Below, one piece after another: positions 1 through 64,000 of a stretch of DNA of 64,000 nucleotides. Numbering within the stretch: position 1 is the first letter of the stretch; every line of letters starts with the position of its first letter. The translations under genes were made by a program, and so were the position numbers. Source of the stretch: Promethearchaeota archaeon. Its GTDB lineage: Archaea > Asgardarchaeota > Lokiarchaeia > Sigyniarchaeales > SOKP01. The notes under the pieces were generated by a model. That model searched no databases. It was not told the DNA's origin and saw nothing but the letters and a program-made list of their open reading frames with translations. The DNA lies in contig JAFGGO010000114.1 of assembly GCA_016930515.1 (NCBI GenBank), positions 57,289 to 121,288 on the forward strand. The letters are read 5' to 3'.

Positions 1-2
1 TG

Positions 3-587
3 ACTTCCTTACCAATATCGCTTTTAAAAAAGATCGAACCGTCGCTTTACAACGCATTCACTAGAGGAGTTTCCCTTAAGATGTATTTTTCAGAAGCCGA
101 TTTTGAACGAACTGAAAACTACCTAGAACGAATTTTAGACCTTTTAAAACGCGTGAGGATTAGAATAATCCAAACAGGAGAAAAAATCTGCCAAGTTGTG
201 AGGTACAACGACGAGATAGTAAACTCTGGAAATGTTTTTATCGACAATAAATTCTTGAACTCTATCGTTTTTAACGAGAACAACGTGCTTGCTTTTGATG
301 GGCATTTTAATCCTGGCGTGATTCAACAAGTCAAGAAGTATTTTGATCTAAAAACAGCAATAAAGATTATTGAGATAGAATATCCAGAGCCGATCAAAAG
401 CGTTTTGAACGCTATTGAACGAAAAAAGGAGATCAAAACCAGAGATCTGAGCCAAATATTAAAAATAAGCGGAAAAAAGCTGAGAGAAGTGCTCGATTTT
501 CTGATAAACGAGGGAATTATTCGTGAAGAAATCGTGCAACAAGAACAAGTTGGTAGACCTAAAAGAATTTATTCTATCGTAGAATAA
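3..587 (+). CDS. TrmB-like transcriptional regulator, 5'-truncated by the window edge, with C-terminal wHTH
   Basis: The frame is open from nt 3 (TSLPISLLKKIEPSLYNAFTRGVSLKMYF), resembling the TrmB 'L..A..RGV.+' segment, so the ATG at 81 is probably internal. The C-terminus (IKTRDLSQILKISGKKLREVLDFLINEGII...VGRPKRIY) is a typical wHTH. Confidence 0.6.
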   Translation, partial: TSLPISLLKKIEPSLYNAFTRGVSLKMYFSEADFERTENYLERILDLLKRVRIRIIQTGEKICQVVRYNDEIVNSGNVFIDNKFLNSIVFNENNVLAFDGHFNPGVIQQVKKYFDLKTAIKIIEIEYPEPIKSVLNAIERKKEIKTRDLSQILKISGKKLREVLDFLINEGIIREEIVQQEQVGRPKRIYSIVE

Positions 588-712
588 TCAAGCGATTTTT
601 CAATCGTATTTAGAATCGTTCATATCAAGTCGATATTATCAGCTCGTAAATAATTTACTATTTAAAAATTCTGTTCTAACTATAAAATAAAATAGAACTG
701 TTTTGAGCTTCT

Positions 713-973
713 ATGGAGATTTTCATAACTTATATTTCAATGGGACTGTCATTAGTTTTAATTATCGGATTCTTATACTTGTTGTTTTCTAATAAATCGC
801 TTAAAAAGCGATTGGAGGATATTAAAAACGATATAGACCTTTCAACTGCGATTTACGAGATAAACGACGAAAGACAGAATAAATTTAAGAAAGCACCTCC
901 CTTGAAAGCGAAATTAAAAACAGAGGTCGAAGACTCATGTCAATTATCGTTAGATTTTTTTTTCAAAAAATAG
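713..973 (+). CDS. Small single-pass membrane protein with C-terminal PIP-box-like motif
   Basis: N-terminal hydrophobic helix (ISMGLSLVLIIGFLYLLF), a coiled-coil-like stretch, and C-terminus QLSLDFFFKK. TATA-like element at ~681. Confidence 0.55.
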   Translation: MEIFITYISMGLSLVLIIGFLYLLFSNKSLKKRLEDIKNDIDLSTAIYEINDERQNKFKKAPPLKAKLKTEVEDSCQLSLDFFFKK

Positions 974-1114
974 TGGTGCTTGCTCAAACAAGTTTATTTA
1001 TAAAACTTCATTACCTATAAGGAAAGAAAATCACATCTATCTATATTTATTTGGTGGTGTAAAATTCGATATATTGAATACCAAGTCGTTTTAGGAGATT
1101 CTCCCGGAAGGTTA

Positions 1115-2161
1115 GTGGTAGAAGACATCAAGAAAGTTGCAAGTAAGGGAGAAAAAAAGGAGCAAGCACCATTACCTCAAGAACAAAAGAATGTCTTATA
1201 TGGAGAAGGTATAATCCATCCGCTCTCTGAAGAGACTTATCTTTGGACCTATTCCCTAATCTATAGGAACAAGAATTTCGATGTCATAAAGTTTAAATCA
1301 AGCTGGTCCTGGAAGGCCGATCCAGAAGGTGTTCAAGACTTAGTTATGGACAAGGCTTCTCATGTAGGTGTCGTTGCAGGTGTGTTTTTCATAATGATTG
1401 ACGATCAAGTCGAGGAGAACTTTTCAAAGCTAGCAGATATGATGGATGCATTTATTGAAAAAACCAGCTCGCAAGAAGCCCCATTTATCGTGTATGGATT
1501 GATAGAAAACAAGCAGAAAATCGCTGAACTCAAAACTAATAAGGACCAACTAAAGAACTTGTCAGATGTGAAAAACTGGGTGCAAAAAAACGGGGGAGAG
1601 TTTCGACTCGAAAATCTAACTGAAATACAGGCAAATATCCAATATTTGGTCTCAGATTACACGCACTTCATCTTGACGAGCACAAAAGCAACAACTAGCT
1701 ATCCTGGACTTAAAATAGGAGAGGTTCATTTCTTGGATTACGAAGACCTTAGCGCCTTACAAGAAATCGAAAAAGCCTTAAAGGAACAACTTAAAGCGGG
1801 TGAAACCGTGGATAATTTGCTTTCCCAACTGTTTTTCAAGTACCTCAAAAAAATAGAGTTCAAAGAGGAGATATTCGAACGACCCGTTGAAGTCGTGGAA
1901 GCAAGCGTGCCTACAATAGAACCAGGGGTACCGCCCCCCTCTAAAATCAAGATAATTTTAGAGGAAATTCGAAGAGGGATCAGGCGCCAATGTCCCAAGT
2001 GTTTTAACTCGGACAGGGAAATGATACGAGAAGTGATTGATCACGATAACTTGATATACGACTTTGGGACCGATAAGATTTATGGATTTAAATACATCTG
2101 CGGACAGTGCGGTCACGAGTGGAAAACTGAAAAAGATTGGGCTTCCGAAACGGTTGATTAA
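1115..2161 (+). CDS. Hypothetical protein: degenerate small-GTPase-like domain plus C-terminal CxxC...CxxC zinc ribbon
   Basis: VAGVFFIMIDDQVEENFSKLADMM...APFIVYG resembles the beta4-alpha3-beta5 region of Ras/Rab GTPases. No P-loop is present. C-terminal CPKC...CGQC. Confidence 0.5.
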   Translation: MVEDIKKVASKGEKKEQAPLPQEQKNVLYGEGIIHPLSEETYLWTYSLIYRNKNFDVIKFKSSWSWKADPEGVQDLVMDKASHVGVVAGVFFIMIDDQVEENFSKLADMMDAFIEKTSSQEAPFIVYGLIENKQKIAELKTNKDQLKNLSDVKNWVQKNGGEFRLENLTEIQANIQYLVSDYTHFILTSTKATTSYPGLKIGEVHFLDYEDLSALQEIEKALKEQLKAGETVDNLLSQLFFKYLKKIEFKEEIFERPVEVVEASVPTIEPGVPPPSKIKIILEEIRRGIRRQCPKCFNSDREMIREVIDHDNLIYDFGTDKIYGFKYICGQCGHEWKTEKDWASETVD

Positions 2162-2234
2162 TGATCGAAACCTTTTTAATTCTTTTTTAATGTTTTATCG
2201 TACGCATTTTCACTTCTTATTTTAAAGTAAATGG

Positions 2235-3416
2235 GTGTTAAGAATTAAAGTCACATACGCAGATAGGATTGGCAGGCTCCCTAAATACATTTTTGCCGCC
2301 ATCGAAGAATTAAAAGCTGAAAAAAAAAGGGAAGGTATTGATCTCATTCTTTTAGGAATAGGAGACCCAGACCTCACGACGCCAGAATTCATCGTAAACG
2401 AGTTGATCGAGCAGGTCAAGCGCCCTGAAAATCAAAATTATCCCACTAGTATGGGTGAGCAAGACTTTCGAGAAGCTGTTTCGAGATGGTATAAGGTACG
2501 ATTTGGCTTGGATCTCGACTCTGGAAAAGAAGTGACGCACTTGTTAGGGGGAAAAGAAGGAATCGCCAACATTGCGCGCGCGTTCGTGAATCCAGGAGAC
2601 GTGGTACTCTGTCCAAATCCGGGATATCCCGTATACGAGAACGGAGCAACGAAATTATGCGACGGAAATCCGTATATAATGCCCTTAACAAAAGAAAACG
2701 AATTCCTTCCAGACTTGGACGCGATTGATAAAAGGGTGCTTAAAAGGATTAAAATGATGTACTTGAATTACCCGAACAACCCAACGGGCGCAATTGCCCC
2801 CATGGAGTTCCTAAAAAAGGCATCCGATTTTGCCGAAGACAACGGATTTTTCATCGTTTACGATAATCCTTATTCCGAGTTTACATTCGACGATTATATT
2901 GCCCCTTCAATCCTTCAAGTATCTGAAAACCATGTGGAAATAAACAGTGTCTCTAAGATGTTTAATATGACGGGATTTCGATGCGGGTGGGCAGCAGGAA
3001 ATTCGGATATTGTCGAAGGTTTACGAAAGGTCAAGTCCCAAATCGATTCAGGAGGATCAATATTCATACAAAAAGCGGTTATAAAAGGACTTGACCAATA
3101 CACTTCCGAAAAAAAACCTGAGATCGTGCAAAAAAATATGAAAATCTACGAAGAACGACGAGACATACTCGTCAATGGATTGAACGATATGGGCTGGAAG
3201 ACCGAAAAACCAGTAGCGACGTTTTATGTGTGGACACCTATTCCAGAAGGAGAGAAAGATGACATGGAATTCGTCAAAAAGCTCATTAATGTTGGCGTTG
3301 TTATAACGCCAGGAGTGGGGTTTGGAGAACACGGAAAAGGATTCGTGAGGTTTGCCTTGACTCAACCTATTGAGAAGATAAAAGAGGCCTTGGAAAGAAT
3401 TTCTAAAGTCATCTAA
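2235..3416 (+). CDS. dapL: LL-diaminopimelate aminotransferase (class I/II PLP enzyme)
   Basis: LPKYIFA, LGIGDPD, GGKEG, NYPNNPTG, DNPY and the PLP-lysine motif SVSKMFNMTGFRCG. Confidence 0.85.
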   Translation: MLRIKVTYADRIGRLPKYIFAAIEELKAEKKREGIDLILLGIGDPDLTTPEFIVNELIEQVKRPENQNYPTSMGEQDFREAVSRWYKVRFGLDLDSGKEVTHLLGGKEGIANIARAFVNPGDVVLCPNPGYPVYENGATKLCDGNPYIMPLTKENEFLPDLDAIDKRVLKRIKMMYLNYPNNPTGAIAPMEFLKKASDFAEDNGFFIVYDNPYSEFTFDDYIAPSILQVSENHVEINSVSKMFNMTGFRCGWAAGNSDIVEGLRKVKSQIDSGGSIFIQKAVIKGLDQYTSEKKPEIVQKNMKIYEERRDILVNGLNDMGWKTEKPVATFYVWTPIPEGEKDDMEFVKKLINVGVVITPGVGFGEHGKGFVRFALTQPIEKIKEALERISKVI

Positions 3417-3462
3417 TTAAAATTATTTTAAGTTTAATTTTTACTTAAGAAAATAAATACTT

Positions 3463-3954
3463 TTATTCTTTAAGTCTTCGAAGAGTTTCTTCCAAGATTT
3501 TTATTACTTGTTTCTTATAAGAGTCCTGTTCAAGATAATTATAACTAAAAGTTTTCCAATGAGGTCGCTTATGGCCAATTTTAAATTTAACGCCGTTCAT
3601 TTCGGTCATATACGAATTTGCATCGAGCTTGGTTGCAATTTGATCAGCTATTATATACCAATGATATTTTGTTTGGACATTTGCTCCCGAATTAAAAGGT
3701 GCTATATGCATTCTTGATTTCAAGCTATTGAAGGAAAAGCTCCATTGATTAGGACTCAATTTCGTTTCGTGCCACTTGCCGTTATTGTAATTCCAGTTAT
3801 GTGAATGCCCAATCGTCATTCCAGAATATGTGGAGTTATTATACGATTTTAACTTGTTATAACTATCCTTTCTAGGTTGATTTTTTTTATATTTTTGACA
3901 TGTTAGATTTTGATGTTTTAAGAGTATCATGTTATCTATTTGTTCGTCCGACAT
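3463..3954 (-). CDS. Conserved hypothetical protein (basic, aromatic-rich beta domain)
   Basis: YSGMTIGHSHNWNY...W.ETK...YHWYIIADQ...KLDAN.Y.T.M.G.KFKIGHKR matches an uncharacterised family I recall from bacteria and fungi (not searched). Confidence 0.6.
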   Translation of the reverse strand: MSDEQIDNMILLKHQNLTCQKYKKNQPRKDSYNKLKSYNNSTYSGMTIGHSHNWNYNNGKWHETKLSPNQWSFSFNSLKSRMHIAPFNSGANVQTKYHWYIIADQIATKLDANSYMTEMNGVKFKIGHKRPHWKTFSYNYLEQDSYKKQVIKILEETLRRLKE

Positions 3955-4141
3955 ATAATAGATACTGTTTGAATCTCTATTAAAAGGGTAGAGGCATCTA
4001 GATTTTCGATTTTTGAAGAATTTATAATTTTTTTAGATGCATTCAAATGAATCTTACTAACATTAAACATAGTGCCGATTATTTCCTTATAAATTAAAAT
4101 GAAATCGTCGGGTATGAAAACAGAATAAAAAACAGAAAAAA

Positions 4142-4330
4142 CTAAGAAAGTTTTCGATATTTCTTTCTTAGATGGGCATTTTTGATCTCGTCTTCAATTT
4201 GAGTGAAAAGACCAGAAGGTTTAAATTCCTTGCTCGTAGTTTCAAGCACCATTTCGTTTTGGTTGTCCTTAGTCCTCTCTTCTTCAGAGAGCTGTTTTTC
4301 TCCTTCTTTTTCGTAAAAATCCGTGGACAT
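4142..4330 (-). CDS. Small charged hypothetical protein (62 aa)
   Basis: ATG at 4330 preceded by GGAGAG. The upstream extension to 4543 in the ORF track reads like non-coding AT-rich DNA. Confidence 0.45.
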   Translation of the reverse strand: MSTDFYEKEGEKQLSEEERTKDNQNEMVLETTSKEFKPSGLFTQIEDEIKNAHLRKKYRKLS

Positions 4331-4604
4331 TCTCTCCATTTTCTCGCACTTGCTGTGGTTTTCGCTTGTCAAATAATTGAATTCTTGTAAATTAAGGTCG
4401 AAACGAATATTTAAACGTTCTGAATTAGATTTTATCAACGATTTTATCTCAATCCTCATAGCATGGTAAAGCCTTATAATCTTTGTTTGGTATATTAATC
4501 TATTAAAAAACAAAAATTGGTCTCCTTTTGATTTAAAAAGCAAAGGAAAGATATATAATATAAGCGGGCGTTATTGTTTCCGTGATAGATTCGGTGAAAA
4601 TCTC

Positions 4605-5549
4605 ATGAAATCAAGTGCATTTGATAAAGATGAATCAGTTTACAAGAGAAGAATGAAATATATTTGGAAGTTTTTCTGGTTTTCAATATTTTTATTCGTG
4701 TTTCCCTTAATCTCAGGCATTGTTGGTGGTTTAACCATTAATTTCGTTATTGGCGATGGTTACATTGCATTTTGCATAGGTTTCATGATCGCAATTTTTG
4801 TTGGGATATATTTTTATAGGCATTACGATAAGTACAGAAATAATCCCTTTTTTACGAACCAAAAAAAAAACTTGAGATCCCGAATTGATATTGCGTTTAT
4901 AATTTCCATTACATCATTGCTTGTTCCGTTCATGATAAATATTGTTAGTTTCTTGCTTGTCAAGCTTTATCTATTTGAAGCATACGCCTTAATTTCGTAT
5001 ATATTAATCTATCCGTCCGTTTTTATCTATAATTTTTACAAACCCATTGATTACTACAATCCATCTGATAAGGAGTTTAAAAATAGCAAGAGTTTCAAAC
5101 TTTCAATGAAAATGATTTATAACAACATATATCTTGTGAATTATGTTGTTAACATCCTATTCCTCGGAATATTCATCCGATTGCGATTTTTTTATTCTTC
5201 CTTAATCTTGATTTATGCTATATTCTATTTCATCACCATTTTCAACACAAAAAAAGAGCGAAATAGAATTTTGAAGTTAATGGAAAGAGAGGAAGATTTC
5301 TTAAAATCATTGATATCATTTAAAAAAAATATGACTAAAGCAATAATTGGATTGATTTTCAGTATAGTCGTTTTCGGCTCGATCGTTGTTATTATTGAAC
5401 AAGGTACCTTACCAAGTATTTTCTATGGTTCACTGTTGGTAATTACTGGCATCTTGTTGTTATATAAAACGATTAATTATGTGAACATACATTTTGAAAG
5501 CGTTCTTTCTTATTTAGAAAATCCCATCAAAGGAGATGATCTTTCGTGA
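4605..5549 (+). CDS. Polytopic membrane protein (~8 TM), partner of the giant membrane protein
   Basis: GGTG RBS at ~4593 and paired hydrophobic helices. The stop overlaps the next start (GTGA, 5546-5549). Confidence 0.75.
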   Translation: MKSSAFDKDESVYKRRMKYIWKFFWFSIFLFVFPLISGIVGGLTINFVIGDGYIAFCIGFMIAIFVGIYFYRHYDKYRNNPFFTNQKKNLRSRIDIAFIISITSLLVPFMINIVSFLLVKLYLFEAYALISYILIYPSVFIYNFYKPIDYYNPSDKEFKNSKSFKLSMKMIYNNIYLVNYVVNILFLGIFIRLRFFYSSLILIYAIFYFITIFNTKKERNRILKLMEREEDFLKSLISFKKNMTKAIIGLIFSIVVFGSIVVIIEQGTLPSIFYGSLLVITGILLLYKTINYVNIHFESVLSYLENPIKGDDLS

Positions 5550-8500
5550 ATGATTCTACCGATAGATTAAATAAATACAAGAAATACAATTCTCTTTTAA
5601 CCGGATTACTCATTGCAAGCTTTCTATCGTTCTCTTTCTTAGAACTTATTTTATTAGGGAGCTTTATCTTATTTATCGTACAAGTTTCATTAGTTGCTCC
5701 GTTAATCTACTTATTAGCATACATCGAACACGAACGCCATTTAAGCAACAATAAAGAGAATATAGCCACTTATTTGGTAAACACGATAAGTCTAATAACG
5801 GGAATAATTTTTGGACTTTTAGGATTTCTTCCTTTTAACGTGCAAATCGTCATTTTTTGTATTTTCATGCTTTTCAGCTTTGAAGGATTCGTGAGAATTG
5901 GTTTTTTCAGAAAGGAAACGATAATATGGTTTCAAGATATTTTAGCAATGATAGTATATCTCCTAATCACATATTCTTTCGGGTATCCCGCAATTGAAAG
6001 TGCAATCTTAAATACATTTCATTCCCAAATCTTAGAAACCGCAACTATCATATTAGTTAATGGCATGATAATCTCTGGAATGTTTTTGCTTTCTTTTTAT
6101 CTTTTATCTATTAGAAAGGCTTGGAAAAACGAAGCGAGGGTATTTCACTTGTTAATAACGATAAATTTCTTGATATTAGAAACTTTTGCGTTTGTGTATA
6201 TTAATTTGTGGTTTTATTATTCTTATCAAATAACCGCTTTCTTAAACTCCTTGGTTTTAAGCATCGTTTTCTTTCCCACGATCTTGTTACTTTTCTTGTT
6301 TCTAAACTGGACGATAAAGATATTTTCGTACGATAGATTTAAGATATATTTTTATAACGCCCTTTGGTTCCAAGTTTTTACCGTTTTAGGCTTAATTGAA
6401 GTAATTCTAATTAACGACATCCAAGGAATATTGTTTTGGATCATGTTGGATGTCTTGCTTTTCTTTATCGTTTTAAATTTCATCTTAAAACTAGGGAATT
6501 CTTTGGGGAAAATAAATAATATGACTAAAAGCACTTTTAAGACCATATTTTCCATTGTTCTGGTCTTTGAATTTCTTGTTTTATCGTTTCTCTTGTTATC
6601 GCAGATAGTATTGATAAAAATCCTTGCTCCCATTGATAATATCATCGTGTCGTCTTATATCGCACTAATATTCATGACTACACTAGCCAACGCGTTGTCC
6701 ATAGAAGAGAAATTATTCTCTAACATTGTTTCTAGAATTCTAACTATTACTAGCCTTATCTTGCTTCCATTTATCGTATCTTGGTATGTTGCGCTTTCAT
6801 TAATAAGCTTTGCCTTGATTTACATTTTACCACCTATTTTATTTTGTTTGTTATTATACCTTCCCTTAATTTATATGATTTATTTTGGATTCGGAACAAG
6901 GACAGCAACTTACACCTTTTTTTTGGATAGTCTTTTACTATGGATATTTGTGGGATTATCCCCGATTGTTCTGAATTTTGAAAACCCCATCCTTTCTCAA
7001 GTTGATGTATTGAATCTAACGCTACTTTGCGTTAGCTTTTCTACTATATATTTAAGATTAACATGCAAAAAGCTAAATATCCTTGATATATTTACTCGAT
7101 TACTGCCAAAAATATTGATGGTTGTATTATTCGTTTTTTCAGGGACATTCCTATTTTATTACAGCTTTCTAATTTTAAGATCTTTTCAAATCGCCTTTTT
7201 ATTATCTTTTATTAATTCATCTCTTTATTTGTTTGTTCCAATGTATATATCTTATAAATACGATATTTTCCAGCGTTTTTGGATGAAATATGTTATTTTT
7301 TTAAATAGCATTGCCTTGTACGTTTTCATTGTTTTCCTACCAATATTTATTGGATTAGATATCGGTGTAAGGGTTACTTCGGTTGCGATTGTTACACCAA
7401 CGCTTGTTTTAGCGTTCACATTATTAATTTTCCTAGAAAAAGTTGCAAAAAAAGTAGAATTCGGGGATAAAACCGTGTTAAATCTTAAAATCGCCCAAAT
7501 ACCAGTATGGATCGTTATTTCGATAATCATCACATTTTCTGTCGCTTATAATTCATTTCAATTCGACATTTCGACTTCAGTTCTCGTTAGTGGCACGATT
7601 TTAATCTTTTTTGGATTAAGCGTGTTTACATGTTATTTATTGTATCTCGTAGAAAAAAAATTATCGCGAGATCAACCAAATACTCGACTTTTAATCAAAA
7701 CACGCGAAATTTATACCATTTTTCGTACAATTATCTATTATGGAATTGTGGTATCGTTATCGGTTTTAATCTCTTCGGCATTAGAAATCTTACTTCAGAA
7801 TTCACCCATTGCTTCGGAATTTCCGAGCCTATTCTTTGCAGTTAACGCATTAATCACTACATTTATAATATTTGTTGTGTTGATAACAACGGATCGCCTT
7901 ATTCAAGTAACTTTTCCAAGAATAAAAGCTTGGGTGGCTTCAATATCGTGGCTCAGTTTGAAGATGTTTCTCATCGTTTTCATTCTAGTAATACCTTCAG
8001 GATATTTATATTATATTAACATTCTTTCCGCCTTTATCACTTTCGCTTTTTTAACACCAATCACGCTTTATCATGTAGAAAAAATCAACAAGTTATCTGA
8101 TAAACGAGTGATTTTCTTAAAAAAAACAAATCATTTAATATTCTTAATCGCTACATTTACCTTCTATATAGTATTATTCTTGTTTATAACCTTGCAAGTG
8201 AATTACTTTGCAACAAATCTCGTCGTGCTTGGATTATTATTTGCTTGTAACTTGTTCTTGCTTTTCAATTACATCTTAAAGAAATATAAAAAGAATCAGG
8301 AACGACAAACGCTTTCGGAAGTGTATAAAATCTATGTTTCCTTTGTCTTATTGAGCGCAAGCTTGCTTTATATCGCACCGATCTTTTGTATAGTAATATT
8401 CATCGTTGGTGCAGTGATAATCCTTTCCGATCGTAGTCCGAATTTTATTAACAAGGCGTTAATTTATGCAATTCTATCCATTTGTGCTAATATTTTAGTT

Positions 8501-11500
8501 TTTTCATTATTAGATATCTTTTCGATCTTTTCTAGTGTTAGCGCCATACCTCTTGGATTTTACATAATATTGTACTTGTTGTGTTTAATACTTACGATTG
8601 CATTTTCAGTGATATTAAACTTGGAAGGGAATAACAATTTTGAATTGCTCGCCTTATACGGAAGTTGCGCAATCTGGTCATTTTTTTACATTGCAACTTA
8701 TTTTTCAAATATTTTGTTACTATACAACATGACAATATCCCTTCTCGAGTTCTTGATATTGATGGGAGTAACTCTTTTTCGGAGGAAAGATGAGAGATAT
8801 CGCTTTTTCATACGACCCTCAATCTTGTTATTCATATTTGACTTGATAAGTTATTTATCGTACGGATTTTTCTTCGTTAATCCCATCTATAAAGAGATTA
8901 ATCCGCTCTTGACGCTCACTTTAACAATTTCAATTACCGATTTAGCATTCATCTGTATTTACAGGGATCTGAAGGACAATGCTCGAAGAAGATCGTTTTC
9001 TCTTGCTCTAGGATCTTTAATTGTTGCTTTTCCTGCATTTATTGGTCTTTTTTTAGTATCGTACTCGATTGCACCAATCGAATGGCCACTCGCAGTCACG
9101 ATTGCTCTTAATATTCTTGTGTTCTTATATTTTCTTTCGGTAGGTGTTTATAGGTGGAAGCTTTCGCGTGCTATCTGGGATTCAGCGTGGTGGGCGTGGA
9201 ACTTACTCCCAATAATAAATGTCTTTATGATTTATCAAGCATTGTCTGGAATAGACGTAATTACGAATGCACTCCAAGTTGGAGGAACCCAAATTACAGG
9301 TTCGCTTATTTTAACGCTGATAATTTTTTCGTTGTTGTACCTACCAGTATTGTACACGAAGATCAAGAAGCATTTCTACACATGTCTAATTTTTATTTGG
9401 ACAGAAAGCTTGGTTTTGATAATTTGGATAACTTTCAACATCTTTTTTGAATATCCTGGGTTAATCGTCCTATCTAGCTCAATCATGGCAATCATCTTGC
9501 TCATGCCATTGTTGTATAAGCTGAATTATTGGCGATTCGTTTCTACTTTCTGGTGGATCTTGACAATTATTAACGCCTCCTTTTTTATAATCTTGCTGAT
9601 TGTCAATGGGGTTGAACTAGCGATTTCTATTTCCACAGGCATTATATTAGCAAGTATTTTCTTTATGATTTATTCGTATTTTCCAAATATAAAACATAAA
9701 ATATTATACATTGCGTGTTCTTACACGATCCTAATTGCAGGAATATTTTCTCTTTTATCGTTTATCATTTATTTCATTTTCTACAATCTATTGATATCCA
9801 TTAATATCTCAAGCATAATAATCGCGTTTAGCCTTTTTACTTCGAAATATCTAAAGTTTGAAAAATTAGATCCAAAGCGATATATCCACCTTTTTATTTC
9901 CACTCTTCTCATATGGCACTTCTCGTGGCTTACATATAATACATTTTCGCTAGTCAAGGGTCTCGAATTGTTTTCGATCTTTCTGGCTATAGCGGTGCTC
10001 GGAGGAACCTTGTTTGTGTTTAGTTATTACGACATGTTGATAATTGAAATAAATAAAAAAATACCATGGCTAACAATGACAGTTGGAACGTCTTTTGCAG
10101 TGATATCGCTATGTTTCACGGTGATTCCGTCTTTTTGGATTAATTTGGCTATATTCGTGTTAGTTAACATCGTTTTTGCGTATTTCTGGTTTGGAAGATA
10201 TAAATATTTACTTTGGTACGCTTTTCCAGTGCCCTTTGCCTTGTTAATCCAAGAATCAATGCTAATGATCTTAATTGTTCGTCCCTACTGGGCCCTATCG
10301 CTTTCCATAACTTATTTAATCATTTTTCAAATATTCGTCAATGTATTCAATCAAATTCGTAGGGATAAACTTTCAAATGGATTGATGAAATTCTTTGGAG
10401 ACCAAAAACATGTTAAATTGAATAATATCGCTTGTTTTTCGAGTTATGCTGCTTTAATACCCTTATTCACTTTTCTTGTCGTTCCTTTTTCGCTAGAATA
10501 CAGGATTTTAACATTTCTTATCACTCTATCGTTTTTATTAATATTAACATTAGGATACATAAACAAATCGTGGACTAGGTTAGAAATCGGAACTCTATCA
10601 ATGGTTAAATACAAGTCAAAACTGGAATTTATAGTTTATTTGATGCTATATATCGAATTGGCGGTATTAACTCTTTTTATTGGCATGAACACCTTAGGAG
10701 CTCTTACAAGCAGTCTAATCTCTGCTTTAATATTATTTGCACTCGTGAGCTTGGACTCTTCGACCATTAAACGAGTGAATCATCCCATTATCAACTTGAT
10801 CTCCTTTACCCTGCTATACGCACTTTTCCCTTTCGCTTTAGTCGGAATTTTTGTTCAATACAAGTTATTAAACATTGGTTCTAGCGCAATAATCGTGTTG
10901 CTAGAAACAGTATTTACATATTATGCGTTTTATTATGTCCATAAACTCGTTGGAAGCGAAAAAACGGAAAAAATTAAAAAAATCGCTGGTAGTTCAATTG
11001 CTCTGCTTCTTTACGTGGAGTTATCAATAAGCATCTTTGGATACTTGATGTTGATCCAAGAATTAATGATAAGCTTGCTAGTGTCTTCAATGTCACTTCA
11101 CGGATTTGTAATATTGGATATTTTATTAATCAAAAGAGTTAAAAATCGAATCTTTCCCCTAATATCATTTAGTTTTGTTTACGTCATTACTCCGATTACG
11201 CTAATATTATTGTTTGATCAGTATCATCTCATTAACATTGCTTCGATCTCCTTAATCGTGTTGCTTGAGACCTTTTTCACTTATTACGAGCTTCATTTAA
11301 TTTTCAAAATAACCCAAATCGAAAGGACCAAACAATTTAGAAGATTTTTGAAAAATTTAGTTATTTTTGCGATATATATCGAAATAACAGTTATATTATT
11401 TGGATTGTATATTTCTATTTTCGAAACTGTCGTGAGCTACTTGATTTCACTCGTCGTGCTAATTTTAATACTAGGAGCCCATATTTCTTTTGCAGGAAAG

Positions 11501-13255
11501 AAAGCCCTGATGAAATTATATTATCCTGCCCTTGTTATTTCATATTTTAATGCAACAGTATTGATCCTTGCATTGATCGCATTGCTTTCTCAAGTTAATA
11601 GCATCTTTTTGAACATTTCGATTTTAGTATTTTTAGTCCTGCAATTGATTACAAATCAGCTGGTTTATCTCTTTCGAGTTAAAATAAGTCGAAGCGATTC
11701 GATGAAACAAGAAGTAGATAATGGAATATTAACAGCAAGAATGAAGGGATTTAAGATCCTGGGTGGATTGATATATCTTTGGTCGAGCATTTGCGTTGCT
11801 CACGGATTGATATTGATTAATCTAGATGTTTCTCTTATTGTTTTAATCGAATGTATCATCATTCACGCCCTTATGAAAGTTGATTTACACGGATTGAAGC
11901 TATTAGGAACAGAAGCAAATTATTTAGAAGTAGGATCCTGGGCGGGTTTGATGGTTTTTTCTTGGATATATCTACTACAAGCGTTTTTTATTTTGGGTCA
12001 ATTAATTCTAGCAATACCCTTGGCGATTTTCATATTCGTTTTGGAAGTATTCTATTTCTTTTACTTGCTTGAATTTTTATCGTTTATTAAAGAGAAAAAA
12101 GAAAAAATCCAACACTTCCTCGTGTTAATACTCTACGGAAATTTTGTCTCTTGGCCAATTTATTTCGTATCGAACGACATGATATTAAATCTTAATTTAG
12201 TGTTAGGATCGTTAGGCGTTCTATTTGCCGTCGCTCTCTTCGACGCATCATTCAAGGCATTTAAAGAAAGCTTGCGATTAACATTAATAAAAACATCGTT
12301 TTTATTGATTGGACTGATTCTTTCCATCGACCTTTTCTTCTACTTACAAATTGCCGTACAACCACAAGTTTCGAATTTTTCGTTTGGTACAAACCTGTCG
12401 CTCGCCGTTTTGCTCTTTTGGGTCTTTCTTGGTTGCGTCGTGCTCCCCTTAAAATTAAGCCACTTTCACGCCTTTCTCTATTGGATCGTCCTTTCAGCAA
12501 GCTCCAGTTTGGCCATACTGTTCGGATTGTACATGAATCCTGCTGATTTTTTGGAAAGCATTACCGTGGGAGGCTTGATTTTTCTCATATTCATCTGTGC
12601 TTTTCCATTTATTTTCATGTTTGAAGAACTCGTGGAATTTTTCAGTAAACTTTGGGATATCATCCTTGCAAAGCTTAGAGCACTAAAGAAGGCAATATTA
12701 CACTTTTTTAAAAAAATTGGGCGCTTTTTCAAGAAGCTTTATTTAGCTATTATCTCGTTTTTGAAAAAGAATTTCAAATACATCTATTTAATTTTCAACA
12801 TCTTCGTTTTCATTTTAATAATATATTTGGGAATGACATATTTGAACCTCGCCTGGTATCACGCAATGCTCATTGGATTTCTGGTGATTTCCATCCTGCT
12901 TTATTTCATCTCACCCGCAAGAACGGAAGAAGATCCAGTAAAGCAATTTAAGTGGAAGTTGGGAACTTATTTTGCCGTTTGGTTGAGTGTGACCACCTTG
13001 ATAGCTGTATATATTACATACGCTCCCAAGATTAGCGATATCATTTCTACATTGACCGTGGTTCTCGTGTTCCTCACGAGTTCCGTCATTTTGGGTGCCA
13101 TCATACTGATCGACATTTATCGAAGGGAAAAAGCGGGAAAAATTTCGATTAAATGGAGGTATTATACAACGCTCTTTTTCATATTATTATTGATTGGAGC
13201 AATAGTTACGGGTGTCTTTTTAGGAATTAATTTCGTTGAGGTTGTAATTGATTGA
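5546..13255 (+). CDS. Giant 2569-aa polytopic membrane protein of unknown function
   Basis: Uninterrupted 7.7-kb ORF of consecutive hydrophobic helices with short basic loops and no recognisable soluble domain. Confidence 0.85.
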   Translation: MNDSTDRLNKYKKYNSLLTGLLIASFLSFSFLELILLGSFILFIVQVSLVAPLIYLLAYIEHERHLSNNKENIATYLVNTISLITGIIFGLLGFLPFNVQIVIFCIFMLFSFEGFVRIGFFRKETIIWFQDILAMIVYLLITYSFGYPAIESAILNTFHSQILETATIILVNGMIISGMFLLSFYLLSIRKAWKNEARVFHLLITINFLILETFAFVYINLWFYYSYQITAFLNSLVLSIVFFPTILLLFLFLNWTIKIFSYDRFKIYFYNALWFQVFTVLGLIEVILINDIQGILFWIMLDVLLFFIVLNFILKLGNSLGKINNMTKSTFKTIFSIVLVFEFLVLSFLLLSQIVLIKILAPIDNIIVSSYIALIFMTTLANALSIEEKLFSNIVSRILTITSLILLPFIVSWYVALSLISFALIYILPPILFCLLLYLPLIYMIYFGFGTRTATYTFFLDSLLLWIFVGLSPIVLNFENPILSQVDVLNLTLLCVSFSTIYLRLTCKKLNILDIFTRLLPKILMVVLFVFSGTFLFYYSFLILRSFQIAFLLSFINSSLYLFVPMYISYKYDIFQRFWMKYVIFLNSIALYVFIVFLPIFIGLDIGVRVTSVAIVTPTLVLAFTLLIFLEKVAKKVEFGDKTVLNLKIAQIPVWIVISIIITFSVAYNSFQFDISTSVLVSGTILIFFGLSVFTCYLLYLVEKKLSRDQPNTRLLIKTREIYTIFRTIIYYGIVVSLSVLISSALEILLQNSPIASEFPSLFFAVNALITTFIIFVVLITTDRLIQVTFPRIKAWVASISWLSLKMFLIVFILVIPSGYLYYINILSAFITFAFLTPITLYHVEKINKLSDKRVIFLKKTNHLIFLIATFTFYIVLFLFITLQVNYFATNLVVLGLLFACNLFLLFNYILKKYKKNQERQTLSEVYKIYVSFVLLSASLLYIAPIFCIVIFIVGAVIILSDRSPNFINKALIYAILSICANILVFSLLDIFSIFSSVSAIPLGFYIILYLLCLILTIAFSVILNLEGNNNFELLALYGSCAIWSFFYIATYFSNILLLYNMTISLLEFLILMGVTLFRRKDERYRFFIRPSILLFIFDLISYLSYGFFFVNPIYKEINPLLTLTLTISITDLAFICIYRDLKDNARRRSFSLALGSLIVAFPAFIGLFLVSYSIAPIEWPLAVTIALNILVFLYFLSVGVYRWKLSRAIWDSAWWAWNLLPIINVFMIYQALSGIDVITNALQVGGTQITGSLILTLIIFSLLYLPVLYTKIKKHFYTCLIFIWTESLVLIIWITFNIFFEYPGLIVLSSSIMAIILLMPLLYKLNYWRFVSTFWWILTIINASFFIILLIVNGVELAISISTGIILASIFFMIYSYFPNIKHKILYIACSYTILIAGIFSLLSFIIYFIFYNLLISINISSIIIAFSLFTSKYLKFEKLDPKRYIHLFISTLLIWHFSWLTYNTFSLVKGLELFSIFLAIAVLGGTLFVFSYYDMLIIEINKKIPWLTMTVGTSFAVISLCFTVIPSFWINLAIFVLVNIVFAYFWFGRYKYLLWYAFPVPFALLIQESMLMILIVRPYWALSLSITYLIIFQIFVNVFNQIRRDKLSNGLMKFFGDQKHVKLNNIACFSSYAALIPLFTFLVVPFSLEYRILTFLITLSFLLILTLGYINKSWTRLEIGTLSMVKYKSKLEFIVYLMLYIELAVLTLFIGMNTLGALTSSLISALILFALVSLDSSTIKRVNHPIINLISFTLLYALFPFALVGIFVQYKLLNIGSSAIIVLLETVFTYYAFYYVHKLVGSEKTEKIKKIAGSSIALLLYVELSISIFGYLMLIQELMISLLVSSMSLHGFVILDILLIKRVKNRIFPLISFSFVYVITPITLILLFDQYHLINIASISLIVLLETFFTYYELHLIFKITQIERTKQFRRFLKNLVIFAIYIEITVILFGLYISIFETVVSYLISLVVLILILGAHISFAGKKALMKLYYPALVISYFNATVLILALIALLSQVNSIFLNISILVFLVLQLITNQLVYLFRVKISRSDSMKQEVDNGILTARMKGFKILGGLIYLWSSICVAHGLILINLDVSLIVLIECIIIHALMKVDLHGLKLLGTEANYLEVGSWAGLMVFSWIYLLQAFFILGQLILAIPLAIFIFVLEVFYFFYLLEFLSFIKEKKEKIQHFLVLILYGNFVSWPIYFVSNDMILNLNLVLGSLGVLFAVALFDASFKAFKESLRLTLIKTSFLLIGLILSIDLFFYLQIAVQPQVSNFSFGTNLSLAVLLFWVFLGCVVLPLKLSHFHAFLYWIVLSASSSLAILFGLYMNPADFLESITVGGLIFLIFICAFPFIFMFEELVEFFSKLWDIILAKLRALKKAILHFFKKIGRFFKKLYLAIISFLKKNFKYIYLIFNIFVFILIIYLGMTYLNLAWYHAMLIGFLVISILLYFISPARTEEDPVKQFKWKLGTYFAVWLSVTTLIAVYITYAPKISDIISTLTVVLVFLTSSVILGAIILIDIYRREKAGKISIKWRYYTTLFFILLLIGAIVTGVFLGINFVEVVID
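10649..11400 (+). repeat. Intragenic degenerate tandem repeat, period 363 bp (121 aa)
   Basis: Y[IV]E codons at 10649, 11012 and 11375. AATCGTGTTGCT at 10891 and 11254. IKRV...LISF...QY.L.NI.S...IVLLET.FTYY is duplicated. Confidence 0.8.
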
Positions 13256-13284
13256 TTTTTGTTTATTCAAAAGCATTTTTTTTA

Positions 13285-15021
13285 TTATTTGATATAAAAA
13301 CCCGTTCCAATTTCCTCACCTAGCGAATTTTTCAAGGTTCTGAGAAAATTTTCGTATTTTTTTTCAAATATCTGGCACGATTTCGTCCTGTAAAAGCCGC
13401 AATAATTCTTTCCATCTTGAATCATGTCTTTAAAAGGATAATCCTGCCACATCGCGGCTTTAAAAGGGACTTTTAGAATCAGGAAGTTCGTCCCTAAAGG
13501 GGTATCGCTTCCATCAAATAATTCTTTATTTACACCAAATAATTTTATTTTCAGCTTGAGCCTGCCCTCGTGTTGCATCTCGTTTTTGAAAAATTTCTTG
13601 AACTCGTCCGTAGGAGTTAGCCTAATGTAAAAATCGTGTATAGATGCAAGATTAGGGTAATATTTAAAATCTTGTAACTTTTTCTCCTCAGATGCATCCA
13701 TATAATATGGATTTTCGTCAAGGATTATATTTTCCTTCATAATATCTGCGATAATATAAGCCATCTTAATATATTTCATTTGACAATCTGGACGCTTGAC
13801 ATAGACACAAAAAATTCTATCGCCATTCGCCACCGATGCGGATTCTCGTTTCTCTTCCCAATTAATTGGTTCTTTAGGTAATTGAAAAAGAGTATTTCTG
13901 GCTTCTTCCAGTAATTCTTTCCAGTTGCGCTCTTTTCCCTTTCGCACCTCTTCGAATTCTGGATCTTTCAAGATTTTCTCCACGAGATCTATTATTTTAG
14001 GCGTGCATTGTTGATATAACCACTCCAATTGATATTTTGAATTGCTAGTTCGGATGCCATAAAAATCTAATGGGGCATCTTTAAATACTTGTTTCCAGTC
14101 CCTAATGTCTTGATAATCGCTTTCCTTTATCATGCTGATGAATCTGAATAGATTTATGGAATCTTCATGCCAAATATCGTTTTCCATGTGAAGCTTGAAG
14201 TTGTAAGTCATTAACTCAACCAAGGTACATAAGTGAGAGAATCCTTCGATATCAAGATATTCCTTTGCATTACTATTAATATATAGGCCTTCTAGCAATA
14301 TAAGTCCATCGAGACCTTCAATTTTTTCAATTGGTAAATCAACTAAGCCTAATATTCGCAGATTAGAAAGCGAATCGAGGTTTTCTATCTTTGTAATGTA
14401 ATTTCCAGACAAGTACAATTTTTTTAAATTAGTCAAATGATTCAATTTTTCGATTTTATTGATTTCGTTGCCACCCAAACTCAGAACCGATAGATTTCGA
14501 AGTTGATCGATATTTTCTATTCTTTTTATTTTATTTAAATCTAGTTCTAATTCTTTGAGATCGTTCAGATTTTCCAATCCTTCGATCTTCTCGATTTGAT
14601 TCGCCGAAAGATAAAGCTGCTCCAATTTAGTGCAATTATTTATGTTTTGAATCTTGTTGATTTGATTATTGCTCAGGTCTAACGACCAAAGATCGCTGAG
14701 ATGCTGGATTCCCTTGATCTCGGTGATGTTATTCTTGCTTAAATTAAGACGCTTGAGTTTGGTAAGGTTTTCCAAGCCTTTAATTTCGGTAATTTCGTTT
14801 TCTTGTAAATCAAGATCTATAAGGTTAGGAAGACACTCTAATCCCGTAATATCTTTTATTCGGTTATCCCCAAGCAAGAGAGTATCGATGTTTTGGCATT
14901 GATCCAATCCTTCCAATTCTGATATTGATTCCATGCCTGCCATCTTTAGAGATAGGGTACAAGAACCGTAAGCAGATACAACGGGATGAGATTTTCCTCT
15001 ATATATCACGTGATCTTCCAT
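13285..15021 (-). CDS. SDS22-like leucine-rich-repeat protein with uncharacterised C-terminal domain (paralog A)
   Basis: About 11 22-aa repeats of LxxLxLxxNxIxxIEGL. The C-terminal ~290 aa are homologous to 15056..16756. Confidence 0.9.
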   Translation of the reverse strand: MEDHVIYRGKSHPVVSAYGSCTLSLKMAGMESISELEGLDQCQNIDTLLLGDNRIKDITGLECLPNLIDLDLQENEITEIKGLENLTKLKRLNLSKNNITEIKGIQHLSDLWSLDLSNNQINKIQNINNCTKLEQLYLSANQIEKIEGLENLNDLKELELDLNKIKRIENIDQLRNLSVLSLGGNEINKIEKLNHLTNLKKLYLSGNYITKIENLDSLSNLRILGLVDLPIEKIEGLDGLILLEGLYINSNAKEYLDIEGFSHLCTLVELMTYNFKLHMENDIWHEDSINLFRFISMIKESDYQDIRDWKQVFKDAPLDFYGIRTSNSKYQLEWLYQQCTPKIIDLVEKILKDPEFEEVRKGKERNWKELLEEARNTLFQLPKEPINWEEKRESASVANGDRIFCVYVKRPDCQMKYIKMAYIIADIMKENIILDENPYYMDASEEKKLQDFKYYPNLASIHDFYIRLTPTDEFKKFFKNEMQHEGRLKLKIKLFGVNKELFDGSDTPLGTNFLILKVPFKAAMWQDYPFKDMIQDGKNYCGFYRTKSCQIFEKKYENFLRTLKNSLGEEIGTGFYIK

Positions 15022-15055
15022 TTTAATTTAACCAAGTTTATTTTAAGAATATTTA

Positions 15056-16756
15056 TCATTTAAGATAAAATCCCGTGCCAATTTCTTCACCTAGCTCGTC
15101 TTCTAAAATTTTAAGAAAGTATTCGTATTTTTTTTCAAATATCTGGCACGCTTCAGTCCTATAAAAACCGTAGTAGTCCTTTTCGTCTTGAATTATGTTT
15201 TTATAAGGATATTTGTTCCACTTTTCCGCGCTAAAAGGGACGCTTAAAATCAAGAAGTTCGTCCCCAAATGAGTGCCATTTGCATCCAGAAGGTCCTTGT
15301 CCATGTGAAATAACTGTATTTGCAGCTTGAGCCTGCCCTTGAGTTTCATCTCGTTTTTGAAGAATCTCTTGAACTCTTTTGAAGGTGTGAGTCTAATGTA
15401 AAATTCATTAGAAGGCGCAAGGTTCGTCCAATATTTTAAACCTCCCAGTGTTGTATCTTCAGATGTTTCTATGAGGTACGGATTTTCGTCAGGGATTATA
15501 TTTTGTTTCATGATATCGTTGATAAGATCAGCCATCTCAATATAATCCATTTGATAATCTGGTTTCTTGGCATACACGCAAAAGATTCTCTCTCCATCCA
15601 TTTCAGAAGCTAATTTTCGTTTTTCCTCCCAATTTATTGGTTTTTCAGGCGGTTTGAAGAGATATTTCGTGGCATGTTCAAGCACATCTTTCCAGCGTCC
15701 CTCGTCACCCTTTCGCACTTCTTCGAGCTCGGGATCAGTTAAGATCTCCTCTACAACATCTAAGATTTTCGGCGTGCATTGCTTATAAAACCACTCTAAT
15801 TGATATTTTGAATTAAAACCAAAAAAACTATCGAATCCCCAAGCAGCGAGGTCAATTATTTCTTTCCAGTCTTCAATGTCCCGATAATTATCCTCCTTAA
15901 TCATGCTTATGAATCTAAAGGTCTTAAGGGCCATTTCATACTCATCTTGATATATTTCAAGATTAAAGGATTCAGTTTCAAAGTCCTCCAAGTTTCCCAA
16001 TCGAGCAAGTCCTTCGATGTCCAAGTATTTTTTGATATTACTGCTAATAGTTAACACTTCTAAAGATACAAGACGGTCGAGACCCTCGATTCTGACGATT
16101 GGAAGATACTTTACATGTAGTCTCTTTAAATTAGTAAGAGAATCAAGATTTTCTAGTTTTGAAATGGGATTTTCGGACAAGTTCAATGTTTCTAGATTCG
16201 TCAATTCATCGAGATTTTCAATACGGGTAAGTTCGTTTCCCCTCAAGTCTAACCATGTTAGTTTGGACAAATGATTGATGTTCTCAATTGCTTTTATTTT
16301 ATTTTCTTCGAGTTTTAATTCCTTGAGGTCTTTCAGATTCTCTAGTCCTTCGATTTTTTCGATATCGTTTCCCGAAAGATCAAGATGTTCCAATTTTTTA
16401 CAATTTTCTAGGTTAGTAATCTTTTTAATTTTATTATTACTCAGGTCTAAATGCAAGAGATCGCTGAGATGCTGGATTCCCTCAATTTCAGTAATGTTAT
16501 TATTGCTTAAATTAAGACGCTTGAGTTTGATAAGGTTTTCCAAGCCTTTAATTTCTTTTAATTGGTTATCGCTTAAATCGAGATCGCCGATATTTTCACA
16601 TTGATCGAATCCCTCTAAGTCCGATATGGACTTTAAATCTACACCATTCACCGATAATTGAAAAAAATGAAATGGTTTATGGACGGGATAAGATTTTCCC
16701 TTATATTCGACATGATCTCCCAAATTTTTGTCACTAATCTTTATTGATGAATTCAT
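15056..16756 (-). CDS. SDS22-like leucine-rich-repeat protein with uncharacterised C-terminal domain (paralog B)
   Basis: About 10 22-aa LRRs. Shares FRFISMIKE, NSKYQLEW, RIFCVY, LGTNFLIL and LGEEIGTGFY with paralog A. Confidence 0.9.
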   Translation of the reverse strand: MNSSIKISDKNLGDHVEYKGKSYPVHKPFHFFQLSVNGVDLKSISDLEGFDQCENIGDLDLSDNQLKEIKGLENLIKLKRLNLSNNNITEIEGIQHLSDLLHLDLSNNKIKKITNLENCKKLEHLDLSGNDIEKIEGLENLKDLKELKLEENKIKAIENINHLSKLTWLDLRGNELTRIENLDELTNLETLNLSENPISKLENLDSLTNLKRLHVKYLPIVRIEGLDRLVSLEVLTISSNIKKYLDIEGLARLGNLEDFETESFNLEIYQDEYEMALKTFRFISMIKEDNYRDIEDWKEIIDLAAWGFDSFFGFNSKYQLEWFYKQCTPKILDVVEEILTDPELEEVRKGDEGRWKDVLEHATKYLFKPPEKPINWEEKRKLASEMDGERIFCVYAKKPDYQMDYIEMADLINDIMKQNIIPDENPYLIETSEDTTLGGLKYWTNLAPSNEFYIRLTPSKEFKRFFKNEMKLKGRLKLQIQLFHMDKDLLDANGTHLGTNFLILSVPFSAEKWNKYPYKNIIQDEKDYYGFYRTEACQIFEKKYEYFLKILEDELGEEIGTGFYLK

Positions 16757-16851
16757 TTATTGTTTTGATAATAATAAATCTTTTTGATAAAAATAGTTGA
16801 AATAACAATTAAGGGATAATTAGATAAAAGGGAGGAAAAAATAAGCGTGGC

Positions 16852-17079
16852 TTAATTTTTGAGATTTTTTTGTTTCCAAGCACCCAGGAACTCTTTAAAT
16901 TCGTCCTTGTCGATTCCAAGAGAATTAACCCTTTTTTCTTTCTTTGGTTCAACCTTTTCTTGCTGATCATTTAAATTGATCTTGGAAAATTGCATGGACC
17001 AGTCGTAATAGGAACTCGAACTTGCTTGCATTGCTTTTGACATGATTTTAAGTTGTATTAACGGAATAATAAACGACAT
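16852..17079 (-). CDS. Small hypothetical protein
   Basis: 75-aa ORF filling the intergenic space. C-terminus NSLGIDKDEFKEFLGAWK looks helical. Confidence 0.45.
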   Translation of the reverse strand: MSFIIPLIQLKIMSKAMQASSSSYYDWSMQFSKINLNDQQEKVEPKKEKRVNSLGIDKDEFKEFLGAWKQKNLKN

Positions 17080-17280
17080 GAGTGTGAAAATTTTCTAAAA
17101 CATCTAGGCGCGATATTTAATATTTTGTCGTGTTTATTCACTTTTAGAGCGCTTAAACCGGTTTTTAAGCAATAATCGAGTTTTTTTAAAAGCAATATAT
17201 AACAAACAAGGTGATAATAACCTTTAAATAAAAGTGCTTGATTACCTACATTTAATCTAAACTTAACGAGCTAAAAATTA

Positions 17281-17817
17281 ATGGCAGAATCAGAACAAGT
17301 TAATGTTAAAGATTGGATAACGCTCAGTTCGGTCATGATAGGTGCCGTGCTGACCATACTCGCCTTGATCTGGCAAGTACCCCCAGTAGGAGACAAAGCT
17401 ATCGTTGTTGCAACCTATCTCTTGATGATTTCCTTTATTTTTTTTGTCAACTCTGTATCGTGCAATTCGAAAGCAAATTACGAGGCGCGAACGGGAAAAG
17501 CATCAGGGAAGGTCGTGGATCGATTCGTCGCTTTTGCTGAATATTCCTTCGGAATTGGCTTTACTTTCATCATTTGCGGATTTTCGATCCTTGGTTATGG
17601 ATACCTAATGGGATATACAACATCAAGCAACCAATTATTAGCATTGATATTTCCAATCACTTTCATTGTCGTGACCTTGTTTATAATGATGGTATACAAC
17701 ACCCTAAATTCAGGTTCACCTATTGGAAGCTTGAAGAGAAGTATCTGGTCAATAGTTGAAATCGCTTGCGTTGTTCTTATTGCAATGGATTATTTTGGAG
17801 CGATCGTAATTCCTTAA
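17281..17817 (+). CDS. Hypothetical membrane protein (~5 TM)
   Basis: Five hydrophobic segments, an upstream TTTAAATA box (~17223) and a downstream oligo-T. Confidence 0.75.
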   Translation: MAESEQVNVKDWITLSSVMIGAVLTILALIWQVPPVGDKAIVVATYLLMISFIFFVNSVSCNSKANYEARTGKASGKVVDRFVAFAEYSFGIGFTFIICGFSILGYGYLMGYTTSSNQLLALIFPITFIVVTLFIMMVYNTLNSGSPIGSLKRSIWSIVEIACVVLIAMDYFGAIVIP

Positions 17818-17820
17818 ACA

Positions 17821-17838
17821 TTTTTTTTTTTAATTTTA
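17821..17838 (+). terminator. Oligo-T archaeal terminator
   Basis: T11 run 4 nt after the stop codon at 17817. Confidence 0.5.
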
Positions 17839-17923
17839 TTTCTAACATTTTTTAAATTAATGAAGTATAATCAAAGGTACTTATTTTATACGATTAATTA
17901 TACAACATAATTACATATTATAA

Positions 17924-19063
17924 GTGTTTAAGTTGAATATTGATAAAAAAGTCCTGAATAAAGCCGCTAGAACCATCGCTAAGGCGGGAAAGATGCCATT
18001 TCCGGTAACTGAAACGTTTTTAAGCGTATTAGATGTTCTCCTCACGGACGAGCAAGCGAGATTTATTGCTGATGTATTTACAAAACCCTCACTCACATTA
18101 GAACAAATTTTGGAAAAGGTGGATCAAAAATACGATAAAGATGCGATCGTGCAATTGCTTGGTAAATTGTTAAAAGGAGGAATAATTTCTAGCGCCATAT
18201 CTCAAAGCGCTGGCGTTCGCGTCTATCGCTTGATGCAACCCGTACCGGGCCTGATGGAATATTCATTGCTGCGTGGCGAAACCACCGAAAAGGAGAAAAA
18301 ATTGGCGAAATTATGGGACAAATTATACAAGGAATTAAGCAAGGGCACTCAAAAAAATTACGATTTCGTAATTCCCCAATACGAAAAAATTCCTGCAATT
18401 GATAGGGTTGTTCCAGTCGAAGAAGAGATAAATCTTGAGAAGATCGGACAAGAAGCAATAACCCCCTTCGAGGAAGTTTCTAAATTCATAGATAAATGCG
18501 ATGATATTGCCGTTGCTCATTGTTATTGCCGTCATGAAAAGGACTTACTTGGAGACCCTTGCAAGCTGAATGCACCTAAGAAAAATTGCTTTTTCTTCGA
18601 TAAAAGCGCAAAGCATATAATAGAACACGAATTTGGAGAATCAATTAGCAAGGAAGAGGCCAAGAAACTTTTTAAAGAGGCGGAAGATTACGGACTTGTT
18701 CACAAGGTCTTTCACGTGCAAGCTAATCCTGAGGGGAAAGTAGAAGCGATATGCAACTGTTGCAGTTGTTGCTGCGGAACTTTTCACTTATATAGAACGG
18801 GTGCAATGCCATTCACAACCCTGACTTCTTACATTGCAGAAATAAATCCAGACGAATGCGTGGGATGTAATGCTTGCGTGAACGCTTGTCCTATAGAGGC
18901 ACTTGAAATACACGAAGATAACATTGCATCTCTAATTGAAAATAAATGCATTGGTTGCGGAGTGTGCGTTCACATGTGCCCTCAAGAACCAAAAGCTATT
19001 TCGCTGAGAAGGACTGGTTTGCGGAGAGTTTTCATTCCACCTCCTAAAATAACTAAAAGCTGA
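17924..19063 (+). CDS. Iron-sulfur protein with Cys-rich central domain and C-terminal 2[4Fe-4S] ferredoxin domain
   Basis: CYCRH, CNCCSCCC, CVGCNACVNACP and CIGCGVCVHMCP. Confidence 0.85.
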   Translation: MFKLNIDKKVLNKAARTIAKAGKMPFPVTETFLSVLDVLLTDEQARFIADVFTKPSLTLEQILEKVDQKYDKDAIVQLLGKLLKGGIISSAISQSAGVRVYRLMQPVPGLMEYSLLRGETTEKEKKLAKLWDKLYKELSKGTQKNYDFVIPQYEKIPAIDRVVPVEEEINLEKIGQEAITPFEEVSKFIDKCDDIAVAHCYCRHEKDLLGDPCKLNAPKKNCFFFDKSAKHIIEHEFGESISKEEAKKLFKEAEDYGLVHKVFHVQANPEGKVEAICNCCSCCCGTFHLYRTGAMPFTTLTSYIAEINPDECVGCNACVNACPIEALEIHEDNIASLIENKCIGCGVCVHMCPQEPKAISLRRTGLRRVFIPPPKITKS

Positions 19064-19327
19064 AAAAGATTTTAAAAGATAAATTCTATTTAGGTTATTT
19101 AATACAAGACTGAATGGATTGGGAACTAGCTCAAAGACCATGTCATCAAAAAAAATTTTGTTTTTCTAATCCATTTACGAATTTTGACATTTCATTTTGG
19201 ACACAATCGTTTCTTTGAATTATTTTTATTATTCAATTGGGATGTATAAAATTTCGCTTAGTATTAGAAAAATTACCAGACAACCAAGAATATCAGAAGG
19301 AAACTCTGATGATAGAAAAAACAATTC

Positions 19328-19975
19328 TTAATATTTTTTAAATATCGTATAAGATCCGAAAACAATAATCCAAGACAGGATTGTTAAATGAGAAATCCAT
19401 TCAATTAGAGGTACCCACGTCACGATGAAAACTAATTGCATTATTCCTGCGAAAAAGAACGGCACGGCAAAATATCTTGGAAACACTAAAGGTTTATCTT
19501 GAATGTAATAGCTATAAATAACGCAATAGGTTGCTGTCCCTAGAAAGCAAACATCTGCAAACACACCGTGAAGCAGAAAAAAAAGGCTTTCTTTTGTTGC
19601 TGATAAAGCCAAGCACACCCCAATCAGTAGGAGAGCAATGTAGGCTACGATATTAGCGTATTTAGCGAGAGTTATCCATCTACTTGGCCCCTGTCTTGAT
19701 TGAAAGAGGCGTCCGATATATACGCTAAAAGGCAAGCCCAATATTCCTGACACCATAGCACCGATATTAAAGAACATGAACCCCCTAGGGTTCATTTCTG
19801 GAGTACCTAAATCGCTAATCATGTATGATAACAGGTTATAATCCTCGGGATAGAATTGTAGGGCAATAATCTCTCCGATCAGCCCTGCTAACATCGATAA
19901 GACCCCAAAAACGCCTCCAGGCAGTAGGACGAATAATGAATCACCAAACTTGCTTTTACCGTTTACTTGAATCAT
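19328..19975 (-). CDS. DUF998-like membrane protein
   Basis: Y...ISDLG...FFN and LHG..A motifs, ~6 TM. The ATG at 19975 is more plausible than the upstream start. Confidence 0.65.
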   Translation of the reverse strand: MIQVNGKSKFGDSLFVLLPGGVFGVLSMLAGLIGEIIALQFYPEDYNLLSYMISDLGTPEMNPRGFMFFNIGAMVSGILGLPFSVYIGRLFQSRQGPSRWITLAKYANIVAYIALLLIGVCLALSATKESLFFLLHGVFADVCFLGTATYCVIYSYYIQDKPLVFPRYFAVPFFFAGIMQLVFIVTWVPLIEWISHLTILSWIIVFGSYTIFKKY

Positions 19976-20130
19976 ATACTTGCCTTTAAATGAATTTATA
20001 TTATAATATGAAGGAGAAAAATAAGAATAATAAAAAAGGATTAGCATTAAATTTGAATTAATTTATTCTCAGTAAGGATTACTAAATAAAAAAAATCACA
20101 ACTATAGAAATTCTTAAATTGTTATCTGAT

Positions 20131-20307
20131 ATGCAAGATATTATGATAAAAGTAATGTTTTTTAAAGATCACTACAAGAAAGCTACCAGGCAATTGGAGG
20201 AATTTTTATCGTCTTTTCCACACGATTACGATATGAACAACATAAAAATATCAACATCAGGTCCAGGAGACGTCTTACGAATAGTAGTTCTTTATAAATG
20301 GCTCTGA
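20131..20307 (+). CDS. Small Cse60/DUF2758-like protein
   Basis: Beta-alpha-beta-beta pattern IKVMFF...LEEFL...NIKIS...IVVLY. Confidence 0.45.
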   Translation: MQDIMIKVMFFKDHYKKATRQLEEFLSSFPHDYDMNNIKISTSGPGDVLRIVVLYKWL

Positions 20308-20521
20308 AAAGCGAATTTATCCAAATATTTTATTTTTTTTCTATTTGCATAAAATGTAAACCTTGACTAATACTTTCTAAAAGTCTTTTCCCCTTTAATC
20401 AAAACAACAGTTCAGTTTATAGCATTATTAATAATTCCAATTATTTCAAGGAAGAGCATCTTGCATTTAATGATTGAATTAATCAGAGTTATTTTAATAC
20501 AATGAAAAATAGGTACAAAAT

Positions 20522-21625
20522 ATGGATTTAAAAGAAATTCTTCAAACGATCCTAAACCTCGCAAGCACTCGAGCACCTTCAGGATTAGAGAAAGCAAGAG
20601 GAGAGAAGTACAAGGAAGAAATGTTAAAGATCCTAGAAGTTAAAGACTTGAAAGTACAATCTGATCCTCTTGGAAATTATTACGCGAGGTTAAAAGGAAC
20701 TTCCGGAAAGAAAGCCATTGCGATACTAGCACATATTGATGAGATTGGGGGCACCATCCGCAAGATAAAGAAGAACGGTTTCTTGGAATTTTCAAGAAGA
20801 GGCGGTTATGAGGGTAGGTGGTTGGTTTCTCGAAAAATCCTTATATTAAATAAGGAAGGAAAATGGATCAACGGCGTGATTACCGGCAGATCCGCCCATT
20901 CAACCCCAGATAAACTTCGAAAAGGAGAATTCATCGATCCATTAGAGATGGAGATTTACATCGGAGCAAATACGAAAGAGGAGGCCCTAGATGAATATAA
21001 GATTCACGTCGGATCACCTTTCGTCTTTTCTGGCGAGTTTGGGCTGCTTAACCCGAATATAAATCAAGACATCATTGCAGGATACTCCATGGATAATTTA
21101 GCTGCCTTGGCTTGTCTCGTTGTTTTGACCCAAAAATTAGTTAACGATTTGACGAACGATTTTGGAAATCTCAAGATATCACACGATGTTTACCTGGTCG
21201 CAACCACTCGAGAAGAAATAGGAACGGAGGGTGCCTATTATTTCGTCCGTAACAATCCGATAGAAAAAGTAATTGCTATTGACATTGGTCTGGTTGCAGA
21301 TTTTTCAAATAGCGTAAATTCTGACATAAAACTCAAAGGTGGTCCGGTGATCATATGGCAAGAAGGAAGGGGAGGAGGCGTTTTAGATTACAATTTCTGT
21401 ACCCAACTCATGAACGTCGCCGAAAAGAACTCACTTCCTTATCAAAACGGAGTGGTTGAGTTTTACGGTTCGGACGCTGGAAAAAGCCAAAAGTGGTTAG
21501 GTGTTCCTTCTGCGTTAATAGGTATCCCCACAATGTTCAGCCACAATGTTCCTGAAGTAAGCACGCTTAGCGGAATTGAGGCAGCAGCAGAGCTTATTTT
21601 TCAATATTTAAAACGCTTGAAATAA
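20522..21625 (+). CDS. M42 family (TET-like) metallo-aminopeptidase
   Basis: APSGLE, AHIDEIG, MDN, REEIG, AIDI, GSDA and final H (FSHN). Confidence 0.88.
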   Translation: MDLKEILQTILNLASTRAPSGLEKARGEKYKEEMLKILEVKDLKVQSDPLGNYYARLKGTSGKKAIAILAHIDEIGGTIRKIKKNGFLEFSRRGGYEGRWLVSRKILILNKEGKWINGVITGRSAHSTPDKLRKGEFIDPLEMEIYIGANTKEEALDEYKIHVGSPFVFSGEFGLLNPNINQDIIAGYSMDNLAALACLVVLTQKLVNDLTNDFGNLKISHDVYLVATTREEIGTEGAYYFVRNNPIEKVIAIDIGLVADFSNSVNSDIKLKGGPVIIWQEGRGGGVLDYNFCTQLMNVAEKNSLPYQNGVVEFYGSDAGKSQKWLGVPSALIGIPTMFSHNVPEVSTLSGIEAAAELIFQYLKRLK

Positions 21626-21701
21626 ATAATATTTTACTTAAAACCTATTTTATTTTGGATCAATTTTTTTACTTTTAATATCTAACGATAATTTGTTTGA
21701 A

Positions 21702-22271
21702 TTAAAATAAAAATCTCTCTTTATTTTTACTTGCTTCTTGCAAGTTTTTTTGGAGTCTTTTATAAGTGCTTAATTCTAATTCCTGATACAATCCATCAGA
21801 TTCTTCGATGCTTAATTGGTCTAGATATCCTTCCTTGACTAAAAAAGTCATTACATTTAAATTTCCAGCTCTAAACCTTTTCATGATCTCTTGCTTGAAT
21901 ACTTGTTTAGCCTTTAAATCTCCTGCATTAGAGAGTTTTTTAAGTAATGGAAACGCAAGGTTAGAGTGAAGTATTTGAGTGTTGTAATCGTTTTCGTACC
22001 AAGCCTGTAAATTCGATGCGTGAGCCCAGAATTCCGTATCAGGCGATATAATAGTTGAAATATCTTCATCAAGCTCAAGAGAACGATCTAATTTGTCAAT
22101 TTGGACATCAATATTAATTTCATCTAAGGGCGCGGAATTAACTTCGCTTTGCTTTTCTGAAGAATTCATTAAGAGATACTTACATTGCAAGAACCTCCTG
22201 TTATTAATATATATTACTGTCTGTTCGTTTTCCAGCTTGAGCTTTAAAATAGGGGTTATCGAGATTTCCAT
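21702..22271 (-). CDS. Stand-alone copy of the Lokiarchaeia-type domain usually found N-terminal to LRRs
   Basis: LKLEN..T.IY...F.QCK and EFWAHASNLQAW...LHSNLAFPLLKKL align with the N-terminus of 34408..35871. Confidence 0.8.
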   Translation of the reverse strand: MEISITPILKLKLENEQTVIYINNRRFLQCKYLLMNSSEKQSEVNSAPLDEINIDVQIDKLDRSLELDEDISTIISPDTEFWAHASNLQAWYENDYNTQILHSNLAFPLLKKLSNAGDLKAKQVFKQEIMKRFRAGNLNVMTFLVKEGYLDQLSIEESDGLYQELELSTYKRLQKNLQEASKNKERFLF

Positions 22272-22278
22272 CGTGATT

Positions 22279-22965
22279 TCAGGTTCGTTTGGCGATCGTG
22301 AGCATTATGATGTAATCCGCTACTTCTTCGGCGTTGTCAGTAATTGCTTCCATCGCAGATATGCAATTGTGAATTTCGATGGCACTAAATGGATTGACAT
22401 CGGGATGATTAGAAACCAAATTTCTATAAACATTGACCTTCAAATCGTCGACCTTATGTTCTAGAAAATTTACTTCTTCCCCTAATTGATGTATCTCTTC
22501 TTCTTCTTCTGCGTGTATCAATCTGTCAACCATTAATGTAAGTTTTTTCACGCAATCTACGGATATATTAGCCATCTTCATTAAATATTCGTGAACATCT
22601 TTATGTAACTTTAAGAAATCGCCATAATTCATGTAAGTAAGGATTCTTGCGCTAGCATTTGCAGCATTAGCGACATCGTCAATTCTCTTAACGAGATGCG
22701 TGAGATTCTCTCTAATTACAACATTTATTTCTGCCTTGGAAAGCCCATTTAGGATATTTCTTCGAATGCCATCGGCTTGATGTTCTAACTCGTTAACCCT
22801 AAAGAAAACTTTCAAAGCCAAGTCAACATCCTTTTCTTCTATCAGAAAGGACAATCCTTTTTCAAATTCCACGACGCATTCTAAAACTTTCTGAGCGTGA
22901 ATTAACGTCTTGTTAATTGCGCTTTCTTCATTCCTAGATTTAAACCATTCAAATAAAGAACTCAT
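22279..22965 (-). CDS. DUF47 / PhoU-like phosphate transport regulator
   Basis: LEHQADGIRR, RENL..L...IDDVA, LEHKVD and EAITDNAE. Confidence 0.85.
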   Translation of the reverse strand: MSSLFEWFKSRNEESAINKTLIHAQKVLECVVEFEKGLSFLIEEKDVDLALKVFFRVNELEHQADGIRRNILNGLSKAEINVVIRENLTHLVKRIDDVANAANASARILTYMNYGDFLKLHKDVHEYLMKMANISVDCVKKLTLMVDRLIHAEEEEEIHQLGEEVNFLEHKVDDLKVNVYRNLVSNHPDVNPFSAIEIHNCISAMEAITDNAEEVADYIIMLTIAKRT

Positions 22966-23001
22966 TTTCTATCACTTCATATTATCTTTTTTCATTAGTT
23001 T

Positions 23002-24225
23002 TCATTCCAATTTAAATACTTCCTTTATATATTCTTCTCCGGGATGTTCGAATAAAATTCCCAATTCCTTAGGAAAATAAACGGTTACTTCTGAATTTTC
23101 AACAAAATTTTTATGAATCTCAGAAGTCGCAAGCGTAGATATGATGATTAATTTTTCCGTTCCATTTAATTTGCAAAGAACTTCAAATCGATAAAAAGCA
23201 CCCATAAATTTTCGACGCTGAATCCTACCGAATAATGAATTACGCTTCTCGACCGTGCGGTCTCCTAATCGTATTTTGATGTGATTCGCTCTTACAACTA
23301 AGAGTACTTTTGTACCATGTTCGAACTTTTCATATAGTTCTTTTCTAATATAAGTTGCAATAGGTTTGCTTGGACCCAAATCCACTAGTATCGGATATGA
23401 ATCTTGTTGTAATTCTGCAAAAAATTTATCCCCTCTTTTTGATTTCGAATGGATATCCCAAGTTGGTTCTTGATCTTTCAAGCAGGTACCATCAAAACAA
23501 TTAATTTCGCTTAAAAAGTTTGCTACGAATAGGTCGTTTGGCCTGTAATAGATTTCATAAGGAGTTCCGATTTGCATTACCTTTCCTTCGTTAATCACGG
23601 CAATCTTATCAGCAACCATCATGGCTTCTTGTTCTTCATTAGTCACATGTACGACAGTGAGTTGTAATTGAGCTGATTTTGCCATTTGAAGGAGTTCCCT
23701 CCTCAAGCTCATCCGTAGTCCAGCATCTAATGCTTTTAACGGTTCGTCTAAAATCAACGTTTTTGTTTGCTCCAAATTCATAAGTGCCCTGCAAAGAGCG
23801 ACTCTTTGTTGCATCCCACCGCTCATTTCTTTTGGGAGCGCTTTATTTCTTCCTGTTAATAAAGTCATCATGAGGACTTGCTCGACAATAGTTTTAGTTT
23901 GATTTTTATCGCGAGCGTGCACTCGACTACTATAAGCAATATTGTCATATATTGACATGTGAGGAAAGAGGGCATAATTTTCGAACATAAACCCAATATT
24001 TCGTGCGTCTGGTGCAAGTTTAGTTACATCTTTTCCGTCAAAGTATACTTTTCCTGAATCTGGTTTGATCAAACCAGCAATCAATTTCAATAGAGTAGTT
24101 TTGCCAGCTCCTGTTGGTCCCAGCAAGATGAAATATTCGTTATCCTTAATTTTTAAGGAGACATTGTCAACTGCCTTAATTTTTTTATATGATTTCGAGA
24201 CACTTCTGAGTTCTATAGTAACCAT
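23002..24225 (-). CDS. ABC transporter ATPase (PotA/MalK-like, TOBE domain) with His-switch substitution
   Basis: GPTGAGKTT, MSGGMQQR and LILDEP. The H-loop reads VTNE instead of VTHD. Confidence 0.9.
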   Translation of the reverse strand: MVTIELRSVSKSYKKIKAVDNVSLKIKDNEYFILLGPTGAGKTTLLKLIAGLIKPDSGKVYFDGKDVTKLAPDARNIGFMFENYALFPHMSIYDNIAYSSRVHARDKNQTKTIVEQVLMMTLLTGRNKALPKEMSGGMQQRVALCRALMNLEQTKTLILDEPLKALDAGLRMSLRRELLQMAKSAQLQLTVVHVTNEEQEAMMVADKIAVINEGKVMQIGTPYEIYYRPNDLFVANFLSEINCFDGTCLKDQEPTWDIHSKSKRGDKFFAELQQDSYPILVDLGPSKPIATYIRKELYEKFEHGTKVLLVVRANHIKIRLGDRTVEKRNSLFGRIQRRKFMGAFYRFEVLCKLNGTEKLIIISTLATSEIHKNFVENSEVTVYFPKELGILFEHPGEEYIKEVFKLE

Positions 24226-24237
24226 AACAGATCACCT

Positions 24238-25383
24238 TTATATGAGAGATAATTCATTTAATAAGTCTTTTGGAGCTTCATATATATGTATATCGTCCTT
24301 ATGAATTCCTACTAAAAGTGCTTCTCCTGGAGCAAAATTTTCTTCAAATGTGCCAGGTTTAATAGATATAAAAATGTCGCCACTATCCAAGATAAAATAG
24401 AACCTCTTTGTCGCTCCAATAAATCTGGACGATTCGAGCTTGGCGTTAAATATCTGGATCATCTCCCAATCGTGTGGACTAGTTTTAAAATCGTAATCCT
24501 TAGGAAATATATAAACGTCTTCGTAACGAAATGCAATAACCACATTGCTATCAAGATCGTATTTATTATTCTTATTATTACATACCAAGCTAGGGCCTCC
24601 CAACCTAAGCCTCACATTCATCTGATTTTCATCAAACAATTTTAAAACATATCCCTGGAGAAAGTTGGTTTCTCCTAAAAAATTTGCAACAAATATGCTA
24701 TTAGGGCGTTCGTACAGTTCATAAGGTGATCCTTGCTGAAGTATTTTTCCACCTCTCATTATAATGATTTGATCTGCGATGGCCATTGCTTCTTCTTGAT
24801 TATGCGTAACATGAATTGCCGTGAGTCCTAAGTCTTTAATGAGATTCCGTAACTGATGTCGAAAGACATTCGAAACTTTTGGATCTAAGGATCCCAATGG
24901 TTCGTCCATTATCAGTATTTTTGCCCCAGTTGCAATCGCTCGGGCAATTCCCAACTTTTGTAATCCAGGGTTCCCAAATATTGAGGGAAATTCATCGGTA
25001 TACTGAGATAGTTCCACCGTTTTCAAAGCTTCTTCTGCTTTCTTAACAATGACATCGTCAGAATATCCTCGCATTTCCAAGCCAAAGGTCACATTTTCCC
25101 AGACGGTGAGATGCGTAAATATTTCAAAATTTTGGAATATAAAACCCATATCCCTGTCTTCTGGAGGAATTCCACTCATGTCTTTTCCATCAATCTTAAC
25201 CACTCCTTTTGTAGGTTTTTCCAATCCGGCGATCATTCTTAATGTGGTAGTTTTTCCACAACCGCTTGGACCAAGGAGGAAAACAAAATCACCATCTTTT
25301 ATTGTTAGTGATATATCTTCAACCGCTACTACTTTTCCTTCGTTAAAAGTTTTTGTTATATTCGAAAGTTCTATCATTGGCAT
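24238..25383 (-). CDS. ABC transporter ATPase (PotA/MalK-like, TOBE domain) with degenerate signature motif
   Basis: GPSGCGKTT, LIMDEP and VTHN. The signature position reads FGNPG instead of LSGGQ. Confidence 0.9.
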   Translation of the reverse strand: MPMIELSNITKTFNEGKVVAVEDISLTIKDGDFVFLLGPSGCGKTTTLRMIAGLEKPTKGVVKIDGKDMSGIPPEDRDMGFIFQNFEIFTHLTVWENVTFGLEMRGYSDDVIVKKAEEALKTVELSQYTDEFPSIFGNPGLQKLGIARAIATGAKILIMDEPLGSLDPKVSNVFRHQLRNLIKDLGLTAIHVTHNQEEAMAIADQIIIMRGGKILQQGSPYELYERPNSIFVANFLGETNFLQGYVLKLFDENQMNVRLRLGGPSLVCNNKNNKYDLDSNVVIAFRYEDVYIFPKDYDFKTSPHDWEMIQIFNAKLESSRFIGATKRFYFILDSGDIFISIKPGTFEENFAPGEALLVGIHKDDIHIYEAPKDLLNELSLI

Positions 25384-27042
25384 TTAAAATACGCCTCCCT
25401 TCTTTTTGACTGCACGTAACGCAAAGATTAAGAATGCCCCGAAGATTATCACCAGGATGCTGGCAAAAACAGCACTCTGCCACGCAGTTGCTTCGACCCA
25501 ATCAACAATCAAGACGGGAACCGTGCGAACACTCCCCATGACGACGATTGTTGCCCCAGTTTCTCCTAAAGAACGCGTAAAGACCATAATGGCACCTGCA
25601 ATTATTCCCTGCTTGATGTTTGGAAGAGTTATTCTCCGAAAAACGGTTAAATCACACGCCCCTAGCGTTCTTGCAGCTTCCTCGACGCCCCTGTTAGAAC
25701 CCTCCAAAACCCCTATGATCGGACGAACCATATAGGGAAATGTAAAACATATATGGACGAAAAGTATCATTAAAAAACCAGGGGTGAGTAATCCCAGTCC
25801 TGCGGGACCCCAAAAGAGGAAAAGTGCAAATCCTAATGCAGCCGAGGGTATTGCTACAGGTATATCAAGTAAGGTATCTAAGATAGTAATTACCTTACCC
25901 CATTTACGCCTGGTAATGATATAGGCGAAAGGTATTCCAAAAACGATATTTATTGCCACTGCTAAAGCGCCAATTTGAATCGAATAGATCATGCTTTTAT
26001 AGAGGAAAACCCACTTTTGATCTTCACCTCCAAGTTCTTCAAAAGCAGATCCTCCCGAGAATTGAGTGATAACATAGAACGCGGGTATTAAAATCATTAT
26101 AATTAAGATTCCCATTGTTGCGATATCTCTAAAATGGCGAAGGTATTTATGACTTAGTTTTTTTTCTAACTTTGGTATTACTTTTTTTAAAGGAAATCCA
26201 ATTTTCCTCGTAAAAAATTTTATCGAAAAGAGCAATATTAAAGAAACCAATATCAATATTGCAGCGACGAGCGATGCAGATGGCAAGTCTAGCTGTCTTC
26301 GAAATCCCACGATTAATATGGGTGCAGTTTCAACAAGACCAGATATGATAATCGTTGCTCCTGTTTCTCCAAGACTTCGTGTGAAAGAAAGAATGGCCCC
26401 AGCAATTATCCCTTCTTTCATCATTGGGAGCGTTATAGTCCTGAATACTGTTATTCCAGAAGCCCCTAGCGTTCTTGCTGCGTCTTCGTAGAGCGTATCG
26501 GTTTTTTCCAGGACGATTTTCATATTGCGAACAATATAAGGGAAAGTAAAAACGATATGCCCTAGTATTATTAATTCAAACCCCGGAACGATTCCAAAAA
26601 TGCCCCAAAACAACATTAAAGAAAAGCCAAGGGTGCTCGTTGGAACGGCCATTGGTAAGTCGACTAGTGCATCGAGAATTTTTTTACCTCGAAAGTTATA
26701 GCGAGTAAGGATAATTGCCGTGGGAAATGCTATGATTAAGTCAAAAATTACGGCGACCGTGGCAATAAAAAATGAGTTTCCTAAAGCTTCAAGAATTCTT
26801 TGCCACTTTAAATCCCCTAATAAAGGATCGTTAAAGACCGTTTGGTCAATAGAAGAAGTGTTTATGAAGATTGTCGAGAAAATATTGATGATTGGTCCTA
26901 TAATGATGAGGAAGAAAAAGACTATAGTGATAGCATCAAGAATCTTTCTATATAATGGTTTTGAGAAAAGTTTATCAACTCTTAAGCTAAGAGAAAGTTG
27001 ATTTCCATTGGTTTTTTTTTGTTTGTTTAATTTCGCTAACAT
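25384..27042 (-). CDS. ABC importer permease with two fused BPD domains (FbpB/ThiP/ModB-WtpB-like)
   Basis: Duplicated halves, each with D.P.A.P, FPY.VR, E.AARTLGA and FTRSLGETGAT. Confidence 0.9.
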   Translation of the reverse strand: MLAKLNKQKKTNGNQLSLSLRVDKLFSKPLYRKILDAITIVFFFLIIIGPIINIFSTIFINTSSIDQTVFNDPLLGDLKWQRILEALGNSFFIATVAVIFDLIIAFPTAIILTRYNFRGKKILDALVDLPMAVPTSTLGFSLMLFWGIFGIVPGFELIILGHIVFTFPYIVRNMKIVLEKTDTLYEDAARTLGASGITVFRTITLPMMKEGIIAGAILSFTRSLGETGATIIISGLVETAPILIVGFRRQLDLPSASLVAAILILVSLILLFSIKFFTRKIGFPLKKVIPKLEKKLSHKYLRHFRDIATMGILIIMILIPAFYVITQFSGGSAFEELGGEDQKWVFLYKSMIYSIQIGALAVAINIVFGIPFAYIITRRKWGKVITILDTLLDIPVAIPSAALGFALFLFWGPAGLGLLTPGFLMILFVHICFTFPYMVRPIIGVLEGSNRGVEEAARTLGACDLTVFRRITLPNIKQGIIAGAIMVFTRSLGETGATIVVMGSVRTVPVLIVDWVEATAWQSAVFASILVIIFGAFLIFALRAVKKKGGVF

Positions 27043-27064
27043 TTAAATCAATTTATAAAAGTAA

Positions 27065-28204
27065 TTATGCTGTAGCTTTACAAAGATACCACAAATCAGG
27101 AATTTTAAGTAAGACATTTCCACTATTAGGCGTATTAAGTTCTGGCACGCTAATATTATAACGAATTCCGTGAGATTCATAATTAAATATAGATGGATCA
27201 AGTGGAATCGTAGAATCAATGGGTCTAAACCCATATCGCATAGCAGAAATAACCGTATCTCTTTTGTTTAGAAAATCAAGAAACGCTTCTGCCACATTTC
27301 TCTGTTCTGGAGAGATCCAATTGGCATTTAACACGCAAAATGGATGATCGCTGTATAATGTACCTTCTTCGGGGTAAATGGCAATGATCTTGCCACCCGT
27401 GGCCGAATTGGAAATATCACTCACGAGATTTTCGTATAAAAAAGCAATATTTAAAGAATCTGGGCCCCCATCCTTCATATATCGAGACAAGAAACCAGTT
27501 GATTTTCCATATAATACGGCACTTGATTCGAATTCTTTTATCCATTTTTCGACATCAGGATTGAGAAGGTCTTCCATCGTGAGATTTTCTGATGCCTTTT
27601 CTGAGGCTGCCGCTAAGGCCATAATAGTTGTCATGAATCCCGAATTAGATAACCTTGGATCTGTATGAGCCATTCTCATAATTACGCTAGGATCAAGGTT
27701 AAGGCGCCTTATATCTGCAAGGCTTCTTATAGCATGTGTTTGGTTGAAAGTTTCCCAAGTAGCTATTACTATAGGAGAATATATGATTTTAATTGCTTCG
27801 TCTATTTTCACAAGATCGTCTCCTTCGGTGTAATCCTTCCATTTCGTGTTGAGAAAAGGCATCCAAATCGAACTCGCAGGACTCCAAATCGTTGGATGGA
27901 TCTCATCATTAAGAATACTTATAATGGAATCCGAAGAACCATATGGATGCATTTCAATCGTAATTTTTTCCTCAGGATGTTCTCTAGACCATTCTTCTAA
28001 AAAATTATTGTAAGCTACGGTCATCCAACTCGCTTTTTCTGAACTATATATGATTGTTATGTGTACTCCGCCTTCTCCACCAAGAAGAACTGCGTTTGTA
28101 ATAAGATCTCCAGAAACGAATCCAATAATAAATAGAAGAAATAAGGATCCAATGCTCTTTTTTCTGATTTTTCGAGAGCTATTTTTTTTTTTCTTAATTC
28201 TCAT
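27065..28204 (-). CDS. Membrane-anchored ABC substrate-binding protein (SBP_bac_11-like)
   Basis: Basic N-terminus plus TM anchor; YSSEK, WSPASS, HTDP.LSNSG and YPEEGTLYSDHP. Confidence 0.8.
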   Translation of the reverse strand: MRIKKKKNSSRKIRKKSIGSLFLLFIIGFVSGDLITNAVLLGGEGGVHITIIYSSEKASWMTVAYNNFLEEWSREHPEEKITIEMHPYGSSDSIISILNDEIHPTIWSPASSIWMPFLNTKWKDYTEGDDLVKIDEAIKIIYSPIVIATWETFNQTHAIRSLADIRRLNLDPSVIMRMAHTDPRLSNSGFMTTIMALAAASEKASENLTMEDLLNPDVEKWIKEFESSAVLYGKSTGFLSRYMKDGGPDSLNIAFLYENLVSDISNSATGGKIIAIYPEEGTLYSDHPFCVLNANWISPEQRNVAEAFLDFLNKRDTVISAMRYGFRPIDSTIPLDPSIFNYESHGIRYNISVPELNTPNSGNVLLKIPDLWYLCKATA

Positions 28205-28208
28205 AATA

Positions 28209-28307
28209 TCAAATAAATAGACTTATATAATTATCAACAAGGCTAAATATTATTCCAAAAACGATCCCAACTACGAGGATGACTAAATATAAAAATTCTC
28301 TTTTCAT
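28209..28307 (-). CDS. Unannotated 32-aa single-TM microprotein heading the ABC operon
   Basis: Translates as MKREFLYLVILVVGIVFGIIFSLVDNYISLFI*. The stop is 4 nt before the SBP ATG. Confidence 0.55.
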   Translation of the reverse strand: MKREFLYLVILVVGIVFGIIFSLVDNYISLFI

Positions 28308-28395
28308 AATAATATTGTCCAGCCTAATTTGTTAATCAGTTTAGTTTTTGCAATTTTTAAGATTTTATAAGACTAAATGGTTTATTATATAATGG

Positions 28396-28436
28396 TCTAT
28401 AGAATATAGAGAACTATAGAGAATATATATGGAATA
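28396..28436. promoter_or_regulatory. Tandem TATAGAGAA-like repeats (candidate Pho-box) upstream of the ABC operon
   Basis: ctatagaa-tatagagaac-tatagagaat-atatatggaat, with ~10-bp spacing. Confidence 0.5.
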
Positions 28437-28580
28437 TTTTTTAACCATGATTTTATTGAATTAAAATAATATTAGTTAAGATGATTATATTCTTAATATT
28501 CATATAATAGCAATTCAGTTTTGAGAGCTTGATTAAAATCCTAAATCGTAATAAAAAAGGATAAAATATTAATTATTTTT

Positions 28581-29273
28581 TTATAGAACATTAGAACTTG
28601 TTAACAATTGCATTATATAATCAGCAACAATTTCGATCGAATCAGAAATCGCTTCCATTATATCCATTGTGTTTCCAAATGTAAAAATAGTGAAGGGATT
28701 CACATTATATGGCGTTTCTTGAAGGCTTTTTCTGAGCTTAATGTTTATTATATCTATCTCGTGTTCGAGGAGGTTGATTTCTTTTGCAAATGCTTTTACT
28801 TGTTGTCGATCGCCTAATAAATTAATAACGATTTTATCCAAGTATTCGGCGCATTTCACGGTCGTGTTCATCATCAAGTCGATTAATTTAATTGTTTCTT
28901 CGCTACTTTGCTCCCAGAATTTTATTGGAATCGTTGCTATTCTTCTCGCTACTCCCGTTGCGCAATTTGCAACATCATCTAATCTTTTTATTAGATGCGA
29001 TAAATCTATCCTCACACTTGGGTTTAATTCGCCTTTTGATATGCCAGTTAATATTTCTCTTCGAATACTATCAGCTTCCCCTTCGAAAACATCCACTTCG
29101 TGAAAAATATCATAGCACTTCTCGAGATCTTTTGATTTTAACAATAAAATCATTCCCTCGTTCAATTTGAACACGCATTCTTGCACTTTTTGAGCATGTT
29201 TTATTGCTTGTTCTAAAACGGATGTTGCTGTCTTTTTTTTAAAATATTCTATCAATGAACCCATATTATTCAC
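28581..29273 (-). CDS. DUF47 / PhoU-like phosphate transport regulator
   Basis: FEGEADSIRR, RIDL..L...LDDVA, LEHEID and EAISDSIE; adjacent to pit. Confidence 0.85.
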   Translation of the reverse strand: MNNMGSLIEYFKKKTATSVLEQAIKHAQKVQECVFKLNEGMILLLKSKDLEKCYDIFHEVDVFEGEADSIRREILTGISKGELNPSVRIDLSHLIKRLDDVANCATGVARRIATIPIKFWEQSSEETIKLIDLMMNTTVKCAEYLDKIVINLLGDRQQVKAFAKEINLLEHEIDIINIKLRKSLQETPYNVNPFTIFTFGNTMDIMEAISDSIEIVADYIMQLLTSSNVL

Positions 29274-29317
29274 ATCGCTTCCTATTATTCCTATATTTTT
29301 TTACTTTAAATATTTAT

Positions 29318-30340
29318 TTAATGAAATCCATTTACATAAAACCCAAAATAGACTAACCCTCCTACAAGTGCAGAGATCGGTAAGGTTAGAAACCAATACA
29401 ATGCCATTTTTCCAATTCCTCTATAATCAACTTCTTGTTTCTTAGCTACATTCAATCCAATTATACAAAACACGATCACGTGACTATGACTTATTGGTAT
29501 GCCTAAAGGAGTTACCACAAACAACACAATAAATGTTGCAAGTTGAAGTATGAAACCTTCGCTTGGGCGCGCATCGGTTGTTTGGCTGGCTAAGTTTTTA
29601 ATAACAAAACGACCTGCAATATATATACCTAAGAGTGCAAAAATTCCAAGAAAAACTTTCCAAAACCAATACGCACCTAAATTTAAGTAATTTTCATCGA
29701 ATAAAGCATAAATTATTCCCAAAGCTTCTGCGGAATTTGCACCCGTATATATAGACACGCCAAATACTGCAAGTAATAATGCCCATGAGAATGAATTTTC
29801 GGATTTTTCTATAGAATTCAATCCTTTAAATCTATTTAAGAAATACTTGGCTATGATTTTATAAAAAAGATAAGTTAAAAGAAACCCAACCACCGGACTT
29901 AGGAGCCAACCAATACCAATCGAAATCATTATTTCCCAATTGAATGCTCCAGATATATTTATGTTCTCGAGTGAGATAAAAACAATAATAACGCCAAAAA
30001 TCGAACCAAATAGTGAATGTGTCGACGATAAAGGTATTCCTGAGAAACTTCCGATTATTAACCAAACAATTGCGCTTATTAGAACGCTTAACAGCATATA
30101 TATGGTGTATGTAACATCTTCACCTACAAATTTCTTACCTACCGTGCTGGCTACTTCTTCTGAAAGAAATATAGTACCAATTGCTAAACCAACACCACCT
30201 AATATAAGAACGCTTTTAAATTTGAGGGTCCCCGCAGCAGCTAAAGGTGCAGGTGTCTCATCGTTTGCTCCAATGGAGAAAGAGAGGAAGAGAGCAAGTA
30301 AGATTAATACTATAACTATGTAATTACTTAACTCTTCCAT
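29318..30340 (-). CDS. pit: PiT-family inorganic phosphate transporter
   Basis: IGAND, GIPLSSTH, GANS and GIPISHSH. Confidence 0.85.
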   Translation of the reverse strand: MEELSNYIVIVLILLALFLSFSIGANDETPAPLAAAGTLKFKSVLILGGVGLAIGTIFLSEEVASTVGKKFVGEDVTYTIYMLLSVLISAIVWLIIGSFSGIPLSSTHSLFGSIFGVIIVFISLENINISGAFNWEIMISIGIGWLLSPVVGFLLTYLFYKIIAKYFLNRFKGLNSIEKSENSFSWALLLAVFGVSIYTGANSAEALGIIYALFDENYLNLGAYWFWKVFLGIFALLGIYIAGRFVIKNLASQTTDARPSEGFILQLATFIVLFVVTPLGIPISHSHVIVFCIIGLNVAKKQEVDYRGIGKMALYWFLTLPISALVGGLVYFGFYVNGFH

Positions 30341-30358
30341 AAAAAGCTACCGTAATAA

Positions 30359-31039
30359 CTATTTAAAAATTAGATATTTAGTCGATAAGAACTGAATGTA
30401 TTCCGAAAAGTTCTTGATGTGATCAGCCATCATCATTATATCTTCTATAAGCTCTTTTAAGTAAAGATATGTACGACTTAAATAATCCATATCGTAATTC
30501 CAAAGGCGATCTAGGAGATTCCATTCGATTTTTCGCATTTTTCTTCGTTCTTCTTTGATTTCTTCGCAAGTTTCATATGCTTTTTCAAGATCAATGCTTA
30601 CAAGCTTTACTGCGCTCGTTATTTTATTCGATAAATCCTTTAAAGAATTTTTTATATTAGTAATACCATTCTTAAATTCATCATCGGGAAAAATAACTTT
30701 ATACAGGAGCAATCTATGAGCCACAAATTCTCCTATATCCTTTATTTCGTTAATCTTAGAAAATAACTTGAGTCTATCTGCTTTTGTAAATGAAGATTTT
30801 TTTGATCTATATAACCTTGATTCAAAAGACTTCTTAATTTCTTCTTCTTTTGCCGTTTGAATAACTTCTTTAAGACTCGAGGCAAATTTGTCGAAGTCTT
30901 CCTGAATTAACCATTCAATTCCTTCCATGAGTTTAATGTTTTGATCGTTAATGCTCTCCATAAATATATGAGTTAGCTCATCGATATTTAACTTTTTAAA
31001 CTCTTTTTCTGAATTGGGTAATGTCATTCTAAATACCAC
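30359..31039 (-). CDS. Divergent DUF47/PhoU-like helical protein
   Basis: KADRLKL...I.DIGE, EERRKMR and IEDIMMMAD; operonic with pit. The true start may be the ATG of MTLPN. Confidence 0.65.
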   Translation of the reverse strand: MVFRMTLPNSEKEFKKLNIDELTHIFMESINDQNIKLMEGIEWLIQEDFDKFASSLKEVIQTAKEEEIKKSFESRLYRSKKSSFTKADRLKLFSKINEIKDIGEFVAHRLLLYKVIFPDDEFKNGITNIKNSLKDLSNKITSAVKLVSIDLEKAYETCEEIKEERRKMRKIEWNLLDRLWNYDMDYLSRTYLYLKELIEDIMMMADHIKNFSEYIQFLSTKYLIFK

Positions 31040-31208
31040 GATAGTAGGAATTAATTTTTTGCCTAATTATCATCGCATATATCCGTGCTCAATTATTTTT
31101 AGGTTCTGATGTTAATATATTTCTAAAAATTATATTGTTTAAATTATTATAGGTTTCTTAACTCCTTAAAATTTTTTTTGTCTAAAGCAGTTTTAAATAA
31201 AGGTATTC

Positions 31209-32207
31209 TTAATTCATCAAGTAATCAATGATAAGTTCAGTAATGTCAGAAGAATATTCCCCTGCTCTTCTAATGCTTTCAATGATATAACTTAAAGCGA
31301 TGGTTAGGTGTAAATTACCATTGCTTGTTAATTGATTTATTTCTTCACAAGCAGCGTTCAATTCTTTTACGGATTCAATATTTTGATTTGACATGTTTAT
31401 GTTCTTTTGAAGTAAAGCGTCTAAACTATTATTTAATAATTTCATTGATATTTTGCTAGCGCGAGATATATCATCAATAGTATTTGAATCTATTTCATAT
31501 TTAATCAAATTTTTCACATTTTTCGCTAAATTTACGCCGTGATCAGCAATGCGTTCTAAAAGTCTTCCAATTAAATGATAAAAATGCGCTTCTTCTAATG
31601 ATACACCCATTTTTTGAGCAAGTATGATATCTCTCAAGGCTATATTAGTCTGCCTTGCGATTAACCATTGTAATCTATCGATATCATCATCACGTTTAGC
31701 AATGTCATCTGCCAATTCTTGGTTACTCGTTCTTAAAGCTTTAATTGCGTCCAGATGCATGTTTTCAGCAATGATGTACATTCTCTTGATTGTTTTATGG
31801 AAAGGCATCTCGTTTGGATTTAGTAAATCCTTTAATGTAATCTGATTTGAGGTTTCTTCAATTATTTCGGGACCAATCACAATTTGAGTGAAATATATAA
31901 TCTTTTCCCTGGTTTTTGATTCAATTTTTCTGCTTGATTTAATAACTAGTTTTGTATACCCCATAATATAAGCCCCTATCAGTAGTCTAAATAAAAAATC
32001 ATTATCTTTTACCTCGTCGAAATCGATATCTTTTTTTCTCTCCACGCCACGTGGGTCTACTTGTGGAGTGATTAACAAATTGCCATCGGGTTGAGTAATG
32101 ATACCTAAGAGATCGTTTTTCTTGATAGAGCGCTTTTTAATCCACTCTTTTGGGAGACTCACAATATAAGACGATCCTCCAGTCTGTTGAACTTTCCTCG
32201 TTTCCAT
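31209..32207 (-). CDS. phoU: Archaeal phosphate uptake regulator (AbrB-type N-terminal domain plus PhoU domains)
   Basis: METRKVQQTGGSSYIVSLPKEW, DDDIDRL, LERIADH and IRRAGEY. Confidence 0.9.
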   Translation of the reverse strand: METRKVQQTGGSSYIVSLPKEWIKKRSIKKNDLLGIITQPDGNLLITPQVDPRGVERKKDIDFDEVKDNDFLFRLLIGAYIMGYTKLVIKSSRKIESKTREKIIYFTQIVIGPEIIEETSNQITLKDLLNPNEMPFHKTIKRMYIIAENMHLDAIKALRTSNQELADDIAKRDDDIDRLQWLIARQTNIALRDIILAQKMGVSLEEAHFYHLIGRLLERIADHGVNLAKNVKNLIKYEIDSNTIDDISRASKISMKLLNNSLDALLQKNINMSNQNIESVKELNAACEEINQLTSNGNLHLTIALSYIIESIRRAGEYSSDITELIIDYLMN

Positions 32208-32422
32208 TTAAATACCACTAATTATTATATATATACAAGTTATTCAAACTATATATCATATATATAGAATAATACATTACTTAAGAGAATATCGAGTCTA
32301 AAAAGAATTCACTAAGTTATTATATTAATTTTCATTTTTTTCAAATCTATATATTAGGACTAAAAAGTATAGAGTTAATTATATAAGATTTTATAGAGTT
32401 AAATTTGATAAAAGGCAGGTAT

Positions 32423-34021
32423 CTAATAAAGTGGAATTCCAACAACACTTTTATGATATTTCTTTCCAAGCATTTTCATCAATGTGGGTACAATATCGGT
32501 CGTTTTACAGAATGGAATCCTTTTTTGCAGAATCTCTTCAGATCCCCCAATGATAAGAGGCACTATTGAGCTTTTTCTGAGGCCTATATCGTGCGTGTAA
32601 TGCGTATAACGCTCGTTTTTCCCATGAGACACCTTGTATAAAGTCCTTCCAAGCGTGCTCACGATTACATCGGCGCTTCTCGAGTTTTTGAAGTGGCGTG
32701 GGATGAGGTCAGGATACATGGCATGGTCTAAGTGGTATGTATATTCTAACCACTCGTCAATAGAGTGATACTTTCCATCTATCAATCTTGCAGCCTTATC
32801 GTCGTTGAAATAGCCAAACACATCGTTATTATCGTCTTCGCTTGAATATTTAGTTTTATACTGAGCTCCAGTGCCCTTATATTCGATAGAACCAGTAAGG
32901 ATTTTGTGATTATTAGGATTTTTCCTTTTTAAATAAATCGTTCCTTTTTTATAGGTATTGTCGTCTCCTCGAAAATACATTAATTGCACTCCTTTTAGTT
33001 GAAATATTTCTTGGATCATATCTTTTTTTTTGGGACCAAAATTCTGAAGTTCCTTCAGGGTAGGACGAGGCCAATAATTGCCATTTCTAAGATTACTAGA
33101 ACCCTTGAAATGAAAATGCCCAACACTCGCAAATTCAGCGATGTTAACTGTTCCTTTGGGATTTTTACGCTCGTGATAATTTTTCAAACCCGTCCTTGAG
33201 TAAAAATGAGATATGTTTCCTATCTCCTTGACTCGATAATTACCATGGTCTGATGTGATTGCTATGGCTGTATCGTTTAAATAACCCAATTTATCGAGTT
33301 CCTTGATTAAAACGCCAATTAATCTATCTATCAATAAAATATTAAGTTTATATAAAGAACTATCATATCCAAAAGTGTGCATCAAAATATCGGGCGTCAT
33401 AAACCACAGGTTGCTTCCAATCGGTGCTTCATTGGTTTTAAAATACTTTTTTGGATTCTTGAAAGTATCTATGAGTTTTCTAACCACGATTCCATTTGCG
33501 TGAGCCATGAGTCTTGCAACATGTTTTTTTCGAAGAAACCCAAGGGTTAACAATTCGTAATATAAAGCGAGCCTTATCTTGTTTTTTGGAAAGATATAAT
33601 TAGCTCCTCGTGAAATTAGTTGAGTTATACTCGCTCGATTGCCCTCCCCGATCATTTCCAACCAAGTTTGGCAATTCGTACCCAAATCAGAGTTCAGCTT
33701 ATATATTTGAAGGAGCTCGTTAGTTCCAATTCCTCCATAATCCCTTAATTCGGGTGGTGTCGTCGCTCTATCCATCCAATGATAAGCGGTCACGCCATGG
33801 CTTGGCTCGTTCCTAAAATCACCCGTGTAAGTACCAGTGAGAATTGTAGGGTGCGTGGGATATGTGACTGAGGGAAAATCAGTACAGCAATTCTTTGAAT
33901 AAATTCCAGTTTCTAATAGGTTTTTAAAATTCGGTAATAATCCTTTTTCGACAAAAGAAAAAAAATGACTTGCCCTTACATCGTCTATAATGCAAAAAAT
34001 GACCCTATTTATTTTATTAAT
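32423..34021 (-). CDS. Alkaline phosphatase superfamily enzyme (nucleotide pyrophosphatase/phosphodiesterase type), probable ATT start
   Basis: The frame extends 76 codons upstream of 33793 and contains IIDDVR and FPSVTYPTHPTILTG. Downstream are PDILMH, TSDHG and HTHD-like metal motifs. Confidence 0.85.
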   Translation of the reverse strand: MNKINRVIFCIIDDVRASHFFSFVEKGLLPNFKNLLETGIYSKNCCTDFPSVTYPTHPTILTGTYTGDFRNEPSHGVTAYHWMDRATTPPELRDYGGIGTNELLQIYKLNSDLGTNCQTWLEMIGEGNRASITQLISRGANYIFPKNKIRLALYYELLTLGFLRKKHVARLMAHANGIVVRKLIDTFKNPKKYFKTNEAPIGSNLWFMTPDILMHTFGYDSSLYKLNILLIDRLIGVLIKELDKLGYLNDTAIAITSDHGNYRVKEIGNISHFYSRTGLKNYHERKNPKGTVNIAEFASVGHFHFKGSSNLRNGNYWPRPTLKELQNFGPKKKDMIQEIFQLKGVQLMYFRGDDNTYKKGTIYLKRKNPNNHKILTGSIEYKGTGAQYKTKYSSEDDNNDVFGYFNDDKAARLIDGKYHSIDEWLEYTYHLDHAMYPDLIPRHFKNSRSADVIVSTLGRTLYKVSHGKNERYTHYTHDIGLRKSSIVPLIIGGSEEILQKRIPFCKTTDIVPTLMKMLGKKYHKSVVGIPLY

Positions 34022-34180
34022 TTCGATTCACCACGTTCACTCTAAATATGCTAATAGAAGGTTTGAACTTAAAGATATTTATGACATCATAAGAAAATTT
34101 TTTACAAACTAAAAAAATTTGCTCTTGATATAATAATCATATAGTAAATGTGAACCATTATCGATAAAAAGGAGAAGAAA

Positions 34181-34280
34181 GCCCCCGGGGGGATTTGAAC
34201 CCCCGACCTTCTGATTACAAGTCAGATGTTTCACAGAGCGTTGAGGTAACGATACTTCTATACCGCTAAGCCACGGAGGC
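34181..34280 (-). tRNA. tRNA-Thr(UGU) with a 29-nt non-canonical intron in the D-stem (24/25)
   Basis: Acceptor GCCTCCG/CGGGGGC, anticodon arm TCTGA-CTTGTAA-TCAGA, T-arm GGGGG-TTCAAAT-CCCCC. Removing 34229..34257 restores the D-stem GCT/AGC. Confidence 0.9.
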
Positions 34281-34407
34281 TTCGATTAATATTCATCAAT
34301 AATTCTCTACTGCTAAAAATTCTTTTTTCTTAATAATTTTTTTGGTAATTGATAATTCCACTGAATTAAATATCTTGATTAATCCAAATATGTTGTCTAA
34401 ATTTTGT

Positions 34408-35871
34408 TCATAAAAAAACTTTTTTTAATGCGCCTTTTTCTCTTAAACGATTAATTTGACTTTTTATATTTGAATTAAGATCTTTAGACATTGGATTTCC
34501 AGTCGTATCTAACATTTGAAGCGATGTAAGATTTTCAAACGAATCGGGAAGCGAATCGAGCTGATTATGCCCAATGTATAACTTACAAAGTGAAGAGAGG
34601 TTTCCAATTGATTTAGGAAGAGATTTCAGGTGATTACTCCATAAAAGTAATGTATGAAGCGATGTGAGGTTGCCGATTGAGTCAGGAAGATATTTAATTT
34701 GATTCTCGTGTAAAAACAATTCTTGAAGTTCCGTGAGAATGCCAAGCCAGTCTGGAATAATTTCCAAGTGATTCGAACCCATACTTAATCTGCGGAGTGA
34801 AGTGAGATTTCCGAGTGATTCAGGAAGCAAACATATATTATTTCTTTGAAGGCTTAAACTGTGAAGAAAATTGAGGTTTCCTAATGATTCGGGAAGAATT
34901 TCTAACTGATTATTATTAATATATAATTCTTCTAGAGATTTGAGATTACCGATTGAATTTGGAAGCCCTATTAGAAAGTTATCGTCCATATCAAGAACTT
35001 TAAGAGAGATTAGGTTCCCAATAGATTTGGGAAGCGACTTTAACTCGTTACAAATTAGATTTAGATTCTGGAGCAGTTTTAGATTTCCTATCGACTCGGG
35101 AAGCGTTTCTATCATGTTATGTTCTAAATTTAAGGATTTTAACCCATTTAGATCTCCAATTTCTATAGGCAAGCTTTCTAAGCGATTAATCATGAGGTTA
35201 ATTTCTTGTAATGATTTGAGATTTTTTATTGATGCAGGGAGCTTTTCTAATTTGTTATTAAATAAATTAAGATAACGGAGCGAATTAAGCTTATATAATC
35301 CCTCAATTTCTTTTAAATCCGATATTTCTCTATTGCTGAGATCCAACATTCCATTCACAACAGGAATTTTATTACCATTCAAAACAACAAACTCAAAAAA
35401 TGTTCTTAATTCTTCTTCGTTTAAAAAATCCATATAATTCTCTTCTATCAAATATTTGACGACCGTAGGAACGCCGTTTTTAAGCCTTTTTACGATTTCC
35501 TCCTTGAATACCTTCTTGGCCTTCTGATCTCCTTCTTGACTTAATCTTTTCAGTAATGGGAATGCCATATTCCTGTGGAGTAGTCTCGTATCGTAATTAT
35601 TGCCCACCCAAGCTTGAAGATTCGAACAATGACCCCAAAACTCTTCTTCGGAAGTTATTTGCAAGTCGCTTTTCTTTTCCATATTCATTAGTTCTAATTC
35701 GTCAATGGATTGGATCTCGTTCTTGCCAGATCCTCTCTCAAGAGAAATTTGTAACGCAAGAGATTTGCATTGTCGGAACTTTTCTCCTTTCACATAAATG
35801 TGGGTTTTTCCATCTTCAAGTTTGAGTTCGATGTATTTATTAATTCGAAAAATGTGATGCCGTATTGACAT
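34408..35871 (-). CDS. Lokiarchaeia-type N-terminal domain plus 23-aa LRR array
   Basis: N-terminal EEFWGHCSNLQAW domain followed by ~12 LPxSIGNLxxLxxLxLxxNxL repeats. Confidence 0.9.
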   Translation of the reverse strand: MSIRHHIFRINKYIELKLEDGKTHIYVKGEKFRQCKSLALQISLERGSGKNEIQSIDELELMNMEKKSDLQITSEEEFWGHCSNLQAWVGNNYDTRLLHRNMAFPLLKRLSQEGDQKAKKVFKEEIVKRLKNGVPTVVKYLIEENYMDFLNEEELRTFFEFVVLNGNKIPVVNGMLDLSNREISDLKEIEGLYKLNSLRYLNLFNNKLEKLPASIKNLKSLQEINLMINRLESLPIEIGDLNGLKSLNLEHNMIETLPESIGNLKLLQNLNLICNELKSLPKSIGNLISLKVLDMDDNFLIGLPNSIGNLKSLEELYINNNQLEILPESLGNLNFLHSLSLQRNNICLLPESLGNLTSLRRLSMGSNHLEIIPDWLGILTELQELFLHENQIKYLPDSIGNLTSLHTLLLWSNHLKSLPKSIGNLSSLCKLYIGHNQLDSLPDSFENLTSLQMLDTTGNPMSKDLNSNIKSQINRLREKGALKKVFL

Positions 35872-35995
35872 AAAAATAATCTCTTTTGAAGTGTACCTTT
35901 ACTAAAATTCTGATGATTTTATCTTGAAAAAAAAATACTCAAATAAATTTAAACTCATTTGGCATAAAACTGAAATGTCAAACACGAAAATTATA

Positions 35996-36589
35996 TCATT
36001 TAATGTTTTTCTTCAAGAGAGCTATTGCTTCTAATCTCGCTTTTAACAACGATTTTTCCTTAATTCCTTCCATTTCTTTTGACGGACCGATCTTTTCTTT
36101 TAAAACTCTTTTTAATAGTAGGTATTCGTCTTTCTGCGAGATGAAGGGTTCTACTTCTTCTTCGTGTATGAATTCCTCTATAGTGGTTTTTTTACCGTTA
36201 TTATTTCCTTCCGTGAGGTCAAATCTATGATTGTTAAAAACTAAAAAGCAATGTGTTATGGGAATATAGGGAATTTTATATCTTTCAACAATTTCTCCTG
36301 CACCATTCGATATTTCTTCCGTAAAACGATAAACGCCCACATGTTTACGAAGAGGAATGTTCAATTCTTCGGCAAGAGTGGCAATTACGCCGTGTTTTGT
36401 AGTACAAGTACCTTTTTTTTCCTTGAATAAGATCATTTCGTCATCTTTATTTGAGTTGTAGCCATAATCCATCTCATGAACGAGCAGGCATGCTTCCTTA
36501 AACGATTTTACGCCCATCTGTATGAACTTTTTCGACATTGGCCCTGAAATAACGATTTCGGCATCTGGTAAATAATCGTACGAATCCAT
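35996..36589 (-). CDS. Transglutaminase-like (Cys-His-Asp) hypothetical protein
   Basis: GTCTTKH...THCFL...FDLT. Confidence 0.6.
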   Translation of the reverse strand: MDSYDYLPDAEIVISGPMSKKFIQMGVKSFKEACLLVHEMDYGYNSNKDDEMILFKEKKGTCTTKHGVIATLAEELNIPLRKHVGVYRFTEEISNGAGEIVERYKIPYIPITHCFLVFNNHRFDLTEGNNNGKKTTIEEFIHEEEVEPFISQKDEYLLLKRVLKEKIGPSKEMEGIKEKSLLKARLEAIALLKKNIK

Positions 36590-36651
36590 GTTAAAATAAA
36601 GTAATTAATTTTTATTTGAATAAAAATATCAATTTGAATTTATTATTCTTT

Positions 36652-36670
36652 TCTCTATAGACTATAGAGA
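36652..36670. promoter_or_regulatory. Perfect palindrome TCTCTATAG-A-CTATAGAGA between divergent genes
   Basis: 9-bp inverted repeat with a 1-nt spacer. Confidence 0.45.
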
Positions 36671-36812
36671 TTGATATATCTAAAAAATTACACTAAAGGA
36701 GAGATTGAGCCATTTATTAGGTGGATATATAAATCTTTGCCTACACAAATAATTAAAAACTAAATTATCTTTTTTTTACACATACAAAATATATTAATTC
36801 GTTAACAATAAC

Positions 36813-37160
36813 ATGGCACCACACATTGACAAGGACGAAGTGACGAAACTTGCTTTTCGTCGATACAAGAGCGACGAACCGTACGAGAAATCGGTGTGGT
36901 ATTTGGCAGAACTCTGTTGCATAATTAATAGGAACTTAAAAAATGGTTTCGATATCGAACCTTTAGAAACAGACAATTTAATTCTAATGTTGAGAGACGA
37001 TGTAAACGGAGAAGTAAAGATGCCATCGCAAGACGAGATAAGAAGCGTTGCAGAGGTTATTTACAACGAGAATCCTCCAAGATCGGAGCTTCACTGGTTT
37101 ATTGCCGAAAAAACCTTACTTTTAGAGGAAATAAAAAAAGTTCTAAGTTCAAAAGCGTGA
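36813..37160 (+). CDS. Small protein with two DUF2934-like repeats
   Basis: DEVTKLAFRRY...WYLAE and DEIRSVAEVIY...WFIAE. Confidence 0.6.
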   Translation: MAPHIDKDEVTKLAFRRYKSDEPYEKSVWYLAELCCIINRNLKNGFDIEPLETDNLILMLRDDVNGEVKMPSQDEIRSVAEVIYNENPPRSELHWFIAEKTLLLEEIKKVLSSKA

Positions 37161-37261
37161 TTTGTTCGTTCCCCAAATCCAAACCGATTTGTGATTTACT
37201 TAATTTTTTCAATTAGAACTTTCAAAAAAAATAAGATTTAAACCAATCTTATATTGGTTCC

Positions 37262-37645
37262 TTAATCCAAGTAATTTTCCTCATACCAATCAAAAAGTAG
37301 CGGTATGTTTTCAATGATACGATAAGGAATCGATTTATGAACTAGAGCGATAAAAATTCTTTTTTGAGATCTCACTTTCTTGTAATATTCGTTGTCGTTA
37401 ATTAATTTTAGATCATCTTTATGTTCCGTATCGATATGATAAATAAAATATTCGCCCATATAAGCACACTCCTTACCCCAAGAATATTCAATTTCGGATT
37501 GGATGATAGAAACAAACATGTCAAGGTAGTTAGGAAGGAGTATTTCACCATGAATCCAGCGTTTTTCTGAAACTCCCAAGGCAAAGAACTTTCCCACGAC
37601 ATCCGTAGGTTTGTAATTTTCCAGTATTTTTTCCTTATTTACCAT
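37262..37645 (-). CDS. Hypothetical protein
   Basis: 127-aa ORF with normal composition; hairpin AACCAAT/ATTGGTT just past the stop (37242-37260). Confidence 0.6.
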   Translation of the reverse strand: MVNKEKILENYKPTDVVGKFFALGVSEKRWIHGEILLPNYLDMFVSIIQSEIEYSWGKECAYMGEYFIYHIDTEHKDDLKLINDNEYYKKVRSQKRIFIALVHKSIPYRIIENIPLLFDWYEENYLD

Positions 37646-37828
37646 CTAAATAGTTAAATAGTCAATTGCGTAAAAAGCTTATTTTTAGGCCTAATCGAAA
37701 AATTTCGACGAGATTAAAATTATAAAAGTGCAATACTGCTCGCTTTTATTAAGGAAGGAATAGATTGAATTATAACCAATCATGTTATATAATACCTAGG
37801 AAGACTAATCAAAGTATTCACGAAGTAG

Positions 37829-40747
37829 TTGTTTAACTTGGCAAAAAAAAAAAATAATAAAGAAGAGACTCAAAAGTCCTTGGATTTTTTCATGGGAGCA
37901 CATAAACCTAAAGGGGTAAAAAAAAAAACAGAACCTGAGGAATTAGCATCTAAACAAATGAAAGAAGAGTCAATAGGAAAAACAAGCTCACAAAACTCAA
38001 AAGATGAGGGACAGAAGGAACAACAAAGCTCTCCTAAGAAAAAAGAGCCGATCAAAATTCCACCAAAACTATATTTTAAGGAAAGAGAGCTCGATTTTGG
38101 AATGAAAGAAGACAACATCGAGCTCGAAATTTTAAAGAGAGAATCAGTAAGCTCAAAATACCTTCGTTACTTGATTAAAAAAGGGGATATCGTGGAGAAT
38201 CTCGATAGGGGATTATTATTAGATGTTGATTACGATGGTGGTCTCAACAAGGCATATTGCAAGTTTTACGATATAGATACTCAAGAAATAAAAATTTGGA
38301 TAGACACGACAAATCACCAACCTTATTGTATAAGCAAGCTCTCAAAAGACAAGCTTGAGAACAACATCGAATTAACTAATTACGAGGGTTTCAATCGTCT
38401 CGAAACGGTGGAAAGAACGGATCTATTACGCGACATTACTACAGAAATGACGAAGATATACGGAAAAACCCCTACGAACATAGGTGGTGCAGGAATCAAC
38501 ATTCGGAATATTTTAAACGGGGAGGCTTGGGAGGCGGATATTAGATATCACCACAACTACATTTACGACACGGGTCTGATTCCAGGATTGGTATATAAAA
38601 TTTCAAACGGAAAGATCGAAATTTTAAAAGGTGATGAAAATAAAAAAGCGGAAGAGATAGAACAAGTTACACATGATTTTATGGCTTTATTCAAGAACGA
38701 AAAGCCAGAAATGATGGATTTCGCCAAGAGAAATGTCGATATCTTTCTTGAACCAATCCCCGATGTGAAACGCTTGGCATTGGACATCGAAGTAATGATA
38801 GGAGAGCACGATTATAAGATTCCCGACCCTCGTCAAGCCAAACAGGAGATCATTAGCGTTTCATTCGTTTCAAACGACGGAAAAAAGCTTGTATATGTCC
38901 TAGAACGAGAAAATTTCGTTTTCGGTCCCCTTCACGAGAAATTTCCAAAGGATGCCAAGATTTATTTCTTCAAGGACGAAAAGATATTACTTACCGAGAC
39001 GTTCCGCATAATGTGGGAATATCCTATCATTATCACATTCAATGGAGATAATTTCGACTTGAATTACATGTTTCATCGCGCTAATAAATTGAAGATCCAC
39101 AAGGATTTAAACCCCATCAGGGTAAAACGTGGATTTGGTATGATGGCGCGCGCAGAGTGCGAACTTCTGAAAGGAGTGCATTTTGACGTGTATAATTTTT
39201 TTGCCAACCGGAGTATCTCGGGTTACGCGTTTGGGGGCGCTTACGAAAGGAACTCCTTGAACGCCATAAGTCTTGCATTACTTGGACGCGAAAAATATCA
39301 GCACGAAGAAGAAATACACGAGATGGATTATTCGGTACTCGCCTGGTACAATTTGAAAGATTCGATTTTAACATTGGAATTAACAACATTCAACGACTCT
39401 TTGACATGGAACTTGATAATCATCTTGTTACGGATTACCAAAATGCCTTTTCACGACTTAATCCGGCATCAAATATCGGCCTGGGTGAGAAATTTCTTCT
39501 TTTTCGAGCATAGACAAAAAAATTATCTCATCCCGCGCCGATCTGAACTTCAAGAACTCAAGCAGGGAGGGAATTCCAAGTCTACTATCGAGGGAAAGTC
39601 TTTTCAAGGAGCTTATGTCATTCCGCCAACTCCAGGCATCCATTATGACGTCGTGGTTATGGATTTCGCTTCCCTTTATCCTTCTATCATAAAGGAATAT
39701 AACCTTTCCTACGAAACCATTCAATGCCCTCATTTGGATTGCACTGATAACCTTCTCAAGGGAGTTCCTTACCACGCATGCACCCATAAAATGGGAATCT
39801 TTTCTTATGTAGTGGGATTTTTCAGGGACATTCGCGTCAAATTTTTCAAGCCAAAATCTGACGACAAGACCATCCCTTCAAGTCTTTCGAACTATTATCG
39901 GACAATACAACAAGCCCTTAAAGTTTTCATAAATTCTTCGTATGGAGTTTTTGGAAGTCAGAATTTTCCTCTTTTTTGTTTGCCGGTGGCCGAAAGTACC
40001 ACGGCCATTGGACGATACTCGATCAAGGAAACGATTAAGAAATCGGAGGGAATGGGTGTTAAAGTCCTCTATGGGGATACCGATAGTGTGCTTTTACTCA
40101 ACCCATCAAGGAATCAATTAGAAACTATATCCAAATGGAGCAAAAAGGAGCTCGATCTTGACTTGGAAGAGGAAAAAACCTATCAATTCCTAGCACTTTC
40201 CGAAAGAAAGAAAAATTACATTGGCATTTATAAAGATTCAAAATATATCGACATGAAAGGGCTCGTCGCAAAAAAGAAAAATACCCCAAATTTCATCAAA
40301 AAAATCTTTAGTCAACTCATAGACATCCTCAAGGATATCACGAATGAAACAGAATTTAAACAAGCGAGAAATAGAATAATTGAACTCGTGAGGGAAAATC
40401 AAAAAAAGATCGGAAAACCAGATACTTTCTCATTAGACGATTACGCCATAAACATCAGCCTTCAAAAGAGCATGGACAGTTACGACAAGGTAATCCCCCA
40501 GCATGTCAGCGCAGCAAAAGAGCTAGAAGATGTAACCAAAAGACAAATTCAGAAAGGAGAAGTCATATCGTTTATCAAGAGTAGGGGAAAAACGGGAGCA
40601 AAAGCCATCGAACTTGCAAAACTTCAAGACATTGACCCCAAAAAATACCAAGAACTCTTACGATCCGCTTTAGAGCAGGTCTTAGACGCGTTAGGCATAA
40701 CATTCGAAGAAATCAAGGGAATAAAAAAAATGGACGCTTTTTTTTAA
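37829..40747 (+). CDS. polB: Family B DNA polymerase (PolB1-like) with intact proofreading and polymerase motifs
   Basis: DIE, FNGDNFD, YNLKD, DFASLYPS, KVFINSSYG and YGDTDS. Confidence 0.95.
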   Translation: MFNLAKKKNNKEETQKSLDFFMGAHKPKGVKKKTEPEELASKQMKEESIGKTSSQNSKDEGQKEQQSSPKKKEPIKIPPKLYFKERELDFGMKEDNIELEILKRESVSSKYLRYLIKKGDIVENLDRGLLLDVDYDGGLNKAYCKFYDIDTQEIKIWIDTTNHQPYCISKLSKDKLENNIELTNYEGFNRLETVERTDLLRDITTEMTKIYGKTPTNIGGAGINIRNILNGEAWEADIRYHHNYIYDTGLIPGLVYKISNGKIEILKGDENKKAEEIEQVTHDFMALFKNEKPEMMDFAKRNVDIFLEPIPDVKRLALDIEVMIGEHDYKIPDPRQAKQEIISVSFVSNDGKKLVYVLERENFVFGPLHEKFPKDAKIYFFKDEKILLTETFRIMWEYPIIITFNGDNFDLNYMFHRANKLKIHKDLNPIRVKRGFGMMARAECELLKGVHFDVYNFFANRSISGYAFGGAYERNSLNAISLALLGREKYQHEEEIHEMDYSVLAWYNLKDSILTLELTTFNDSLTWNLIIILLRITKMPFHDLIRHQISAWVRNFFFFEHRQKNYLIPRRSELQELKQGGNSKSTIEGKSFQGAYVIPPTPGIHYDVVVMDFASLYPSIIKEYNLSYETIQCPHLDCTDNLLKGVPYHACTHKMGIFSYVVGFFRDIRVKFFKPKSDDKTIPSSLSNYYRTIQQALKVFINSSYGVFGSQNFPLFCLPVAESTTAIGRYSIKETIKKSEGMGVKVLYGDTDSVLLLNPSRNQLETISKWSKKELDLDLEEEKTYQFLALSERKKNYIGIYKDSKYIDMKGLVAKKKNTPNFIKKIFSQLIDILKDITNETEFKQARNRIIELVRENQKKIGKPDTFSLDDYAINISLQKSMDSYDKVIPQHVSAAKELEDVTKRQIQKGEVISFIKSRGKTGAKAIELAKLQDIDPKKYQELLRSALEQVLDALGITFEEIKGIKKMDAFF

Positions 40748-40780
40748 ATTTTTTTCTATAAATGGCAACAATTTTTTTAC

Positions 40781-41845
40781 TCATAAGCATAGATACGCAA
40801 TTAACATTATTATTGCACAGAAAATTGGGTTTAACATATTATCATCGATGCACGGGTCGAGTGCGTCAACTAATAGAAAGATTAATGCTCCCGATAATGA
40901 CATCAAGCATATTTTTATCAATGTTAATCCTTCTCCAAAAATCCAAAACGATAAGAAACACACTCCAAATGACGCCAAAAAACCTGCAATACATCCAATG
41001 ATCGTTTTTTTTGATTTTTTCGAAACCTTCGTTTTACCAAACCTTTTTCCAACAATTGATGCTGCCGCATCTCCCAGGGTGGCGATCAAGGATGCCGCGC
41101 AAAACACCGGAAATGGAAAAATAAATAACACGGCTAGCGTTAAAACCATTGCGGTTGGCTTGGTGAACTCGTAAACCTCTTGACGCTTGATAGTTTTTCC
41201 CAATAAGGAAATGACCTTATCGGGAAGAAGGTGATAAATACCCTTTTTATAAACATGTATAGAGAGCCTCACATAATCAAGAACGGCAAAAGCCAAGATG
41301 CCAGAATATCCAATTGTGAATATGAGTAATCTCCCATAATATTCCCCGCTGATGCCCCACGCGAGGTCTTGTCGCCAAATATTGCCCCATATATAGACCG
41401 AATATACCCAGAGAAAGATGATCATTCCCGCAGGAAAGAGATGCAAGGCCTTCCGAGTCACGTCAGTTTTATAAGAATGATGATCGTTATTGTTTTTATG
41501 GTCGTAGCTTGTAAGAAAATCTGAGAGATTTCTTCTTTCTTTTATAGTTCTATCTTTTTTTATCTTTCCCTTTTGGTAGTATAAAATTAACAACAACACG
41601 AGAGGAGCTATAATGCAGATAGAAAAAGTGCTCAAATATAAATACATCTCTAACACCGGAATATCCGCTGTGAAATAAAGCGGATACATTATTCCTGCTG
41701 CGATCCATAAAGAGAATAACACAATCGTGTCGTAAAAATTATGTTCTCTTGGATACTTTGAGTTCAGTTTTACACCATAGAAAAGATGAATAAAAGCGTT
41801 TGCAACAAATAAAATGCTAACAGGGAGAGTAATCCAATAATACAC
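40781..41845 (-). CDS. CTP-dependent polyprenol/phytol/diacylglycerol kinase family membrane protein
   Basis: RKALH, GDAAASIVGKRFGK, KKTIIG and IDDN. Confidence 0.8.
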   Translation of the reverse strand: MYYWITLPVSILFVANAFIHLFYGVKLNSKYPREHNFYDTIVLFSLWIAAGIMYPLYFTADIPVLEMYLYLSTFSICIIAPLVLLLILYYQKGKIKKDRTIKERRNLSDFLTSYDHKNNNDHHSYKTDVTRKALHLFPAGMIIFLWVYSVYIWGNIWRQDLAWGISGEYYGRLLIFTIGYSGILAFAVLDYVRLSIHVYKKGIYHLLPDKVISLLGKTIKRQEVYEFTKPTAMVLTLAVLFIFPFPVFCAASLIATLGDAAASIVGKRFGKTKVSKKSKKTIIGCIAGFLASFGVCFLSFWIFGEGLTLIKICLMSLSGALIFLLVDALDPCIDDNMLNPIFCAIIMLIAYLCL

Positions 41846-42140
41846 GAGATATCAAGCAAATAAAGGTTAATTTTGAGCATTAATTAGCGCTATTTGAGCA
41901 CCAAAATTAAGGCTTGGATTAATATCTTTTGATTTAAATAACTCATGATTTTAATGGAATATGTTTTACCGAAAGAAAAATAATAAAATTACTTGATCTA
42001 TATTTAAAAATAATTTAGCGAGATAGCACAAGAAATAAGTAATAAAATTCTAATTTTCCCAATTAACTGCAATCTTAAGGAAAAAAGGTTTAAATAAAAA
42101 TCAGTAAAAATAGTAAAAATAATAATAATAATTATTAGAT

Positions 42141-42416
42141 TTAGAAGGTCAAGAGTATGTTTTCGAAAGCCTTATGAATCTTGTCCTTATTTTCACCAAG
42201 CATGTCGTCGAGCTTGATCTTGAGGTCAAGTAAAGACGAAATACTTTTTACGATGAGGTTTTCGGAAGTCGATTTAATAGGGTCTTTTCCCTTGCTAAGT
42301 TCTTCTACTCGCTTTATCATGGCTTCTTGATATTCTTGAGCCGTCGAGTTTCTCAATTCAGTTGACTTTCTTATTTTTAATCCGGTTTTAGGATCGATTT
42401 CTTCCACCATTTGCAT
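42141..42416 (-). CDS. Small hypothetical protein downstream of tes
   Basis: GGTG RBS overlapping the intergenic gap; 13 nt after the tes stop. Confidence 0.65.
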   Translation of the reverse strand: MQMVEEIDPKTGLKIRKSTELRNSTAQEYQEAMIKRVEELSKGKDPIKSTSENLIVKSISSLLDLKIKLDDMLGENKDKIHKAFENILLTF

Positions 42417-42429
42417 TCACCTATTGAAT

Positions 42430-44196
42430 TTATTGTTCGTCCTCTTTCTTTTTAATTCCACCATTTTGAGCGATTCCGGTTTGCATCGGGATGTCGTCGT
42501 ATCTCATGCCGGTGGTAGTGTCAAATTCATTCTCAACTTTTTCGGTGATTTTCTTCGCAACTTGCCTTTCAATTCCTTCTCGATGGAACGTGTTCATCGT
42601 GCAGAAGGAGCATTCTCGAACGCCACCATCGGGCATCGCCACGCCAAAATGTACTATGCACCGTTTCGCTCGTTCTGCGTCAAAGTTGTAGGCGTCTTGG
42701 AAGTGCATACTAGAAATTAAGAGCGATCCGTGCGTGAAAGCGCTTACAGACTCCCAATCACCATTGATCAGTAATTTGCTGAACATTTCCATAAGCTTTC
42801 CAGGCTTTTTCGTGTATTGAAGAACGCCTAAGAGGAATCGAGCTCTAAGTTGAGCTTTATCGAGCGTATTTAAGCCCTTATCGAGCATCTCACCAAAGCC
42901 CTTACCAATACCACCGATACTATCGAATAACGGAGTAAAGACGCTAATTGGCTTTTTTTCCTTATGCTTGATTTTTTCCCAAAATCTATTGGCAAAGTCG
43001 ATGACTTTTAACGGATCAAAATACTCCATGATGGGAATCATTTCGCTCGTGGTGGGATCGAGTGCCATATAAGTAGCAAATCCGCAGTCAGGGTGGCATG
43101 TGAACTCCACAGGCTCTACATCGGCAAGATACGCAATGATCCTTCCTAATTCCGTGATGGTGGAGAGCGGATACCACGCGTTTTCGATACCTATCTTTCC
43201 TTTTGTCTGTCTGTCGACTTCCTGAATTACATCGGCGTTCGTGATTCGAAGGTTGGTCATTTCCTCGTGCGATATACGACCACATAACGATACGGGCTGG
43301 AACGTGATGCCTCTCACGACATCAATATTGTCTATGGCATATTGGATGATGTTTCCAACTTCCATATCAGTTATTCCTTTAGCGATGGTGGCAACTAAAA
43401 CCACTGAAGAAAGACCCGCTTTTCGGCAATTATCAATAACCCTTTGCTTGTATGCCATCAAATTCTTGATGCCACGAGTTTTTTCGTATGTTGCATCGTT
43501 TATACCATCAAATTGAAGATATAGGGTGTCCACACCCATCTCGTGAACATGCTTGGTCCATTCCAAGCCACCGTTCTTTTTTTGAAAGCCATAACCGTTA
43601 GTTGCAACAATCACTTCCTTAAAACCGTGATCTTTAGCCATTTTACAGATTTCTGGAAAATCTTTTCTAACCGTGGGTTCGCCGCCCGTAAACATTATTG
43701 CGACGGCCGGTATGGGTTTTTTCCTGAAATGCGTCATGACCCTATCGATTTCTTCGAGCGTGGGCTCAATCCAGTATCCAGCTTTAGTAACATTTGCATA
43801 GCAGAAGTTACAGTTAAAATTACAACGGTTAGTCAAGTCTATGAGCGCCAACTGACAGGTTGAAATGTGCTCGCTGCATAAACCGCAGTTATAGGGACAT
43901 CCCCTCATGTCAGTAACTTCGCAATCGGGAGGATTGGTCTCGCCGTTTTTGAGAAATTGCCACTCAACTTCGCCCTTCTCATTTCGTTGAGCGTAATGCG
44001 TCCACTTGTAATATTTAGCGCTAGAAGAAATCTTGTCAGAAAAAGCGCCATGCTCAGGACATGTCTTTTTCATAAATATTTCGTCGTTTTCTTCGACAAT
44101 TTCCGCGTTAATAGGTTGCAAGCATTCGGGACAAACCGAACGAGTCTTGGCGTAGAATGGCGTTTTTAAATAGTCAGTTCCGTCAATATGATACAT
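42430..44196 (-). CDS. tes: Tetraether lipid synthase (radical SAM, MJ0619/GDGT-MAS family)
   Basis: CPEC...CPEH rubredoxin-like site, CPYNCGLC..H auxiliary cluster, CNFNCNFC radical-SAM motif, FTCHPDCG and MHFQDAYNFD.ER..RC. Confidence 0.85.
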   Translation of the reverse strand: MYHIDGTDYLKTPFYAKTRSVCPECLQPINAEIVEENDEIFMKKTCPEHGAFSDKISSSAKYYKWTHYAQRNEKGEVEWQFLKNGETNPPDCEVTDMRGCPYNCGLCSEHISTCQLALIDLTNRCNFNCNFCYANVTKAGYWIEPTLEEIDRVMTHFRKKPIPAVAIMFTGGEPTVRKDFPEICKMAKDHGFKEVIVATNGYGFQKKNGGLEWTKHVHEMGVDTLYLQFDGINDATYEKTRGIKNLMAYKQRVIDNCRKAGLSSVVLVATIAKGITDMEVGNIIQYAIDNIDVVRGITFQPVSLCGRISHEEMTNLRITNADVIQEVDRQTKGKIGIENAWYPLSTITELGRIIAYLADVEPVEFTCHPDCGFATYMALDPTTSEMIPIMEYFDPLKVIDFANRFWEKIKHKEKKPISVFTPLFDSIGGIGKGFGEMLDKGLNTLDKAQLRARFLLGVLQYTKKPGKLMEMFSKLLINGDWESVSAFTHGSLLISSMHFQDAYNFDAERAKRCIVHFGVAMPDGGVRECSFCTMNTFHREGIERQVAKKITEKVENEFDTTTGMRYDDIPMQTGIAQNGGIKKKEDEQ

Positions 44197-44461
44197 GTTG
44201 AATTATCACATTTTTTATTTTGTTTTTAATATAAAAATCGTTTTTTTTAAAGATTTACTTAATCATTTATTTATACAAATAAATAAATAATTTTTACTTT
44301 TTAAATAATTAGTTATTTATAGTTTTTAAGATTTTTCGTATTTTTTACTTTTCATACTCGGAAAAGTATGATCTCAAAAATCGTAAAAAAACCTAAAAAA
44401 AGGAGGGTTTTCTGTATATTTTTTTTTAATCTGATTACGATTTTAAGCAAATAAAAAATGG

Positions 44462-45874
44462 TTATTTAGAATATTCCTCAATTAAACTCGTTCTTAGAAG
44501 GTGTAAAGCGTTGCTTATACTTACTTTATATGCTTTTGGAGATAATAATCGCTTGGAGTCTTCCGAAAGGTGTTCAATGTCATCTTCCATTCTTTTTCTT
44601 GCTTCGGGCCACTTACCTAGCGGTTTCACGAGCTCTCCATTTTCCGTTTTCAACATCAATAAGGACTCTATCCGAGAAGGATTTGAAACGACATAATTTC
44701 TCATGGGATTTAAAGGATCGTAAACGATATCGTTATCAAGAGTAGTTTTTTCGACGAGTTCCATTACATCACCCATCATCTCATCATTCTCGTCGTAAAT
44801 TCGAAACAAATTCTTTTTTGAAGGAATGGTCATTTTTTCGACTTCGCTTGCGATTTTTATCTTTGGCGTACCTTCGAGCGAAACGAGCTTATATACTCCT
44901 CCCAAGGCGGGATCGTCAAAACATGTGGCTATTTTTGTCCCAATACCCCATATATCTACCTTTCCGCCGTTATTCTTTATTTCAGTAATCAAATGCTCGT
45001 CAAGGTCGTTAGAAGCAACGATCTTAGCATCTTTAAAGCCTGCATCATCAAGTAATTTTCGGACTTCCTTGCTAAAATAGGTTAAATCGCCCGAGTCAAT
45101 TCGCACGCCTAATAATTTCTTTCCTTTTTTTTTCAGCTCTTTGCCGACGATAATTGCGTTCTTGCACCCCTGGATTATGTCGTATGTATCAATTAACAAA
45201 AGGCAGGAATCTGGATAAACATCCGCGTAAGCTCGAAACGCATCCAGCTCGGAGTCAAAGGCCATTACCCATGAATGAGCTTGTGTTCCCGATACATCTA
45301 TTTCATACATCTTTCCCGCAAGAACATTTGAGGTTCCCTTAAATCCACCAACCATGACAGCCTCACTTGCTTTTAAACCACCATTAGGTCCTTGAGCTCT
45401 TCGCAATCCAAACTCCAATATGGATTGCTTTCCCGATGCAAGCCACATTCGATTCGCCTTGGTGGCACACAATGTCGAAAAATTTATGGTATTCAATAGA
45501 TAGGTTTCCACAAGTTGGCATTGAATAAGAGGTCCTTCTATTTCGATTATTGGCTCATAAGGAAACACGACCCGACCATCCTCGACGGCACGAATGGTTA
45601 ATTCACATTCCCAATGTGCCAAATAATCCAAGAATTCCTCCGAAAACATCTGTTTTTCTTGTAAAAAATAGATTGATTCTTCGGAATATTTCATCGAGCA
45701 TAAATCCCTGATGGCGTTGTTTATTCCATAACACACCGCATAGACGCCTTTAAATGGAGCTTTTCGAAAAAATACATCAAAAACTGCTGTTTGGTCTGCC
45801 AAGTCTTTCTCGAGATAGGCGTTAGCCATTGTTAATTGATAAAAATCCGTAAGCAAGGAGTAATCGCAATTCAT
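44462..45874 (-). CDS. pncB: Nicotinate phosphoribosyltransferase
   Basis: LLTDFYQLTM, EFGLRRAQG, GTQAHSW, LIDTYD, RIDSGDL and GGVYKL. Confidence 0.95.
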   Translation of the reverse strand: MNCDYSLLTDFYQLTMANAYLEKDLADQTAVFDVFFRKAPFKGVYAVCYGINNAIRDLCSMKYSEESIYFLQEKQMFSEEFLDYLAHWECELTIRAVEDGRVVFPYEPIIEIEGPLIQCQLVETYLLNTINFSTLCATKANRMWLASGKQSILEFGLRRAQGPNGGLKASEAVMVGGFKGTSNVLAGKMYEIDVSGTQAHSWVMAFDSELDAFRAYADVYPDSCLLLIDTYDIIQGCKNAIIVGKELKKKGKKLLGVRIDSGDLTYFSKEVRKLLDDAGFKDAKIVASNDLDEHLITEIKNNGGKVDIWGIGTKIATCFDDPALGGVYKLVSLEGTPKIKIASEVEKMTIPSKKNLFRIYDENDEMMGDVMELVEKTTLDNDIVYDPLNPMRNYVVSNPSRIESLLMLKTENGELVKPLGKWPEARKRMEDDIEHLSEDSKRLLSPKAYKVSISNALHLLRTSLIEEYSK

Positions 45875-45977
45875 AATATAACCAAGATTGTTTTAAAATA
45901 TAAATGGCTACGAGTTTTAAAAAACCTTTTCGATGTTCAAATCTATGTAAATTTTACTTTAATCAACGCTAATATTT

Positions 45978-46916
45978 CTATAACTTCACGAGCTTTCTAA
46001 CATTTTTTACTATATGCATTTTAAGAAAATTATCCTTGGTGAGCTTTCCATTTCCGCTTACTCTATCGTTTTTCTTTAAATCAATATCGTCATGAAGCTT
46101 ATCGCTTATTCTAAGATTTAAAGCATCGATCTCGACAATAGCTTCTTCTTTATAATCGCTCTTTTTTTGTACTCTCGGCCCAATACGCGCTCCAGTGAGC
46201 TTTACAATGTAATAGATGGATATATTTCCTTGGAAGTCTTGTTCTTTTCTCTCTAACTCTTCTACTGTTCCATCGTAAATAGTTACGCTCTTATCGACGA
46301 AATTACTAAGCAGCGATTCTTCAGAACTTTCATCGACGAGCCTGAATTCTTTCTCATCTTGCGCCTCTTGATCGGCCTTTATTTTGATCGAAATAATTTT
46401 TTTCTGAAAATCATTTGGTAATTTTGTCAAGCTCCAATTTTTAAGATCGAACCATCCCTGTTTCAACGAAAATATAAACCCTACCCAAAAATGACTGCAC
46501 AATCCCATTGCTGAGCCAATCCTACAATCGCAATCGCGTTCAGGGTCGTCAATATTTTCGTCTGTGATTGACAAGTAAGATATCACCTCCCAGTTCATGC
46601 CCTTGAAGCCTATTTCTACCTCGTGCTCTTTTTCATTTACTATTTTCAAGCTTGAAATCGATTCTTGATCGATACCACTAATTTTATTAAGTGCTAAATC
46701 GATACCCTCATTGATTATTTCAAGTTCCTTTTTTTCGATAAGTTCCTTTAATTCCTCTTCAGCGAGAGAATCTAAAATGAAATCTATCAAATCAGATTTT
46801 TTTAGCTTTGAAAATCCCTTGATATTAAAATCCCTACAAATCTGCTTCAAGTCGTTTACATTTGGGTATTGTAATAAATAAGACAGGTATTTTTTATCGT
46901 CAATTTTTCTACTCAT
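45978..46916 (-). CDS. Putative nucleic-acid-binding protein: Rho-N/SAP-like HeH + SWIM Zn finger + OB-like domain
   Basis: DLKQICRDFNIKGFSKLKKSDLIDFIL, CDC...CSH and a beta-rich C-terminus. Confidence 0.6.
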   Translation of the reverse strand: MSRKIDDKKYLSYLLQYPNVNDLKQICRDFNIKGFSKLKKSDLIDFILDSLAEEELKELIEKKELEIINEGIDLALNKISGIDQESISSLKIVNEKEHEVEIGFKGMNWEVISYLSITDENIDDPERDCDCRIGSAMGLCSHFWVGFIFSLKQGWFDLKNWSLTKLPNDFQKKIISIKIKADQEAQDEKEFRLVDESSEESLLSNFVDKSVTIYDGTVEELERKEQDFQGNISIYYIVKLTGARIGPRVQKKSDYKEEAIVEIDALNLRISDKLHDDIDLKKNDRVSGNGKLTKDNFLKMHIVKNVRKLVKL

Positions 46917-47182
46917 AACATTTCATCTATTTTATAAGAATTTATAACTCTTATAATGCTTTTAGGTTTTGTTTAAAAAAAAAAGTAATACCAGACCAAA
47001 TTGCTATTAAAATAAGATCGATTTCAATTAAATCTGGTTCAAGACTTTTCCATTATTAAAGTAATGAACTTTTCAGGTGAGGAAAAAACTTATATATGTA
47101 ATTTTTTATGTATATATTCGGTATTATGTATTTAATCATTTACTTTTTTTATTAAGGAATATCATTTAGGTGAGTTTAAAAA

Positions 47183-47398
47183 ATGTCAGAAGACCAAGAC
47201 AAAAACATATTGGATGAGTTCGGGGATGAAAAATTCGCCGAAGAAACAAGTAAGAAATATTTAGATTACGAGCAATCTTACAACGCTCATTTCAAGGAGA
47301 AAAGCGCCCTTGAAGATTACCCGTATCCAACCGAGGAGAGTGCCAAAAATAAGATGGAAACCGACTTCGAAAAGTCGTTCGAAAGTCATTTCTATTAA
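47183..47398 (+). CDS. Small acidic hypothetical protein
   Basis: GGTGAG RBS, upstream TTATATAT box and downstream oligo-T. Confidence 0.65.
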   Translation: MSEDQDKNILDEFGDEKFAEETSKKYLDYEQSYNAHFKEKSALEDYPYPTEESAKNKMETDFEKSFESHFY

Positions 47399-47592
47399 AT
47401 TATGTTTTTTCCTTTTTTTTATTTGAACCTTTTAAAACATTATCAATTACCCATATTTCTGCTTCGTTTATTATTCTAAGGCAAAAAAAGTGAATAAAAA
47501 ATAATTGATAATTATAAATTGATGGAATTTATATTATAACTTAGAGAATCTGGAAAAAAAAAATTTTAACAGCAATCCAAAATTAAAATTAA

Positions 47593-48078
47593 TTGAACAA
47601 AATCGAAATAAACAAAATGTCAGAAAAAGATATATGGACCATTAAGCTCGATTGGCTCAATATAATCCATTACTTGGGATTGGATTCCATAGACGAGATA
47701 CCTGAGTTAAAGAGGGAAAAGGCTATAAAGAAAATAACGAAACTCCACGGATCCGAAAAATTAATGGAACTCGATTCGAAAGAATTAGAGGAACTAGTCG
47801 CAAGCGAGCTATTAGATTCAATGAAAAAGGAGTTGTCCACGAAAGCTAAAAAACAGGAACAAGTAGAGCGGGACATCCAAAACAAATTCATTCCGTTTAA
47901 AAATGGCGGCATTATAAACATTAATCAGAAAGACCTCAAGGATCTTGACATTGACCTCAATGGAGACCCAACGGAAATCCTAAAAAAATTAGCAGAAAAG
48001 TTTTTTCGGCCAGGTAGCGACGATGACGACGACGACAACGATCGCTACGACGAAGACCACACTGGTTATTATATTTAA
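47593..48078 (+). CDS. Hypothetical protein with Asp-rich C-terminal tail
   Basis: Helical, charged ORF ending DDDDDDNDRYDEDHTGYYI. Confidence 0.65.
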   Translation: MNKIEINKMSEKDIWTIKLDWLNIIHYLGLDSIDEIPELKREKAIKKITKLHGSEKLMELDSKELEELVASELLDSMKKELSTKAKKQEQVERDIQNKFIPFKNGGIININQKDLKDLDIDLNGDPTEILKKLAEKFFRPGSDDDDDDNDRYDEDHTGYYI

Positions 48079-48134
48079 TTTCTTACCAATTATTTTCTAT
48101 ATTGAAAGAAAAAACGATTTATTTTTTACTTTTT

Positions 48135-48440
48135 CTAAACGCTTAAAAACATCAAATTGTCTTTAGATTCAACGAGCTTGAGATCACGCAATGAAGACAA
48201 TTTTTCTACACCTTTTTCGTAGATTTCTACAAGATTTTCTTTAGAGATATTAGAACAGTGGAGAAGGAGTTGTCTATTTTTGATCAAATTTTTAAGAATA
48301 TTTTTTAACTCTCCTGAGTTAATTTCATTCGCGTTTGAAAGGTAAGAGGATAAATACGATCGAATCAATCTCCTGTCGAATTGCTTATTAAGCAACCTCA
48401 TTTCGTTAGACTCCATTAAAAATACATTTTCATAAATCAT
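48135..48440 (-). CDS. Hypothetical protein
   Basis: 101-aa ORF divergent from padR. Confidence 0.5.
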   Translation of the reverse strand: MIYENVFLMESNEMRLLNKQFDRRLIRSYLSSYLSNANEINSGELKNILKNLIKNRQLLLHCSNISKENLVEIYEKGVEKLSSLRDLKLVESKDNLMFLSV

Positions 48441-48588
48441 ATTTTATCCCTTATATTATGTATGTATTATTTAGGAAATTTGAATACAATGAATCATATC
48501 TTGTTTAAAAGTTATTTGACTCACTATTTATTAATACTTCAGAAATGATTAGATAAAAAATGGATAGCTTTAAATTTAACCAAGAATA

Positions 48589-48626
48589 TATTCTCATTTG
48601 AGAACATATAGTCTCACATGAGAATA
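48589..48626. promoter_or_regulatory. Tandem palindromic operator TCTCA-NN-TGAGA (two copies, 20-bp period) upstream of padR
   Basis: TTCTCA-TT-TGAGAA at 48591-48604 and GTCTCA-CA-TGAGAA at 48611-48624, downstream of a TTTAAA box (~48569). Confidence 0.75.
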
Positions 48627-48647
48627 CTGAAATAATTAAATTTCAAA

Positions 48648-49223
48648 ATGAATCAATCAGAATCATTTGAACTGGAGCACAAGGGCTTTATTATACTTGG
48701 ATTGTTAGCCGAAGAGCCAAGTGGGACGCATGCGTATAGCTTGAACAAGAAAATAGAAGAAAGAGGCATGCGCAATTGGACCGAGATTGGAAAATCGTCA
48801 ATTTATAGGATTGCAAGCGAATTAGAGGAGATAGGTCTCGTGGCGTCCTACGAAGAGGAATTCGACAACAGAGTTAGAAAAATGTACAAGATCACTGATT
48901 ATGGATATAATATTTTAAAAGACAAGGTATATGAGGTTCTAAGGACCTTTAACGGCAGGAACGACCCGGACTTTTATGTTGCGTTCTCTATGTTACCGTT
49001 TCTCACTAAAGAAGAAATAGAAGAAGCGATCCAGAATTCCATAGAAGCCATAAATTTAAACTTGGAAGAGTTAAGAGAATTGCTCGAGCAAAATTCTCAC
49101 TTAGGGCTGAATGTTAGAGGTTTATTCGTTCATCCCATAAAAATACTAGAAACCGACTTGGAGTTCTTAAAGGAAGTCTTAAGGGAGGTAAAGGAGGGAG
49201 GAGGTATTAAACTTGAGTCATGA
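48648..49223 (+). CDS. PadR family transcriptional regulator
   Basis: ILGLLAEEP..HAY.L...IEERGMRNWTEIGKSSIY...L...GLV...RKMYKITDYG. Confidence 0.9.
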   Translation: MNQSESFELEHKGFIILGLLAEEPSGTHAYSLNKKIEERGMRNWTEIGKSSIYRIASELEEIGLVASYEEEFDNRVRKMYKITDYGYNILKDKVYEVLRTFNGRNDPDFYVAFSMLPFLTKEEIEEAIQNSIEAINLNLEELRELLEQNSHLGLNVRGLFVHPIKILETDLEFLKEVLREVKEGGGIKLES

Positions 49224-50355
49224 ACATTTTATAGAAGGATTCAAACACCTAAAAGGTAAGCACTGCGAATCGTCGTCTATGAGAGATTTACTTGAATATA
49301 ATGAATTTCCAATGACAGAGGCCATGACTTTTGGTTTGGATGCCTCGTTAGGATTCCTTTATTTTAATCGAGCTAGCAATTCAGAGGACATGGATGATAT
49401 GCTGAACAATGCGCCGTTTTTTTTCGGAGGGAAACAAGGCACGATCGAAAGCACCTCGCTTGCGTGTCGCATTCTAGGCTTACTGGTTAGAAAACAATCG
49501 TTTACTAGTGCTGATAAAGCGTGGATCGAGGCAAAAAAAATGATTGACCAAGATATTCCCTTGATCCTCAAGGTCGATATGGCCTATTTGCCTTATTTAC
49601 AATTGGAAGAAAGAGAGATCCACTTTGGAGGGCACGCAATTACCTTGGCAGGATACGAGGAGAATAAAGGAATGGCCCTTGTAGGAGAAGCCGATTTTGA
49701 GGGATTTCAGGAAGTCCCAATCGAAAGCTTGAAAAAAAGCAGGAATTCTACCTACGGTCCCAATTTCATGCGACCAAACAATGCTCAATTCTCGATGAGT
49801 TCCCGTCCAGATGGAAAACGACCGCCTTTTGCAGCAGGAGTAAAACTTGCAATCCAACAGGTTGTATCAAACATGCTTCGCCCTTCTTTGAACAATTTTG
49901 GAGTTCAAGGCTTGAAATTATTAGCCAGATCAATTCCCGAATGGAAAGATGCACTTAAAGGACAAGTAATAGACTCGAAGGGTAATTCGATTTCTATCGC
50001 ACCATTAATGTTCGAATTCACACACGGATATATAGAGACATGGGGAACAGGAGGGGCTGCGTTCCGAAATCTTTACAAGGATTTTTTGATTGAGCTATTA
50101 AAATGCCCAGAGCTGAGAAAAGGAGCAGCAGCTTGGCAATCAAGCGACTTTGAAATCCTCCAAGAATGCATCTCGTTAACATCACTCTCTGCCAATAAAT
50201 GGACAAGCATTGCCAAGCAAATGTTAATTGCTTCAAAGGAAAAGGGTGAAGATTGTCTTGATCATTTTAACTTTAACGAGATACAGGATCTTATCATTTC
50301 GATTGCAACGATCGAGGAAGAATTGTTTCATAAATTGTCGAAAATTAAGATTTAA
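49213..50355 (+). CDS. BtrH N-terminal (C39/papain-like) + DUF4872 protein, copy 1
   Basis: GKHCESSS, D..YLPY, HFGGH.I.LAGY and IETWGTGGAAFR.LY..FL.E. Confidence 0.8.
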   Translation: MSHEHFIEGFKHLKGKHCESSSMRDLLEYNEFPMTEAMTFGLDASLGFLYFNRASNSEDMDDMLNNAPFFFGGKQGTIESTSLACRILGLLVRKQSFTSADKAWIEAKKMIDQDIPLILKVDMAYLPYLQLEEREIHFGGHAITLAGYEENKGMALVGEADFEGFQEVPIESLKKSRNSTYGPNFMRPNNAQFSMSSRPDGKRPPFAAGVKLAIQQVVSNMLRPSLNNFGVQGLKLLARSIPEWKDALKGQVIDSKGNSISIAPLMFEFTHGYIETWGTGGAAFRNLYKDFLIELLKCPELRKGAAAWQSSDFEILQECISLTSLSANKWTSIAKQMLIASKEKGEDCLDHFNFNEIQDLIISIATIEEELFHKLSKIKI

Positions 50356-50375
50356 GCGCAAAGAGGATAAGAATA

Positions 50376-51545
50376 ATGATTAGAATTGTAATAGACGATT
50401 TTAAGCATATAGCAGGGTCAAACTGCCAATTATCAAGTTTAAGAAAAATATTGACATACAACGATATCGAACTTTCAGAACCAATGCTTCTAGGAATGTC
50501 GTCGGGATTGGGATTTTTTTATTATTACATGAAAAGAATGCTTTTTCCGATGGTTTTAGGATTATCAGTGAAAAATACTGAAATGTTCGAGCGCGTCATG
50601 ACCCGCTTGGGTGGATCTATTCGAGTCACCGAGACTACATCTTTAAAAATTGCCCACGAAAATCTGATTCATGTACTTGAGAAAGGACAACCGGCAATCA
50701 CATTTGTTGACTTTGCCTACTTGCCTTTTTTCTTTGCGGAGGGCACTCCAATTCCAAACGAAGGTGCAGGGCATTATGGTGCCCATACATTCGTTACTTA
50801 TGGTATTGACGAGGAAAAGGACGAGGTATATATTTCAGATAGATATGCCCATCCTCATTTCATGAAATATAGCGAACTAAAGGAAGCGAGGGGGAGCAAG
50901 TTTGCACCCTTCCCCGCAAAAAATAAAATAGTTGAATTAGAATTACCAAAAAAAATAAGTGATTTGAATAGAGCCATTCCCGAAGGAATTAAGGAAAATA
51001 TCAATTTCATGTATAATCCTCCCATGAGCAACATGGGTTTATCAGGATTTCAGAAATGGAGGAAAATGCTTCCCACATGGGCCACCGATTTTGACGATAA
51101 TAGTTTATTGTTCGGACTCACGAGCGTGTTCATCTACATAGAAACTGGTGGAACGGGTGGCGCAATGTTCAGGATATTATATCGAGATTTTTTAAAAGAA
51201 GCGGGCGAAATGTTGAATAACAATGGTTTAAAAACAGCAGCGGAAAAGTTTGATGAAGTAACGCGAGTAATAAGGGATCTTGAATGTACATTATTACCAG
51301 ACGGTCTAGAAAACTTAGGAAAAATGCGAAAATTATTTTTAAAAAGTAATGAAATCACGGAAAAAGGAGAGAAAGACTATCAAAAACAATTGAGAAAGAT
51401 AAACGAACAAATGGAAACCATAATGGTTGGTGCTTTAGACGAAATTAGAGAATGGAAAAAATTAATACCTGAGATTGATAATTATATTAAAGACTGGGCA
51501 GATTTAGAGACAAAAGCCTGGGAAATGGTTAAATCATCAATTTAA
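50376..51545 (+). CDS. BtrH N-terminal (C39/papain-like) + DUF4872 protein, copy 2
   Basis: GSNCQLSS, DFAYLPF, HYGAH...YGID, YISD and IETGGTGGAMFR.LY.DFL.E. Confidence 0.8.
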   Translation: MIRIVIDDFKHIAGSNCQLSSLRKILTYNDIELSEPMLLGMSSGLGFFYYYMKRMLFPMVLGLSVKNTEMFERVMTRLGGSIRVTETTSLKIAHENLIHVLEKGQPAITFVDFAYLPFFFAEGTPIPNEGAGHYGAHTFVTYGIDEEKDEVYISDRYAHPHFMKYSELKEARGSKFAPFPAKNKIVELELPKKISDLNRAIPEGIKENINFMYNPPMSNMGLSGFQKWRKMLPTWATDFDDNSLLFGLTSVFIYIETGGTGGAMFRILYRDFLKEAGEMLNNNGLKTAAEKFDEVTRVIRDLECTLLPDGLENLGKMRKLFLKSNEITEKGEKDYQKQLRKINEQMETIMVGALDEIREWKKLIPEIDNYIKDWADLETKAWEMVKSSI

Positions 51546-51554
51546 AGCAAGATC

Positions 51555-52241
51555 GTGAATATGATGCCAATTGATTTCGTAAAAGAGTTGAATATAGACT
51601 CCCTCCGGGAAAGTTTTTTAAAATACGCTAGGAAAATCTTTGAATCGTTACCAAAAATAGAAGAACCTCGGATTTTAGATGTGGGGTGTGGTTCGGGAGC
51701 TGTTTCACTCGAACTTGCGAGATTAACAAAAGGCAGGATTACGAGTATTGATGTAGATCAATTGGTTTTGGAAAAATTTCTCTCAAAATTAGTGGAAACA
51801 GAATTTTCAAATCGCATTAACATCTTCAATCGTTCAATTTACAACACCGATTTTCAAGCAGAGAGTTTCGATATTGTATGGGAAGAAGGCATGTTGCACC
51901 TTGTAAATGCCAAAAATGCTCTCAAAGAGATTCAGAAAATCTTAAAAATTAATGGATTTTTCGTTGCTTTAGAAACTAAAGCGTGGTTTGAATCGAACTT
52001 GAAACGATTTTCTAATCACGGTTTTGATATTGTTGTAAAAATGGATTTACCAGATCAATGCTGGTTGGACGAATACTATCTGCCAATGGAAAGAAAGATT
52101 GAAAAGATAATATTAAATAACAAATTTTCAGAGGGGTTAAAAAAATTAAAACCTTTCGAAGATGAAATAAAAATGGTTAAAAAAAATCCTAAAAAGTTTG
52201 ATTGTGTTTATTATGTATTCAAAAAGATTAAGGTGGAATAA
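51555..52241 (+). CDS. Class I SAM-dependent methyltransferase
   Basis: ILDVGCGSG, SID, FQAESFDIVWEEG and LKINGFF. Confidence 0.9.
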   Translation: MNMMPIDFVKELNIDSLRESFLKYARKIFESLPKIEEPRILDVGCGSGAVSLELARLTKGRITSIDVDQLVLEKFLSKLVETEFSNRINIFNRSIYNTDFQAESFDIVWEEGMLHLVNAKNALKEIQKILKINGFFVALETKAWFESNLKRFSNHGFDIVVKMDLPDQCWLDEYYLPMERKIEKIILNNKFSEGLKKLKPFEDEIKMVKKNPKKFDCVYYVFKKIKVE

Positions 52242-52245
52242 GTAA

Positions 52246-54756
52246 ATGGATGAAATTCGAGTAAAAGGTGCTAGAATCCATAACTTGAAAAATATAAATG
52301 TGAACATGCCCAAAAGAAAAACGATTCTCATAACGGGCGTCTCAGGATCTGGAAAATCGAGCTTGGCGTTTGATATTATTTTTGACGAAGGCATGAATAG
52401 ATACCTTCAATCCATTGGTTTTCCCCCCAAGTTTGAGGACGACAAACCTTTTGATATCATAGAAGGGTTGAGTCCTACGGTAGCCGTTGAACAAAGAACA
52501 ACCAGGGTTTTTAATCCAAGATCGACAGTTGGTACGAGGTCGGGCGTTTATAGCTTGATCAGAATGTTATATGCAACAGAGGGCATACTCATTTGTCCCA
52601 TTTGCAAGATACCCGTAAATCAATCCAATCTAGAATGTGAATCTTGTGGAATGATCGTGGAGAGGAAGCAAATCAAGCATTTCTCGTTTAATGAGCCTTC
52701 TGGCATGTGCTTGAACTGTAAAGGGCGAGGATACGAGATGAACTTCACGGAAGAAGGTATTGTTAGGGATTTCAACCGAAATTTGATTGAGATTACTAAA
52801 GCGGGCTCTGGGTGTTTTGCTGACATGATCCGATTCGTAGAACAACTTCCAAATTTTTTCAATTTCGAAATTAACACACCCTATAAGGAGCTTCCGCAAG
52901 AAATCAAGGACTTATACCTGTACGGAAGCAAGGGTAAAAAATTCAAGTTTTATTGGGAGTCGAAGACGTTTCAAGGAGAACTGGAAAGAATTTTTGAAGG
53001 AGTCATCCCACACTTGAACCGAGCAATGATGGAAGGTAAAAGCGATTATAGAAGGAATAAAATCACCAAGGAATACATGTCAAAAAAGAAGTGCGAAGAG
53101 TGCGAAGGATATCGGATAAACGAGGAGGCAAGAGAGATAAAGATCGCCGGTAAGCATGTAGGGGAACTCGCAATGATGACTATCGAGGAATTAAAGAAAT
53201 TTCTTGAAATTCTTGATATCAAGAATGAAATAAAGACTCCTCAAGGTAGTGCAATTCTTGACAACGCAAAGCGCGGTTTGGATCGTATGATACAAGTTGG
53301 CTTGTCGTACTTGCATCTCAATAGATCCTTACCAACGCTTAGTGGTGGGGAACTACAAAGACTCACACTCATGACGCATCTCGACGGCAGTCTCGATTCT
53401 CTCATTTATGTTCTCGACGAGCCCAGCATGAGTTTGCACGAAAAAGAAAAGGACTCCTTAATCGAAATTCTTCAACAATTAAAAGAATTAGGCAACACGG
53501 TCATCATTGTCGAGCATGACAAGCGCTTTATGGAACTTGCAGACGAAATTATTGAAATTGGACCTGGAGCAGGTATTGATGGAGGAACAATAGTTTATCA
53601 AGGGACATTAGAGGGAATAAAAAAGATTAAAGGATCTCATACGGGTCAATACCTATCTGGAAGCGTTTCCCTTTCAGAAAAAAGTAGTGCAAATCAAAAA
53701 ATAATAAGCAATACAACGAACTTTTTAACGATAAAAAACGCATCTACGAATAATCTAAAAGACCTCACCGCCAGCATTCCTCTTGGATTTATGGTAGGAA
53801 TTGCGGGAGTCTCTGGTTCGGGAAAAAGTTCTCTGATTTTAGACACCCTCGTTCCACTATTAAAACCATTATTCAAAAAAGGAGTAAAAAAATCGAGAAA
53901 AAAATCAGAAGAAGAAAACGGTGAAGAAGAAGAAAACGGTGAAGAATTACTGGAGTATTCTGGACGGGTGGAAGGTTGGGAATATTTAGACGGCGTGGTT
54001 ATCGTCAACCAAAAACCAATTTCACGGGTTCGCACCTCGACGCCTTGTTCCTTCATAGGAATATGGGATAAGATAAGGAACTTATTTTCTAAGACTGTTG
54101 AGGCCAAGAAAAGAAAATTTTCATCAGGTCACTTCTCTTACAATTCCGAGAACGGTCGCTGTCCCGCTTGTAAAGGATTGGGTTATCAGGACCTGCAAGT
54201 ATCGTTTCTTACGAGTTTTCAAATTCCATGCAAGGAATGCAAGGGATCAAAATACAAATCAGAGATATTAGAAATTAAATACAAGGGTTATACGATTGCG
54301 GATGTCTTGAACATGACTGTAAAAGAAGCGGCCGAATTGTTTTGCGATCAAGAAAGCGTGTCAAAAGTGCTCAAGGTTCTAAACGAAATCGGAATGGGAT
54401 ACATCGAGCTTGGCCAACCAGCACCCAGTTTAAGCGGCGGAGAAGCCCAGAGAGTGAAATTGGCAAAGGAATTGGGTAAAATGAGAAAAGGCAAGCTTCT
54501 TTACGTGTTAGACGAACCCACGGTGGGTTTATCTTTCTTTGACGCTGTAAAATTGGTGGAATTACTCGACAAACTCGTTCAAGAAGGTAACACCGTCATC
54601 ATAATCGAACACGACCCTGAAATACTTTCTCATTGTGATTATATCCTAGAATTAGGTCCAGAAGGCGGACCTAAGGGTGGAACGATCATTGCTGAGGGAA
54701 CGCCACAAGAAATCAAATCAAATAAAAATTCCATAACGGGACTATATCTAAAATAA
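52246..54756 (+). CDS. UvrA-like ABC ATPase, class II (UvrA2/DrrC-type; no UvrB-binding domain)
   Basis: GARIHNLKN, two GVSGSGKSS, LSGGELQR/LSGGEAQR and LDEP motifs. Only a short spacer between CPIC and CESC. Confidence 0.88.
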   Translation: MDEIRVKGARIHNLKNINVNMPKRKTILITGVSGSGKSSLAFDIIFDEGMNRYLQSIGFPPKFEDDKPFDIIEGLSPTVAVEQRTTRVFNPRSTVGTRSGVYSLIRMLYATEGILICPICKIPVNQSNLECESCGMIVERKQIKHFSFNEPSGMCLNCKGRGYEMNFTEEGIVRDFNRNLIEITKAGSGCFADMIRFVEQLPNFFNFEINTPYKELPQEIKDLYLYGSKGKKFKFYWESKTFQGELERIFEGVIPHLNRAMMEGKSDYRRNKITKEYMSKKKCEECEGYRINEEAREIKIAGKHVGELAMMTIEELKKFLEILDIKNEIKTPQGSAILDNAKRGLDRMIQVGLSYLHLNRSLPTLSGGELQRLTLMTHLDGSLDSLIYVLDEPSMSLHEKEKDSLIEILQQLKELGNTVIIVEHDKRFMELADEIIEIGPGAGIDGGTIVYQGTLEGIKKIKGSHTGQYLSGSVSLSEKSSANQKIISNTTNFLTIKNASTNNLKDLTASIPLGFMVGIAGVSGSGKSSLILDTLVPLLKPLFKKGVKKSRKKSEEENGEEEENGEELLEYSGRVEGWEYLDGVVIVNQKPISRVRTSTPCSFIGIWDKIRNLFSKTVEAKKRKFSSGHFSYNSENGRCPACKGLGYQDLQVSFLTSFQIPCKECKGSKYKSEILEIKYKGYTIADVLNMTVKEAAELFCDQESVSKVLKVLNEIGMGYIELGQPAPSLSGGEAQRVKLAKELGKMRKGKLLYVLDEPTVGLSFFDAVKLVELLDKLVQEGNTVIIIEHDPEILSHCDYILELGPEGGPKGGTIIAEGTPQEIKSNKNSITGLYLK
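53908..53943 (+). repeat. Perfect 18-bp tandem duplication encoding EEENGE x2
   Basis: GAAGAAGAAAACGGTGAA repeated twice within a charged loop. Confidence 0.8.
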
Positions 54757-54772
54757 ATTTTGTTGATGAGTC

Positions 54773-57700
54773 TTGGTAATAAAAATTAAAGGCGCACGAG
54801 AACACAACCTAAAAAATATTAATATTGATATTGAAGACGGACTTACAGTAGTTACAGGAGTCTCCGGTTCGGGAAAAACATCATTAATATTTGATACCCT
54901 TTATAAAGAAGCTCACCGTCGTTTTTTAGAAGCATTCTCCGTTAATAAAGACGAGATGAAGCTTAATCCAGCAAAAGTAAATTCAATTTCAGGTATGGGA
55001 ACCACGATTGCCCTCGGACAGAACCTATTGAACAGAAATCCTAATTCCACCCTCGCTTCGGCTACGGGCCTTATTCCACTTTTCAAGATCTTGTTTTCTA
55101 GGTTTGGAACTAGAAAATGCCACAAATGTGGTTCATTAATTTCAGTCTTAAAAGAAGAAGAAATAGTTTCTCGAATCGAAGATCTCAAGAATGATGAAAA
55201 ACTTCAAATTTCTGCCATTCTTATGAAAAAAGCAAAAGGAAGCCATAGAACTTTACTTGCTCTTTTGGAAAAAGAATTTGGTTCAGAAGCGGTAATTATA
55301 GATTCACATCCCTTGGTTATGGATTTAGATCCAAATAAAGCTCACGATATTCAAGTAATTATCGGCAACATTGATAACACTACACAAATCGTCGAGATTA
55401 GGGCCCTTGTTAGAATGGCGTTAATGATGGGCTCAAGGGCTTTGGAGATTAAAGGAGATAATACATTATTAGTTATTTCTCTTATACAATCATGTGTGGA
55501 ATGTGGGACATGGTTTGATAAGCTAGAGCCGTATTATTTTAACAAGAATTGCCCTCATTGTAAGGGAAAAGGATGCAATGAATGCAACAATTCAGGTTAT
55601 CACCCGTTCGTTCAGGGGACCACATGGAAGGGTTTTTTATTTCAAGATATCTTGAAAATATCTGTAGGAGAACTTTCTTTCCTATTTTCAAAAGAATTTT
55701 CAGCCAATTCAAGATTATTAAAAGAAATAGAGAATAGAGTAAATATGTTAAAGTCAGTTGGTTTAGATTATTTGACTTTAGATAGAATCACGCCAACTCT
55801 TTCGAGAGGGGAGTCTCAGAGAGTTCGATTGGCAATGGCCTTACGAAGCAATTTATACGATGTAACGCATATACTTGACGAGCCTACCATTGGTCAACAT
55901 CCTACCGATATTTCTCGATTGATGTCAATGATTTCCAACCTCCCTGGAAGGATTATTTATATAGAACATGATCGACAGGCTGCCATTCATGCCGATAATG
56001 CCATTGATATGGGTCCTGGAGCAGGATATAAGGGAGGAGAGGTTGTTTTTGCAGGAAAGATAGAGGATCTTTGGAAAGCAAATACACCAACAGGAAAATA
56101 TTTTAGTTTAAGAGAGCATGTATTATGCCCAAAAAAGCGCGATCCACCTGTACAATTTATGACAATCAAGTCTGCTTACAAGCACAACCTTAAAAACATT
56201 GATGTGAGAATTCCGATCAATAGACTCACGGTAATTACAGGCGTTTCAGGATCGGGTAAAAGCACTTTAATCAAGGAAGTGCTTTATAATTCCTTAAAAA
56301 ATAGAAAACCAAGCGGTTGTAAAAGCATAGAAGGACCTTTGTTGAAAGCTGTCTTGGTCAATCAAGAACCGATTGGAAAAAATCCGCGATCTAACCCTGC
56401 CACATACACAAAACTCTCAGATATTATACGGAAGTTGTATGCTAAGGAATCTGGATTGAAATCGACTTACTTTTCCTTTAATACGCCTAATGGTGCTTGC
56501 GATACTTGTAACGGAATGGGTGCACTTGAAATTAAAATGCGGTATTTATCTTCAGTGTGGATCGAATGTTCTGACTGCGAAGGCAAGCGATTTTCAGAGG
56601 AAGTTCTCTCGGAGAAAGTAAAATTTGGAGAAAAATATTACAACATTTCAGAATTTTACGATTTACCTATCTCTACCGTTTTAAGGTTGTTGAATGAGGA
56701 AACTCGCGTGACAGAAAAGGAACTCGCTCCCGCAAGGCAGATGCTAGAAGCAATGACCGAAATTGGTTTGCATTATCTCTCATTGGGACAACCATCACCT
56801 ACTCTTTCGGGAGGAGAAGCGCAAAGATTAAAATTGTCAAAGTATCTCGGGAAGAGTACTATAAAAAATCAATTAATGATTTTGGATGAACCATCTACTG
56901 GTTTACATCCTCGAGATCTCTCAGGCTTGTTATCGGTCCTTGATAAATTGTTGAAAGCAGGAGCAACCATAGTTGTCGTTGAGCATAATTCGGATTTTAT
57001 TAGGGCAGCAGATTGGGTCGTGGATCTTGGACCTAGATCGGGACCTGTAGGTGGAGAGGTCGTGTACGAGGGATCATACGACGGATTATCAAGGGTGAAG
57101 CATTCCTTAACTGCGAGTGCTTTAGGAGAAGAATATTTTTCAAAACCACATCCCAGTAAAAAAGGCAAAATTTTACCAAGAAAACTTGAAATTTCAATTC
57201 AAAAAGCTTCTATGCATAATTTAAAGAACATAAGTGTGAACATACCAAAAAATAAGTTCACTGTAGTTACAGGCGTTTCAGGTTCGGGAAAATCAAGCTT
57301 GATAGTCGATACTTTAGAAGCAGAAGCCCGTCGTAGGTACTTAGAAACATTATCAATGTACGAAAGACAGGGTTCCAAGGAAACTAACGAATCCCAAGTC
57401 GAGGAGATAATTGGACTTGGAGTTACTGCCTTAATTACTCCTGAAAAGTTGGTTCGTGGATGGATTTACAATATTCGTTATACTATCGGAAGGGTAACTG
57501 ACATTATTTTGCATTTAGCAACAATTTTTTCACATGAAGGTAAACAGAAGTGTCCAAAATGTGGTGAATGGATGGAAAAAAAACAGACTTATTCTTGTAA
57601 TAAATGTGATATATCACTTCCGATTCCAAAGCCTCGTCATTTTATCTCATCTAACTATTCCGCTGCGTGTTTAAAGTGCCACGGAGTAGGAACAATGCAG

Positions 57701-59641
57701 GTTCCAAATCATAGCAAACTCATAATTTCCCCCGAAAAGCCGATCTGTGGGGGGGCAATGCATTCCCTGGGTTTTTTCCCAAAAGGATACTTGTGCAAAC
57801 CATATAATATGGGATACTATATTATACAAGCTCTTGCGGATCGATACGGATTTGATCAATTTCAAACACCATGGAAAGACTTAACAAACCGAGCTAAGAA
57901 CGCTTTCTTGCATGGAGATGAGGAACCGTTGAAAGTGCAATTTGAAAACAAGAAGGGCCAAAAATCGGAGAAAATAATAAAATATATGGGTTTTTATAAA
58001 CAATGGCTAAGAGATTGGGATGTAGGAGGAACATATACGGATACGATCCCGTGTGAAAAATGTCTTGGGACAAAACTTCGACCGCAGTATTTAGAAATTT
58101 CGTTTCTTAATCACAATATACACCAAATGTGCGAACTTACCTTAAGTAATTTGTACGAACTCTTAAAAAATCACGCCATAAATGACTTCAAACACGATTT
58201 TGTGAAAAACAGTTATAAAATTATACTTAGAAAATTAGAGTTTTTAAACAGAACGGGACTTGGTTATATTAATTTAAACAGAGTTGCGGAAAGCTTATCT
58301 GCCGGCGAAGCGCAGCGCGTGAAATTGGCAAGCCTCTTGGGAAGCGAGCTTTCCGCTCTCACGATAATAGTCGACGAACCCACGAGAGGATTACATCCAA
58401 CCGAGCTTCAAGCATTGATTAAGGCCTTGTTAGACATACGGGACAAGGGGAATACAATCATTGCCATCGAGCATGATTTTTCGTTTATCAAAAGCGCAGA
58501 TCACATTATAGAAATGGGACCAGGAGGAGGGGCAAAGGGTGGCTATATCGTTGCAATAGGGGCACCCTCAGAAATATCTAAGAAAAAAACTGCCACTTCT
58601 GATTGGTTAAGTGGTAAAAAAAGCTTTAATATTAATAAAACGCGTCGAAAACCAGAACGATGGTTGAAGATTTACGGAGCAAGAGCTAATAATTTAAAAG
58701 GAGACCTCGTTGAAATACCACTCGGTCTTATTACCGGAGTATGTGGCATATCAGGTTCAGGCAAAAGCACTTTATTAATTGATACACTAGCAAGGGCACT
58801 TGTACCAATAACACACACTACATCCGTTTCTCGAGAACCCACCAAACCAGGAGTACACGAAAAAATAGAGGGTTCTTTGGCGAATACCATTGTTGTTGAT
58901 CAAAATAAGGCCAAATTGGGAAATCCAATTAAATTTCTGGATTTGGAACGGTATATTTTAAAGATCTTTGCCAATACGGAAGACGCAAAATTATTAGGTT
59001 TGGGTATTAAGGAACTCGCCCAAAAATGTTCATCATGTAAAGGACGAGGTTATTTAAAGACTGATTTAAGCTTTTTACCAGCAATGATAGAAGAATGCGA
59101 AACTTGTAAAGGATCTGGTTATTTGGCCGAAATTTCACAAATTCGCTATGAGGGATATTCATTGCCAGAAGTGAATAATTTTACATTTAACGAGGCTTAT
59201 ATTTTATTCCAAGGACACGACAACATAACTTCGAGATTAAAAATCGTTTTAGATGTTCAACTGGGATATTTAAAATTAAATCAACCTGGTAGGACGCTCT
59301 CGGGAGGCGAGGCTCAAAGGCTCAAGATAGTAAGAGAACTCGCAAAGAATTCGAATAAAAAAACATTATATATTCTTGACGAACCAACAATAGGGCAACA
59401 TCTTGATGAAGTGTCTTCTTTAACTAAAATTCTTCAAAATCTGGTCAATAAAGGACACACGGTTATCGTTATCGAGCACCATCCTCACCTTTTGGCTTGT
59501 TGTGATTGGTTAATTGAATTAGGTCCAGGTGCTGGCCCCAATGGTGGTCACATTATTGCAAAAGGGACTCCCGAGACCATTGCCCAGGGGCCAACGCCAA
59601 CGGCGAAATATATTAGAGAGGTGTTAGAGGAAAAAAAATGA
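54773..59641 (+). CDS. Tandem (double) UvrA-like protein with four ABC ATPase domains
   Basis: Four G[VI]SGSGK[ST] Walker A motifs, signatures LSRGE, LSGGE, LSAGE and LSGGE, four DEP Walker B motifs, four EH H-loops and multiple CxxC pairs. Confidence 0.9.
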   Translation: MVIKIKGAREHNLKNINIDIEDGLTVVTGVSGSGKTSLIFDTLYKEAHRRFLEAFSVNKDEMKLNPAKVNSISGMGTTIALGQNLLNRNPNSTLASATGLIPLFKILFSRFGTRKCHKCGSLISVLKEEEIVSRIEDLKNDEKLQISAILMKKAKGSHRTLLALLEKEFGSEAVIIDSHPLVMDLDPNKAHDIQVIIGNIDNTTQIVEIRALVRMALMMGSRALEIKGDNTLLVISLIQSCVECGTWFDKLEPYYFNKNCPHCKGKGCNECNNSGYHPFVQGTTWKGFLFQDILKISVGELSFLFSKEFSANSRLLKEIENRVNMLKSVGLDYLTLDRITPTLSRGESQRVRLAMALRSNLYDVTHILDEPTIGQHPTDISRLMSMISNLPGRIIYIEHDRQAAIHADNAIDMGPGAGYKGGEVVFAGKIEDLWKANTPTGKYFSLREHVLCPKKRDPPVQFMTIKSAYKHNLKNIDVRIPINRLTVITGVSGSGKSTLIKEVLYNSLKNRKPSGCKSIEGPLLKAVLVNQEPIGKNPRSNPATYTKLSDIIRKLYAKESGLKSTYFSFNTPNGACDTCNGMGALEIKMRYLSSVWIECSDCEGKRFSEEVLSEKVKFGEKYYNISEFYDLPISTVLRLLNEETRVTEKELAPARQMLEAMTEIGLHYLSLGQPSPTLSGGEAQRLKLSKYLGKSTIKNQLMILDEPSTGLHPRDLSGLLSVLDKLLKAGATIVVVEHNSDFIRAADWVVDLGPRSGPVGGEVVYEGSYDGLSRVKHSLTASALGEEYFSKPHPSKKGKILPRKLEISIQKASMHNLKNISVNIPKNKFTVVTGVSGSGKSSLIVDTLEAEARRRYLETLSMYERQGSKETNESQVEEIIGLGVTALITPEKLVRGWIYNIRYTIGRVTDIILHLATIFSHEGKQKCPKCGEWMEKKQTYSCNKCDISLPIPKPRHFISSNYSAACLKCHGVGTMQVPNHSKLIISPEKPICGGAMHSLGFFPKGYLCKPYNMGYYIIQALADRYGFDQFQTPWKDLTNRAKNAFLHGDEEPLKVQFENKKGQKSEKIIKYMGFYKQWLRDWDVGGTYTDTIPCEKCLGTKLRPQYLEISFLNHNIHQMCELTLSNLYELLKNHAINDFKHDFVKNSYKIILRKLEFLNRTGLGYINLNRVAESLSAGEAQRVKLASLLGSELSALTIIVDEPTRGLHPTELQALIKALLDIRDKGNTIIAIEHDFSFIKSADHIIEMGPGGGAKGGYIVAIGAPSEISKKKTATSDWLSGKKSFNINKTRRKPERWLKIYGARANNLKGDLVEIPLGLITGVCGISGSGKSTLLIDTLARALVPITHTTSVSREPTKPGVHEKIEGSLANTIVVDQNKAKLGNPIKFLDLERYILKIFANTEDAKLLGLGIKELAQKCSSCKGRGYLKTDLSFLPAMIEECETCKGSGYLAEISQIRYEGYSLPEVNNFTFNEAYILFQGHDNITSRLKIVLDVQLGYLKLNQPGRTLSGGEAQRLKIVRELAKNSNKKTLYILDEPTIGQHLDEVSSLTKILQNLVNKGHTVIVIEHHPHLLACCDWLIELGPGAGPNGGHIIAKGTPETIAQGPTPTAKYIREVLEEKK

Positions 59642-60672
59642 TTTGGATTCCATTACTACTTTCAGATCCCTCTCCTTGCTTGAGAGTGATGGTTCTTAAA
59701 AATTTACTAGATAGAGATGAAAAAGATTCGGAAGTAAAAGAATTATTAAATTTCAGGAACGAAGACCCTTTAATAATTAATCTTTTACAGTTACAAGCGT
59801 CAAATGGTGGCTGGGATACTTTCGGCTCGAAAATAATTTCTTCAGGAGATTCGATTTATACAACATCCTTGGCACTTCAGAGACTAGGATATTTAGGGTT
59901 TGGATCAGAAAATCCTTCTGTTCAAAAAGCAGCAGAATTTCTGTTCTCAAATCAGCAAAAAGATGGATCTTGGCCTATGCCCGGAAAGAAGCAGAGAGAA
60001 GACGAAGAATTAGGGTATCAAAAAATGCCTGTTCAAACTGCCATCCCTTTATTGGGTTTAGTAATGTGCGGCTACGCAAAAGATAAGCGAGCTGAAAAAG
60101 CGTTCAATTGGCTAAACGAGTTGCGCTTAGAAGACGGTGCCTGGCCCGTGGGTATTTCAGCTGGAAATTACGGCGGTATTGCGGGCTACAGAAGAATCTC
60201 ACATTCGCGTTGGGGATGTCGTTCAAATACTTTAGCTGTTTTGAGTTGTTTGGCTTATCATCCTCAAAAACGAAAAAGTAATATCGCCAGGCAAGCGCTC
60301 GACTTGTTATTGGGAACAGATATGAAGCAACGATCAAGCCTAGGGTTTTTCGTGGCACGGATTCTTGGACTAGAAAGGTCGATTGGACGAATTACTTTCA
60401 TGGCTCGATTTGATATTGCCCATTTATTGAATTTATGCTGGAGGATCGGAGCAAGTATTGACGACGAAAGAGTATCTGAATTTGTAGAATTCATTAAAGG
60501 CGAACAAGGGCCTTTTGGAATGTGGGATTACTCTTCCCAACCTAAAGCAACGCGGTGGATCACTTACGATTTGTTAAATTCGTTAAAACAAATTGATATT
60601 AACAAGGAGTGGTTTAGTCTTGAACCGAGAACACCCTTTCAATCTTATGATACGAGAAAAAGGATTTATTAG
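59638..60672 (+). CDS. Prenyltransferase/squalene-cyclase-like alpha/alpha toroid (QW-repeat) protein
   Basis: QASNGGW, QQKDGSW, RLEDGAW and QGPFGMW repeats; ATGA overlap with the upstream gene. Confidence 0.7.
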   Translation: MIWIPLLLSDPSPCLRVMVLKNLLDRDEKDSEVKELLNFRNEDPLIINLLQLQASNGGWDTFGSKIISSGDSIYTTSLALQRLGYLGFGSENPSVQKAAEFLFSNQQKDGSWPMPGKKQREDEELGYQKMPVQTAIPLLGLVMCGYAKDKRAEKAFNWLNELRLEDGAWPVGISAGNYGGIAGYRRISHSRWGCRSNTLAVLSCLAYHPQKRKSNIARQALDLLLGTDMKQRSSLGFFVARILGLERSIGRITFMARFDIAHLLNLCWRIGASIDDERVSEFVEFIKGEQGPFGMWDYSSQPKATRWITYDLLNSLKQIDINKEWFSLEPRTPFQSYDTRKRIY

Positions 60673-60715
60673 ATAGATTCGTCAATGCTAAAAAAATCCT
60701 ATAAATTCAAAAAAG

Positions 60716-61903
60716 TTAATTTCGCATCTCAATAAATTTTCCTGAAGTCATTAACCTACACGGTTTGAAGTAATTGATATCATTTTCAATGGAAAAATCA
60801 CTTAATAACTCAGACCATTTTTCATAGTTATGTTTTCCAGGAATGAAGGGCCCTTGGGTACCAACACCGATTTTCATTACATTTTCAATAATGGAATAAT
60901 TCAGAACAATTTTTTCCTCTAATAATTTACATCCCTCGTTCAATTGGATAGCTAGCATCAATTCAGGATCTAATAATCCAGATTTTTTTGTCTTGTCTAT
61001 CAACGGTTTTCCGTTTTCTCGATATTCATAAAACCCTCTCCCTGTTTTTTTTCCATAATATCCTTTAGACACTAAATAAGTTAGTAATTTTCTGGGAGTA
61101 AAATCAACTGAGACTCTTTTCTCAAAACTTTTCAATGATTTATACGCAGTGTCTAATCCTAAATAGTCGCATAATTCAAATGGTCCGACATTCGTGATAT
61201 CTCGCGTATCAGCGTCTAATTGTTCGATTGGAATTCCCTTTTCTACCGCTTTATCAGCTATTAATGTAAAATATAAGGTTCCTGGTATTAACAGGCGATT
61301 TGCTATGAAACCAGGTGTATCCTTTTCAAGTGGAGCAACATACATCGAACCTTTTTGAGCGGGTATAGTCCTGCAAAAATTCAATATCTTATGAAATGCT
61401 TCATCACTAGTTTTTTTTCCTTTCATTATTTCGATACAACTTCGAGTAAAAGGAGGTAAAAAATAATGCGTACCAATAGTGTTTTCTGGTTTTCCAGAGG
61501 CTTCTCCTAACTCAGTTATTGTAAATGTAGAAGTATTAGAGGCAATTATAGTTTCCTTAGAGATCCGATCCCCAATATTTCTAAGAAGGTTTGTTTTTAG
61601 TTCAATATCTTCAGGAATCGCCTCAGTTATCAAATCTGATTCAAAAATAGGATCCTTCAATTGTTCGGATAAAATTAATTTATTAAAAATTCGTTTTGCC
61701 TCTCCATTTTGACGGAAAAAATTATTTGTTGCTAATTTTTCAATATAAGTTTTTAGTCTTTCTTTGGCATTTAATAAAGCTTTTTTTGATATATCTACAA
61801 GATATACATTATCTACTTTAGAGAGCATGAATACTTGAGCGATTCCAATGCCCATTGGCCCCGCACCAATAACCGAAATATTTTTGAAGTAATTATCTGT
61901 CAT
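60716..61903 (-). CDS. 3-hydroxyacyl-CoA dehydrogenase
   Basis: GAGPMGIGIA, EAIPE, ASNTS, GTHYF, PGFIANR, GPFELCDYLGLD and GKKTGRGFY. Confidence 0.92.
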   Translation of the reverse strand: MTDNYFKNISVIGAGPMGIGIAQVFMLSKVDNVYLVDISKKALLNAKERLKTYIEKLATNNFFRQNGEAKRIFNKLILSEQLKDPIFESDLITEAIPEDIELKTNLLRNIGDRISKETIIASNTSTFTITELGEASGKPENTIGTHYFLPPFTRSCIEIMKGKKTSDEAFHKILNFCRTIPAQKGSMYVAPLEKDTPGFIANRLLIPGTLYFTLIADKAVEKGIPIEQLDADTRDITNVGPFELCDYLGLDTAYKSLKSFEKRVSVDFTPRKLLTYLVSKGYYGKKTGRGFYEYRENGKPLIDKTKKSGLLDPELMLAIQLNEGCKLLEEKIVLNYSIIENVMKIGVGTQGPFIPGKHNYEKWSELLSDFSIENDINYFKPCRLMTSGKFIEMRN

Positions 61904-62078
61904 TGTAGTCCCTCATTCTATTCAAAAGTTATTCAATAATAGTTTTATATTTTAAAGAAATATTCTGTTTTAATTATTTTTCATTTCTCAGAGAATATTA
62001 AGGTTAAAATGAAGAGAGATAAATAAAAATATTTTTATTTAAGGAGTCAAATTGACAAAAAGAACAAAGCAATACAGC

Positions 62079-63983
62079 TTATTTTGGATCCTTGACTAAA
62101 TCCTTAATCTTATCGATTGTTGTAGGATCTTCTATCGTGCTTAAGTCTCCAGGATCTCTTCCTTCTGCCACGCTTTTAATAGCTCTTCTGATAATTTTTC
62201 CTGATCTCGTTTTTGGAAGCGCTTGTAGAAAATAGATTTCTTTCGGAGAGGCCACAGGTCCTATCTTATCGCGAATGAGTTGCTTGATCTCATTTTTAAG
62301 CAACTCTGAACCTTCAAACCCCTCCTTCAATACAATCATGACAATGGGTACCTCGCCTTTAATCTCGTCTTCAATACCAATACAGCTCACTTCTGCGACT
62401 TTTGGGTGAGAAGAAATCATTGCTTCCATCTCTCCTGTACCTAATCGATGTCCAGCAACTTTCATCACCTCGTCAGCTCTTCCTAACACAAAGAAATATC
62501 CATCTTCGTCTTCAATAGCGTAATCACCTGTTGAAAAGTAGTTTTTGCCGGGAAATGCTTGATAATAGGATTCTATATAACGTTCGTCGTCCTTGTATAA
62601 TGTAAGTAATACTCCTGGTGGAGTTGGTGGTTTTGCAACTAAATATCCCTTTATTCCTTTTTGGACTTCAATCCCGTCTGAATCCACGATAAGCAGATTC
62701 CACCCCCAAGCAGGCTTTGTAGGACTTCCAGGTTTTATTCTCAAGGGGGCCACTCCAAAAGGATTAGCAATAATTGGCCATCCCGTTTCTGTTTGCCAAT
62801 AATTATCTAATATGGCAATTTTTTGACCCAAAACATTTTGCATCCATTGGTAAGTGGGTTTATCCAAAGGTTCGCCTGCCAAATAGATGGCGCGAAGGGA
62901 ACTCAAATCGGATTCTTTAATGTATTTATCATCAAATTTTCGCAGGATCCTGAACGCCGTAGGAGCAGAAAAAACGGTATTAACCTTGTATCTTTCAATT
63001 ATCTTGAACCAAGCGCTTGGATCTGGGTAAACAGGAGTACCTTCGTAAATAATAGAAGTGCATCCCTTAAATAAGGGAGCATATATGATGTAGGAATGTC
63101 CAACCACCCACCCTATATCAGAAGTTGCGAAATAAACATCTTGCGTGTCCGTATTATATATGGATTTCATAGAATGATATAATGCGACTAAATGGCCGCC
63201 CGTATCCCGGACAACACCCTTAGGTTTCCCCGTCGTCCCACTTGTATATAATATATAAGAAGGATCCGTGCTTTTCATCTTTTCAGGTTCAACCACGATG
63301 TTATTGGGCTTTTTTTCTATTAAATCGTTCCAGTACATATCTCTTCCTTCCACCATTGTATGTGGGATTAATTGTCGGTTGACGACAATAGCATGAGGGA
63401 CGCTGTATTTTGTTGTTTTAAGAGCCTCATCCACGATTGTTTTCAAGTCAACAGTTTTTCCTCCTCTCAAGCCACCATCCGCGCATATCAAGACTTTCGG
63501 TTCAGAATCGTCGATTCTAACAGCCAAAGAGTTGACTGAGAATCCGGCGAATACAACAGAGTGGATGGCACCGATCCTCGCACAAGCTAGCATTGCGATC
63601 GCCGCTTCAAGCACCATGGGAAGATAAATAACGATTCGATCCCCTTTTACGACACCAAGATCTTTTAATACAGAGGCGCATTTATTTACCATGACTAAAA
63701 GATTTTCATATGAAAGAATCTCCTCGTCGCCCGATTCCGAATACCAAATATAGGCAGGTTTTTCTGGAAATTTTTGAGCCCATCTATCTACGGCATTGTA
63801 ACAAGTATTTGTCACTCCTCCGAGAAACCATTTATAAAAAGGAGCATTTGAATCGTCTAATACTTGATCCCATTTTTTATACCAATGGATAGATTCGGCA
63901 ATATCGCCCCAAAATCTTTCAGGATCATTTAATGATAACACATATTGCTTTTCATATTGCTTCAAATTCTCTTCATAACTCAT
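62079..63983 (-). CDS. acs: Acetate/propionate--CoA ligase (AMP-forming)
   Basis: YTSGTTGKPKG, DIGWVVGHSY, DNYWQTETG, GRADE and PKTRSGKIIRR. ATG start at 63983. Confidence 0.9.
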   Translation of the reverse strand: MSYEENLKQYEKQYVLSLNDPERFWGDIAESIHWYKKWDQVLDDSNAPFYKWFLGGVTNTCYNAVDRWAQKFPEKPAYIWYSESGDEEILSYENLLVMVNKCASVLKDLGVVKGDRIVIYLPMVLEAAIAMLACARIGAIHSVVFAGFSVNSLAVRIDDSEPKVLICADGGLRGGKTVDLKTIVDEALKTTKYSVPHAIVVNRQLIPHTMVEGRDMYWNDLIEKKPNNIVVEPEKMKSTDPSYILYTSGTTGKPKGVVRDTGGHLVALYHSMKSIYNTDTQDVYFATSDIGWVVGHSYIIYAPLFKGCTSIIYEGTPVYPDPSAWFKIIERYKVNTVFSAPTAFRILRKFDDKYIKESDLSSLRAIYLAGEPLDKPTYQWMQNVLGQKIAILDNYWQTETGWPIIANPFGVAPLRIKPGSPTKPAWGWNLLIVDSDGIEVQKGIKGYLVAKPPTPPGVLLTLYKDDERYIESYYQAFPGKNYFSTGDYAIEDEDGYFFVLGRADEVMKVAGHRLGTGEMEAMISSHPKVAEVSCIGIEDEIKGEVPIVMIVLKEGFEGSELLKNEIKQLIRDKIGPVASPKEIYFLQALPKTRSGKIIRRAIKSVAEGRDPGDLSTIEDPTTIDKIKDLVKDPK

Positions 63984-64000
63984 TATAATACCCAAAAATC

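Follow-up and report, generated by a model that had tools for sequence, protein, structure and literature searches.

The locus at positions 48648-60672 of the window (the whole 64-kb stretch of DNA analysed, from a Promethearchaeota archaeon) raises the question of what two UvrA-like proteins do in an operon whose contig carries neither uvrB nor uvrC. Seven ORFs of the + strand, all co-oriented, follow there a tandem palindromic operator, with junctions of -11, +20, +9, +4, +16 and -4 nt in order along the operon, the first of which becomes +55 nt if the second gene starts at the ATG at 49279. The sequence-only reading had seen in this tightly packed array, with no uvrB or uvrC in the window, a single inducible module of resistance or defence; the layout was borne out by the ORFs, the Pfam matches and the operator counts, and the lack of both genes extends to the contig. 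The operon is a composite of two modules, namely the core of a double UvrA (dUvrA) and a toroid protein (Tor), and the add-on genes for a PadR regulator, two BtrH-like putative cysteine enzymes, a methyltransferase and an 836-aa UvrA. Neither an exporter nor a known drug-modifying enzyme is encoded, and no paper on an Asgard UvrA-toroid operon was found in the literature.

Control region and add-on genes

Direct reading of the sequence upstream of padR gave a TATA-like box, TTTAAATTTAA (48569-48579, + strand), as the putative promoter element, and a similar box, TTTAAATA, precedes the operator in the related locus L017. The operator (48592-48623) consists of two TCTCA-N2-TGAGA sites 20 bp apart (48592-48603 and 48612-48623), with no further match in the window, where 0.08 matches are expected and none of 100 shuffles reached two; the 4-Mb genome holds six such sites, those of the operon being the only tandem pair. 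Of four relatives read, three (L017, L018 and L033) have related palindromes ahead of padR, and PadR is presumed to bind the operator palindromes, which lie where transcription is expected to start. The PadR-family transcriptional regulator itself (48648-49223, +, 191 aa; PF03551, 45 bits against a cut-off of 27) is encoded by the first gene of the cluster in the relatives too.

The next two genes encode proteins with BtrH_N and DUF4872 domains. The first (49213-50355, +; BtrH_N 98.9 bits, DUF4872 79.8 bits) has 380 aa from a TTG start and 358 aa, which is the database form, from the ATG at 49279; the second (50376-51545, +, 389 aa, assigned by Pfam matches) is its diverged paralogue, about 27% identical, and is present in only a part of the related loci. 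Cys18, His137 and His141 are invariant across both paralogue groups, and the first protein is predicted to be a papain/C39-like cysteine hydrolase or acyltransferase; as the one member of the pair searched against the solved structures, it gave no sequence match. In some orthologues, such as that of L018 and those in four of the 120 best homologue clusters, the BtrH-like protein has an HNH domain fused at its N-terminus. The earlier label of peptidases is unproven, BtrH itself being a biosynthetic acyltransferase (butirosin). The following gene encodes a class I SAM-dependent methyltransferase (51555-52241, +, 228 aa; Methyltransf_25/11, 58-59 bits) of the small-molecule type, with NCBIfam matches to the UbiE/CpaM types at sub-threshold level only, and with uncharacterised methyltransferases as the closest solved relatives.

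Such a gene content may also be read as a small biosynthetic cluster with self-resistance, where the BtrH-like acyltransferase, the methyltransferase and the toroid make a DNA-targeting metabolite and the UvrAs protect the producer. The biosynthetic role of BtrH agrees with it, as does the nearest NCBIfam model, the acyltransferase DarH, matched below its cut-off, and UvrA-like self-resistance genes are typical of DNA-intercalator gene clusters (PMC9328131). However, no scaffold-forming enzyme, carrier protein or exporter was found in or beside the operon from the ORFs, Pfam and the related loci, the DxDD cyclase motif is absent from the Tor sequence, and across phyla Tor is tied to dUvrA, not to BtrH or methyltransferase genes, so that a cluster of this kind is very improbable.

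The last of the add-on genes encodes the 836-aa UvrA paralogue (52246-54756, +), identified by its motifs and by alignment to the genome's own canonical UvrA, with the Zn1 cysteines, the insertion domain and both ATPase modules kept, and the UvrB-binding domain missing. It had been taken at first for a UvrA2/DrrC-type protein; the DrrC/Ecm16-type class IIa identity was rejected, since the Zn1 cysteines are kept and class I UvrA is closer (652 bits in the comparison with PDB entries, against 500 for DrUvrA2, 2vf7, and 427 for Ecm16, 7sh1). A separate canonical set, on which the earlier view of these genes also turned, exists in the same genome, with uvrA (955 aa) and uvrB adjacent on contig C40 and uvrC on contig C70; thus, the UvrA genes of the operon are extras.

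The double UvrA and its toroid partner

The core opens with dUvrA, a single-chain double UvrA of 1622 aa with four ATPase modules (54773-59641, +; motifs and alignment), composed of two diverged UvrA units about 35% identical. The halves are asymmetric, the DNA-contacting insertion domain being kept in the C-half only and a UvrB-binding-like domain in the N-half only. This complementary domain loss is invariant in 42 orthologues, and so are the four Walker A lysines, the Walker B D-E pairs, the H-loop histidines and the Zn-module cysteines. The UvrB-binding-like domain (55121-55492, +; about residues 117-240 in the N-half) matches PF17760 UvrA_inter with 30.2 bits (cut-off 23.3) and aligns with UvrA residues 130-290 in 9gxk at an E of 5e-10.

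Tor (59638-60672, +, 344 aa) is a single-domain alpha/alpha toroid protein with squalene-cyclase-like QW repeats (PF13243, SQHop_cyclase_C, 52 bits), whose start is overlapped by the dUvrA stop by 4 nt, as in 34 of the 41 orthologous pairs; from this overlap, Tor is predicted to be translationally coupled to dUvrA. Its AlphaFold model (pLDDT 89.6) resembles squalene-hopene cyclase 1gsz (structural Z 15.6, rmsd 4.0, 235 residues) and the complement C5 thioester domain 3kls (Z 15.0, rmsd 4.3, 252 residues), with Foldseek TM-scores of at most 0.5. The fold is that of a generic alpha/alpha toroid, and these moderate matches do not allow the function to be read from them. Tor also has a conserved signature of its own, including the HSRWGCRS stretch at 189-196, and a second conserved patch (His189, Trp192, Cys194, Arg195, His208, Asp259, Asp276 and Arg278) lies away from the predicted docking residues.

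The complex of Tor with the UvrB-binding-like domain was predicted with an ipSAE of 0.73 (runs of 0.75, 0.73 and 0.72), the best of three controls having 0.01, with at least 76% of the contacts agreeing between the runs and a partner pLDDT of at least 77; 58 out of 80 solved complexes attained the mark that it passed, as did 2 out of 110 mismatched pairs. The interface, a predicted model from user-supplied alignments, involves dUvrA residues 150-161, 164-165, 168, 187, 193, 217-222 and 238-240, and takes in the few invariant residues of the domain (Gly156, Ser157 and Leu165) as well as the invariant Leu8 and Glu32 of Tor. As Tor is unrelated to UvrB, the pass is not explicable by memory of a solved UvrA-UvrB complex. 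Tor is predicted by this model to dock where UvrB normally would, and, in correction of the sequence-only reading, it has the look of a partner docked on dUvrA and not of a free drug binder.

The N-half domain is, on the other hand, a true homologue of the UvrB-binding domain, and dUvrA may be a specialised front end of ordinary nucleotide excision repair (NER) that uses this one domain to load the host UvrB at some of the lesions, Tor having an accessory or regulatory role; the source genome and several other module-bearing genomes do encode UvrB and UvrC. However, the high confidence of the predicted Tor binding and the poor sequence conservation of the domain outside the Tor interface make such a front end improbable, together with the presence of the module in two Bathyarchaeota chromosome records in which neither uvrB nor uvrC was found; both records are MAGs whose completeness is not stated, and the dUvrA of one, G003, is fragmented.

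Distribution of the pair and of the extended operon

The genes do co-occur elsewhere, as the sequence-only reading would have it, in the same order in about 25 Asgard loci. Its single module, however, has to be divided in two, with dUvrA-Tor as a stand-alone unit shared with bacteria and not archaeal-specific. Among the best 80 related loci, which range over Asgard, Bathyarchaeia, Chloroflexota, Aminicenantes, Zixibacteria and others, dUvrA is directly upstream of Tor in all but four, three of which have Tor at the edge of a contig, while in the fourth, L067, Tor stands alone; no other neighbour is common across phyla. Every dUvrA of the extended operons falls within one clade (FastTree, SH-like support 100), and therefore the add-on genes joined once, in one Asgard clade. 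Further genes in the relatives encode DUF3795 and a bleomycin-resistance-type VOC protein, the glyoxalase/bleomycin-resistance VOC gene being placed directly after the Tor gene in 18 Asgard loci. No detoxifying neighbours were found at the bare dUvrA-Tor pairs, two of which are neighboured by Fpg/Nei glycosylase genes. Tor was found in 72 of the 301 sampled Asgard genomes, patchily even inside one family, and by its distribution dUvrA-Tor is accessory, not housekeeping; the module is proposed to be old and horizontally spread across domains.

Patchiness and transfer across domains would also suit an anti-phage or anti-plasmid defence, with ABC-type ATPases sensing foreign DNA and Tor or the BtrH-like proteins as effectors, since several defence systems use ABC ATPases as sensors; the PADLOC mad3 and mad8 models match the UvrA modules, and HNH fusions occur in some relatives. 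However, these matches represent generic ABC-ATPase similarity, and five of the seven operon proteins have no PADLOC match or a generic one only. MAD3 is a P-loop ATPase pairing with the Toprim-like nuclease MAD4, while the operon encodes no MAD4-like nuclease partner or kinase. The 125 proteins flanking the bare modules (157 Pfam families) are not enriched in defence or mobile-element genes, with two transposases only, the search of viral contigs and plasmids gave no Tor, and PadR control is atypical for defence systems. Nothing specific from PADLOC, the flanks or the viral and plasmid search supports the anti-phage function, and the defence role suggested earlier appears hardly probable.

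Proposed function and likeness to known systems

Gene content, conservation, domain architecture and the occurrence of dUvrA-Tor in records with no uvrB or uvrC found are directly established. The best explanation, to which we give about an even chance, is that the operon is inducible and counters DNA-binding or DNA-damaging compounds independently of UvrBC. The xenobiotic-inducible, UvrB-independent protection of DNA put forward by the sequence-only reading is retained here as the best, though inferred, function, the protection being supported by the VOC genes that directly follow Tor in the 18 related loci, and the UvrB independence by the records with no uvrB or uvrC found. The toxin theme comes from the leading padR, the VOC gene after Tor and the drug resistance conferred by class II UvrAs: proteins such as Ecm16 provide NER-independent, ATPase-dependent resistance to a DNA bisintercalator (PMC9328131), and an Ecm16-like protection of DNA from a bound drug is the best functional analogy for the UvrAs of the operon.

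Accordingly worded as a mechanism, PadR would repress the operon, which is probably induced by a toxin, and its products would protect DNA from a DNA-binding or DNA-damaging small molecule with no need of UvrB or UvrC. In the first module, dUvrA would act as an asymmetric UvrA "dimer" fixed in one chain, all four of its ATPase sites being live, and its N-half domain would dock Tor instead of, or as well as, UvrB. On finding DNA that is distorted or carries a ligand, dUvrA would deliver Tor to it, and with the second conserved patch Tor may bind the ligand or lesion, extract it or process it chemically. In the second module, acquired by the one Asgard clade, the 836-aa UvrA, one or two BtrH-like enzymes (putative cysteine hydrolases or acyltransferases) and the small-molecule methyltransferase, to which relatives add DUF3795 and VOC, may jointly displace and inactivate the compound.

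The bare pairs without detoxifying neighbours imply that a drug is not a necessary target of the core module, the 836-aa UvrA, nearer in sequence to class I than to the drug-resistance class IIa, would speak against the drug reading, and the HNH fusions fit action on nucleic acids at least as well as on a free drug. A dedicated repair pathway for a particular lesion (such as a DNA-protein or DNA-peptide crosslink or a bulky adduct), and not free-drug resistance, has also to be considered, where the UvrA paralogues find the lesion, the BtrH-like enzymes trim the peptide or acyl group and Tor processes the remainder. The same HNH fusions, the invariant Cys/His set typical of papain-like enzymes in both paralogue groups, the delivery of Tor to DNA by dUvrA in the predicted model and the Fpg/Nei genes beside two bare pairs argue for it; however, the PadR regulator and the VOC neighbour point to a small-molecule trigger, the methyltransferase is of the small-molecule type, among the proteins of the window's operon there is neither a nuclease nor a helicase or ligase with which a repair could be completed, and the distribution is that of a patchy accessory module, so that lesion repair is considered rather unlikely.

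In the favoured reading, protection against compounds, a UvrA-paralogue DNA protection would be built on a fused double UvrA and a ring-shaped toroid partner. Tandem ABC ATPase modules with Walker A, Walker B, signature and H-loop motifs and the Zn1-Zn3 cysteine modules are common to both operon UvrAs and class I UvrA (TIGR00630 / NF001503; PDB 2r6f, 3pih, 3uwx and 9gxk). Both pass the TIGR00630 cut-off of 729.8, dUvrA with 1308 bits and the 836-aa UvrA with 823 bits, whose coverage is limited to profile positions 1-128 and 250-923, and both are under the cut-off of the stricter NF001503 per unit. Although the N-half of dUvrA has the homologue of the UvrB-binding domain and the C-half the insertion domain, dUvrA differs from class I by the complementary loss in two units of one chain and by being encoded with a toroid protein, not with uvrB, and the 836-aa protein differs by having no UvrB-binding domain. 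The chlamydial double-length UvrA (NF001885 / PRK00635, a model of 1809 positions) is similar in the roughly double length and four ATPase modules; membership of dUvrA in that family was rejected at 850 bits against a cut-off of 3054.

With class IIa UvrA (Ecm16, DrrC, TrsM) and D. radiodurans UvrA2, the 836-aa UvrA and the dUvrA C-half share the absence of the UvrB-binding domain, and the operon genes are likewise extra copies besides the canonical UvrA. However, class IIa proteins are without the first zinc finger, while the 836-aa UvrA retains both CxxC pairs and is not inside a biosynthetic cluster, and neither a toroid partner nor a fused double form is described for class IIa. The BtrH/DarH family is approached by both domains in both operon proteins, with strong Pfam scores and the invariant Cys/His set, whereas the DarH model, with its cut-off of 300, gives only 103 and 118 bits for them, the neighbourhood of the operon contains neither a carrier protein nor aminoglycoside genes, and some orthologues have the HNH fusion. 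Tor shares the alpha/alpha toroid fold with the class II terpene cyclases (squalene-hopene cyclase, drimenyl diphosphate synthase and MstE), along with the QW-like repeats, and with the thioester-containing domains of complement and alpha-2-macroglobulin; unlike the cyclases, it is one 344-aa domain without DxDD and not a beta-gamma didomain, and unlike both groups it is genetically tied to a DNA-binding ATPase.

Organisation of the operon and its putative operator

Seven co-oriented ORFs were called in the window at 48648-60672, and the gene list of the sequence-only reading was matched by Pfam: the regulator PadR, two proteins with BtrH_N and DUF4872, a SAM methyltransferase of class I, a UvrA of 836 aa, the double-length dUvrA (1622 aa, 54773-59641), whose single chain carries four ATPase modules, and, from the last gene of the operon, the 344-aa toroid protein Tor (59638-60672), which matches the repeat domain at the C-terminus of squalene-hopene cyclase. 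Neighbouring genes overlap by up to 11 nt or are separated by up to 20 nt, with 4 nt shared between the stop of dUvrA and the start of Tor, and at 60716 the operon is closed by a 3-hydroxyacyl-CoA dehydrogenase gene that runs convergently. Two copies of the palindrome TCTCA-N2-TGAGA stand in tandem upstream of padR, 20 bp apart (48592-48603 and 48612-48623), with a TATA-like TTTAAATTTAA, read from the sequence, just upstream of them. These two are the only matches in the 64 kb, against 0.08 expected, and among the six sites of the whole 4-Mb genome the padR promoter holds the one tandem pair, the further four being single. Near-identical or related palindromes were found in three of the four relatives whose padR upstream regions were read, and the PadR winged-helix domain is present (PF03551, 45 bits at a cut-off of 27); the tandem palindromes are regarded as a putative, conserved PadR operator. 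The initial observation of a PadR-led, co-oriented operon under a tandem palindrome is thus confirmed by the ORFs, the Pfam matches and the motif counts.

The start of BtrH-like gene 1 is ambiguous within 49213-49279: from the TTG at 49213 the product has 380 aa, the length seen in most orthologues, and the gene overlaps padR by 11 nt, while the 358-aa form in the database begins with the ATG at 49279. The ORFs upstream of padR, 48135-48440 (-) and 47593-48078 (+), of 101 and 161 aa, have no Pfam match, and the genes preceding padR are not the same in the two relatives inspected, L017 and L018.

The dUvrA-Tor pair and its spread

Judged from sequence comparison, the operon is a composite of a conserved dUvrA-Tor pair and Asgard add-ons. 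Homologues of equal length to the 1622-aa protein, 50-69% identical, occur in Asgard archaea, Bathyarchaeota, Chloroflexota and Aminicenantes, and the Tor gene follows in all six neighbourhoods inspected (three Asgard, one Bathyarchaeota, two bacterial). A scan for Tor with one genome per species gave 171 relatives, and among the best 80 of the 171, whose loci were compared and which all belong to uncultured organisms, dUvrA lies directly upstream of Tor in 76; the exceptions are three loci in which Tor stands at the end of a contig and L067, where Tor is alone. The 4-nt overlap of the two genes recurs in 34 of 41 complete pairs. The locus L067, on contig C5 of the Chloroflexia genome G005, is the sole one with a Tor gene lacking an adjacent dUvrA, and the dUvrA of this genome is on another contig, split into several frames (C4:83338-88236). 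Two distant Tor relatives, of 22-26% identity, were also found; their contigs are 1.5 and 2.8 kb long, in at least one case no UvrA gene directly precedes the Tor relative, and both were set aside as uninformative.

No other gene common across the phyla was found near the pair in the unbiased clustering of all flanking ORFs. An anti-phage defence system is a rival explanation of the operon, and it is to be read beside the surroundings of the pair: the 125 proteins encoded immediately beside bare dUvrA-Tor pairs gave 157 different Pfam families without enrichment of defence or mobile-element genes, no Tor was found in the viral contigs searched, and the plasmids returned no Tor, only matches of squalene-hopene cyclase type.

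The genes found only in Asgard archaea are, in the order of the window, padR, BtrH-like, DUF3795, methyltransferase, 836-aa UvrA and VOC. All 23 dUvrA sequences from operons extended by such genes fall into one clade of the FastTree phylogeny with support 100, so the add-ons joined the pair once; sequences of bare pairs from archaea labelled Heimdall or Hermod are placed with those of Bathyarchaeia and bacteria. Tor was found in 72 of the 301 genomes sampled from the phylum and in 16 of 68 in the family of the window's own genome; it is an accessory trait, patchy even within the family.

The VOC gene, a 137-aa Glyoxalase/bleomycin-resistance gene directly after Tor in 18 Asgard loci (e.g., L040:11104-11517 (+)), is absent in the window, as is the DUF3795 gene that follows BtrH-like gene 1 in 17 relatives; here 20 nt lie between the two BtrH-like genes, and Tor is followed by the convergent gene. 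Further toroid genes occur in some relatives, namely a 338-aa paralogue between the BtrH-like and methyltransferase genes (L029:872-1888 (+)) and a 308-aa Tor-like ORF after Tor (L062:1222-2145 and L093:11178-12101).

UvrA units, the predicted toroid partner and nucleotide excision repair

The 836-aa UvrA and dUvrA were aligned to the canonical UvrA of the same genome and scanned for motifs. The class I UvrA features of two ABC ATPase modules, intact Walker A, Walker B, signature and H-loop, and three zinc modules are present, and the two domains that class I has in every UvrA unit, the UvrB-binding and the insertion domain, are not found together in each of them. Thus, the 836-aa protein keeps the insertion domain and lacks the UvrB-binding domain, its Zn1 pairs CPIC117/CESC131 being almost adjacent; accordingly, TIGR00630 matched it at profile positions 1-128 and 250-923 only. 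The N-half of dUvrA keeps the UvrB-binding domain in a homologous form (about 117-240; PF17760, 30.2 bits, aligned to residues 130-290 of UvrA in 9gxk at E 5e-10) and lacks the insertion domain, because the Zn2 pairs CPHC260/CNEC268 are adjacent, while the C-half lacks the UvrB-binding domain (CPKC927/CNKC942) and keeps the insertion domain (966-1094). The absence of the UvrB-binding domain from the 836-aa protein and the C-half is read from the Zn1 CxxC pairs, which are only 10-12 residues apart. Across 42 dUvrA orthologues there is no variation in the four Walker A lysines, the Walker B D-E pairs, the H-loop histidines or any of the zinc cysteines; all four ATPase sites therefore appear to be active, and the family has the complementary loss of domains as a constant trait. 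The canonical UvrA and the three UvrA units differ from one another to about the same degree (32-37% identity).

The sequence-only reading had allowed for these being the only uvrA genes of the genome, which is not the case: the window's contig is C168 of a 4.0-Mb Asgard MAG, 94% complete, in which a 955-aa ORF with a full-length UvrA match (1308 bits) adjoins uvrB (983 bits) on contig C40, and uvrC is on contig C70. The UvrA genes of the operon are therefore extras. The rival explanation, by which dUvrA is a specialised front end of ordinary NER, is to be weighed here: uvrB was found in three other searched genomes with dUvrA-Tor, while the Bathyarchaeota chromosomes CP070683.1 and CP070784.1, MAG records of unstated completeness that carry the pair, gave no uvrB match better than E 1e-5 and no uvrC above the cut-off. 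From these gene contents, and subject to the completeness of the MAGs, the dUvrA-Tor pair may have no need for UvrB or UvrC.

In addition to dUvrA-Tor, CP070683.1 (G004) has a lone UvrA of class I length (C1:133955-136774, a 974-aa frame, 1152 bits). In CP070784.1 (G003), only a 616-aa C-terminal piece of dUvrA adjoins Tor at the locus L091, with an N-terminal fragment resembling UvrA some 540 kb distant (C1:1154854-1156401 and C1:1692191-1693018), so the dUvrA gene of this genome may be decaying or rearranged.

Tor was modelled with a 63-row alignment (pLDDT 89.6, pTM 0.91), a poor model from 7 sequences (pLDDT 62) having been discarded, and it is predicted to be a single alpha/alpha toroid domain. 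Its best structural matches, a squalene-hopene cyclase domain (1gsz; Z 15.6, rmsd 4.0 over 235 residues) and complement thioester domains (Z about 15), stand just slightly above many other toroids, with Foldseek TM-scores of at most 0.5. The likeness to class II terpene cyclases of the squalene-hopene type lies in the toroid with QW repeats (PF13243, 52 bits, three QW-like motifs); however, those enzymes have two toroid domains and Tor has one, and their DxDD motif is missing from the Tor of the window, with D.DD occurring anywhere in just 2 of 42 orthologues. The identity of Tor as a class II terpene cyclase is ruled out because this motif is lacking; the operon as a small biosynthetic cluster is another explanation that has been set against the reading of DNA protection, and the methyltransferase of the operon is of a generic small-molecule type. 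The Tor family is compact, since the search of 1.8 billion representative proteins gave 66 matches below 1e-30, many of them fragments, followed by generic toroid and cyclase scores; between orthologues from two domains of life the identity is 50-72%, and the many invariant residues include the run from His189 to Thr198 as well as His208, Asp259, Asp276 and Arg278.

The idea that the sole retained UvrB-binding-like domain docks Tor was tested by complex prediction with dUvrA 108-252 and the full-length Tor, both with 42-row alignments. The ipSAE was 0.73 (runs 0.75, 0.73 and 0.72), against 0.01 for the best of three controls, with at least 76% contact agreement between the runs and a partner pLDDT of at least 77. 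In the calibration, 58 of the 80 solved complexes reached the ipSAE mark, as did 2 of the 110 mismatched pairs; these counts are only roughly valid for dUvrA-Tor because author-built alignments were used. The score is not a recall of a solved UvrA-UvrB complex, since Tor is unrelated to UvrB. The predicted interface covers residues 150-161, 164-165, 168, 187, 193, 217-222 and 238-240 of dUvrA, including Gly156, Ser157 and Leu165, the few invariant residues of this otherwise variable domain, and residues 4-13, 20, 24, 31-42, 293-295 and 302-303 of Tor, including the invariant Leu8 and Glu32; the other invariant patch of Tor is outside these residues and would be free for another function. The prediction thus supports the docking of Tor on the UvrB-binding-like domain of dUvrA.

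Proposed function and comparison with known systems

Both BtrH-like proteins have BtrH_N and DUF4872 in Pfam with a conserved Cys/His set, and in both paralogue groups Cys18, His137 and His141 are invariant and the DUF4872 motif E-T-x-G-T-G-G is conserved, which fits active papain-like hydrolases or acyltransferases. Their scores with the DarH acyltransferase model (NF053550) are 103 and 118 bits against an equivalog cut-off of 300, and the search of PDB sequences with BtrH-like protein 1 found no solved structure. One orthologue of BtrH-like 1 (L018:3733-5160 (+)) has an HNH nuclease domain fused to its N-terminus (PF01844, 37 bits), and four of the best 120 homologue clusters also have this fusion (P0277, P0318, P0354, P0359); the copy in the window is without HNH. 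These fusions hint that the BtrH-like enzymes may act at or near nucleic acid, and they favour the rival explanation of a lesion-specific repair pathway, directed, for example, to DNA-peptide adducts.

The best-supported reading is that the operon would give inducible protection of DNA from a DNA-binding or DNA-damaging compound. It draws on the PadR control, the two extra UvrA-type sensors without a UvrB interface or with a re-purposed one, the VOC neighbour in the relatives, the operon enzymes that plausibly modify small molecules, and the patchy, horizontally spread distribution, as well as, by analogy, on the known case of Ecm16, a protein that confers resistance to a bisintercalator independently of NER (PMC9328131). 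The conserved engine of such protection would be dUvrA-Tor, a fixed asymmetric UvrA that brings Tor to the site, where we infer all of the chemistry. It is advanced here as possible rather than probable that the pair is an unrecognised, UvrB/UvrC-independent DNA-surveillance machine, in which an asymmetric pseudo-dimer carries a toroid enzyme to distorted DNA and the toroid resolves the adduct or ligand. The surviving single UvrB-binding domain of dUvrA would hold the alpha/alpha-toroid enzyme on its way to the distortion, Tor, in place of the helicase-nuclease pair, would extract or chemically reverse the adduct or bound ligand, and one Asgard lineage would have assembled a regulated multi-enzyme genotoxin-response operon around the two proteins.

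The identity of the operon with MADS was rejected. MADS comprises eight genes, including the ATPase-nuclease modules MAD3/MAD4 and MAD7/MAD8 and kinases, with MAD3 a P-loop ATPase and its partner MAD4 a Toprim-like nuclease (PMC13662399). In the operon only the mad2, mad3 and mad8 models were matched, via generic methyltransferase and ABC-ATPase similarity, the strong PADLOC scores of mad3 and mad8 being such ATPase similarity summed over four to six modules, and there are no Toprim, nuclease or kinase domains among the Pfam matches listed for the seven proteins (the best 25 for the longest).

The 836-aa UvrA shares the absence of the UvrB-binding domain with the class IIa proteins (Ecm16/DrrC/DrUvrA2), but it retains the first zinc finger (CPIC 117, CESC 131), which is said to be missing from that class (PMC9328131), and in PDB searches it scores 652 bits with class I versus 500 with D. 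radiodurans UvrA2 (2vf7) and 427 with Ecm16 (7sh1). Judged by these features, it is like the drug-resistance UvrAs in what was lost, yet outside class IIa.

The literature search found no description of the dUvrA-Tor pair or of the operon. If this is a genotoxin-response system, Asgard archaea of the sediment would face DNA-targeting natural products, and testable functions would be gained for the poorly understood DUF4872/BtrH_N, DUF3795, the Tor toroid family and the short UvrAs outside class IIa. The pair could be expressed in a laboratory host, since it consists of just two genes, and the dUvrA fusion would serve as a natural single-chain model for the asymmetric UvrA states proposed in damage recognition. 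UvrA is among the best-studied sensors of DNA damage, with UvrB and Mfd as its known partners. A widespread, conserved, fused, asymmetric UvrA with an unrelated toroid partner would mean a new effector class for the UvrA family; if the proposal is true, UvrB loading and Mfd coupling would be joined by a third output of this sensor.
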